64,000 nt of DNA, from contig OZ024740.1 in assembly GCA_964016885.1 (NCBI GenBank), positions 383,780,001-383,844,000 of the forward strand, in the 5' to 3' direction. The notes under the pieces were generated by a model. It saw nothing but the letters and a program-made list of their open reading frames with translations. It searched no databases and had not been told where the DNA came from. The DNA is from Eledone cirrhosa (taxonomy: Eukaryota). Position numbers and translations under genes: made by a program. Below are positions 1 to 64,000 of the stretch, piece by piece (position 1 is the stretch's first letter; every line of letters begins with the position of its first letter).

Positions 1-1244
1 TAATTTGTATTTGTTCGTTGATACCTACATTTTTATTCATTTGTATATACTTTTATTTACTTTAATTGACTTGTTTCTTCATTTTCAATTTTCTCTATCA
101 TTTTGTTGTTATATTATTTCATCAGGGAACTCTAAATATTTAAATTCAGTAGCAATTGCGTATCAGCGCTTCAAACCGTGAATAGCAAATGTGATGATAG
201 CAAAGAATTTGAAGCATTCATACAAATGCACGTCCATACAGCAACACATGGGAATCTACCTAAAACAATACACGCATATACGCTCAGCACAAAAACTAAC
301 AAACATATAGAATAATGAAAGAAAGGAATAAATAGAGAACAAATTTAACTCGATAAAAGTACTCAACTTGAAGAAATGTAATCAAACGTTCTAAATATTT
401 ACTTTCTTTTGTATTTATTCCACCTCAAAACCATGTTTTCCCTTTATATGTTTGTCTTTTCTTTTTGCTTCATTTTCTACATATTTTTCATTCCCTCGAT
501 TATTTCTCTCTCTTTCTTTTATTACCTTATCGTTTGTGTTTTAATATATTTAGTTTATACAAACAAACACACACATATTCACACACAAACGCACACACAA
601 ACAGACATGCACACAAACACACACACACATACACACACACACACACACACAGATACACACTCATACTCACATATAAACTAACGCATATATGTACATACAT
701 CATTTTTGTATTTGTTTTCCAAGATTTTTTATGTGAAAATGCGAGTTGAAACAAATATATCTATACTTTGGAAGGGTCATGCTGCTAATAAAAACACACT
801 CTCCAGTTGACTTTAACTTCAATTTATTATTATAATATCCATGATGGTTGTTTGGCTGGTAATTGTTAAAATTCTTTCATCACGCATTCTGTGTCTTCTT
901 TTAGTTCTGTTTCACACCATCTTGTCTTAGTGACTCGTGTAACTGAACTGCAAGTGTGTTATATCCGTGTCTATGTGCGTCTTTATATATTCATTTATTT
1001 ATTCAATCATTCATTTATATGTTTCTCTCTCTTCTATCTTTCCGACATGTCACTGGTTAGTTAATTGTTTTCCTGATTTTTCCATTGTATATATGTGTGT
1101 GTGGCAAAGTGTTGTGTATATAACTTATTGATTTTAATTTTGTTCTGGTGCGTCTTTATATTGTCCTTAGTTACTATGCTCGAGTATGGTATTATTCCTC
1201 GTAGGCTTTCTAAGAGATGACATCACAATTTAGTGACTAAGGAC

Positions 1245-1338
<94 letters not shown>

Positions 1339-1339
<1 letters not shown>

Positions 1340-1528
1340 CAAAATAGTCAGGAGCCCAACGGCTGAACTCCATCCGTTTCGTTAGCTAGAGCCGACCTGT
1401 TCGGATTTAGTTTAGCTGTTGAAACGGCCGGGGTATTGACTCTATTCCTATTATACACTCTACTACCGTAAGTAAAGAGTACTCTGGTGCGTTATGGTCC
1501 ACTTGGTTTCTTACCATATTTTCTTTGT

Positions 1529-1529
<1 letters not shown>
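1339..1529 (+). mobile_element. Short fold-back element, family E (PLE terminal-repeat-like), in (TA)n
   Basis: Homologous to copies at 4974, 8796, 18005, 30584, 39616 and 62881. A short inverted arm is followed by a longer arm ending ...TTTGTT before (TA)n. Confidence 0.75.
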
Positions 1530-1559
<30 letters not shown>

Positions 1560-1626
1560 TTATCTTTCTATCTCTCTGTCTGTCTTTGTCAATCTGCGTG
1601 TGTGTGTATATGTATATGTTTATATA

Positions 1627-2255
1627 TACAAGGGGCGACTGAATCTTTTTGAGCCTCACACAGAAAAGAAATTGTATGCAAATGAGATGTCTGTAGGAGC
1701 CAGCTTACATGGTCTAAATATTCTTATATTTCTTTTCCCTGATCCTTAAATTTCACGTCCTCAGTCGTTTCATAAATGGAGGAATTCCAGTATCAAGCAG
1801 TGAACAAGTATCTGTAATTGAAAGGCATGACAGCAGCTGAGATCCGTAAGAATATGCAACATACATAAGAGGACTATGCATCGCCATATGCCACTATCAA
1901 CTGCTGGGTAATGAATTCAAGTTTGGCAAGCAAGATGTCCAGAAACATGGTAGGCCATCAACATTGACCATACCAGAGAATATTGATCTTGTCCATGGGA
2001 TGGTAATGGAAGATCGACGACTATCATCTCGGCTGATAGCAAACAAGTTGGGCATGTACCAGGAGGAAACCAATAATATTCTGACAAACGAGCTTCGTTT
2101 GAGAAAGATGTGAGCACGCTTGGTTCCACTGCGTTTCAACATTTTTCCAAAAATTGGGAACAAGTTGAAGCAGATATTTACACTGTCGATTGTCAAGACG
2201 TGTGTCCATCACTACCAAACCGAAACAAAATAGCAGTCTAAACCGTGAAAACACT
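1627..2255 (+). mobile_element. Degenerate mariner/Tc1 transposon, 5' part
   Basis: TA+CAAGGGGCGACTGAA TIR-like start. Broken frames give GMTAAEIRKNM, GRPSTLTIPENIDLVHGMVMEDRRLSSRLIA and ARLVPL (WVPxxL-like); internal stops. Confidence 0.8.
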
Positions 2256-2432
2256 CATATATATATATATATTAGGATTGGTGCTCTGAAATAGCGATGT
2301 ATACATGAATGTATGTATAGTATATTTGGCAATATACTGTATGTTTAATTAAAAACATTTTGAAGACCTTGCGCTATTATTTTAAAGTAGTGACTATGTC
2401 ACTTACTTCTTTTTTCAACAAAGGAAGGAAGA

Positions 2433-2478
2433 TAAGCTGACAGATCTGTTTCACACTGTTGGTGTTCATCAGAGCTTA
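2433..2478 (-). ncRNA. Type I hammerhead ribozyme, intact core (family R)
   Basis: Minus strand: TAAGCT CTGATGA ACAC caaca GTGT GAAA CAG at CTG TC AGCTTA. Stem I 6 bp, stem II 4 bp, palindromic stem III, GUC site. Confidence 0.92.
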
Positions 2479-2701
2479 GCACTCGCCGAACTTTGCTGAA
2501 CATTTTAAAGACTGGATTCATATAGAATTCCAGTAATAATCAGGAACTGATTATACAGAGCGATTGCCGGTCCAGCAAAAATTGAAAATTAGGATTGGTG
2601 CTCTGAAATAGCGATGTATACATGAATGTATGTAAAGTATATTTGGCAATATACTGTATGTTTAATTAAAAAAATAATTCTTAGCAAAGGTCGGCGAGTG
2701 C

Positions 2702-2747
2702 TAGGCTCTGATTAACACCAACAGTGTGAAACAGATCTGTCAGCTTA
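2702..2747 (+). ncRNA. Hammerhead ribozyme copy, G8>T decayed (family R)
   Basis: TAGGCT CTGATTA ACAC caaca GTGT GAAA CAGATCTG TC AGCTTA. Confidence 0.75.
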
Positions 2748-3019
2748 TCTCCCTCCCTTCCTTTGTTGAAAAAAGAAATGTGACATAGTAAGTACTTTAA
2801 AATAATAGCGCATGGTCTTCAAAATGTTTTTAATTAAACATACAGTATATTACCAAATATACTATACATACATTCATGTATACATCGCTATTTCAGAGCA
2901 CCAATCCTAATTTTCAATCTCTGCTGGACTGGCATCACTCTGTATAATCAGTTCCTGATTATTACTGGAATTCTATAAGAATCCAGCCTCTATAATTTTC
3001 AGCAAAGTTCGGCGAGTGC

Positions 3020-3065
3020 TAAGCTCTGATGAACACCAACAGTGTGAAACAGATCTCTCAGCTTA
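3020..3065 (+). ncRNA. Hammerhead ribozyme copy (family R)
   Basis: TAAGCT CTGATGA ACAC caaca GTGT GAAA CAGATCTC TC AGCTTA; one stem III substitution. Confidence 0.85.
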
Positions 3066-3296
3066 TCTCCCTTTGTTTGTCGAAAAAAGAAGTACGTGAC
3101 ATAGTCACTACATTAAAATAATAGCGCAAGGTCTTCAAAATGTTTATAATTAAGCATACAGTATATTGCCAAATATACTATACGTATATTCATGTATACA
3201 TCGCTATTTCAGAGCACCAATCCTAATATATATATATGTATAAATTAATAAAAACAATGAATAAAAACAAAGAAATAGTTACTTATATTAAAAAAT

Positions 3297-3434
3297 TTAT
3301 CATTTTACGATCGTTTCTAGGATATATATATGTGTGTTGGTATGTATATCATATAGATCTATGTAAAAATGTTACAAACTATCAGGGGAAATATACATAC
3401 CTACACATATATATGCTGTCTTCAGAAATAATGA
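3297..3434 (-). ncRNA. Hammerhead ribozyme with long stem II (PLE 3' UTR, inverted copy)
   Basis: Reverse complement of the 4581-4718 motif: TCATTATTT CTGAAGA ... GAAA CGATCG TA AAATGATAA. Confidence 0.75.
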
Positions 3435-4580
3435 TATTTGTTTATTGAAAAAAACCAACAAAGATTTAATATAATAGGTCTGTTTGGGAACAGGTTTTGA
3501 ATTGACCAATAGAAAAGTAGTAAGTGGACAAGTTGATAGAATAGTAGTGGTAGAAATTTAAGTTAGGGGTAGAGGAATGCAGACATAAGTTTTGAATCGA
3601 AAGAATACTTTGAATGAAAAGATTACTTGGCTGAAAGAATTAATAATAATAGAAAAAAGAATATCGATTATAACCTGACCTGGAGTGTGCTCAAAAGGGC
3701 CACCCCTTATCAAAATAACGGATATGAGTGTAGATTATGTTCCCAGGAACCTTTTGAAATAATGAAATCTAAGGATATCCTATTAAATAAGTGACAAGCA
3801 TTAATTATATCGTGCAATCATAGAATTAGAAGAACTTTCAAATATTATAAACCTAATTAATATACACCTTACACTTATATTTTACAAACTATTATAATTA
3901 GTTTTTTAATTTAGTTAACCTATAATTAGTACTTTACTACTGAGAAATTCATAATTTTATTTCCCTTTTACAGTTCTCTTTTCCTAAAATTAATACCTAT
4001 AATTATACATATAAACTATTTTAATTTCCTGTTATGAATCTAAATTCCTTGTAGTCTATATATGTTTGTTATTTCTCACCAATACATTTATCCCCCCAAA
4101 AGTTTGTTTACTTCGTTTTTAACAACACTCTTTAATAACATCTAACTCTTATTTATCACATTTATATGAATTAATATAAATGTATCCCTATATGTATACC
4201 TATCAATTAAATTAATTTAATTTTTTGTTATAGATCTAAATTCCTTGTGTTTTAAATAAGATTGGTATTTCTCAGTAACAATTTTACCCTAAAACTTTAT
4301 TCTCCTTCGGCTTTAACATTAACATTATTCTTTAATAACATCAAATGTTCTTGTACCCTTCATCGGCTTGACCTCTTTTCATCCCCAAAGTATTCCTTTC
4401 ATTCAAAATATTCTTTCCATTCAAAACTTAAGTTTGCATTCCTCTACCCCTAAATTAAATTTCTACCACTACTATTCTATCAACTTGACCGCTTACTACT
4501 TTTCTATTGGTCAATTCAAAACCTGTTCCCAAACAGACCTATTATATAAATCTTTGTTGGTCTTTTTCAATAAACGAGTA

Positions 4581-4718
4581 TCATTATTTCTGAAGACAGC
4601 ATATATATGTGTAGGTATGTATATTTCCTCTGATAGTTTGTAACATTTTTACATAGATCTATATGATATACATACCAACACACACATATATATCCTAGAA
4701 ACGATCGTACAATGATGA
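4581..4718 (+). ncRNA. Hammerhead ribozyme with ~100-nt stem II (PLE 3' UTR)
   Basis: TCATTATTT CTGAAGA c AG c ATATATATGTGT...ACACATATATAT c CT a GAAA CGATCG TA CAATGATGA. Confidence 0.78.
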
Positions 4719-4900
4719 ATTTTTTAATATAAGGAACTGTTTCTTTGTTTATATTCATTGTTTTCATTAATTTATCTTGCCTCTGTTTTCCTGTGATTTT
4801 CATCAAAAAAAATGTTGAATACATCTCTTTTCATGATATTTGGATTACATTGAGTTCTTCATACGGATTGGACACTACCGTACATTTTAGTAGATTTATC

Positions 4901-4956
<56 letters not shown>

Positions 4957-4973
4957 ATATATATATATATATA

Positions 4974-5137
4974 GGAAAAGAGTTAGGACCCCGACCGGGT
5001 TCAGATCTAGCTGTCCAAACGGCCGGAGCTGAGCCGTCGGCGTCCTGACTCTTTTCCGTTTACTCACTCTTCTAACCTAACTATCGAGTACTCTGATGCG
5101 TTATAGTCCACCTGGTATCTTACCTTACCTTCTTTGT

Positions 5138-5138
<1 letters not shown>
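4974..5138 (+). mobile_element. Family E fold-back element in (TA)n
   Basis: GGAAAAGAGTTAGGACCCCGAC ... GTCGGCGTCCTGACTCTTTTCC plus an ~80-nt tail. Confidence 0.8.
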
Positions 5139-5172
<34 letters not shown>

Positions 5173-5632
5173 ATGTGTGTGTGTGTGTGCGTGTGTGTGC
5201 GTGTGTGTGTGTGTGTGTGAGTGTCTGTGTGTGTGCGTGTTTGTCCGCATAAAGCTATACGAGTAAATACATTTCTTTAACGCTTGACGGAGTAAGAAAA
5301 TAGTCTTTAGTTTCGGACACTAATCCTTTATCGAGCGATAGAACGGCAAATAAATGATGAAATAGAAAAACAGAGAGTGAGAAGTGGAATGAAATTGTTT
5401 TGGGGAAAACACGAATGTATTCATTCATCAGTATACATATATATATATATGTAAATGTATTTTTGTGTGCATATTCTGAGGTGAATGCCTGATTACGCCA
5501 TTATTTTACATATTCTCACACGCATGTTTATCTACGTTCATATTTGTTTCTATCAGTTTTTCATTCTTATTTTTTAGAGTTTCTCCTCTGTTATACTTCT
5601 CTCAATCTTGCAAGCTGTTTATTTAAATTTCC

Positions 5633-5795
5633 TGAGATTTTATTTGTTTCAAGTTTTGGTCTTCTTGCAGGCAATAATATATGTATTGTTGATCATTATA
5701 TTTGTATTTTAATTTTATCCGTAAATATATTTATTTCATTGTTGTATATATTTTATACCTACCTCACTACATATCTCATCTACATACACACTCAC

Positions 5796-5839
<44 letters not shown>

Positions 5840-6030
5840 TATATGTGTGTGCGTGTTGTGTGTGTGTACATAGAAATCCTCACATAAATATTGTATACTA
5901 TATAGCCAAACGGTTTTGTATATGCTTATGTATTTGTATAAGTCTTTGCGATTTCACATCTCTGTGATTGAATTGATTATTCTTGAAAACAACAATGAGT
6001 GCTTCGAACGGTGCGCCGCCTGTAACTGTA
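5633..6030 (+). repeat. Segment X, duplicated in inverted orientation at ~7605-8010
   Basis: Direct reverse-complement match, e.g. CTACCTCACTACATATCTCATCTAC / GTAGATGAGATATGTAGTGAGGTAG. Confidence 0.9.
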
Positions 6031-6044
6031 GATCCAGCTATCTA

Positions 6045-6079
<35 letters not shown>

Positions 6080-6208
6080 GAATGTATATATAGTGTATTT
6101 TTCAATACACTGTATGCTTAATTAAAAGCATTTCGAAGACCTTATTCTATTGTTTTAGAGTAGTGACAGTCTCACTTACTTTAAATTTTCAGTAAACAGG
6201 GGAGATAA

Positions 6209-6253
6209 AGCTGACAGAGCTATGTTTCGTACTGATTGGTACTTATCAAAGCC
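6209..6253 (-). ncRNA. Hammerhead ribozyme, U3:A8 core variant
   Basis: Minus strand: GGCT TTGATAA GTAC caatca GTAC GAAA CATAGCTCTG TC AGCT. Confidence 0.8.
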
Positions 6254-6688
6254 AAGTACTCCACCTGTTTGCTGAAAATCGTGAATGTTTGATTCTTATA
6301 GAATTTCTAGTAATAATCAGGAATTGATTATACAGAGCGGTTGCTGGTCAAGCAGAAAATTGAAAATTAGAATGTATATATAGTGTATTTTGCAATACAC
6401 TGTATGCTTAATTAAAAGCATTTCGAAGACCTTATGCTATTGTTTTAGAGTAGTGACAGTCTCACTTACTTTAAATTTTCAAAAACGAAATGCTTTTAAT
6501 TAAGCATACAGTGCACTGCAAAATACACTATATATACATTCATATATATATAGCTATTTCAGAGCACCAATTCTAATTTTCAATTTCTGCTTGACCGGCA
6601 ATCGCTCTGTATAATCAGTTCCTGATTATTACTAGAAATTCTATAAGAATCAAACATTCATGATTTTCAGCAAACAGGTGGAGTACTT

Positions 6689-6733
6689 GGCTTTAATAAG
6701 TACCAATCAGTACGAAACATAGCTCTGTCAGCT
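6689..6733 (+). ncRNA. Hammerhead U3:A8 variant, G5>A decayed
   Basis: GGCT TTAATAA GTAC caatca GTAC GAAA CATAGCTCTG TC AGCT. Confidence 0.65.
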
Positions 6734-6899
6734 TTATATCCCCTGTTTGCTGAAAATTTAAAGTAAGTGAGACTGTCACTACTCTAAAACAATAGCATAA
6801 GGTCTTCGAAATGCTTTTAATTAAGCATACAGTGTATTGCAATATATATATATATATATCGTATATAGATATCTATGTATATATATATATATATATATA

Positions 6900-7092
6900 G
6901 TTTTAATAGAAGAACTTCTACAGGACTAGAACTGTTTCATTCGCGAGAAAACATCAGGAAGCTTGCTGTTGATTTCTCACGAATAAAACAGTTCTAGTCC
7001 TGTAGAAACTCTTCTATTAAAACTGTTATACTCTGCTATGTATTGAGTATCTTACTTATTGTGGCTACCTCCGATTCAACCCGGAATAACTT
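6900..7092 (+). mobile_element. Family Y fold-back mini-element (second copy inverted at ~7300-7487)
   Basis: ~60-bp arms centred near 6962 plus a tail. Arm consensus CTGATGA T TTC tcgc GAA T GAAA C agttcta G TC is HHR-like. Confidence 0.7.
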
Positions 7093-7105
7093 ATATATAT
7101 ATATA

Positions 7106-7300
7106 TTAGAAAGTGAGGTTTTTTTTACAAAATAAAAAATAACCAAGGAGTGAAAATGTAAAGAAAAAAGATGAAGTCGAAAATGCAACTGGAGTCTTAT
7201 TTAAAAAAATATATATATATTTATTTGGTTCCTTTACCGGTTTCGCAGTTCTTCTGCTTTTCAAAAGTAGAGTTACGATGGAGGATCTGTGGTTTTTCTC
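7106..7300 (-). mobile_element. Family Z short HHR-bearing element (also 8011-8112 and 25813-26002)
   Basis: Shared ACTCCAGTTGCATTTTCGA and GAAACCGGTAAAGGAAC blocks; (TA)n flank. Confidence 0.75.
7232..7267 (-). ncRNA. Minimal hammerhead ribozyme, U3:A8 core (family Z)
   Basis: Minus strand: CTT TTGAAAA GCAG aagaa CTGC GAAA CCGG TA AAG; palindromic ACCGGT stem III. Confidence 0.78.
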
Positions 7301-7516
7301 CGGGTTGAATCGGAGGTAACCACAGTAAGTAAGGTACTCAATACACAGCAGAGTATAACAGTTTTAATAGAAGAGCTTCTACAGGACAAGGACTGTTTAA
7401 TTCGTGAGAAATCAACAGGAAGCTTCCTGATGTTTTCTCGCGAATGAAACAGTTCTAGTCCTGTACAAGTTCTTCTATTAAAACTATATATATATATATA
7501 CATAGATATCTATATA

Positions 7517-7576
<60 letters not shown>

Positions 7577-7827
7577 AGATAGATAGATAGATAGATAGAA
7601 TAAGTTATGTGTTAGAGGCGGCGCACCTTCTTGTTTTCGAGAATAAACAATTCAATCACAGAGATGTGACATCGCAAAGACTATACAATACATAAGCATA
7701 TACAAAACCATATTTTTATATACATACGTTTGGCTATATAGTATACAATATTTATGTCTGGATTTATATGTATATATATACACACATAGAACACGCACAC
7801 ACATATAACACACACACATATATATAA

Positions 7828-7865
<38 letters not shown>

Positions 7866-8010
7866 GAGATATGTAGTGAGGTAGGTATAAAATATATACA
7901 ACAATGAAATAAATATATTTACTGATCAAATTAAAATACAAATATAATGATCAACAATACATATATTATTGCCTGCAAGAACACCAAAACTTGAAACAAA
8001 TAAAATCTCA

Positions 8011-8046
8011 CTTTTGAAAAGCAGAAGAACTGCGAAACCAGTAAAG
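8011..8046 (+). ncRNA. Minimal hammerhead ribozyme, U3:A8 core (family Z, inverted copy)
   Basis: CTT TTGAAAA GCAG aagaa CTGC GAAA CCAG TA AAG. Confidence 0.72.
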
Positions 8047-8114
8047 GAACCAAATAATTATATATATATATTTTTTAAATATGACTCCAGTCGCATTTTC
8101 GATTTCATCTTATT

Positions 8115-8795
<681 letters not shown>

Positions 8796-8964
8796 GGAAC
8801 AAGTAAGACCCCGACGGCTGAGCGCAAGCCGTTTCAACGGCTAATTCCGGCTTGAGCTCAGCCGTCGGGGTCTTACTTGTTCCTATTACCCACTCTACTA
8901 CACTAAGTATTGAGTAGTTTGGTGCGTTATGATCCACCTTGTTGCTTACCACATTTCCTTCGTT
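8796..8964 (+). mobile_element. Family E fold-back element in (TA)n
   Basis: GGAACAAGTAAGACCCCGACGGCTGAG...CTCAGCCGTCGGGGTCTTACTTGTTCC plus tail. Confidence 0.85.
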
Positions 8965-8986
8965 ATATATATATATATATATATAT

Positions 8987-9114
8987 TTATTAAAATAACA
9001 GATTAAAGTTTAAGCAAAGAATCGATGCTTTCACCCTTAACGGGATCTTCTGAAACTTATATATTTGATATTTATCCTTATCGAGCCCTCTTTGGATTTT
9101 AGTCTTCAAATTTA

Positions 9115-9126
<12 letters not shown>
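8987..9126. mobile_element. Mini inverted fragment of the 3' end of the PLE family at 53698-56378
   Basis: 8987-9058 matches ~53790-53858; 9058-9126 is the terminal piece in the opposite orientation. Confidence 0.75.
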
Positions 9127-9155
<29 letters not shown>

Positions 9156-9371
9156 TTGAAAATTGCAAACTTGACTGTCACCACACATTATGAACCTGAA
9201 GATTGCGAAAGCATGAAAGTACTTGTTCAATTAACACTTAACATTTAATATTCTACCATACTATTTCATTCTAATACCATTATAAATTTTAAAGCATTGT
9301 AAATAAAACGAGTAAATCAAAGTTGGAAATCCATTTATTAATATAATCTTCTATACACAATCATACACACC

Positions 9372-12300
9372 CGTGTATCGCGTGGCCTGGGCTCATCTTG
9401 GAAGCAAGCAATGCTTCTAAATGACCTCAGGTCACAATCTATAAATGTGATGGTTATCTGCGAGGCCCGGATCAGCAGCATGCGGCAGCTAGCCCCCACC
9501 TTTGACGACTTTGAGATGCACGCATCTCTCTGCAAGCCCGGAGGTGGGGGTGGGGTTGTCGTTCTGCTGCAAAAACATCTGGGCCTTGCAACACAGATAG
9601 TTCACTTGGACCCAGGGGGTCGACTGGTGGTGCTGGACCTTGGCAGTGGTGAAGGTGGAGCCTTTAGGCTGGTAGCCGCATATGCCCCTTTTGGGACAGA
9701 GCGGCCCGACTTTTCCAGTGTCTGGAGTCTTTTCTAGGGACGTCCCGTTCCCTGCTTTTAGTGGGGGACTGGAATGGTATCCTGGATGCACGTTGGGACT
9801 ATGCAGGGGCATGTCCCAATAGAGAGGGGTGCAACAGCCTCAAGGGGTTACTCGGCCGATTTGACCTGGCCGATAGATTTCGACTAGATTTTCCGATGGT
9901 TCCAACCTGGTCTTGGTCAAATCGCAGCGGATCATCTAGGTCGTACCTAGATAGATTTTTAGTTAGAAATAAGGACAGGGACTTTTTAAGTTGTCCAGAA
10001 ATGCTCATGGTTGGCTATTCAGACCACAAGTTGATGACCTGCATGGTCAACCTTGATAGAACGCATAGACAGGGCCCCGGTTACTGGAAGCTCAACTTGT
10101 CCTTGCCGGCAAGTAGAGCTTACAGGGATCGGATTAGTACGTTAGTTAAAGAACGGTTGACTGGAGCGATGGTCAACAGCAGGTGGTGGGTATCTCTAAA
10201 GAGAGAGATTAGAGTAGTCTCGATAGAATTTAGTAAGGTTCTAGCTGCGGATAGGAATAGGAAGGAAAGGGAGCTAATAGATAGAGTAGAAGAGGCAATT
10301 AGAAGCGGCGGCGTGGCCAGAGTGCTAGCGTCGAGAACGGCTTTGAGCCAGTTTTTCGATGCGAAGCACGAAGGCTGCGTTGTCCGAAGTAAAATACGTG
10401 CTCTAGGAAACGAGGGGACCAAAGCTGTTAGCTGGGCCCGCGTGACAGATGCCAACAGTGGAAGAACTAAATCCACCATCCGGTCTTTGCGAGACAGGAT
10501 GGGAGCGGCGATTCTTGACCCTAAGCAGATGTGTGAGGCCTTTCAAAGGCACTTTGCCCGACTGTTCGGGAGGGGCGGGAGCCGGTTGGGAATGTGGACT
10601 TCGGTCCTTACCTCGACGGCCTGCCGCGTCTCTCGGACAGGGAGGCGAAGTCCTGCGAGGAGCCGATTTCGGCCGCTGAGATAGAGGACGTGCTGAGCCA
10701 ATGCGGCAAACGCAAATCCCCGGTCTCGATGGTCTTCCATACGAATTGTATCTAGCTATGCCGGACTTGTTCCCCGATCTCCTCGAGGCGGTCTACATCC
10801 AACTGGCAACAGAACGGGAGAATTCCTGTACTGTGACAAGGGCGTAGTCCACGCAAGTGAGGAAGGACGAGAACAAGGGGGACGAAATAAGTAACTTCAT
10901 GCCCATACACTGCTAAATACAGAGTTACAGATTTTGGCCAAGGTGCTAGCAAAGATGTTGGCGCTTGTCGTAGGGCAACCTGGTGGGAGATGCCCAGACA
11001 TGTACTATCCCGTCCAGGTCCATCCATGACAACCTCCACCTCATGCGATACATCATAGAGAGGGTTGGGAACGAACCCGGCTTTGGTGGGGCTCTGATCA
11101 ACTTGGATCAATCTAAGGCGTTCGATAGGGTCGACCATGGTTACCTGGATGCGGTGCTAGCGGCGGCAGGCTCTAGACCCGTTTCAGGGCTGGATCACTG
11201 CTATGCACAGCAGCCGCATCTGCTCTAGGGTCAAGGTGAACGGCTACCTCTCGGGGCCGGTTCAAAATCGCGCGGTCCATCCGACAAGGGTGCCCTCTCT
11301 CCTCCCTTCTGTATGTGTTGACTCACGAGCCACTACTGCGGAAGTTGGAGTTGTTGCAGGGCATTCCTTTGGTACCGGATTGCGGAAAGTGGTGTCGGCC
11401 TACGCCGATGACGTGACAGTAATGGTGTCGACGGCCTCCGAAATCGGGGCGGTCGGCACCTTACTGGAGGAGTACGAAAGGTTCACAGGGGCTAAGCTGA
11501 ACCGGGACTGTCGATCGCGTTTGCAACTCGGCACGTGGAGGGGCAGACCCGATGCCCTCCGATGGCGTCGTCCGACACTGGACGGAGGGCTCGGTGAAGT
11601 TGCTCGGGGTCTGGTTCGGACCGTACCTCCAGGTGGAGAAGAACTGGCGGAGGTTACGAAAAGGGTGTTTGCACTGACTCAGAAGTGGGCCAGTTGCAAA
11701 CTATCCCTGAAAGGTCGGCGGAGGTGGCGAACACCTATATAGCGTCCGTCATCTACTACCGCCTCACCGTAGTGCCCTGCCCAAGGGAAACCCTCGCCAA
11801 GATGGAGCGCGCGCTCTTCCAATTCCTTTGGAAGAGGCGAGCTCCCTTGGTGAGGAGATCCATCTGCTGTCAACACCCTTCGAAAGGAGGGCTGGGGATG
11901 CCGTGTCTAATGATGCGTAAACACGCATTAAGGCTACGGCACCTCTACGTATTCCTCACCGGTCAACCGGTGTGGGCCTCGTTTGTGAGACGAACCTTTC
12001 CCAGACTCGTCTCACTCACCGCGCTGCAATCCTGGATCAAGCAAAGACTGAGAAAACTGGGCGCCTGGCACACTGAGTGTGCCCAGTTGCTCACCACCCT
12101 CTGGCAGGCGATCCGTTTATCAGTGGAGTCTCACCGCAACATTCTATAGAGGGCTGGTACGCAGCAGGTGCGACGACGCCCTCGGAGAAGCCCTAGACAT
12201 GGAGAAGGACGAACTGGCCAGCCTGTTCGGTAGGACATTCAGCCCGGGACCTATGGACAACTTCCAGAAGTCCCTGGCCTGGCAGTGCTACCGAGGGGCT

Positions 12301-13047
12301 CTACCCGTTCGAGAAAAGCTCTACAGACACGGGCGCCCGGGTAGGGACCCCGCCAAAAAGATCTGTCTCAGATGCGTGTTCGACGAGGAAACCGTTGCAC
12401 ACGCATTGGTACACTGCTCGGGCGTAGCCAATCTGTGGGGCTATGTCGAACAACTGCTGTCAAGGGTGGGACCGATCCTGTTGACCACCGAGGTCCATTG
12501 TAATGATCAAGCCGCCTCCCCCCTTCAAAGATGAAGGAGATGCGGTGTTTCTGTGCGTAATAGCCATGGTGAAAGAAGTTGTATGGTGGACGCGTCTGAA
12601 AGGACTGTGGTCAAGCACCTTTCTCTCTGGCCAACAACCGGTCCGTTCTTCCGATATCATTTCGGAAGAAGGATCAGGATGGAGAGAGAGGTGCTGCACC
12701 CTAGCCGTTTTTATGAAAGGTGGGTGAAAGTGGCGAGAATGGCCCGTGTGAATGGGCCTTCTCTTTACATAAGGCCTGTAGGTGGAAAAAAGGAAGGAAT
12801 GAGGGAGCACCCCCTCCTATGTGCTCCTGAGGAGAAGGGTTGCACACCTTTTTTCGGGGGTGTGTGCGACCCCCCCAAGGCGCCTCCTCTCTATTGAGGA
12901 TTTTGTTATAATTTTATTTTTTGTTATATTTAATTTTATTTTTATATATTGTTATTGCCTCCTCCTTATTGAGGACGCCTTGTTTTGTAAACTCCCCCCA
13001 TTGTACTTGTCCCACTTTTGATGCTCTGGTGGCAAATAAAAGAAACA
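9372..13047 (+). mobile_element. Non-LTR retrotransposon, L1/Tx1-like ORF2 (APE + RT + C-terminal Cys/His motif), frameshifted, 5'-truncated
   Basis: APE motifs RGL, AYAP, GDWN, SYLDRF, SDHK; GYWKLN; RT motifs LDQSKAFDRVDH and SAYADDVT; GGLG; CLRC..ETVAHALVHC; AATAAA at the 3' end; GC-rich. Confidence 0.93.
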
Positions 13048-13214
13048 TATCTATCTATCTATCTATATATAATTATATACATATATAGTTTTCTGTGAAT
13101 GGGGGTCGTAAAATTAAAGGAAAAAATTATGTTTTCTTTATGTTATATATATATATATATATACATATATATATGTATATATATATATATAATATATATA
13201 TATAATATATATAT

Positions 13215-13414
13215 NNNNNNNNNNNNNNNNNNNNNNNNNNNNNNNNNNNNNNNNNNNNNNNNNNNNNNNNNNNNNNNNNNNNNNNNNNNNNNNNNNNNNN
13301 NNNNNNNNNNNNNNNNNNNNNNNNNNNNNNNNNNNNNNNNNNNNNNNNNNNNNNNNNNNNNNNNNNNNNNNNNNNNNNNNNNNNNNNNNNNNNNNNNNNN
13401 NNNNNNNNNNNNNN
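13215..13414. other. Assembly gap (200 N)
   Basis: Run of N. Confidence 1.
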
Positions 13415-13812
13415 CACAGACACATACGCACACAGAAACACACACACTTACACACACACATATATGTATATATAGATGTGGTGGTGTGTTCGCTTATGTA
13501 AGTATGTGTACGGGTGTCTTGTTGGTTGGTATGATTGAGAGTGAGGGAGGGATATATATATATATATATATATGCCTACATATACATATATACATAAACA
13601 TATTTACCTACTCACATAGACACAGACATGTATTTGCTCAGGAAAGGTGCATTTTATGTGTATATGTCCGTATAATCACATGATACTCGTGCGTGGCTGG
13701 GGTGGCGCCTTGTGTATGTTTGTGCACAGAAATATATATGTAATTGTACGTGTATATATGAGCGTTGTTTAGTTGTAGGAATAGAGCTCTGTGTGTATGC
13801 GTACGTAAATAT

Positions 13813-13990
13813 AATTGTTTCTACTTTTGGCACAAAGTCAGCAATATATCCCACTGGTACTTTATTGTATCGACCACGTAAGGATGAAAGGCAAAGTTAA
13901 CCTCGGCGGGATTTGAACTCAGACCGTAAAGGGACGTAACTATATGCGTCAAAGCATGGCGTCCGACCTTCTACCAATTACAGCCAATGC
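13813..13990 (-). mobile_element. tRNA-derived SINE (octopus-type)
   Basis: Minus strand B-box GAGTTCAAATCC, core CTTTGCCTTTCATCCTTACG..TCGATA and tail GTAGAAACAATTAT shared with five other copies. Confidence 0.8.
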
Positions 13991-14139
13991 GCGAGTGTTT
14001 ATTGGGGAAATATACGGTTTCACGAAAAAAAAAAGAATATAGCAAATGTTTAATAGAATCTGTGTTATTCATCCCCCGTATTGTGAAATATATTTAAGAA
14101 TTGAGGAAAAGAGAGATTGAGAGAGAGCAAGAGAGAGAT

Positions 14140-14175
<36 letters not shown>

Positions 14176-14689
14176 TGTGTGTGTGTGTGTATGTGTGAGT
14201 GAGTGTGTGTTGCACTTGAAGGATTATTCAACTTGTGTATGGTTATAGCAAGGAAGGATGTATTTAAAGTTGGCTCGATTTTGGGCAGATGTTAGTAATT
14301 GATTATCTTATAAGGGAGGTAATTCAAAAATGACTGTTGTAGGGGGGTCAAATTTTGAAGTACGATCCCTTGTGGTAGTGTATCCAGTGTTAATCATCTA
14401 GTCATCCTGAGTCCTTCCAGTTTCGCAATAAACATTTCGTAGCATGGTGGCAGTAATTTTAAATAAATCGGCTGGCGTTATAAGGCAAGCACTGTTACGT
14501 AACTCCTTCTTCCATCGATGCACAACTTACAGGAATACACTCCACTCTCGTATTGTATAGATTTTTCTGAGGATCTGTCATTGGATGTAGAAGTCCCCGC
14601 CCTTGAGTGACAATACGTAGCTTACCAGCTTCTTGGTCGGTCGCTAGTCTGAGCACTCTACCATCTTTGGATCATTACTGCTACCACTA

Positions 14690-14744
<55 letters not shown>

Positions 14745-15909
14745 AATCTGTATAAATATATACGCATATCTAATTTGTGGGAAGATAAGCATGCCAGAAA
14801 TTACTAATGTTGATGGGAATTGAAAATAAATATAAACATCTTTAAACAATATTTTTTTTTGTTGAACCTTCATCATCCAATAAAACACAAGTAAACCTGT
14901 ATTTGATGGGTATACAAATCTGCTCTTAGTATTTTCTGAAATGGACATATTAATTTGCTTATAATTAGCGCTCGTGTTCGTAATTAATATATATAGTACC
15001 AGGTGCGCTAGCGTATGAAATGTATGATAAAACACAGAGGGTGTAAACGAGACTGCATCAAAATGTAAAAATAAACACATAAATTGCAAGCATGTAAACA
15101 AACCCAGAAAATACGACTTTTTAAGTAAATTGAAAAACTACTCGATAACGCTACAAAACTAAATATAGAATTCCATAAGAATACAACACGAATCTATAGA
15201 GGCCCTATTCAAATTAGAATATGAACCAATATGTGTGTGTGTAAAGTTTTCTTGATCATCACCTTCCTATATTTCTTTCTTCGAGTCAATTTTAGGAGTT
15301 CTCCTTTTTCAATCTTTCCTATATTTCATCTGTATGACACCCACCTTGTGGATTATCTTTCTATTGACCACTAACAGCTGGTCTCTGTCCTCATAGACAT
15401 TTTTGCCCATCACCGTCTTTGGCAGCATTTGACTGTTTTAACGGCTGTTCCAGCGATTTTTTTTCTCTTTTTTATATGTATTCAAATATACTCTCGCTTC
15501 GTCTCAATCAGAGACCACATGGTTTTATATATATATATATGGGGAGTGGTGGGAGCGTTTGTTTGTGTGTGTATCTATGTATATATATAATATATGAATG
15601 TGAGTGTGTCCGTGTAGTGAAATATTTACATTTTCAGATATAAGATGTTCCCTAGTAAATCAGAAATTTGAACAATGCAAATATTTACATCGAAATCTTG
15701 TTTATATGGACTGTAATATAACACGCAAAGAGAGAAGCTTAATGTGAAACTAGTCACTTTAAAATGTTTATATCTTGCTAAAGAGATTATGCAATATATA
15801 CGATAATGTTCTCCCGTGACTTACATGTTTAAATGTGGATGGGGCGGGTGTATACCGTGTCAACTACCTTTCTTTTTTCCCGTCTCTTTCCTTTTCTCTT
15901 ACATTGCAA

Positions 15910-16033
<124 letters not shown>

Positions 16034-16163
16034 GAGTTTGGTGAGTTTGTGCGCATATTTGTGTTCGAATAACAGACAACTGGATAATCGCAAGCATGGT
16101 ATTAGGTGGTGTTTCACTCTCACACACACATACACATATACACAGCCACACACACAAACTCAT

Positions 16164-16212
<49 letters not shown>

Positions 16213-17379
16213 CTTATATATACATACATATATATACTTACACACATGCATCATTTGAATACTTTAAGAAGAGCTTTTGATTTCAGATAATAATTTGGAG
16301 TATTAACTTTATTAATATAGCATATGATTTGTATGTTTTTAAGAGATTGCTTTTCATCGGTTCAAACTCGGATCATCATGAAGTTATTTATTCCTGTATT
16401 CGAAAATACAAACTTTCATTTTTTTAAAAGCAAATCATATTAATTTCCTTGTACAGATAGAATAGACACGTCTGCCAATGATATACCTGATTAAGTTCGT
16501 TGGTTGAAGTAATAAAAATACAGAAGGACTGCTTCACTGACCAGGTTGTATAAGGTGCGACGATATAAGTTCATTTCACAGTTTTTGCGACTCTTTGTAA
16601 TTCTAAATAGTTAAAATGACGTTTCTACGATGTAATTGCTTTAGTTCCAAAATATATGTTTGATCATGTTATTTTGACAAACAAAATTGTAAATGCAAAT
16701 ATGTAATTTCTAGTTTTGAAATTAGTACAATTGGAAATTATCCTTTGAATATGTATTTTTCAACCTGACGTACAGGAGAACATTTCACCCTTTCGGAAAT
16801 TTTCTTTATATTTCTTTTGACTGTCTTTCCTTATTTCGGAACTATTTGGAAAGTGATGTAAACTGTGTTTGTCTATGAAACTTAACCAATTATGATAGTC
16901 ATGTAAACATACATATATAATAATATTGAGTTTGTTATTATTTAGGATAGTGAAGATGAAATATAAACTGACAACTGTTCGCCGAAATCCAGCTTCTTGT
17001 CACTAACTCTGACACAGTATCTGATGCATAGTGAAATAGGGTTAGTTACAGTTCACAGATGTGATATTATATTGTTTGACACTATGGTTTATATTAATAT
17101 CACAAAATAGAAATGTTAATATGTTGACATATGTAATATTTAAAAGACTTCCATGATTATTCTAATGCGTAACTGTATATCTTTACAAGGCTAAATATTA
17201 ATTCATGGTACTCTGGTGTTTCACCGTCAACTACATAACGATATATATATATAAATGTATATATAGTGTATTTTGCAATACACTGTATGCTTAATTAAAA
17301 GCATTTTGAAGACCATACGCTATTATTTTAAAATAGTGACAATGTTACTTATATAAATATTAAGCAAACAGGGAGAGAT

Positions 17380-17426
17380 AAACTGACAGAGCTCTGTTTC
17401 GTACTTTTTGGTACTTATCAAATTTC
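17380..17426 (-). ncRNA. Hammerhead ribozyme, U3:A8 variant
   Basis: Minus strand: AAAT TTGATAA GTAC caaaaa GTAC GAAA CAGAGCTCTG TC AGTT. Confidence 0.78.
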
Positions 17427-17719
17427 ATGACTCCCTCGTTTGCTGAAAATTATGTGTGTTGGATTCTTATAAATAAGTGGCATTGTCACTATTTTAAAAC
17501 AATAGAGTATGGTCTTCAAAATGTTTTTAATTAAGCATACAGTGTATTACAAAATACACTATATATATACATTCATATATATATCGCTATTTCAGAGCAC
17601 CAATTCTAATTTTCAATTTCTGCTGGACCGGCCACCGCTCTGTATAATCAGTTCCTGATTATTACTGGAATTCTATAAGAATCAAACACACATAATTTTC
17701 AGCAATTGGAGGAGTGGTG

Positions 17720-17765
17720 AACTTTGATAAGTACGAAAGAAGTACGAAAGAGAACTCTGTCAGTT
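17720..17765 (+). ncRNA. Hammerhead ribozyme, U3:A8 variant
   Basis: AACT TTGATAA GTAC gaaagaa GTAC GAAA GAGAACTCTG TC AGTT. Confidence 0.72.
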
Positions 17766-17931
17766 TATCTCCCCCTGTTTGCTGAACATGTAAATAAGTG
17801 ACATTGTCACTATTTTAAAATAATAGCGTATGGTCTTCAAAATGCTTTTAATTGAGCATACAGTGTATTCCAAAATACACTATATATACATTCATATATA
17901 TATCGCTATTTCAGAGCACCAATTCTAATTT

Positions 17932-18004
<73 letters not shown>

Positions 18005-18006
<2 letters not shown>

Positions 18007-18204
18007 AAAAGAGTCAGGACCCCATCGACTGAGCTCAGGCCGTTTCGATAGCTATACCCGAACAGTTCGGATCTAGCTGTCGAAGCGGCCAGAGATCAGC
18101 CGTTGGAGTCCTGACTAGGTTCTTATTACCCACTCTACTACCCTAAGTATCGAGTACTCTGGTGCGTTATAGTTCACCTTGTTCCTTACCACAATTCCTT
18201 CGTT
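18005..18204 (+). mobile_element. Family E fold-back element in (TA)n
   Basis: Homology to the 8796 and 39616 copies. Confidence 0.8.
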
Positions 18205-18213
18205 ATATATATT

Positions 18214-18253
<40 letters not shown>

Positions 18254-20860
18254 GAAACATGATCATTCGCGCTACATTGGGTGAGCCACTCTAGCCTAAC
18301 ATTTAACATTACCTATTCCAAGGCAAAAAGTGATATTTTTTCTTGTAACATTTGCTAGGAGACAAGAGCATGAAACAAAGGCGTCTAGCCATGTGACATT
18401 TTTCTGGATGATGATAACCGTACCACAATGCACAATATTAGTATAGCCCCCACACGTGGGAGCAGTATTTATTTATGCTTGCCACCTGAGATTATTAGAT
18501 TAATTTAGATAATTAATTAATGTATGGCCACAAAGAAAACTAGTCCTTGTGATGCATGCCTAGCTGTGTTGAAAATGTCTTTTCTTTGTGATAGATACTT
18601 GCTGATCATGAGAGCCCCATCCTTGTGCTATTCATAATTAAACAAACTAAGATGAAATTATTTGCATATTTATTTAGGGAGAAAAATATAACATGGAAAG
18701 AAAAGAAACACAATTATGCTAATGAGCCGAAGGTAAGTAAGTAAGGTACTCAATGGAAAGTGTAACATTGAAACGACGTTATGCAAAACTAGAAAAAGAT
18801 TGCTGTCAAAAAGTGATTGACAAGAATTGAATATCAACAAGTAAATAAAGATTTAAATAAGGCAGCAAGCAATTTTGAAAAGAAAAAAATGATTTGGTCT
18901 CTATGGATGTACGTGTTTATGTGTGTTTGCGTGTATGTGTGCGTGTGTGCGCGTGTGTATGCATAGTTATTTATCTATATATTAGATTTCTGAAGTCTAT
19001 ATTATGTGTACTACTTGCATGTTATATATTGTGCTGATCATATATTGCATATTATGTATTCTGTATGTTAACAGCAAAGTGGGGAATCCCAGCGTTGAAT
19101 AGAATACTTAGCCATTCTACAGAATATTTAAAGTTTCACGGCAAGGTATAAAATAAGTCATATGTATACATTTCCTCGGCATTTATTTGATTAACAAGTT
19201 CATTCTAGGAAATGTCTGAAAACTAGAAAACAAAGTATCTCCGATGTCAGTTTGTTAATATTGTTAATAACATCTTATCACCTCTGTTGTTTATTATCAG
19301 TTTAAGTTTCAGATATTTCAATTCGTTAATAAGGTGTCTAACCCCTGTTGTGTATTATATTATATTTTGCCTAAATCCATATACGAAGTTTCTAGTATCC
19401 TTAGGTCTTCTCTTCAAACATATATATTGAGAGAATGTCTATGTTTGTCTTTATATCTCCCAGTATCCAGATCTGTATGTAAGTGTTCGTTTACGAGTTT
19501 GTATTAGTGTGTTAATGTACATATGCGAAGTGAACATTTTAAATATAATATTTGATTGAAATCGTAATAATTTACCAACAAATGTTTTGAAGATATTTAA
19601 CGCAAGCACTATGACAAGATAGCATCTGTATCTGATATTAAATCAAGTTCGTTAGAGTTTCTTTGTGAAATACATAAAAAGCGTAGAGTAAGAAATTAGT
19701 CACAAATTATATCTAAACACAAATGTTGAAAACAAGAGGAATGCTGTTAACACTTTTCAGATTCTCTATGTCACATTAGATTTGTTTTCGTTTCTTAATA
19801 TAGGCAACACAGGATACGTACCAATAAATGCATTTACAGTAAATATATAGGTTTTGGTTCTGTTGTTTTGTTTATCGACTTATTTTAAACTGAATATATA
19901 GCCACTTATATTGTTCTTTAGAAATATGATTTGTTACATTGACCTCAGTATATTGATAATATTATTTCACTAACCAGTTATAAACCTCAAGGTTTGCGCT
20001 AGAAGAATCTGATTTCAAATGGTAAGAGATGTAAACTAAAATATATAGGATATATATTTATGAAATTACACTAAGGTTCGCATTTTAGAGGCTTGATATG
20101 AATCAAGAAATGAAATTGTTTGATATTTTTTACTTCTCAAGGCGATTTGCTCCTTGAATTTGATGATGTATTATTATTCGCATCATTGTTCGCTGCCATC
20201 TTTATAGGTCTGCCTGTCCGAGACCGATCACTTGAATCAGCTTCTTTCGGTTTCAGATTCGACTATTGATGTTGTTGTTGTTCAATCACCAATGATGAAA
20301 TATATTTCAACTGTGATCATATTATTATTTTATTCCAATAAAATGTATCCTAGAACTAGATTATTCCATATATAGTTTCCTTTTTTATGACAACAGAATA
20401 CGATCTGATGGAATGTAAACTGCTATTTCACGCATTTTAAAAAATAAATTCTATATATCGTAGAATAATTCAGCAAATTCCTTGGCTGATTCTTACTTCC
20501 GTGGATAACACCCTCAAATTATATTTTAACAAAATAATGAAATGTTCATACAGTACAGTGTTTAACAATTTTCTTCCTAGATCAATATTTTCGAGGCATT
20601 CAATATTACATAAGGCAGGTGCACATTCATGCCCACTCCTTTCATGGGATGCATAAATTGATCGTTCGATTTAAGTGTTATGTTAAAATAAAACAGCAAT
20701 TGCTGAAGTGATCAAATGACACCATGTTAGTTTCCAGTTGTAGTTATTGACTGTTTACATTACTATTTCTCCTGCAATAGAAAAACTAGCTTGCTAGAAA
20801 TGCTAGAAATGAAAGCCAAATATCCTCCAAATCACATGATACTGCACTAAGTTGAGGATG

Positions 20861-20926
<66 letters not shown>

Positions 20927-22376
20927 AGATAATATAGATCTGGATATACTATAACTTAAAAAAGACAACGAAACCAAACGATATAGGCTTCAATATATTT
21001 TATTATATATTTGCTCAGAGCTGACCTGAACATACACAACAATAGCAAAAACGATTGAAGCGCTAACAAAGAAAACATGTGACGTCTGTCGAAAGAAAGG
21101 CATAAGATATAATGTCTCTTCAGATTTCAAATCCCAATGAGTCGAGCTTTAAATGAGGAAGAATGAATTAAGTGATATATATATATAGGGACGTTGATCT
21201 AATCAAGGGAAGATTGCTTTAAACTTATTGTTAGGCAGCTTACAACATCCTTCTTTGAAAGAAGAAACAAAAAATAAACAGATGAAGAATGCTGAAGAGT
21301 ATATTCGCAGTGCAATCTGATGATACGAGAATGTGCTGGCTGTTTAATATTTCCTGTCATCTAGTCACATCGACAACTACTAATACGCTTCAGTGTCCTT
21401 AACGACATTAAGTTCATACGACAAAAATTATCTATCAGAGATTTTTTTATAATGTTCATAATCTCCAAACATCTGATGATTGACTCGGCAAAGAACAAAA
21501 TATTACATAGATAACATATATATATATAACGAAAACGATTAAAGTTTTATGTCGTCTACTCTAAAGATAACACTGATTACTAAATTTATCAGGAAGGATT
21601 AAAGTCGACTCATTATTTCATCGGTTCTTATTTTATCGACAGCAGGAAGAGAAAATTTGAAATCAAATCACCCAGGGAATTCAATACAGACATAAATGGA
21701 AGCAATTAAATAATTCTATAATATCCCGAGAGATAGGTATGTGATGGAGAAGGTAATACGTTCAACTCACATTCAGAGATCCTGGGTTAGAACCCACTCA
21801 TGGCATCTTGGGAATGTGCCATTTAATAATGTTTTGAGAGGACACAAGCTATATGAATGAAACTGAATAAACGGAAACTAAGTAAGTCTCTCCGATTAAC
21901 TATTATTGTGATTGAAGCGTTCAGTCTATTCATAGTGTGTCAGACTGATTTTACGAGAGAATTACGTTAATAAGACACATACCAGTGAAATATTCAGTCA
22001 TATACACTATAACGAAAGGGGTGCATATTTCTCTTGATCACATAACCGTAATACACATAGATCGAAACCAAATCGAGATTTATGCATTCATCAAGTGGCT
22101 TCTAAACGTCTTTATGTATACAACTAAAATCAGGTTTAATATATGTATTGAGAAGAGTTAATTCTAGTCTGAAGATTATTGAACAAATCTACTAGATAAA
22201 TCTATGAGTATCGACAAGAGCATGCCACATGATAACATAATTGTAGATGGTAAGAATATAAGAACGTAAAACTATAAGCAGATGGCAATCTAGTTTTGCT
22301 AAGCCATCTGACACGAGATTTCCTCATCAAAATTCATCAACTACGATAAGGCGTGAAATAGAAAAAAGGGAGCCAG

Positions 22377-22478
<102 letters not shown>

Positions 22479-22573
22479 GTGCATGAGTGAGTGAGAGAGA
22501 GAGTGTGTGTGTATGTGTATGTGTGTTTGTGTATCTGTATATATATATGTGTTTGTGTATATGTGTTTGTGTA

Positions 22574-22677
<104 letters not shown>

Positions 22678-23457
22678 CACAGAGAGAATGAGTGTGTGGG
22701 TTGGATGAATGAGAAAAAGGAAATGATGGAGAATTGGTCCGATAGATTTAGTTTAGTTAAAAACAGATATCTTAAAATTATGTTGTCATGAAACATAAAA
22801 CTAATTAACTGCTGTCGATTTTAATACGATGAATTCTTATACTGACTTAGGATACGAATAATTCATTACTAAATTAAGATACACGCATTATACAATACTG
22901 ACAAAACTAGCAAGTTTCTCTTTCAGCTTCAGCTGACTACATTTAATCCCATACAATGTTTTTTATTTGTTTTGGTTTGTTCATTTTGCTAGTTGAAATA
23001 TCTTATTCTGGTTCATCACTCTGTTATCTTATTCCGGTGTTGGTTTCAGTCGTTATACTCTTGTCATGCTGGAGCACCATCTTCAGGGTTGTAGTCGATC
23101 ACGATAAATCTATAAAATAATTACATGTTGGTATTATTTAACACACAGGAGTGTATATGAAAGCTTATACTATATGGGAGCATCGTTATCAGGAGGAAAT
23201 ATATTTTCTTGTTACGAAAAACGTATTTTCTCTCTTTCTTTATATAATGGTATTTTGGAGTTGTATTTGTGCATCGGCAACATGTCCAATTATCTGAAGT
23301 AGTCCCTATGCACACAATGAGGCGATAAATAAATTCCTGGCATCAGAGTGCACTCGTTACGATATTACAGGGCAACACTATGAATAGAATTTTGATTGCG
23401 TGTATGCCAATTACATATTTATACATAAATATACAGATAAACAGCTTACACTTATAT

Positions 23458-23497
<40 letters not shown>

Positions 23498-23802
23498 AAG
23501 ACAAACACACATATATATACACACACAAACACAAGCACATATATATGTATACACGCACACAAACACACACATATATATATATATATATTGATAGATAGAT
23601 AGATAGAAAGATAGATGTACTTTGCTCGAAGCATTGTTCTAGCGAAACGAACGGTAGATTTTAGAAAAATTAAAGGCAAATATTTCCGGACTTAGTCCCC
23701 AAATTACAATAAGTACCTATTTCGAAGCTTTGTGCGTTTGTTATTATAGGACAGGTAAATAAAATATAATGTAACATACTAACAACTGATTTGCCTTCAT
23801 TA

Positions 23803-24178
23803 ATGGATTGGCAGTATCGGTAGAGTGTCGGACGCCATGCTTTGACGCATAGAGTTACGGCCCTTGCTATTTTGCCTTCAAATCCCGCCGAGGTTAATTT
23901 TGCCTCCATCCTTACGGAGTCGATAAAATAAAGTACCAGTAATGCACTGGTATATTGCTGGCCTTGTGCCAAGCGTAGAAACAATTATTTCCAATGGCAG
24001 TATCAGTAGAGGGTTGGGCGCCATGCCATGGAGCATAGAGTTACGGCCCCTTATGATCTGAGCTAAAATCCCGCCAAGGTTAACTTTGCCTTTCATCCTT
24101 ACGGGGTCGATAAAATAAAGTACCAGTAATGCACTGGAATAATTGCTGGCCTTGTGCCAATATTAGAAACAATTATTT
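23803..24178 (+). mobile_element. Two head-to-tail tRNA-derived SINEs
   Basis: Units ~23803-23989 and ~23993-24178; A-box-like TGGCAGTATCGG and the same core and tail as the other copies. Confidence 0.82.
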
Positions 24179-25812
24179 GCAAAATATAACGTCCGTTTTG
24201 CATTGTCGTACACTTCGAATAACATGCTACTATATATATTATATACACAGAGTACATATTTCTCCAGTTTACAAACCTCGTAACAAATGCACATGTGCTT
24301 CATAGTAGATACGTTTCGCTGAGAATGCTCAATGATAAATTACTACATTCGAGCTATTACAGTAATTTCAATGTGAATCTTGAACATGTAAGAGAAAGCG
24401 GGTGTGTTTGTATGTGTGTATGTGTGTGTAAGTGGCTTTGTTAAGTGAAAATATGTTATACGTATATATATATATATATATCTGTGTTTGTGTGTGTGTT
24501 TGCGTGTGTCTCTATTGTATGTTTATAATCTGTTACTCTGTATAGAGTATGTGTAAATATATATAAAGAGAGAGACATATTACATATATGTTCACAAAGG
24601 AAGCCACATACGCACATGTGAATATATGTGTGTTTTCGCGTGTGGAAATGCCTATGCTAGGTCACGTGATCGATAGAATTCAAATACATATTTAACTGAA
24701 GTTTATAGATCACGTGGCCTGCCGATATCGCCTTTTTCAGTAAACCTCACCCGTATTACAAGTGATCTTACTGAAAATATTGATTCTTAATTCTGCAATA
24801 AATCTGATCTCTAATCTAATCCATTCTTTGCCTTACTTTCGTCTCCTTTCTTTCTTTAATTCTGTCTTTCTTATATTACTAATTTCCCCACTCCCTCTTT
24901 CGTTTACAGCTACTCACTTTCTCTCTGATCTTATTAACATATGCAAATTCTCAGTTGCTCTCACGATATATTAATACTCAAGCATCGTTTATTTCTTTGG
25001 CTTGTCTCTTTTCCACAGTAATGCTTGTACATAGTCATAAACTCTGGGAGACGCAGATATACATAAATCCTCATTTTTCCAACACAGTTACAGTGAAAGC
25101 AACTGCGACTCCTACTCACATGTACAAATAAGACATTCCTGTAATTTCACACACATTTACATATATACGCACATCAGCACACGCACTGAATCAAATAAAG
25201 AAAACATCATACAATTCTTCTTTTCAGAACCATCGTCAGCATCTTGATTATATCACAGCAAATCTCTTTATTTGCCATTTCCCTCACAGTACGCAAAACT
25301 GCAGCCGGATATTTCTTCGAAAATGACATGGATAATTTGCCAGAGTACCATGCAATAATTATACTTTTAAAACCAAAGCCAAAAGATCTATCACATTTCA
25401 GATTGGATCACTTTCCCAATTCCAACATTCATGAATAGATATATATAGTTGGATAGATATATAATTAGTAGATAGATAAAGGGAAAGAGGGGATGGGAGA
25501 GAGGAAGAGAGGCTGACCAGACTGAAGTAGAGGGAATAAATAGCTAAAAAGTAAGAATATATATATATATGTGTGGGTGGGTGTGTGTGAACATGTACTC
25601 AAACACTAGTTTCTGGCGTCCTTACACGGCTACTGAAGTAGCTGCTATTATGTCACAATTTTAAAGACCCTGTACTTGACTGATGATTGTTTCTTGTTCA
25701 TAAATATAGTATATATGCATACGTATACGCCTCTAGAAAGATTATATATGCAAGCCCAGACACACATACACACACACGCACACACACACACACACACCCA
25801 CACACATACATA

Positions 25813-26002
25813 TATCACAGGTGTGAGAAAAACCACAAAGCCTCCATCTCAATTCTACTTTTGAAACCGGTAAAGGAACGAAATAAGTATATATGCTTAT
25901 AAAAAAAGACTCCAGTTGCATTTTCGATTTCATCTTTTTAAAGTTTGACTAGTGTAGGGCACCTCGTTTTTTTTTCATTTTGTAAAAGAAACCTCACTTT
26001 TT
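25813..26002 (+). mobile_element. Family Z element with internal deletion of ribozyme stem II
   Basis: CTACTTTTGAAACCGGTAAAGG versus CTACTTTTGAAAAGCAGAAGAACTGCGAAACCGGTAAAGG. Confidence 0.75.
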
Positions 26003-26029
26003 ATATATATATATATCAAACAATGACTA

Positions 26030-29010
<2,981 letters not shown>

Positions 29011-30327
29011 GTATTTTTATGTGTATGTAGGAATTAACGTATACCTTATGTTTTACACGAACGAATGAATTATGTGATTTTTCAGTCTACAAGCACTAAT
29101 TTTAGACAAATATCACGGAAATGATTCATTGATTGGACACATTCATTGATTGGACACAACGTATATTGCATTGAGGTATACTATCATCTCACTTTGAAAT
29201 GGTTATATACTAAGACGAGTAGACAAGAGAAGTAACTTTCACTCTAATGCATTAATCTGTTTTAAGATGAATATACTTGAAAGTAAACGTATTCCAATAC
29301 ATAAAAATATACGTAAAGACTAAACATTCAGACATTTCCACATACGCATAGGCACACACACAAAGATATATGTATATGCGTGCGTGTGTTCGTGAGTGTG
29401 TGCCTGTTTGGATGCGTGTGCCTGTGTGTACTTAGATGAATATATATATATTAGAACACAACGCCTTTAATATTTAAGTTAAAATGAATGCAGTTATACG
29501 AAATTAGAAAACAAATTGTGAAAATTGAAGTGTAAAATCTTTCTCTCTGTACATACAAAAATCATAAAAGATTACTTCTACACGTTTCAGAGACATATAT
29601 TTACGTTCTCATATTCAAACATATTTATAGATCACTTCGCGTGTGAGTATAGGCGGTTGAAATAGAGAGGATTGATGAGGGCGCATGTTTTGATGAAGTG
29701 TTCATGAGATGTGCCTTGTAGCTTAGAATCAGTTAACATAAGCCATCATATATGAAAATCATCCGTTGTCTCAATTTTCAATTATATGGTGTTAAATATG
29801 TATATCCCTCGCGGGTGTAGGCTTGAAGATTATTTCTGGTGATTTTTCCGATTCTGTGTGGGTGAAATACCAAAGACTTAATTCGGGAGTTGTTACTGTA
29901 GAATCCTTCAGGAACCATGTAATAGGACAACTTGATCTTGATGATATCTGATTTTTCAGTACCAGTAATTCGCGTAGGCTGGTTGTTGTGATGCTGGTTG
30001 TGATTCATTATTGTTTTGAAGGGCGTAATTGGTTTCACTTTATGTCGTGTGTAGTACGCTATGGATGAATAAGGGTTAGTGAATAGCATCTATTAGGGTT
30101 CGTGCATACAGGTACAGGTAATTAAAGGTAGTAATATATTTATAAAATCTTTTCTTGGAGAACCCTACCGATCAAAAACACAAGTCTATTCCATAGAAAA
30201 TACAATACACTAATTATGTAAAATTAAAACATCAAAAGAAAAATGGGTATACACACACACATGTATTTATATATATATGTGTGTGTGTGTACATACACAC
30301 ATGCACTCGCTCTCCCGCTCTCTCTCT

Positions 30328-30365
<38 letters not shown>

Positions 30366-30420
30366 AAATAAAATAATTAAGTCAAATATTTAAAATTTGG
30401 CTTCGTTTATTAGCCAACAT

Positions 30421-30692
<272 letters not shown>

Positions 30693-30874
30693 TATATATA
30701 TATATACAATCATATTAAATAAATGGAAACTATATTTATAAAACCATATTTATTCTATTATATATATTTCAAGGTTACCAAAAATGTTGGTAACCTTGAA
30801 ATTTGGTGTGTTTTATAAATTTTGACATAACCAAGGATAATATACCTTAACGGTTCAAGTTAACCCTGGATATG

Positions 30875-30940
<66 letters not shown>

Positions 30941-31527
30941 CATTCATATGTATATACATATAAAAATGAGAAAACTCATCGCTAGAACAAACGTCAAATC
31001 AGCTAAATTGTGTCAAAGACAGCGATGGGTAAAAATGCCCCAGGGGAGAGAAGGAGCGACCTGTGGTTAACAGAGTTACAAATATCAAGGTGGGTGGCAG
31101 GCAGATAAAATATAGAAAAGATTGAAAGAGAAGGCGTACAAGGAGACGCGTTTCGCCACATAGAAGGAAATAAAGAAAGGCGATATACAAGTCAAGTTTA
31201 CACACATATTTCCACCTCATCACCTCTCAATCCAGCAATATGGTTTCGAACGATTTAATTGGGAGTAGCATTTTAAAATGCTTGATCCTGCAACAGAAAA
31301 ATTAATATTTCTGCCGGTATGATGTGTGTGATAATACAAATATCACAGGACGAAAGAAAACATAAAATAAAATAAAGAGATAGTGGACCTCGAGCCATGG
31401 TGTCTGCCCTACATAGAAAGCTAATCATAGCTATGCTAAAGGTAATAGCAAAAACAATGTTGACTCTGATCGAGACGAAGCGAGATTATATTTGAATACA
31501 TATAAAAACTGCATCTCTCTCTATTTA

Positions 31528-31614
<87 letters not shown>

Positions 31615-32569
31615 ATATATATGTATGTGGAATTGATTATTGAACAGTTGAATGTAGAAACGAAGAAATAAATACATAGTTCATCAAATTAAATATGTAC
31701 ACACCATAAGACGCTTCAGGTCCGAATATATAGGTGTGAATAGATTTCTCTGTTTATGCTGGTGTGCGTACATATATCGTAATAATCAACAAGTAATGGA
31801 ACATATAGTTATGGGTTTATGTGTTCTATATTTTATTATATAAATTGTATTACACAACGTTATTTGAGGTTACCACCTAGATTCATTCTCGTCTTATAAT
31901 TACCTATAGTTATGTTAAGTGTTATTTCAGGAATCCAGTTTCGTTAGATTATTATTGACGAAGAGCTTATAACCTAGTTAATGGAAAGTTAATTTTATTT
32001 ATTTTTAGAGTCGGAATGTAAATCACAGATCTAGGAGAAAGCCAGACCTTCATTCCCATATTGACTGACGTTGTTGTGGTCAGCTATAACTATTGATGAA
32101 CTCAGTCTTGAGATCACTCGAGAAAATGAAGGCAATCTACACTGGTATCTATTTCTATCGTCTAGCAATGGTCATAGCTCCATCTTTGATACCATTTCAG
32201 ATGTCTGATACGTTTTTCTGATATCATGCTAAGGATATCATTACGCATTAGTTGTTGATATCTATCGCTGTTTAATTTGTATAGATACTTAGTTTCTGTC
32301 CACCTCTATTTAGAGATAACGTACAATGTTCGTAATTTCTTGCAATCTATCGATCAGGTGTATGACGTCCCCATGAAAAACTGATCAAACGCAAATAAAA
32401 TCTCCGCTAAAATCTGAATCTTGCATGAAACCAGCTAGTAACATTAGCTAAAGCTGTGCAATGTCGATATTAGGTATTACCATTTCTCTTCCTCCCTCAG
32501 CCCCGCACTCTCTCTCCCTCTATCTCTCCGTTTCTCTTTCTCTCGCTCTCTCATTATACACACACACAC

Positions 32570-32611
<42 letters not shown>

Positions 32612-33585
32612 CTATATATATATATATACATCGCAATATATATGGTGATATAAACGCTGAAATTCGATTCTTAATATTTATAATTTCCGACAATTCTAGC
32701 TAGGCCATTATGTTGCTCCATTATAAGAAATTCAGATTTAATTTGATAACGTAAATTTGAGATTATCGTGCTGTGGAAGGAATGCAATTTCTTATCTTAC
32801 AAAAAAAAAGAAAATAATATTTTTCCTTTCACTGTAACTAACGCGCCGCAACTTTGGCATTTCACGCACATATGATACAATATCTTGGCTTATTCTCACC
32901 TTGGAAAACAAATATATTTTTTTCTCCGTTTTTCTTTTCTTCTATTCGTGAAATCGAATTTCTGATACATCTCCTTTGATTTATAAATTGAAAACGTGTA
33001 TAAATCAGTTGGCACTAGCATAAATGATTCACTTATCATTACGGACACGAATAGAATTATGAAATTGTGTAGAGTAGAATAGCTCAGCATAATTAATTAC
33101 CGAGACCGTGTGACAGTTTTTTAGTACAACTTCAAGATGAAGTTATCCTTAGTGCTCCTATTTAAATTGATATTTGTTCCCGTCGACTTTCTTAAGAGCT
33201 TTAGATTTCCAGCGTAGTAACAAATAGTAACACACCACATACATGTTCTTGTTCTCTTCTACTAGACTGAAGTTAACCGTCTTTAATCTAATCGAGATTA
33301 CAGCAGGATCGTAAGGAAAATTTAAATGTTTGCTCTTGATTTTACATCGTTGTATAAATTCTCGTTGATTTGTTTGAGATACATAGATTGTCATTGAATT
33401 AAGAAGCATACGCGATTGGGATTGATCAATGTTTTGGTTTAGTAAGCTCTTCAGATAATTTAGTCTACTATATGCATATATCTCATAATTAAGTACTTCT
33501 GCCTCTCTTAATCTGTGTATCTGATATCTAAGGTTTGTTGACGAGTGAGCCCCCCACCCCCTTGAAACATATATTATTTTGAGTT

Positions 33586-33772
33586 GCATTAGCAGCATCC
33601 GTAGAGAGTCAGACGCCATGCTTTGACGCATAGAGTTACGGCCCTTGCCATTCTGAGTTCAAATCTCGCCGAGGTTAACTTTACCTTTCATCCTTACGGG
33701 ATCGATAAAATAAAGTACCAGTAAGGCACTGGGTATTTGCTGGCATTGTGCCAAAAGTAGAAACAGTTATTT
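33586..33772 (+). mobile_element. tRNA-derived SINE
   Basis: B-box GAGTTCAAATCTCG; same core and tail as the other copies. Confidence 0.82.
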
Positions 33773-34664
33773 GGCGATATAATATTACAGTTGTTTAAAG
33801 TGTTCCTTTATATTACTAATCAGTGATTCGTAATATAAAAGGAAAACCTTTAGTAATCACAATGTGTTTTTCTTTCTTCAGCCACCATCGAAGTTTGAAA
33901 GCAAATTCAACTTGACTAAATATGGTCTCATAACATTGAAAGTATCTCTTGCCTTCCTGCAGATCAATTTGGTTGTCATAAGCGATAGAAAATAAATACA
34001 CGATTCTAGCAACAAAAGGAACGCAGCATGTACTTAATTGATCATATACAGTGTAGTTAGCTTCACACGTATTTTTCAATCAACGTTAGATAAACTTTCA
34101 TACAGAATTAATTCATTTCTATATTCGATGCTCCGGTAAATCATACACTATCATGTGTTAAATAATTTTCTTCGAAAACTTATTTCAAATCTAATAAAAC
34201 TAGAATTTGATCCTGGATATCGACTGGGCCATAAGTATATATGGCCCTATCTAAAGCAAATCAAAACTGATGGAGATACAACAATGTCAAAATCGTTATC
34301 TTTCTGCAATTGTTAAACTTAACTGTTCCGTCTGGGAGTTATAACCCCAATCACTTTGGGCGGCAAGGCTAGAATATATATATATTTTACATAACATTAA
34401 TTAATTCGCATGCTCTACTGCATGTTACGTACTGATCTTCAAAACATCGATGCTAAGAAACGAAACATAGGAATACATTAAATACGATACTATATCTATT
34501 CATCACCGTATTACATGAATTAATATTGATTTCTTTGAAATTTCTTTTGACGAGATAAAACGCCAACGCTTGTAAGTGATAGGTATTGTTCAACTGTATC
34601 GACAAACATTGTATTATTGGTAAAAGTATTTATCGATACCGGTCAGATTGAAAGCAGCCTATAC

Positions 34665-34802
<138 letters not shown>

Positions 34803-34870
34803 TATAGATATATATACATATATATATACATATATATATAAGCATATATATACATATACTTATATATATA

Positions 34871-36120
34871 CTAGCAGAAGTACCCGGCGTTGCCCGGGTG
34901 TAAGTCGTACTTTGGTCTGTTGTTAAAATGTTTGAAAGTTACTTCCCGCGCATCACAGGTGCAAAAACCTTCGAACCTCAAGGAAAAAAAACAGGTTAGT
35001 ATACGCAGGTGTGTAATTGAGCATAAATAATGGATCAATTGTAGGTTCACAGTGTATCGTTGAAATTGTTCTTTGCAAGACTGACGGAAGTAAAATTCAT
35101 TGAAATTGAATTTTCAGTTGATTTTTAAAGCAGGGTGAAAAAGTCGATTTTTTCAAATATTTTTTTTTTTTTACAATTTTGGCGCTCACGTGTGCAGAAG
35201 AAGAAATAAAAGGGACTTTATCTGAATCGCGACCTAATGGACGATTCATTTGCGACAGTTTTCACGAAAATCGGACGTTCCTGTAAAACATTATCCCATC
35301 TGCAACTTTGCCTTGTTTTTTGCGCAAAGTCGAACCCCGCTTCAGTTTTATTGATTTTTTACATGAACGCGTGACCTCTGAAGTAGATTTGAGTAGCTAA
35401 AGACCTGTCCCGGTAAATTTGCTATATGTGAAAAAAAGTTGATTAAAATTGCGTCTAGGGTTATTGCCCTTTGCAACAGCCTCAAGAACATGTAATTAAA
35501 AAGATTTACCATGGACTATCGTGCACGTTGGTCTTGTGTTTAGCCTGCGAAAATCTGTGATCAAATGAGGCAACAATAAGCCATACTGATGACGTTTAAG
35601 CGGGTGGCAAGGAATTGATGCGGCATAGATAGCCATGTGAGTCTTGAAGGAGCACGGCGGTCAGGCAAAAGAAAGGGCCGAGGATGGGATGGTGGCTGAC
35701 AGTGCATGGAGGCGGCATCCTGAGGCATGAACATGTAGTGGGGCGACGGCCAGCAGGCAAGGAAGAGGGCAGAGGTGCACGGTGGCAAGGATGCCGCATG
35801 GTGATCCATGGCAGTCTTGAAGGAGCACTGCGGGCAGGAAAAAGAAAGGGCTAAGGAAGGGATCGCGGCTGACAGAGCATTTATGCGGCATGGTGATGCA
35901 TGACGATGCCGTGGGACGACGGCGTGCAGGGAAGGGAGATGGCCGGGATTGACGGTTGCAGGGATTTTGCATGGTGAACCATGGCACTCGTGAAGGACCA
36001 AGTCGTGCGGGTAAGGGAGAGGGAAGGGGAGGGCATGGTGACTGACAGAGCATGGATGCGGCATGGTGAGGCATGACGATGCAGTGGGACGACATATATA
36101 TACACACACACACATATATA

Positions 36121-36152
<32 letters not shown>

Positions 36153-36436
36153 CATAACTATATATGTGTGTGTTTGTCTATGTATGTATTTTATCAGCAG
36201 GCAGGAGGTTTTGGCTGCGCCAGTGAGGTGGAAGAGAGGGAAAGAGAGTAAGTTAGAGTTGTCCTGATTTTTGCCTCTGGTGATCCAATTATCGATTTTT
36301 CGAAATTTTCAAGTAGCCCATTCCACTCTACGCGTTGAGTTTTATATATGTGTGAGGTTTCATGAAAATTGGATGAAAGGTGTAGCATGCAAGTTCGGTA
36401 CACCAAACAACGCCCAACTTCACTTTATATATAAGA
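34871..36436 (-). mobile_element. Non-autonomous Helitron
   Basis: Minus strand begins TC(TTATATATAAAG), ends with hairpin CCCGGGCAACGCCGGG then TACTTCTG CTAG; inserted between A and T with no TSD. Confidence 0.85.
35600..36095. repeat. GC-rich ~175-bp diverged tandem repeat inside the Helitron
   Basis: TGAAGGA(G)CA..GCGG..AGG..AAGGG..CTGACAG.GCATG blocks recur near 35640, 35815 and 35990. Confidence 0.75.
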
Positions 36437-36457
36437 TATACATATATATATATATAA

Positions 36458-36526
<69 letters not shown>

Positions 36527-36683
36527 AAAGAATAGAGGTGTAACACACAAGTTATTATATATTGGTAAACGGAATAGAAAATGCTGACAAATTGTTCACA
36601 GTTGAAAAATGGTTTAATTAGGAATAAAAGAGTATTAGTGATTGTATGGGTTAGTATTCAGTTGTGGTTTTAAGTTTTTAAGT

Positions 36684-36720
36684 TTTTACCGGTTGCGCAT
36701 TTCTAAATGCTTTTCAAAAA
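36684..36720 (-). ncRNA. Minimal HHR-like motif, U3:A8 core, GAAA>GCAA
   Basis: Minus strand: TTT TTGAAAA GCATTT ag AAATGC GCAA CCGG TA AAA. Confidence 0.6.
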
Positions 36721-36909
36721 TAATTTTGAGATAGAGTGTCCGTGCTGTTTGCTCTGATCTGATTAGTTTTGGGAATTCTACCTGTTTTTATGTTAAAAAA
36801 GTGGCTCCAGCAAAAATTCTTGGTCAAAACAATTTTGATTGGTCGGTAGAGGTCATGTGAATAAAAAATTGTTTTGCGCCAAGATTGAGAAATGACTCTT
36901 TCACAACAA

Positions 36910-36956
<47 letters not shown>

Positions 36957-37506
36957 GTGTGTGTGTGTGTGTGTGTGTATAGCAGAGTAATTTGTGGTGG
37001 CAGGGATGGTCAGTAAGAATGTGTCTGAAAGCAATGGGGGGTATTTTAGCATGTCAAAAGATATTTTTCAGCTTTTGTCTTATACGGAGTAGTGCGTGTG
37101 TGTGTTTGTGTGTGTATATAAGTCTCTTTGTATGTTGATGTACGCGTGTGTATGTGTTTGTGTATATATATATGTGTGTGGGGGGGGACCAGTATTTGTT
37201 CCCCCCTGGTAAAAGGGTGTACTTTATTCGATTTTTTCAGTAAAATCGGTTCTCTTAATAGAACATCAAAAGTCTTAACAATAAAAGGTGTGAAATGATA
37301 TTCACTATATATATATACACATACATATATTCACTACATATATATATATATATACATAGATATATACATACATATATATGCACATATATTTCTTTGTATT
37401 GCACCATAGAGCATGTGTGTTTACGTGTGTCATTGTGTTTATATGTGGGTAGAGATGTGTGCTGATGTAGGTATGTATGTTGACGTGTGTATGTTGTGGG
37501 TTCGTC

Positions 37507-38088
37507 TTAGGGAGAAGTGTTTAGACGGGGTCCGTATTTGTTAATGAAGTAAGATTCCTTGCTGATGCGCTGGATGTGGGTGGCATTATCTGTAAATTTG
37601 TAGAGGGGAAAGATTCTGAAGTTGGGATGATTTCGGGCGGCACAGGTATCAATGCCTTCACTCAGTGGTATTTTCCTGTATTCCCGTATTTTAATTTGGG
37701 ATCTATGGACAGTCATGCGTTGGTGGAGGCTGTTTTTGGTCTGGCCTATGTATTGTTCTCGACAACCTGAACAAGTTAATACATATATTAGATTTTCCGA
37801 TGCACATGTGAAATTGTGTTTTAATATAAAACGTTGTCCATCTTTGACATAGAATTCCGAACCCTCTATTAGGTTGATGCAAATGCCACAGTTGGGTCTA
37901 TCGCATTTTTTTACTGTGGGTTTCGTTGTTGTGGTTGGCAGTACTTTGGCATGTGTTAACATGTTTTTCATTGACTTGGATTGTCTTTTGCTCTTTATGA
38001 TATCGTGTGTTCGTAGAATTTGGTTCATTCTATGGTCCTTTTTCAATACAGGGATGTTCTGCAGGATGGTGTCAAAGGCCTCATTGTT
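37507..38088 (-). pseudogene. PLE C-terminal fragment: Cys linker + GIY-YIG endonuclease (Neptune/Nematis-like)
   Basis: KKCDRPNCGIC, FTCASENLIYVLTCSGCREQYIGQT..QRMTVHR, R..KESYFI..LN. Confidence 0.9.
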
Positions 38089-38701
38089 GATAATGCCACC
38101 CACACCCAGCGCATCAGCAAGGAATCTTACTTCATTAACAAATACGGACCCCGTTTAACACTTCTCCCTAAGACGAACCCACAACATACACACGTCAACA
38201 TACATACCTACATCAGCACACATCTCTACCCACATATAAACACAATGACACACGTAAACACACATGCTCTATGGTGCAATACAAAGAAATATATGTGCAT
38301 ATATATGTATGTATATATCTATGTATATATATATATGTAGTGAATATATGTATATGTATATATATATGGTGAATATCATTTCACACCTTTTATTGTTATG
38401 ACTTTTGATGTTCTATTAAGAGAACCGATTTTACTGAAAAAATCGAATAATGTACACCATTTTACCAGGGGGGGAAAAAATACTGGTCCACCCACACACA
38501 CACACACACACACATATATACACAAACACATACACACGCGTACATCAACATACAAAGAGACTTATATACACACACACACACACACACGCACTTCTCCGTA
38601 TAAGACTAAAGCTGAAAAATATATTTTGACATGCTAAAATATCCTCCATTGCTTTCAGACACATTCTTACTGACCATCCCTGCCACCACAAATTACTCTG
38701 C

Positions 38702-38744
<43 letters not shown>

Positions 38745-39008
38745 ATCTTTTGACATGCTAAAATACCCACCATTGCTTTCAGACACATTCTTACTGACCA
38801 TCCCTGCCACCACGAATCACTCTGCTATACACACACACACACACACATACACATGCACACACACACACACTTATCTTAATAGCCATTTGACACACATCGC
38901 TGCTGGCCATTGTCGCAGCATCGAACACCTTACTACTACTACTACACACACACACACACAAACACATACACACACACACACACATACACACATACACACA
39001 CACACAAA

Positions 39009-39085
<77 letters not shown>

Positions 39086-39413
39086 ACACACACACATATT
39101 TGTTGTGAAAGAGTCATTTCTCAATCTTGACGCAAAACCAATTTTTTATTCACATGACCTCTACCGACCAATCAAAATTGTGTTGACCACGAATTTTTGC
39201 TAGAGCCACTTTTTGAACATAAAAACATTCTTGGCGCAACATCAACTTTTTACATTAACATGTCCTCTACCGACCAATCAAAATTGTTTTGACCACAAGA
39301 ATTTTTGCAACACAAAAATAACGCTGGAGCCACTTTTTTAACATAAAAACAGGTAGAATTCCCAAAACTAATCAGATCAGAGCAAACAGCACGGACACTC
39401 TATCTCAAAATTA

Positions 39414-39450
39414 TTTTTGAAAAGCATTTAGAAATGCGCAACCGGTAAAA
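39414..39450 (+). ncRNA. Minimal HHR-like motif, inverted copy of 36684-36720
   Basis: TTT TTGAAAA GCATTT ag AAATGC GCAA CCGG TA AAA. Confidence 0.6.
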
Positions 39451-39576
39451 ACTTTAAAACTTAAAACCACAACTGAATACTAACCCATACAATCACTAAT
39501 ACTCTTGTATTCCTAATTAAATCATTTTTCAACTGTGAACAATTTGTCAGCATTTTCTATTCCGTTTACCAATATA

Positions 39577-40303
<727 letters not shown>

Positions 40304-41181
40304 ACATTATATTATATTCATAAAAGCAGAGGCGCTAAAAATGACACTCACTCATACACCCACTCACATGCAAACATATGTATATAGGTGTGTTTTAGTA
40401 TAAATATGTGTTTATGTGTGTATATATATATGAGTTTAGTAGCGTTTGTATAAGTATAGATAGGTATACTTCCTAAAAAGTAAGTATTCAATGAAAAGCA
40501 CTAACCATTTACTCTGAGAGATAATGAATGTGTCTATGTGTATGTGTTAGTGTGAGTTTTTGTATATGAATGCTTGTGTATACGAATGTGTCTGTATATG
40601 TATGTGAGTGTGTATGCATGTGTGTTTGATTGTTGCGAGTGTATGAAGGTGATATAAAGGCGCTATGACAGGGAAATATTTCAAAATGAAACCTTTTAGT
40701 TGAAAATCATATTGTCTGAGTAGATTCGTGTTAAAGCTGAGGGAATGAAATTGAAAAAAATTAAACGTCATCAAAATGCTACAATGGCGGACATAGACAA
40801 ACAGCTTTCAGTTGCCGATAACTAAATCAGTAGGTCCTCGGACAAAATCCATTGTGGTATTCGGAATTTAAATCATATCCTACTCTCACGCTGGCTTTGC
40901 TTTTCATCTTTTCTAGGATCTAACAAATACGTATATTATCATCCCTTTGTTCTTTTATACATCTCAGTAATTTGACTGAGTCTGTGCTGGGGCAGCGCTT
41001 TGAAATATTTAATCGAATATACTGACTCTGTCCTTCATTTTCTGAAGCATTGTACTCGTTTTACCGTATTAATTAAACGCCTAAGATACAGGATATAAAC
41101 AGCAAACCATAACACACTCCCACAAACACACACACACACACACACACACATAACCACACCCACACCCACACACACACACAC

Positions 41182-41215
<34 letters not shown>

Positions 41216-41479
41216 TTGCAAAACTGTCCAAATAGAAAGACACACTCTTGTTCTGCCATGTCTCGTCTCCACAATGTTGTGTTATGCCTCATTTGCATAT
41301 TTCTGACGGGTTTTTCACAACCATCATCCAGCTTCGGCTCACTATTTTACAATATCCGCTTATGCACGAAATTTCAATGCACAGGGACTGGCTAATGAGC
41401 TAGGTAGTTGGTTGTATTAAATCGCCTCAAATATGTCATTTTCTTTTGTGTTTACAATTATGTGTATATATATATATAT

Positions 41480-42604
41480 ACGATATTAATAAATGGAAAC
41501 TATATTTATAAAACCATATTTATTTCATTATATATATTTGAAGGATACCAAGTTACATTATGGTATGCCTTCATCAGACAAAATACAATATATAACAGTT
41601 TTATAAATAGACATTGACGTACCCCTTTAAAAATTGACCGTTGTTTTTGGAGGCCATCAGGATAGTGATTTGTTTACTTTAGTAAGTCATAGTGTTAAGA
41701 GTAAGTACAAAGATGGAGAGAGAGAGAGAAACGTGGAGAAACGAAAGGGAGATATAGATAAAGAAAAAGAAGAAAGCAAAAAGAAAATAGAACAGAAGAA
41801 AAATAACGGAGAGATATCAAACCATCAGACAGAGAAAAAATCCAGAGAGAGATATATAGAGATAGAGAGAGGGGGGAGAGAACGAAAACCTTAAGTTATG
41901 TCATATTAAGTTGAGTTAACAATTGGGTGAGTGTGTGTGTATATAAATATATTTATGTACCTTTGCCTATGTGTATGTAATATGCGATAGATAATCTCTC
42001 TAGCAATATATATATTTTATAATGTTTAAATTCCAATTTTTTAATAATTTTAAACTAAATATCTAATCATAATTAAATAATGTGTAATTTCTCATATTAT
42101 ATATCTATATTCCATTCATGAATATTAATATTTCTAATTTTATTGATGCTTTTCATCCCAATTGTTAACTCAACTTAATATGACATAACTTAAGGTGTTC
42201 GTTCTCTCCCTCCTCTCTCTATCTCTATATATCTCTCTCTGGATTTTTTCTCTGCCTGATGGTTTGATATCTCCGTTATTTTTCCTCTGTTCTCTTTTCT
42301 TTTTGCTTTCTTCTTTTTCTTTATCTATCTCTCCCTTTCTTTTCTCCACGTTTCTCTCTCTCTCTCCATCTTTTTACTTACTCTTAACACTATGACTTAC
42401 TAAATTAAACAAATCACTATCCTGATGGCCTCCAAAAACAACGGTCAATTTTTAAAGGGGTACGTCAATGTCTATTTATAAAACTGTTATTTATTGTATG
42501 TTGTCTGATGAAGGCATACCATAATGTAACTTGATATCCTTGAAATATATATAATGAAATAAATAGGGTTTTATAAATATAGTTTCCATTTATTAATATC
42601 GTAT
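41480..42604. mobile_element. ~450-bp inverted-arm element (PLE terminal-repeat-like) with an HHR in each arm
   Basis: 41480-41927 is the reverse complement of 42157-42604; a related fragment lies at 30711-30800. Confidence 0.85.
42499..42559 (+). ncRNA. Hammerhead-like motif (mirror copy 41523-41583, minus)
   Basis: TTGT CTGATGA AGG c ATACCA taatgtaact T(G/A)TAT CCT t GAAA TATATA TA ATGAAA. Confidence 0.62.
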
Positions 42605-42688
42605 ATCTACTCCAAATATTTGTCGAGTGCTTTATATCAGTTATATAAATATTTGCTTGTTGTATCCCAACAATTTAAATAAAACTTT

Positions 42689-42725
<37 letters not shown>

Positions 42726-42729
<4 letters not shown>

Positions 42730-43066
42730 GTAATCTGAGTTTTTCGAATATTATTAATAACATTCGATTCGTTTGCAATTATGCAAACAAGCATCAATTG
42801 TATAGCCATGTCAGTAGAATGAACACTTCATTCTTGCTCTTGTGTTGGCATTTAAACAGAACTGTAGACACTAATTGCAGAAACATTAGTGTCTGCAATT
42901 CTGTTTACATACCAACACAAGAGCAAGAATGAAGTGTTCATTCTACTGACATGGCTATACAATTGAGGCTCGTTTGCATAATTGCAAACGAATCGAATGT
43001 TATTAATAATATTCGAAAAACTCAGATTACATTTATTGTATTCAGCCATGTAGAGCGAAATTTTCT

Positions 43067-43068
<2 letters not shown>
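42726..43068. repeat. ~155-bp-arm palindrome plus ~35-nt tail in (TA)n
   Basis: 42726-42878 is the reverse complement of ~42886-43034; nested hairpins within the arms. Confidence 0.88.
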
Positions 43069-43105
<37 letters not shown>

Positions 43106-43115
43106 AGTGTGTATG

Positions 43116-43226
<111 letters not shown>

Positions 43227-43235
43227 CACTAAAAG

Positions 43236-43316
43236 GGTCTGACGAGCCGTGGATTATAGAGTCGGGCTAGATACGGATCGAACCTTGAGCTGAGCAGTGG
43301 CGAAACACGCGTCACC
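43236..43316 (+). ncRNA. Hammerhead ribozyme with large loop II
   Basis: GGT CTGACGA GCC(GT)..~45 nt..(GT)GGC GAAA C acgc G TC ACC. Confidence 0.7.
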
Positions 43317-43380
43317 AACCAATTAGCGTAATGAAGGAGCAAACCACTCGTCCTTGTTTTGTTTTATTATATATATAATA

Positions 43381-43517
43381 GTTACGTCCCTTAACGATCT
43401 GAGTTCAAATCCCGCTATGGTTGACTTTGCCTTTCATCCTTACGGGGTCGATAAAATAAAGTACCAGTAATGCACTGGGTAATTGCTGGCCTTGTGCCAA
43501 AAAGTAGAAACAATTAT
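43381..43517 (+). mobile_element. 5'-truncated tRNA-derived SINE
   Basis: GAGTTCAAATCCCGC, shared core and tail. Confidence 0.8.
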
Positions 43518-43638
43518 ATATATATATATATGTATATATGGGGAGAGAGAGAGAGAGAGAGGGGTAGCTTTCTATGTTTTAGTTGGTATTTCTTAAATAT
43601 TGCGTATTTAAGGTTCGACTTTGTACCGAGTCAGCGTT

Positions 43639-43730
43639 TATATGCAAGTATATATGTATATATGCAAGTATATATGTATATATGCAAGTATATATGTATA
43701 TATGCAAGTATATATGTATATATGCATATA
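43639..43730. repeat. 20-bp minisatellite (TATGCAAGTATATATGTATA), ~4.5 copies
   Basis: Read directly. Confidence 0.95.
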
Positions 43731-44489
43731 TGCTATATTCTGGTCGAGTTATATTTTGGCGCGAATTCCATTGTTTGAATTCAACCACAATATCACGTGT
43801 TCTTGTCTCAATATAGAGGTCTTTCTCTGTGTTCATGAGTGCTTAAGTGTAAGGTTAGCATAAACTTCTAGATTCATTATCGAAGCGCTAAGCACTACCA
43901 CGCACAACAAATAGGCCAAACTATTGACATGGGTCACTCTGCGTCTTCATAATTGGTACACTTAGAACGACTGATCGAATCGAATTGACATTGGGCAAAA
44001 CAATGGAAGTGCCAAGAGCCAAAACATCAAAAGTAGCAGCAGAACGATTTTACAATATTAGCTGCAGCAACTTCAAGAGAATCAGTCACCACAACCACAG
44101 TGACAACAATGACTGCAATTGAATTGATACGTTTGATTTTATATCATCTAAAGACACACCAACTTATAATTCTTTTTATTTGAATTTTCTTGTCAGTAGA
44201 GTCAATTAAATCCATGACTGGTTTGATAAGCAACGCGATTGTGTTGTCGTTTTGTTTTTTAATCTACGTAATAAATATTAGTAAAATTGAAAAGTTTTTT
44301 TTTATGTATATCTATACATATATATAAAACTGTAGTTGTATGTGTGTGTGTGTGTGTGTGTCCTCATTTTTGCAAAGTCTATACAAATCCACATTTCTAC
44401 TCCGATTGACTTCAAACTTGCTCGCAGCTTTTATTTTTCAATTTTCTGTTGTTAAATGGGTGTTATGCGCCGGTTATCGATCTCCGACG

Positions 44490-44718
44490 CGCCCTTATAA
44501 TTGTTTCTACTTTTTGGCACAAGGCCAGCAATTATCACAGTAAATTACTGGTACTTTATTTTATCGACCCCGTAAGGATGAAAGGGAAAGTTAACCTCGG
44601 CGGCAATTGAACTCAGATCGTAAAGAGACGTAACTGGACGTAACAGTATACTGCAAAGCATAATCTGACCCTCTACCGATACTGCCAATTCACCGCCCCT
44701 TCATCACGCCCTTATAAT
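44490..44718 (-). mobile_element. Full-length tRNA-derived SINE with 12-bp target-site duplication
   Basis: CGCCCTTATAAT at 44490-44501 and 44707-44718; minus strand GGGCGGTGAATTGGCAGTATCGG (A box) and GAGTTCAATTGCC (B box). Confidence 0.85.
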
Positions 44719-44764
44719 ATCTGTCTGTATGCCTGGTTGTCTGCATTACGACATTCTGAGGAAC

Positions 44765-45786
44765 TTTAATGACGTATTATGTTCGCTATTTTCCGTTCAA
44801 TACCAGAGAACGCCTTCACGAACCAAAGTATCGTATTTCTGTTTTCCTTCGGTTGCAACGTTTTTTGAAATATTTACTTCTGCGTTCACAGATTGTTTTT
44901 TTAGTTGCAGAAGATCCCGTTAAGGGTGAAATCTGCGATTCTTTGCTTAAACTTTAATCTGTTATTTTGATATATAGTATAAGCGAGGCAAGCCAGCCCA
45001 GTTGCCACTTCTTGCCAATAAACATTAACCCTTTGTGCGCCATTCATCTAAGTGTATACCACAAATACCAACTAAACGGAGCGTTGACAAGGACGATGGC
45101 GCATCCATACATACACGTGCATACGCGAAAACACCAGCCTTGGTATGCAAATACTGTACGTATATGGATGCGTGCATGTATATATTTAATTATTGTTGAT
45201 TTCAATAACTTCTGAAATTTATTTACATTATTTTTTAACTCTGAAGCCGAGAATCATTCGGTTTCCTAAATAGAATTTTAGTCTACGACTTCATTTATAC
45301 CATAAACGTGGTTTTCTCTTTGCGTGTAATTGTTCTCAACGCAGAGCACAATGACGTATTATCTTCGTTTTTTTCCGTTCATTACCAGGGAACGTTTCCA
45401 CGAACCACCTAAATAGTATATTAGTCTACGACTTCATTTATACCATAAACGTGGTTTTGTCTTTGCGTGTAATTGTTTTCACCGATCAAAATAATGACGT
45501 ATTATCTTCATTTTTTTCCGTTCTGTGCCAGGGAACGTCTCCATGAACCAAAGTATTGTCTTCCTGTCTTCGGTTGCAAGGTTTTTTGAAATATTTAATT
45601 CTGCGTTCACAGATTGATTTTTTTAGTTTCGGAAGATCCCGTTAAGGGTGAAAGAATCGATTCTTTGCTTAAACTTTAATCTGTTATTTTAATAAATATT
45701 TGGTCTAGGGTTTTTATATATTTGCTATATATTTAACATTATCGAGCCCTCTTTGGATTTTAGTCTTCAAAGTTATTATTATTACT
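44765..45786 (+). mobile_element. Two 3' fragments (~44765-44968 and ~45200-45786) of the PLE family at 53698-56378
   Basis: Reverse-complement homology to 53698-54280, including ~125-bp internal repeats and the GATCCCGTTAAGGGTGAAA motif. Confidence 0.85.
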
Positions 45787-45800
45787 ATATATATATATAT

Positions 45801-46361
45801 ATCATAAAACATGTCTATAGAATCACCAGATAAAATATATACCGTTTCCTCTCCCAATTAGCATAATTAACCATATAAAAAATCAATTAGACCAAGCTAT
45901 AAGAATAAAAGCTCCTATGAAGAAATCTCCAAAAAATAACCGAAAGCAGCCCTTTGCGGCGGTTGCAATGGAGTATTTATCGAGTATTTCGACCGTGTAT
46001 AAATCGACCAGATATACAGTCAACTAAACAGAATTAGGTGTAAAATAAACTAGAAGGAAAGTGATCATATTTAGTTACCTCTACCATGGTTTCGTCCGCA
46101 TTTTAAGATATCCGATAACATTGGATATCTAGAGCACCGGAGTCTTCAGGAGTTAGCTCAAATTTTGACAATTAATTTTCCAAAGTGATCGCGCCAAGAA
46201 TACATTAAAAAATGGCTAAGAATCGTGACGTGGCAGCGGTCAAGTTAGAAAGGATGTGATTAGTTGCTTACGGCTAGTAGGCTTTTTGCTAGAAAGCGCA
46301 GCCCAATACAGCCAAATTTGTATCTCAACCTAACGGGAGATTATTACATATAAAAGTTTAA

Positions 46362-46362
<1 letters not shown>
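45801..46362 (-). mobile_element. Family H HHR-bearing element (near-identical copy ~47690-48230; distant relative ~60050-60585)
   Basis: Direct homology; the 47690 and 60050 copies end in short inverted terminal pieces. Confidence 0.8.
46079..46152 (-). ncRNA. Hammerhead ribozyme (family H)
   Basis: Minus strand: CTC CTGAAGA cTCCG..AGATATCC..GGATATCT..CGGAC GAAA CCATGG TA GAG. Confidence 0.78.
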
Positions 46363-46392
<30 letters not shown>

Positions 46393-47661
46393 CACCACCC
46401 ACCCCACACGCAACTAACATCACTAACACACCCCAACCCCACGCACACGTACCAACACACCCTCGTACACCACCAACTCTACACACCCTACCACCACTAA
46501 CCCCCACTCACACCTGCATTCAACGCCTCCCCACCTCCCGTTTACTAACACCCACTAACACCTCTTCACCAAACTACACACACACCAGTACACCACACTT
46601 CCTCCATAGAACCACACACACCCTTCTCTCACCGCTCCACCCACACCCCCGCTCCACACTCACTCATCCCACTAACACCCCTACTATTACACACACACAC
46701 ACACCCTCCTCACTCCAACTTTCACACCTACCCATCCTCGCCCCCTTACCATTCCACCCACTGTTGCTATGCCCTTCTGACCACCTCCCAGCACCAACAG
46801 ACCACAGCACTCCCACTGCTGACCACTTTCTGTTGCGCGCATACCCCACATCTCTTCTCTTCCGACCACCGCTTCATGGATTACCCACACGCAGATATTG
46901 ACTTATAACCAATCCTCCAAACATCCTTGGAACTTACAAACTTTTCAACCATCCTCTTACGTCATCACCTATATAACTCACCCACACACACACCCCAACA
47001 ATTATTTTTCTCCACACGCCACCCACACCCACAACACGCTTAAACCCCACACACACGTGCTTCCCACCACATATTTACACCCTCAGCCTCCTGATTCCTC
47101 TCCCCCACCCCCTATTCACACACGCACAGACACTCCGACCCACAAAAACGCCCCCCACACACACCTCTTCCTGAACATGCAACCCCGTTCTTCCCCCAAC
47201 CCTTACTTTCACATACACACACACACACACACACACCTACACACACACACCACCTTCAGCCCTCCCCGCTCGGACACCCCGTCTCCCTCTCCCCACTCCA
47301 CCCGCCACCACCCCTACTCACCCCACACCCTTCCACCACCTGTTTACTCCCCTTTTAATTTCAGTTTATTTTGATCATGCCTTTATTTTTAAATTTTCTC
47401 GTTCCTTGTATTTTGATCATACTTTATTTTTATTTTTTATCTTTATTTGTTAATTTTTCATTCGCACCGTTTCCTTTCGCTATATGTCTCTCCACCACTC
47501 CCCTACACACCTTTTGAACTCTGTTCCCACACACTTCTCACCTGATGAAGGGCTTATGCCCGAAACGTCGTCCCCCACCTACCCCCCACTCTCCTGCGCG
47601 TGAAATTAATAAACATTTATTTTACTGCCTTTCTGTTTTGTCCCTGTTCAAATTTTTCCAT
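46393..47661 (+). mobile_element. C/A-rich element ending in an HHR-like motif and AATAAA (probable PLE 3' UTR)
   Basis: ~950 nt nearly G-free, then a T-rich tract, CTGATGAAGGGCTTATGCCCGAAACGTC and AATAAA; (TA)n on both sides. Confidence 0.6.
47542..47572 (+). ncRNA. Minimal HHR-like motif, stem I not evident
   Basis: CTGATGA a GGGC ttat GCCC GAAA C gtc G TC. Confidence 0.55.
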
Positions 47662-47983
47662 TATATATATATATATATATATATATATAATCAGAGCTAT
47701 ATATCATAAAACATGTCTATAGAATCACCAGACAAAATATATACCGTTTCCCTCTCCCAATTGGCAAAATTAACTATATAAAAAATCAATTGGACCAAAC
47801 TATAAGAATAAAAGCTCCTATGAAGAAATCTCCGACAAATAACTGAAAGCAGCCCTTCGCGGCGGTTGCGACGGAGTATTTATCGAGTATTTCGACAGCG
47901 TTTATAAATCGACCAAATATAACGTCAACTAAACAGAATTAGGTGTAAAATAAACTAGAAGGAAAGTGAACATATTTAGTTAC

Positions 47984-48057
47984 CTCTACCATGGTTTCGT
48001 CCGCATTTTAAGATATCCGATATTATTGGAAATCTAGAGCACCGGACTCTTTAGGAG
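47984..48057 (-). ncRNA. Hammerhead ribozyme (family H), G5>A decayed
   Basis: Minus strand: CTC CTAAAGA GTCCG...CGGAC GAAA CCATGG TA GAG. Confidence 0.7.
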
Positions 48058-48290
48058 TTAGCTCAAATTTAGACAATTCATTTTCCAAAGTAATCGCGCC
48101 AAGAATACATTCAAAAATGGCTAAGAATCGTGACGTGGGAGAGGAAACGGTTTATATTTTATCTGGTGATTCTATAGACATGTTTTATGATATATAGCTC
48201 TGATTATTTAATTTATTAACTCTTCATTGTTATATATATGAGACCAGTCAGAGGAACCACATTTAACTATCGCATCTTTCTGTATATATA

Positions 48291-48981
48291 TAGTATTATG
48301 ATAATATGACTGTTTGAGAAGTATTTAAAATCGAGTGTCACAACATCATTGTAGATACCGACGCATCCAATCACATATTAGCCAACGAACATATGTTAAT
48401 GCTTGGAATAAACCCTACTGTTTAGCTTATCCGTGTTATTTTTGATTCTTTCATTATTAATACGCCAGGAACTGCTTAACCAGGTGCCCAAAATCAGTCA
48501 TACGAACGCCACAACTAAGTAAACATTTTGTTGAGTGTACCAACACCGCACGTTAAAATCCTCCGCGGTACACATTTCTTGTAACCTTTACTTGGATTAC
48601 CTTACCTTGGATTACCTTAAAAATACCACATTTTCCCCAATGTATATATATATACATTGAAGTAAATGTGGTATCGTTTAAGGTAAAGAGTACAAGAAAT
48701 CTGTACCGCAGAGGATTTTAACTTGCGGTGTTGTTACACTCAACAAAATGTTTACTTAGTTGTGGCGTTCGGATGACTGATTTCGGGCAGGTCCTGGCGT
48801 ACTAATAATGAAATGATGAAAAGTAACACGGATAGGCTATACAGTAGGGTTGATTCCAAGCATTTACTTATGTTTCATTGGCTAGTATGTGATTGGATGT
48901 GTCTAAAAATCGGTATCTGCAATGATGTTGTGACACTCGATTTTAAATACTTCTAATACCGGTCATATTATCAGAATACTA
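48291..48981. repeat. ~350-bp-arm diverged palindrome centred on CAATG(TA)nCATTG
   Basis: Arms match throughout, e.g. AAGTATTTAAAATCGAGTGTCACAACATCATTG and its reverse complement near 48920-48952. Confidence 0.9.
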
Positions 48982-49004
48982 TATATATATATATATATAT
49001 ATAT

Positions 49005-49043
<39 letters not shown>

Positions 49044-49305
49044 GAGAGAGAGAGAGGGAGAGAGAGAGAATTTAAGTATTGAGAGAGAGAAGAAGAGATA
49101 GGCGATACATGTAGTTATTTGCCAATAGCATATGCTAAACGTGCTCAACACTTCTGCCTGCAGTGTTAAATATTAGAAGTGTTAATATCTAGTGAGCGAG
49201 AATATAAGCAGAGCGGATACACATGTTTTAAATAAACATGTTTTAACTGTTTGTTCTCCTTTATATACTTCTCCACGTATATATATATATATATATATAT
49301 ATAAT

Positions 49306-49762
49306 TGGAAAAAATGAAACGAAATTTTATTTGTCACTCTTAGTACGGCTGTTACTTAAATATAATATGCATACGTACATACATATATGTATACAGACGT
49401 ACAGTAGTATGTATATATATACATACATGTACACATATATATATGTACGTATGGATTTACCGAACATTTATTTTAATGATAGGTTTGTTTGTAAACAAAC
49501 ATCCCGAATTAAGCCGTACAGTGTTTAGCAACCATCGTTTCCCTTTTGTTCAACACTGACAAAGGAACGATGTACTAGTTTCAAGCTTATTAGCTATCGT
49601 CAGCACCGTATACCTTCCTGCCAGATGATTGAACGTCTGAAAGTATATACTTTCCTTATGCATATTAACGGCTGAGCAGCCTAATCTGCATATCGAGTGA
49701 GTTAATCGGCCGGGCGATTTATCGTTTCGGTGCGCCCGGCCGATTAACTCACTCGATATGCT
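49306..49762 (-). mobile_element. Retrozyme-like family F unit ending in a perfect ~29-bp-stem fold-back
   Basis: Homologous to 52501-53125; hairpin GCATATCGAGTGAGTTAATCGGCCGGGCG...CGCCCGGCCGATTAACTCACTCGATATGC. Confidence 0.8.
49567..49609 (-). ncRNA. Minimal hammerhead ribozyme with U.U at the base of stem II (family F)
   Basis: Minus strand: ACGGTG CTGACGA T AGCT aata AGCT T GAAA CTAG TA CATCGT. Confidence 0.82.
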
Positions 49763-52434
49763 TCTTGAAGGCATGACCCTGGATTCTGTGCTCATGACCC
49801 TTACAAGAATAAATGGAGGAATAATAATAATAATAATTCTTTAGAAGGCAAATTATGTCCAGTTCCTTGGACATTATAGTTAGAAATATTCAAACTGATG
49901 AATTATGAACATTTCTATCACATACATGTGGTAAGATGAAGTTCATGTATGATGAATGAGTGAAAAAAATATGAAGAAAAGGAGAACAGAATGTGTATAC
50001 TTTATCAAATTGTAAAAGGTGATTGGAATATAAATGGTTGGTAGATTGGTAGGTAGGAAATATGTTTATTACAACTCGTACAAGTCGTTAAATCAATTTA
50101 TGTCAATTTATAGTTAATAATGTAAACACTTTGAGCTAGAAATTAAGAGGAATTAATGGTTATTCTATAAACTAACTCAATCAATATATTACTTATTATC
50201 TCCGTTTTCAAATAGGTGTAATTATGCATGAATTGTGAGTTTAACTAGACATACGTATATTTTGGTATGGGGTGGGAATATTTAATAACGTATTTTAAAG
50301 GACCAAATTCAAAGAGGACATGCAAAAGAGTCGTATAATAAAACTATTAATTTACGTGGACAATGAATAGGTAACAATTTTTATGTATTATAGGGTAACG
50401 TTTGAGCAGCGAAATAAACATATTAGTTACTAATAGACCAATAAATTTGTTTTTCTAATGTATACGATGGTTTATATGTGAAGAGGAAAACATTACAAGA
50501 AAAAAGATGGGTAATGCAGAAAACGTATTTAGTGATACGATTCAAAATAATTGGCTCAAAATCTCATTAATTGTGTTGGGTTCAGAGGTCTACATCTGCA
50601 ATAGTTCTATATGAAATCATATTTAGAGGGCAGGAAATGAAGGTTAATATTATCTATTTTGGTGGGAAATAGTATAGAGCTATACAATACAAACAATTGT
50701 TTCATTTTAAAATAATTTTTGTTTTCGAGAAAACCATATAATCGTGATTAAATATCTGTGGAGCAGATATAATTTTTTTCTATTTAGAAATGTATATGTT
50801 GAACGTTATCGATGTTAATTTGATTTGAAAAGGGGAATAATTCAGTTAGTAAGACGTTTTGTACGCTATGTGAACATTTATGCGTTAAATTAATAAATTA
50901 AAACTGTCATAAAAGCATTTATGTGAGATATATGGAAGACGAATTTAGAGTTTAGATATCAACAAATACATTGGATGTAATATGAATTATTGTACTGGAG
51001 AAAAGTATTTAATTTAAATGTTGTGTACACCTAAAGTAATAGATTGCAGTGTGGCCGCAAGGAAAATTTAAAAAAATTAATAATTGAGTGTGTTGCGATT
51101 GAAAGAACACCGGTCAAGGAGAACAACGTGCAAAATTAAGTAAAATAATTAAACAAGTATATACGAAGCAATTACTCTAGTTTTGGAAACATACATCTTA
51201 CATGTGGACGCAATTATTGGACTATTGACAATAGAGTAGAGGAAAATGGTTAGGAGAGGATGGACAATAAAATAAATAGGCTTCAAAAATGGTTTGTTTT
51301 AATGTAACAATAATTAAGCTCCTATGGGGTATAGGTGATTGTTATGAATTTATAAGTGAACATTCAACACAGAAACATTAAAAATTACAATTATTGTTAA
51401 TCTTTAAAGAACGAACATTTTAGATACTACATTTAATGTAGATAACGATAGACTATTATAGATTAAAGAAAATAATAAAATATAGTATCTCTATATCTAT
51501 ATTTATTTTTATAAACCAGCTCCCAGGTAATTATAATAGTACATTAGCTAAGCGTGTACGCAATGGTCTAAAAGGAGACTCGTATGTAAGCATCCAACAC
51601 CTATCTAAGAATAGGTCCCCAAATACGATTTAATGTTCTGAATAAACGGAAAAATATAATGTAGTTAAATATTTCTAACACTAATAGATAAGCAATTTCA
51701 GTCAGCGTCATTATAGATGCATCTTAAATGTGACCTACTCCACCATCTCTGGCGCAAGGAATATAATGAGAAAATGAACGTAGAATAGAAGAAAAAATTC
51801 CAACACATTCCCAATGTATTTCAAATTATACAAGTCGAAACAGGAAGTAATTAATTTGGTTACAATGTTGTGAAAACTAGACTTGATGTAAAAGAAATGA
51901 TTCAATCTAAACAAATTGATATCACGCTGTGACACTTACACGTGAACAAGAAACAATTAGAGCTGTCCAATTCTCCTAAACATAGCTGAATCTGCGTCTA
52001 AAAGACTGGCCCGTCTCTTCAGAAACAAAGAATATTAATTCTGAAACTTAGTAATTTCTGATCACCTACAAAACGCAGTTAACACACAAGAAAGAGTACA
52101 GATTTTATATCCGAGATGATTCTGCTAACACATTTAACATTTAAGCATTTACAAAAAAGCCACTTGTCTAATTGGCATAACATGATAAACAGATACGTTC
52201 CACCTTTACCTATAACATATTGGCGCCTAATCCAGGAAAATGCTTGATCTTGTGCCGACCTGGTTCAGATGCTTACACTTGATTCGTCTTTCTTCTTCCC
52301 ATTATCCGTATTGTGACACTACCTTCTCCCTACTCATCACATTTCTGGAATTCTCTCAATCAGAAACGTCGAAATGCAATATTTTACACTTGTTTACAGT
52401 CTTTGATGCCCTGCAATGGTGACTAGCAGAGATC

Positions 52435-52500
<66 letters not shown>

Positions 52501-52501
<1 letters not shown>

Positions 52502-53125
52502 CGGAAAAAATGAAACGAGATTTCATTTCTCACTCTTAGTATGGCTGTTACTTAAATATAAGTATGTATACGTACATACATATATGTATACAGACGTAGA
52601 GTAGTATGTATATATATACATACATGCACACATATATATATATATATGTACATATGGATTTACCGAACATTTATTATAATGCTCGGTGTGTTTGTAAACA
52701 AACATCCCGAATTAAGCCGTACAGTGTTTAGCAACCATCGTTGCCCTTTTGTTCAACACTAACAAAGGAACGATGTACTAGTTTCAAACTTATTAGCTAT
52801 CGTCAGCAACGTATAGCTTCCTGCCGGATAGTTGAACGTCTGAAAGTATATACTTTCCTTATGCATATTAACGGCTGAGCAGCCTTATTTGCATATCGAG
52901 TGAGTTAATCGGCCGGGCGCACCGAAAACGATAAACGGGAAAAATGAAACAAAATTTCATTTCTCACTCTTAGTACGGCTGTTACTGAATTATAAGTATG
53001 TATACGTACATACATATATGTATACAGACGTAAAGTAGTATGTATATATATACATACATGCACACATATATATATATGTACATATGGATTTACCGAGTGA
53101 GAAATGAAATTTCGTTTCATTTTTT
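52501..53125 (-). mobile_element. Family F tandem (~434-bp period) with short terminal inversion
   Basis: ACGG.AAAAATGAAAC..ATTTCATTTCTCACTCTTAGT at 52501 and 52935; inversion ~53095-53125. Confidence 0.82.
52771..52811 (-). ncRNA. Hammerhead ribozyme (family F)
   Basis: Minus strand: CGTTG CTGACGA T AGCT aata AGTT T GAAA CTAG TA CATCG. Confidence 0.75.
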
Positions 53126-53129
53126 GAAT

Positions 53130-53652
53130 GGAATAACAACACCCAAGCAACCAATACTTACCTAAGAGAAGTATAAATAAATAAATAAATACATACAAGC
53201 ACAATAACAACAAACACATATAAACACACACTAGTAAACTAAGATAGAATACAATAATAAATACACAGTCAGCCAAACACGAACACACATCAAACACTAT
53301 ACACACACGCAAACGTATGCGCAGAGAAGATAAATAAATAAATAAATAAATAAACAGACTAAATAAAGATGGCGTAGGCATACAATACAACAGTGGGAAA
53401 CATAATAGCACCACTGACGATGTTGCAGATGTGCAACGAAAGAACTTTGTTATACTATATATATGTGTTTGTGTCTATATTATATCTGTATTTTTGACCG
53501 TTGATCAGTCAATGGTAACATTGAGGACCGAATCAATTAAATTAACCGATATAAAAGACACAGAAGCGAAAACCAATCAAACAATGAGTGTGTTCTGTTA
53601 TTAATTCTGGCAATATTATTACACAAATATGACCCTCCGCAAGTATAACAAT
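53130..53652 (+). mobile_element. Family G element with HHR-like motif at 53414-53447
   Basis: CTGACGA t GTTGCA gatg TGCAAC GAAA GAAC TT; homologous to ~57690-58128; stem I imperfect. Confidence 0.65.
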
Positions 53653-53655
53653 ATA

Positions 53656-53697
<42 letters not shown>

Positions 53698-53700
<3 letters not shown>

Positions 53701-56378
53701 ATAATAATAAATTTGAAGATTAAATCCAAAGAGGGCTCAATAAGGATAAAGATATATCAAATATATAAGAACCGTAGAGCAAATATTAATTAAAATAACA
53801 GATTAAAGTTTAAGCAAAGATTCGCTAATTTCACCCTTAACGGGATCTTCTGAAACTAACAAAGTCAAACTGTAAACGCAGAAGTGGATATTTCAAAAAA
53901 CGTTGCAACCGGAGGAAGAATAGGAAGACGATACTTTGGTTCGTGGAAACGTTCCCTGGCAAAGAACGGGAAAAAACGAATATAATACGTCATTAATAGG
54001 AGCGGTGAAAAACAATTACGCGCAAAGACAGAACCACGTTTATGGTATAAAAGAAGTCGTAGACTAATGTTCTCTTAGGTGGTTAATAGAGACGTTCTCT
54101 GGCAATGAACGGAAAAAACGAAGATAATACGTCATATGTGGAGCGTGGAAAACAATTGCACGCAAATACGAAGCCACGTAAATGGTATAGCTGAAGTCGT
54201 AGACTAAAATTCTAACAAGGGAACCGAATGAATCTCCGCTTCAGAGTTAAGAATAAAGTGCAATTTATGTTTACAAGCCGAAATTGCCTCAGATTTTTTG
54301 TTTAAGATGTGGTCTGTGGCGTAGAGTATTTCCAGGGCCTCAGCGGCGCAAAGGTCACATGGTGTTTTATTTCCGTTATACGATCTATCCCTAGCTCGGA
54401 TCTCCCAGTGTAACTTATATTGGGTGTGGTTGTCTTTTAGACTCCAGATATAAGCTGAAAAATGACGTCATATTCTTTCTTTGAGGGTAACGAAAAGAAT
54501 GGGTATGCATGTAAAGAAGCTGCTTGAATCTATTGGCGGTTAACCTATGTAGGCCCTACGGGACGTGGGTGTTTCAACCTTACATTTGTAGACAATGTTA
54601 CTAGAGAAGCATTTTCCGGATAGGGGGCAATCAACCCGATTCCTACAATTACAGTTGGTACTAACTACAGGGTTGCACGTGTTCCTACGGCTAGGTAGTT
54701 TAGCTAAATTTGAAGCTGCGATGTTATGTGCAAGGTTAGGAGTCGTAGAGTAAGACATTTTAATAGTATTTATATTAAAGATTTTACTATATTTATGTGT
54801 AGGGGGAAAATGCTTCGTAATAGGGAAAGAAAGATCTTAGCTAAAGGTGTGGCCACCTCTATATTATATGGTGGGTTATACCAACAAATCCGACGGGATC
54901 TATTTCTCCTAGGTCTATTTTCGTACTCTGTATATGCTACCTTATCGACAAATCCACTCCGAGCAAGAGCTTCATTGTAATAAGTGGAATGGTCGTTGAA
55001 AATATGCTCGTTAGTAGATAGACGGGAAAGCCTCAACGAAACGTTTCTTACCAGGTACATGGTTATGCTGGCAGGATGGTTGGAATGCTTACTTATGTAA
55101 TTAAGCGTATCATTCGGCTTTCTATACGGGTAATACAACCCATTCGATAAATTGAGGGTAACGTCGAGGTAATTAAAGACCGAGAGATTGGCCTCAACCT
55201 GTATAGAGAGGTTGAAACCTTTAAAGAAGGCTGTGAGTTCTTTTCTGAACCTGTCGCAAGCACGAGGTCCGCACTTAGCCATGGTCAAAAGACCATCATC
55301 ACGGTACAAACCACCGCCCGCGTTGGGGAATTCGTCCTTGATAGAGAAAAGAAGGAAAAGGCCGATAAGATCAGTAACCTCCGCAGAATCGCTGGCGCCC
55401 ATACTCACGTCGAATGGGGTACTATTGGATTTTTTAATCCAAATAGAGTCGTCGAAATTAATCACTGACTTACGGGAATTGAGGATGACATCAACTTCGA
55501 AATCCTTAACCACTGTGAGTGTTTTAGCGAAATTGATAGCTCTAAGGAGAAGTGGTAAAGTGATGGAGGAGTAGTAATTGTTGATGTCGAATTGGATAAA
55601 ACGGCAATGTTCCTTGTTGCATATACCGTTGAACCAATCAATCACCGCGAAAGAATTGTTCCACAGTGCAAGAGGGGTCAAACTTCTAATTTCAGGTATA
55701 ATTCTATTAAGAATCCTTTTACTAAGTCTACCTAAATTGGACTTCGTAGGGTTAATAAGCCGAATAGAGGGGTTGTTAGGAAAATTGGATTTGTGATCCT
55801 TCAGGGTAAAGTGTGGAGAAATAAGGTCCAGAGGTTCGATCCGGTCCAGGATGTTGAGATCAGAGGTGATTTTAAACCCAGCATCGTTGATTTCATTGAT
55901 GACGCACCGATTAGTTTTACGGTAATCCTTAGTTACAGCATTATGTAGTAGTTGATGGTAAGTACTGCGCTCCACTTGATATAGGTTGCCAGTTTTGTCG
56001 GAATGGACGTGCACGGCATTAGAATCCTTAATAGAACGAATTCTATTCTTCAGATCCTGCTGGAAGGAATTGCTCCTATTCCGAAATTTGATACTCCGTA
56101 TGAGTTCCAAGACATCATTTTCGAAGGGTATCACTGCTGGGTTACGCGGGGGGTTATTATCGGTTTTAAACCAAAATTTATGCTGTTTGTTGTCTGCTTT
56201 TCGCGGATTATCGAAATAAAAGGCACGCCAACGCAACCATTTAATGAACGCGTCTGTTTTCTGTATCAGGAGTTTTAGGTATGTTTTCCTGCTTGGTATG
56301 GGTATGTTCTTTGTAGAAATAGTCAGATGTTGTTTCTGCATGATGAATATACGTCAATAGAGTGCTCAACCGAGGGAG
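53698..56378 (-). mobile_element. Near-full-length Penelope-like element (RT + CxC linker + C-terminal GIY-YIG) in (TA)n
   Basis: ATG 37 nt from the 5' (TA)n; RT ORF 56341-54770; linker CNCRNRVDCPLSGKC; NIVYKC..AYIG; CDLC..CKHK in a shifted frame; ~500-nt 3' UTR. Confidence 0.93.
54770..56341 (-). pseudogene. PLE reverse transcriptase, 523-aa open segment (frameshifted before the endonuclease)
   Basis: KDHK..IRLINP, FIQFDINNYYSSI, MGASDSAEVTDLIG, GGLYRDDGL, FNYLDVTL, YRKP, SNHP, WYNPPY. Confidence 0.93.
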
Positions 56379-56395
56379 ATATATATATATATATG

Positions 56396-57187
56396 TTATG
56401 GTGGACCTTAGCAAAAGGTAATTTTTCGAAAGTTAAAATTTTGCTTCTCTCATCCCTTAATCCTGTTCCAATTAACAAAAGCACGTGGTGTGCAACATTT
56501 CAGCTCAATCGGACAATTGTTAGGCGACCATCAAACACCGTGAAGCTGGAAGATAGTATACGCAACGATTAATTCTGTTCAAAAGTCGGGTACTGTTCCC
56601 TATCTCGACCAATTTTGTTTTTCTTAGAGAAATTTATGTGGACACATACAGGCAACCGCAGCAAATGTTTTAAAAAGTTCTGAATCAAATTTACTAATAG
56701 CTAATTCGAAAAATTCCTGAAATTCCATGAAAACCTTAAGAAATATTAGGTTTTCTATATAAAGCAGACAACTTTTATCAGAGAAACGCGTTTTTATTTA
56801 CAACAATAATATCTATAGTGTAAAAACATAATGGGAACACTGAACATTGAATATTGAACATGATTTTTTTATAAGAGATGATTTAGTGGCACTTGGGTAT
56901 GTTTTACGGTTTTGGGTAACGATCTGTAATACAACTTGTTTCTCAGTTTCATCTTTTGTGAGATTCTTATTTTAATCCTGAATGTGTTTGACACCTCTTT
57001 CTGCAACATCATTCACAACAACTGTCTTCTCAAGTTTTTCAACACTACTTTAAAAACCAGATTCATCCTGCCATGTTGAAGGGTCTTTGTCGAGGAAATC
57101 GGTGCTGATAGATAATCTCGTGAAGAAAGTTTTTGTACCAGGAGTAACAAAAGACGAAAATTCGATGTTTGTAAAGAAAGAAAAGTC
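56396..57187 (-). mobile_element. 3' end of a hAT (hATm-like) DNA transposon
   Basis: Minus 57187-56862 translates FLDKDPSTW..VVVNDVAERGVK..LTKDE..NRKTYP with stops; terminus TTA(T)GGTGG(A)CCTTA resembles the TTAGGGTGGCCCTTA ends near 58725-58805. Confidence 0.7.
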
Positions 57188-57443
57188 ATTTTGGCGGAGA
57201 ATGTACCTCTTCAGTTGATTGTTTCTTCTTCCTCTTCTTCACCTTTGTCAGTTTCCAGCATATCTTGATCAATATTTGCCTTAACCTCTCCTTGCTCTCT
57301 TTTCTCCTTGCTCTCCCTTTCTCCTTGTAACTATGTACTTGTTTATATAGAAATACAATGAGAAAAGGGGAGCAAGGAAACATTATCAAAGCAAGGATAG
57401 TAAGGAGAGTATATATATACATATCATATATATATATATATAT

Positions 57444-58123
57444 AACGGCGATGAATTAGTTTTGCGAGGTTTTGTATATGAAATCGTGTGTCGAAACAAA
57501 TATTGTTATACTTGGGGAGGGTCATATTTGTGTAATATTGCCAGAATTAATAACAGAACACACTCACTGTTTGGTTGGTTTTCGCTTTTCGCTTCTGTGT
57601 CTTTTATATCGGCAATCTAATTTATTCGGTCCTCAATGTTGCCATTGACTGACTGACAGTCAAAAATAATACAGATACAATATAGACACAAACACATATA
57701 AACACACACTAGTCACCCAATCACGAACACACATCAAACAAAACACTATGCACACACGCAAACGCATGCGCAAAGAAGACAAAATAAAATAAACAAACAA
57801 ACAAATAAATAAATAAATATATAGACAGACTAAATAAAAATGGCGTAGACATACAATGCAACGGGAAGAAACAATAGCACCACTGACGTTGTTGCAGATG
57901 TGCAACGAAATAACTCTAATAAACTATATATATATGTGTTTGTGTCTATATTGTATCTGTATTATTTTTGACCGTCGGTCAGTCAATGGCAACATTGAGG
58001 ACCGAAAAAATTAGATTACCGATATAAAAGACACAGAAGCGAAAAGCGAAAACCAACCAAACAGTGAGTTTGATCTGTTATTAATTCTGTCAACATTACA
58101 CAAATATGACCCTCCCCAAGTAT

Positions 58124-58129
<6 letters not shown>
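57444..58129. mobile_element. Family G element with inverted terminal copy
   Basis: ~57500-57700 is the reverse complement of ~57930-58129; HHR-like motif at 57883-57916 (A9>T). Confidence 0.8.
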
Positions 58130-58168
<39 letters not shown>

Positions 58169-58277
58169 CTTGATCACCTTGACCGACCAGTCTGTCGGAC
58201 GCCATCGGTGCCGCTGGTCACAGCACGTGGTGTTTTAGCCATACGATGACTCCATCCCACTGGCTGGGCGGGCAGTC

Positions 58278-58315
<38 letters not shown>

Positions 58316-58375
58316 CTCAATACTGAGTACTCATCTCTCACAGTTGTCAACCACATGCAGGTATATATATATATC

Positions 58376-58744
58376 TCAGGGTGGCTCCTTAACCATGGTT
58401 AATTTTCCAAAGGTTAAAAGTATAGTTGTTTGCACAATACTTGTGCTCTGTCCCCAGCTTTGCAAGTTCCCTTCCCCATTATATTTATTGTCAGTTATAC
58501 TTCTAATACCAAGAATAAGTCTGAACAACTTTATAACTTAAGAGAAAATTATATAAGATTAAAGATTTTTATCTGAAAAAATGACTTCCCTGCGAAAACT
58601 TCAATATTTCGATTAGGGTCGCCCTGCCGTTGTTCGCTTGAGCTAGAGTTTTGCCTAGATTGGTTTTGTTTTAATATAACCGAGATAGGTGTGTGGGAGC
58701 TCAACTTTTAGAAACTTGAAAAATAAGGGCCACCCTAAAGGTTC

Positions 58745-58784
<40 letters not shown>

Positions 58785-58838
58785 GAGGCTTTAGGGTGGC
58801 CCTTATTTTTCAAGTTTCTAAAAGTTGAGCTCCCACAC
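58376..58838. mobile_element. Non-autonomous hATm-like element (~58376-58738) with a mirrored end across a (TA)n tract
   Basis: TCAGGGTGGCTCCTTA ... TAAGGGCCACCCTAA; 58691-58747 mirrors 58781-58838. Confidence 0.6.
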
Positions 58839-58847
58839 ATATTTTTT

Positions 58848-59666
58848 AATATATTTTTTTTATTTGTTTGAAATAATTACTTGGTCGTTTCTATGGCTGT
58901 GGATAATGGTTTAACCATCGTCTCAGTTTGTTTGGCCTTTTAACGTATGTTGTAGCTCTGGTTCGTTAGAATCTATTGGGCGCTTGCCACACATCTCGGA
59001 AGTTGTTTTTCGCTAATTTCCAATAGCCGAAATACGATTCTCGCTAATTTATATTTGTATTAATCTCCAGGGTCTAGCTATTGACCAGTTAATTTTCTTG
59101 ATTTTTTTAGTTGATTCTATTGACTGATGAATAGCTTTTGTTAACTTTAAAACCATTCTGTTGAGAACTTAATTCGTTTTGTGATATTTTGCAATTTTTC
59201 AATAATAATACACATACTGAATTCATCCACCAAAAATAAGGGTTGCTTTCCTTGTCGAGCCCCACGTGGGTATTGGTAACGGTCAATACTTGGCCTGGCA
59301 CTTAAACTAAAAGCCTGTTGAGAAAGTGACGTACTTGTTCAATCACCTTACCAAAAGCTTAACATTATTTGTCTAAGCGGACAGTACTTGATTTAGGCGT
59401 CGCAGAAACCCAAATGCTGGATTTTCACCCACCATCCAGGGGTCCGGGTAAATATTTCAGTCATATTTTTTTTATTTGTTTGACTCGAATTACTTGGTCG
59501 TTTCTATGGGTGTGCGGATAATGGTTTAACCATCGTCTCAGTATGTTTGGCCTTTTAACGTATATGGTAGCTCTGGTTTGTTAGAATCTATTGAGCGCTT
59601 GCTACACATCTCGGAAGTTGTTTTTGCCTAATTTCCAATAGCCGAAATACGATTCTCACTAATTGA

Positions 59667-59672
<6 letters not shown>
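58848..59672. repeat. ~210-bp direct repeat (58848-59056 / 59462-59672)
   Basis: AATTACTTGGTCGTTTCTATGG..CACATCTCGGAAGTTG..GAAATACGATTCTC occurs twice. Confidence 0.9.
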
Positions 59673-59706
<34 letters not shown>

Positions 59707-59885
59707 TATAAGTATTAAAACATCCGAAATATGTATAATAAAATGTAATTGATCAAAAGAACATCTATTTTATTAATACTTATATTTTAATATTAATAAC
59801 TCCAGAAAATAATTTTTACCGTTGAGTGCTTCCAATCTACTGTAAAACTCATTATTTGACATAATCATAGAATATTGTTTAACAC

Positions 59886-59925
<40 letters not shown>

Positions 59926-60345
59926 CATATATAGATTTACATATACATAAACTAGACAAAGACATAGATATATATGTCTGTTTTGGGCAACCGTTCACCA
60001 TGTGGCTCAAAGACGAATTAATTAATTAAATAATCAACAATCATAGCAATATACAAGAACGTACGTCCATAGAATCATTTGATAAATATATACAGTATAA
60101 CCTCTCCCAATCAGCATAATCAACCACACAAAAAATCAATTAAACAAGGCTATAAGATTAAAAGGCACCTAAGAAGAAACAATAGATAAATAAACGATAG
60201 CTATCTATCCGCGATCAGCAGCCACAGAATATTTATCCAGTATTTCTAATACCACGTGTAAATCGATTAGATATATCGTCAACCATACACAATTAGGTAC
60301 AAAATCAAAGTTAGAAGAAAAAATGTATATAAGCATATCAAAATT

Positions 60346-60433
60346 ATGTCTCTGCCCCATGAAGTTTCATTCGCTTTTTGGAAATATCCTATCAAGGATA
60401 AATTCACGAGTTTCGAAATCATCAGGGAAACAT
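60346..60433 (-). ncRNA. Degenerate hammerhead in a family H relative
   Basis: Minus strand: ATGTTTCC CTGATGA T TTCG...CGAA T GAAA CTTCATGGG GC AGAGACAT; U16.1 lost. Confidence 0.55.
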
Positions 60434-60580
60434 CCTCAATTGGACAAAGATTTTTCTTAAATGATCCCCGCCAGAAACGAATTCAAAATGGCTAAGAACT
60501 GTGACGTGGCTAGTGGTCAAGTCAAGTAGAGGAAATACTTTATATATGTTATCAAATGATTCTATGGACGTACTTTCTGG

Positions 60581-60682
<102 letters not shown>

Positions 60683-62034
60683 GCGGGTAATAGTAAATAT
60701 TACCCAGTTACTTGTATGAAGATAGATCGATGTAAAATAAGAAGTATACTACAGAGGCGAAATACAATGTAAATGAAGTATAGGAGCAGATAAATGCTAT
60801 ACAAATTAGGAGCAGATAAAAGCAACAAAAATAAAAAAAACATGTGGCCCTTTAGATGATGTGTCTTGGGTGCGTTATTGATAATACTTTCATCTATATT
60901 GGATTTTTTACTTTGGTGATTGTATTTAATCACTCAGCATTACATTAGCTCCTTTGGAGGTTTTGAAAAATAATTATTATTATGACTGAATTATGTAGTC
61001 GGACTTATAGTCTTGCTCCTTTCTGTAATCCCTAGCTATGCTACACGTGCATCTGAATTTTTTAAAAATATTTTTAAATATATTATGAAAAAATATTTTT
61101 TGGAGATGTATTTTAAAATTTATATTTGAAATGCAGGCCTTCTCTAATTAACTTTATTAACTTTGTTAACTACTTATGATATATATATATATATTAATGT
61201 TGTAATGATTTAGACGGCAGTATCTTAGAATTTCATATATTACGCAATCACTGATATACGTATTTTGGTTGTATATATTATGTAATCATCATAAACGTTC
61301 TCGACAGATAGCTTTTCTTTTGAATAAACATGAGAAATGTAAGTTCTTCGGTGATACACAAGCTGGCGACCTAAGGTATTTTTAGATAGATAGATAGATA
61401 CATAGTTAAAGTGCTATTATACTGTCGCTTTTTGTTTCTTTACAAAAAGCATATAACCCTGAAATACGATGAATTGAATAAATGTAGTTATGAAACGCAT
61501 GGGGCTTCTCAGATGTGTGCACACAAGAAACAGTACGAGACGCCAAACGAATAATTTTCACGTATAACATGTTTTCTTTTCAGTTATATTTGGCTGCATG
61601 TATACCAATATTTTTAAGTTTCTCTGCATATCAAGCCCTCACTTGACGTTAAAATGTGTATTTCATTGCGTTGAAAAACTAAATTTTCTTTCACATCTAC
61701 CCATGTCTGAACTATGTAAAACAATTTTTATACTAATCACTTAAATATATAATTTCCGGGTGGTAACACATATCTACATATGTCATAGTTCGGCTTGTTC
61801 TATCAACTTTCGTTCCAATAACGAATACTAAATAAACATACGCTACTAAAAGTTGGGTATGTATGATTATAAGGCCTCTTTTTTCTCCACTGGTGATTGT
61901 CTATGTAATACCCGAGTTTTGGAGATCTCAAAATGTGATACTTCATGCGATATTAAATTTAATACTACTTCTGCATATAGATTTGTTTTTCCATTACATT
62001 TTGATGTTTAACTGTACATGTAATGTATTTCATG

Positions 62035-62134
<100 letters not shown>

Positions 62135-62880
62135 AATGTGTCTGTGTATGTATGTGTACGTGTGTATGAATATAGGTGCGTAGGTGTGTGTGTGTATGCC
62201 TTCTTCTAAGGTAACAAAAATGTCAAAGTGCGCACAAAACTAGTACATCGATCGATATATGCAAATATTCTCACACAATGAATACGATATATGAAAAACA
62301 TGCTTCCATAACTAAATATGCGTCGATGTAACAATGTGGTTTTTCTGCGTGTGTATGTGAGCATGTATGTGGGTTGGTGTGTTAGTATGTCTCATTACAA
62401 GTGAATGTCGTTCTGTATAGATGTATTTCTCTTTGTTTGATTCTGTGAAAACAAATCTAGTGAATAAAACACAGGTCAAGCATGTACATATAAACACATA
62501 TAATATTCATTCTTACTTAACCTTTGTTATTCAGTTACTTCGAGCACATCGGGTGTTATTCTTGGCAGGCGTTTCAATATATGCGTATAAGCACATACAT
62601 ATGTACATACACAACCACACACACACACACACACACGCGCAAAAACACAAAGACAAGCGCACACACACACAAAGGCAAGCACACACAGGCACACACACAT
62701 AGCAAGATAGATATCTAGATAAAGAGGAAGAAGTGTGGGAGCCGGGAAATGCTAGATCGATACAGTAGTATATAATCATATATTATTTGTAAATTTGCAT
62801 GTGAATGCATAACATTCTAAAAACTGCTACTCTTACAAAATGCCTGTCAGTATATATACATATATATATATATATAGATA

Positions 62881-62945
62881 GGAACGAGTAGGACCCCGAC
62901 GGCTGAGCTCAAGCCATTTCGACGGCTAATTCTGGACTAAATGAA
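62881..62945 (-). mobile_element. Family E single arm
   Basis: GGAACGAGTAGGACCCCGACGGCTGAGCTCAAGCCATTTCGACGGCTAATTCTGGAC. Confidence 0.75.
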
Positions 62946-64000
62946 CATTTTTATCCTGGTATATGAATAGCCGAGCTTCTCAGGGGGTAATTCCATATAT
63001 GGTAAAAGTGATTGTCACAAGGATTGGTCAAAAGTTTGTTGTTGAGACACATAATTCTATCATGGCAATTTGGGGTCGGAAGGGTAGCTGAACCTGCCAG
63101 TAGAAGAAAGATGAAGAGGGGGTGGGGGTAACCCAGTCGTGCGTTGATAGTGCCAACTACAGCAGGGCAGGAGGTCAAGGAAGCATACTAGGGAGGGGGA
63201 GGGGGAGGAAGCCGAAACAATAAGTAAAACAATATGGGGTAAATATATAGAAAAATACCGAGAATGTTAAAAAAACAATTAAATATAAAAAACAATTTCT
63301 GGTTACTATTCCCTAAGGACAGCCATCAAGTATCTCACTGGTACTGCTAAACTATAGAAAGGTTTACTAGGTGGGACAAAATTATAATGAGACCCTTTTA
63401 AGAGGTTGTAGTAACCAACCGTGTATATCTTACAGTGACGGGTCAACAAGTGGGGGGCCAAAATACTAAAGAAACTACCACGAAATAATAATTCAGAGTC
63501 CCGAGACTAATACGAAATAATTGTTTCTACCCTAGGCACAAGGCCAGCAACCACCCAGTGCAAAAAAATAAACTAATACGAAATAATTATTCAGAATCCC
63601 GAAAAATAATACTAATACTATCTCTAAGGGTGCCGCTACGATACAAAAATTTTAGTGCAAACTACATAAATGCTCGTACGAAATATATGAAAAATTTGAT
63701 ACGGAAAATCAATTCAGACCCCCACACACACAAAACAAATAAATACTGATATACGAGAAATTAAAGCAAAGATACCACTAAGAAATGTAGAACGCACGAA
63801 AAAGGGGCAGCCATCGGATAAGAAAGGAAGTATCCGGGGTCTATCACATCTGCTATAAAAAGCGGAGTCGGCCAATTCTATCATAGAATAGGGGAAGGGG
63901 GTGGGGGTACTGAGGCTACAAAGGACCGAGGGGCTGCCTCGGGTGGGTGAGAAAGTGAAAAGGACGACGACAAAGAAAGAGGACTGTAGTAGAAGGACGA

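Follow-up and report, generated by a model that had tools for sequence, protein, structure and literature searches.

In the genome of Eledone cirrhosa, a 5′-truncated Penelope-like element (PLE) appears to have inserted into a (TA)n microsatellite to the right of a high-copy repeat (Y), and a 712-nt inverted copy of the adjacent flank lies exactly at the junction between the two arms of the insertion. Our leading explanation, in which we place about even confidence, is that this copy was made during the insertion. The stretch of DNA analyzed (hereafter, the window) comprises 64,000 nt of assembly GCA_964016885.1 (genome, 3.0 Gb; OZ024740.1:383,780,001-383,844,000, forward strand). Self-BLAST and a repeat search resolved the locus, along the window, as X (5633-6079), the insertion R (6080-6842), Y (6847-7085), Z (7092-7300), Y′X′ (7299-8010), and Z′ (8003-8116). 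The original prediction had given this order as X-[R]-Y-Z/Y′-X′/Z′, with a reverse copy of the flank between two inverted Z pieces, and on both counts it was borne out. Both inverted Z pieces are present, but their coordinates needed refinement, with the start of Z now placed at 7092-7106, its end at 7300, and Z′ at 8003-8116.

The left flank is duplicated in inverted orientation

Self-BLAST aligned 5633-6092 with 8010-7528 (82.4%, E = 4e-112), 6842-7085 with 7536-7299 (93.4%, E = 6e-101), and 7164-7274 with 8116-8003 (92.1%, E = 6e-41), and a separate repeat search recovered the same arms (I2, I3, and I11). All of the pieces are confirmed at these coordinates, far beyond chance. X (5633-6079, plus strand) aligns to the reverse complement of 7554-8010, which is its inverted copy X′ (minus strand; self-BLAST and genome search). 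When positions 5560-6035 were searched against the 3.0-Gb genome, X proved to be single copy: among 118 matches, apart from that of the query to itself, only the local inverted copy was long (85%, query positions 74-436), and the other 116, none longer than 114 nt, fell within the (TA)n(TG)n tract or at query positions 428-472. Y (6870-7095, plus strand; 28-copy alignment) is an older, short insertion from a different high-copy family (3,090 first-look candidates), built as a palindrome plus tail, with an inverted arm at 6899-6961 and a sense arm carrying the 3′ tail at 6962-7095; the Y-containing stretch within the duplicated segment is 6847-7085. Its inverted copy, Y′ (7299-7519, minus strand; self-BLAST and the 28-copy alignment), lacks the last 10 nt of the Y family (ATAACTTATA), which are present in 28/28 family copies, and joins X′ directly. 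Because these terminal nucleotides are missing and Y′ runs straight into X′, we regard Y′ as part of the duplication and not as a separate insertion.

Copy 1 (X-Y) is the original, with its contiguous unique upstream DNA and its full Y 3′ end. The reverse arrangement, with copy 2 as the original, was ruled out because element pieces bound copy 2 on both sides and the Y 3′ end is missing. Also ruled out was the landing of Z in a pre-existing X-Y/Y′-X′ palindrome with an independent Z′, since Z′ has no element 3′ end and abuts the exact end of X′. A further concern, raised together with the original prediction, was that Y′-X′ might be a constant internal part of Z; X was present in none of the 29 other Z loci.

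With microsatellites excluded, substitutions between the flank copies numbered 3/152 in the first part of X, 11/149 in the second part, and 10/218 in Y, a total of 24/519 (4.6%), to which several indels of 8 to 18 nt are added. In a test for error-prone copying, the derived changes in Y and Y′, polarized on 28 family copies, numbered 5 and 4, with no asymmetry. The corresponding numbers for Z and Z′ were 1 and about 6, on too few sites to carry meaning.

Z and Z′ belong to a large family of Penelope-like elements

By sequence, Z (7092-7300, minus strand, which is the element sense) is identifiable as the 3′-terminal ~209 to 220 nt of a PLE whose family is very large and targets (TA)n, the 3′ end of the element lying at 7092-7106 next to (TA)n. 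One Z 24-mer has 12,684 exact matches in the genome. In a full-length relative (L048), Z runs on into a minus-strand open reading frame (ORF; 3590-4888) with an RT followed by a C-terminal GIY-YIG, as in full-length endonuclease-bearing PLEs. The GIY-YIG match in this ORF is above its cutoff (30.8 bits, E = 3.6e-7; cutoff, 22.6) and the RVT_1 match is below its own (21.7 bits; cutoff, 29.6), with YLDD present; the L048 copy has frameshifts upstream of the ORF. Beyond position 7300, where Z ends in the window, L041-L046 and L101-L106 are collinear with the 3′ untranslated region of L048. Also found were the 5′ truncation, adjacent inverted 5′-truncated copy, and near-palindromic junction of endonuclease-bearing PLEs, as well as their microsatellite target, the window's exact (TA)n-TTAG 18-mer standing at the outer end of Z in 24/29 loci. 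For the hammerhead typical of PLE terminal repeats, Rfam gave no match at the gathering score in L048, L046, L043, L041, L015, and L008; standard models are known to miss the minimal hammerheads of PLEs (PMC4209133).

(TA)n targeting is common to the Hydra clade of PLEs and the Z element. Hydra-clade elements are described as having an endonuclease without the CCHH motif and a CxCX5C linker (Craig et al. 2021, PMC8557442); we did not find this combination when reading the L048 ORF by eye, and we do not assign the element to Hydra.

Z′ (8003-8116, plus strand) corresponds to 7164-7274 in reverse complement and is a partial arm of the Z element. It lacks the 3′-terminal 67 nt of the element, and for this reason cannot be an independent insertion. 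Its outer end lies at element position 7164, and that of nearly all family pairs at 7156-7169; its inner end lacks 26 to 31 nt, and Z stops 4 to 5 nt short of the usual 5′ end of the family. Compared with that family, Z and Z′ are recognizable as the tail-bearing and inverted partial arms of one PLE-type insertion unit, and they differ at about 5/105 positions. The Z/Y′ junction (J1, 7298-7300) has a 2-nt overlap (TC), and the X′/Z′ junction (J2, about 8010) an overlap of roughly 1 nt. Beyond the insertion unit, the target microsatellite continues as a long (TA)n array (8117-8786). Within the window, (TA)n adjoins Y, R, and Z alike.

Flank copies are rare at the arm junctions of other insertions

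Elsewhere in the family, arms normally meet within 0 to 12 nt: facing Z/Z′ pairs lie 4 to 12 nt apart in about a dozen of 29 loci, and the pair centers read ...TTTTTCTCACAT(0-5 nt)ATGTGAGAAAAA.... A sample of arm pairs that we consider unbiased was taken from C1:0-69 Mb with plain 24-mers, using the first 100 places listed of each and pairing them by hand. No inverted flank copy was seen in these 59 facing pairs, of which 42 were too close to hold one and 14 of the 17 long ones were inspected; given this result, an inverted flank copy is rare and no regular outcome. Pairs tighter than the canonical spacing were frequent (49, 74, 77, 82, 93, 95, and 95 versus about 106 to 111), and one locus (L020) has an asymmetric pair center.

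At another locus (L106), a direct 132-nt flank copy, 100% identical, separates the tail-bearing arm from a full-length element, at the 5′ end of the latter. The copied flank is the side next to the tail-bearing arm, and here too the (CT)n(TA)n target lies immediately downstream of the copy's start. The arms of L106 are 97.3% identical, versus 100% for its flank copy, and the copies at L106 and in the window may not share the same process or age (direct versus inverted; 100% versus 97.3%). A search for other unique inverted duplications in 94 loci (335 kb), with sequence shared between loci masked, returned two small pairs (L047 and L067), neither at an arm junction. L047 was also rejected as an arm pair, being two independent full Z copies, and the 640-nt spacer of L015 was rejected as a second case, being the PLE 5′ region of an internally deleted element.

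The flank copy may have formed during integration

The original prediction attributed the duplication to template switches onto neighboring DNA during Z integration. This is the best reading of the window, although on the present data a later center break with fold-back is inseparable from it. A link between duplication and integration is likely, not proven, and rests on the landing site of the copy, the equal divergence, and L106. The template of the flank copy begins upstream of Z, separated from it by 7 nt and a (TA)7 run, with the GA (7084-7085) that comes first on the upstream side of the microsatellite. Z itself, as read in the window, contains more than 10 nearer GA sites; that these were skipped is consistent with a cDNA that its RNA still covered. 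The arm pair and the flank copies appear to be of the same age within error (about 5/105 for Z/Z′, a short basis, versus 24/519). As in snap-back and fold-back events, the DNA copied in inverted orientation is that next to the priming site, and the copy adjoins the new cDNA at its 5′ end; the overlaps are small at J1 (TC) and J2 (~1 nt).

In the steps that we propose, a top-strand 3′-OH in (TA)n would prime cDNA on the element RNA and give rise to Z, 4 to 5 nt short of the usual 5′ end. The bottom strand of the left flank would be cut and resected, leaving the X-Y top strand single stranded; the cDNA tip (...TC-3′) would anneal to GA at 7084-7085 and, copying X-Y backward over 712 nt, reach 5633. 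The extended end would then be joined, with an overlap of ~1 nt, to a second arm primed from the other target end at the fixed internal site of the family and stopped at element position 7274. After the event, the flank copies would have diverged by ~4.6%, with R inserting later in copy 1. A cost of these steps is that a 210-nt cDNA:RNA hybrid must bend back. With somewhat less confidence than we have in this origin of the window copy, we tentatively suggest that PLE integration leaves the flank single stranded on the side of primary priming and that either growing cDNA end can copy this strand, giving inverted (window) or direct (L106) host duplications of 0.1 to 0.7 kb at the arm junction.

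The closest competitor, which we nevertheless judge unlikely, divides the history into two steps: a Z-facing-Z′ insertion formed first, and the center of this near-perfect palindrome of 140-nt arms later broke and was repaired by fold-back. After resection, the left 3′ tail would fold onto Y through a 2-nt microhomology, host polymerases would copy 712 nt, and end joining would connect the product to an eroded Z′. Such a history yields the identical sequence and fits almost as well as copying during insertion. The losses of 26 to 31 nt at the inner end of Z′ and of 4 to 5 nt from Z are expected after a center break, the many too-tight pairs and the asymmetric center of L020 suggest that center revision is common, and repair of breaks by fold-back with inverted duplication is established (cited within PMC11702581). 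If the common tight pairs are center deletions, palindrome-center breaks would be frequent too, a point in favor of the later break and against copying during insertion. The landing site, however, is unexpected under a later break, since resected single-stranded Z would have offered the more than 10 nearer GA sites that were passed over in reaching a position beyond the microsatellite. Moreover, Z and Z′ are not measurably older than the flank copies, and the direct copy at L106, at the same kind of junction, is impossible by center break and fold-back. Copying during insertion is the reading that we retain.

R interrupts one flank copy, and the other keeps a candidate empty site

R (763 nt; 6080-6842, placed by repeat search, self-BLAST, and family alignment) has no counterpart in copy 2. 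In copy 1 the order is (CT)n(TA)8-R-(TA)8-CGTATATAG, the split target microsatellite giving (TA)8 on the left (6063-6078) and (TA)8 on the right (6843-6858), and the reverse complement of copy 2 reads (CT)n(TA)17-CGTATATAG. The earlier description of a copy without R and with plain (TA)n was thus correct, the tract being a clean, unbroken (TA)17 at 7520-7553. R itself is an inverted dimer whose 270-nt arms differ by about 5%. Its forward part (6080-6481) holds one 290-nt unit and 112 nt of a second, its inverted part spans 6486-6842, and because the halves stop at different positions of the unit, they need not have been identical when R arose. The family (1,770 first-look candidates) has a 290-nt unit with fixed ends, forms arrays of ~320-nt spacing at several places, and consists of copies that are 95 to 98% identical and often in tandem; because R is this similar to many dispersed copies, we take the family to be young. 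R shares a forward-plus-inverted architecture with the PLE unit.

R had been called a retrozyme from its sequence, a label that is only partly supported. Its noncoding unit in tandem arrays matches non-LTR retrozymes (~170 to 400 nt), and a hammerhead-like core of the U3-A8 type (TTGATAA...GTAC-N6-GTAC-GAAAC...GTC) is kept in 22/22 family units examined by hand. The motif at 6191-6266 (minus strand; Rfam, fold, and hand reading) has a predicted fold with helix I and helix II (z = -3.95), and the inverted-arm motif (about 6690-6705), one of two hammerhead-like motifs in this R, carries a further core change (TTTAATAA). It is the Rfam score that holds the label back: HH9 reached 18.7 bits (E = 0.6) versus a gathering score of 52, and at E ≤ 0.01 Rfam gave no hammerhead in 8 of 19 R-family loci (L052-L070). 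Searching the whole window against Rfam gave no family at the gathering score; the many microRNA-like matches, at the E-value level only, are microsatellite hairpins.

The original prediction also placed R after Z in time. The empty (TA)17 site makes this order likely, and R probably inserted into the (TA)~17 of copy 1 after the duplication. It is distinctly improbable, in our judgment, that R was already in X-Y at copying and was skipped by slippage between the (TA)8 runs or later deleted from copy 2. A hairpin-forming inverted dimer with 270-nt arms and identical flanking (TA)8 runs is a classic substrate for such slippage, and the R arms, at ~5%, differ no less than the two flank copies do; but (TA)8 plus (TA)8 against (TA)17 is the outcome of simple insertion into the tract, the R family is young by its 95 to 98% identity among dispersed copies, and the R halves, ending at different unit positions, were perhaps nonidentical at birth.

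An assembly artifact, in which the inverted copy is a misplaced allele or a chimeric join, seems very improbable even though no bridging read has been shown at 7299 or 8010 (Logan short-read contigs only), PLE structures of this kind cause assembly problems (Craig et al., PMC8557442), and the scaffold that forms the window has a gap of 200 Ns (13215-13414). Between the arms there are 4.6% substitutions, several 8- to 18-nt indels, and the 763-nt R, and comparison with 28 family copies gives separate derived changes for Y (5) and Y′ (4). The observed order, Z-Y′-X′-Z′, differs from the Z-Z′-Y′-X′ expected of a strand switch within the Z/Z′ palindrome, and neither junction has an overlap that an assembler could use for a join. 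The Logan contigs (X18-X20; one sample, 0.28 to 0.49 of words) include none that bridges 7299 or 8010 and none on 7596-7867 at 97% likeness, but holes and popped variants mean that such gaps prove nothing. The 594-nt contig that matches X′ at 7873-8010 with 3 differences comes from copy 1 and continues into copy 1's own upstream flank.

Discussion

A flank copy at the exact arm junction can be read as a fossil of an integration or repair intermediate. How PLEs build their inverted ends is unsettled, and the copy has features that bear on the mechanism, namely, its start next to the priming site, the 1- to 2-nt junction overlaps, and a second arm ending at the fixed position of the family. These features constrain the models, setting simple self-priming against priming from two ends with the flank exposed. 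The copy also shows one way in which PLEs duplicate host DNA. If copying of an exposed flank is true, it would make visible where the host DNA known from between the terminal repeats of PLEs comes from, and would record in nature second-strand steps of PLEs that have so far been shown by no assay. Craig et al. 2021 call for an in vitro PLE system (PMC8557442). The duplicate further preserves the pre-insertion state of the (TA)n target of the retrozyme-like element, and this empty site suggests that, apart from about one TA unit, the insertion of R neither added nor removed detectable sequence. The weight of the finding is mechanistic and not functional: the flank copy is rare in the family, it copies only repeat-rich intergenic DNA here, and it is of a kind known, as a TPRT by-product, from R2 (snap-back) and L1.

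Animal non-LTR retrozymes (PMC7229834; Li et al. 2026 bioRxiv 10.64898/2026.07.22.740005) and PLE hammerheads with a U3-A8 core (PMC4209133) are the nearest likenesses of R, with its noncoding 290-nt tandem unit, type-I-like three-way junction, U3-A8 core, 4-bp helix II, G10.1-C11.1 pair, 2-bp helix III, and loop holding palindromic AGCU. Unlike retrozymes, R scores below the Rfam threshold, and its self-cleavage and circular RNA are putative.

At R2 "snap-back" junctions, the 3′ end of the cDNA primes on cDNA or nearby rDNA (PMC11371274). Like these junctions (PRINT, PMC11371274), the window has antisense or inverted sequence next to the insert; R2 is, however, another class of retroelement, and its events were observed experimentally in human cells (PMC11371274). 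The copy in the window measures 712 nt, and after it comes a second inverted arm derived from the element.

Twin priming of L1 reportedly goes back to Ostertag and Kazazian in 2001. L1 target-site inverted duplications and twin priming are described in PMC11702581, where, much as we propose here, both target ends prime on RNA, junctions show microhomology, and processing of endonuclease-made ends leads to local inverted duplications. L1 inversions have no element sequence duplicated in both arms, whereas PLE arms overlap.

Canonical endonuclease-bearing PLE insertions are described as a 5′-truncated copy with an adjacent inverted 5′-truncated copy, a one-sided tail, and microsatellite targets (PMC8557442; PMC3846280), and for PLEs self-priming has been proposed and the capture of host DNA between terminal repeats described (PMC3846280). 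The element studied here is like them in the RT and C-terminal GIY-YIG of its full-length relative, its near-palindromic inverted arm pairs, its one-sided extension, and its insertion in (TA)n; host DNA may likewise sit between terminal repeats, as in the spacers of Pen1_Av (PMC3846280). It departs from them in an Rfam result without a hammerhead in the full-length relative, in a one-sided extension of 67 nt versus 30 to 40 nt, and in the DNA between its arms, which is the inverted adjacent flank, with its source still visible beside it.

Arrangement of an inverted flank copy

On the plus strand, the left flank piece X (5633-6079) is followed by the insert R (6080-6842), part of the flank piece Y (6847-7085), Z (7092-7300), an inverted flank Y'X' (7299-8010), the facing arm Z' (8003-8116) and, directly after it, a (TA)n array of ~670 nt. 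Self-BLAST and repeat finding in the window yielded inverted matches of 5633-6092 with 8010-7528 (E 4e-112), 6842-7085 with 7536-7299 (93.4%) and 7164-7274 with 8116-8003 (92.1%). When the 3.0-Gb genome was searched with X (5560-6035), the only long matches were the query itself and the local inverted copy; the remaining 116 of 118 matches were at most 114 nt and lay within the microsatellite tract or query positions 428-472. These analyses bear out the piece order and inverted copies described in the original prediction. With microsatellites left out, the X-R-Y flank (copy 1) and Y'X' (copy 2) show 24 substitutions over 519 aligned positions, besides indels of 8, 13-14 and 18 nt.

Y belongs to a high-copy short insertion (6870-7095) composed of an inverted arm and a sense arm with a tail. 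Copy 1 runs unbroken into unique upstream DNA and holds the complete Y 3' end, ATAACTTATA, which is shared by 28 of 28 Y-family copies. In copy 2 these 10 nt are missing, and element pieces adjoin it at either end; copy 2 is therefore derived and copy 1 the original. Polarized on the Y-family copies, five changes are derived in Y, four in Y' and one is ambiguous; since each has derived changes of its own, both are real and evolving separately.

Either side of the X-to-Z' region, a short (TA)n-flanked hairpin-plus-tail repeat occurs in direct orientation (4975-5154 and 8787-8980); these copies look like independent insertions into one microsatellite-rich stretch, and the family recurs at 1429-1545, 17996-18220, 39600-39827 and 62872-62932. 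Further palindromic inserts, with arms of 390-460 nt that are 94-96% alike, occupy 2257-4775 (2257-2675/3241-2824 and 3240-3628/4775-4388) and 41476-43036 (41476-41930/42606-42153 and 42724-43036).

Z and the Penelope-like element

Z belongs to a very large family: one of its 24-mers is matched exactly 12,684 times in the genome. At 29 other Z loci, similarity to the window is confined to 7092-7300 and X is absent from all, so that Y'X' is not a constant internal part of Z. In a full-length Penelope-like element (PLE) at another locus, L048, the reverse complement of Z, which is the element sense strand, continues from the 3' UTR following an ORF with GIY-YIG above cut-off and RVT_1 below cut-off, the latter with YLDD. 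Sequence past 7300 is collinear with this UTR at 12 further loci. This context identifies Z as the terminal ~220 nt of a PLE, the 3' end of which (7092-7106) adjoins (TA)n. Read by eye, the L048 endonuclease carries a CX4CX2C linker and, between GIY and YIG, a pair of cysteines; we therefore did not place the element in Hydra, the clade that targets (TA)n in Craig et al. 2021 (PMC8557442).

Z copies fall into subfamilies, as seen on C1 of the genome (G000). The variant ...CAAAAGGT has 6,919 exact matches, over half the number found for the shared 24-mer (12,684); the window copy is of the other type (...CAAAAGTA). In L015 (G000:C17:1263836-1267053), an internally deleted PLE derivative occupies 709-1715: after an inverted arm come 640 nt of the element 5' region (matching L048 6560-5926), joined directly to the terminal ~220 nt. 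As this breakpoint coincides with the usual 5' end of the short Z family, a deleted element of this kind may be its ancestor.

Arm pairs and their junctions

At ~12 of the 29 loci, Z and an inverted partial arm face each other across 4-12 nt, with centers of the form ...TTTTTCTCACAT, 0-5 nt, ATGTGAGAAAAA.... In nearly all pairs the partial arm ends on its outer side at element positions 7156-7169 and lacks the terminal 67 nt present in the other arm. This design agrees with published accounts of PLEs, in which an inverted copy truncated at its 5' end occurs together with a tail on one side only (PMC8557442; PMC3846280). Elsewhere in the window, a nested ~3-kb inverted structure (36553-39582; arms 36553-36887/39582-39226 and 36940-37590/38742-38089) encloses a minus-strand fragment (38088-37519) whose protein is 54% identical to the endonuclease region of L048. 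The structure is a copy from another PLE family, 5'-truncated and paired with an inverted arm.

We paired by hand, at distances of at most 5.5 kb within C1:0-69 Mb, the first 100 places listed for each of three 24-mers. This census yielded 59 facing pairs, 42 too close for an insert and 17 long, of which we inspected 14 and left out three. In twelve of the 14, the space between the arms is filled by PLE sequence alone, in the form of arms that are longer or unequal, of nested copies or of a full-length element. Another, L047 (G000:C1:10044000-10052700), comprises two independent full copies rather than an arm pair; between them, at 3026-4192, lies an ORF of 388 aa that matches nothing in Pfam. 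The last, L106 (G000:C1:65073000-65082999), carries a direct, 100% identical 132-nt copy (1958-2089 and 3359-3490) of the unique flank adjoining the tail-bearing arm. The copy separates the truncated end of that arm (2120-3351) from a full-length PLE (3490-7755), which it meets at the 5' end; the copied stretch begins a short way upstream of the (CT)n(TA)n target. Since the PLE arms are only 97.3% alike, they either differed from birth or are older than the flank copy. Among the 59 pairs in C1:0-69 Mb, 14 of the 17 long ones inspected, no further inverted flank copy turned up; an inverted flank copy at the arm junction is thus rare in the Z family.

In the window, 712 nt of inverted flank separate Z from Z'. 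The Z/Y' junction, ...GGTTTTTCTC joined to CGGGTTG..., has a 2-nt overlap (TC), and the X'/Z' junction, ...AAATCTCA joined to CTTTTGAAAAG..., one of ~1 nt. The flank copy starts at 7085, the first GA upstream of the ATAACTTA(TA)7 lying between Y and the beginning of Z. Z lacks only its last 4-5 nt; Z' has its outer end at the normal place (7164) and lacks its inner 26-31 nt.

The retrozyme-like insert

R belongs to a family of 290-nt units, 95-98% alike and often tandem, and comprises 1.4 forward and 1.25 inverted units. The original prediction that copy 2 keeps a plain (TA)n in place of R holds: copy 2 has (TA)17 and copy 1 has (TA)8-R-(TA)8, with identical sequence on either side. R was likely inserted after the duplication; that it was instead bypassed or deleted between its (TA)8 runs is improbable.

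No hammerhead reached the Rfam gathering score in the window, where the only one at E-value level was HH9 (6191-6266, minus strand; 18.7 bits, E 0.6), and none reached E<=0.01 in 8 of 19 fetched R-family loci (L052-L070). By hand we read a long helix I, core TTGATAA, helix II GTAC/GTAC, GAAAC, a 2-bp helix III with AGCU in its loop, and GTC, a motif with a stable predicted fold (z = -3.95). The core, kept in 22 of 22 R-family units, is the U3-A8 covariant of CUGAUGA, a form reported from PLE hammerheads by Cervera and de la Pena 2014 (PMC4209133). With Rfam scores below threshold, the predicted retrozyme identity is only partly supported, and "retrozyme-like" is a fair description. The first palindromic insert (2257-2675/3241-2824) holds diverged R-like units (77-79%).

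Origin of the flank copy

We favor, with middling confidence, synthesis of the flank copy in the course of PLE integration. The top strand in (TA)n would prime the primary cDNA (Z), and the bottom strand of the left flank would be cut and resected; the cDNA tip would then pair with the closest GA left free on the exposed top strand and copy X-Y backwards, and the copied end would be joined to a second arm, for which the other target end would serve as primer at a fixed internal site. This reading is favored because the landing site lies just past the RNA-covered cDNA, the outer end of Z' is normal, divergence is equal within error between arms (~5/105) and flank copies (24/519), and L106 has a flank copy at a like junction.

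The predicted template switch onto neighboring DNA at Z integration would account for the inverted flank at the arm junction, but the same final sequence would result from a later break at the center of an ordinary Z/Z' palindrome, mended by fold-back synthesis and end joining. This main rival draws support from the many pairs with arms closer than canonical, perhaps through center deletions; a center break does not predict the landing site and is unable to produce L106, and we consider it less likely than integration. An assembly artefact is unlikely, since the copies have diverged, the pieces do not stand in the order that a strand switch inside the palindrome would give, and neither junction has an overlap that an assembler could use.

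Integration is further favored by experimental precedents in R2 and L1. R2 shows snap-back on cDNA or nearby rDNA (PMC11371274), and L1 shows twin priming and local inverted duplications (PMC11702581). For PLEs, proposals include self-priming and the capture of host DNA (PMC3846280). A full-text literature search found no published description of flank copies at PLE junctions. The kind of event is already known for R2 and L1; what is new for PLEs is a long flank copy with a second arm beyond it.
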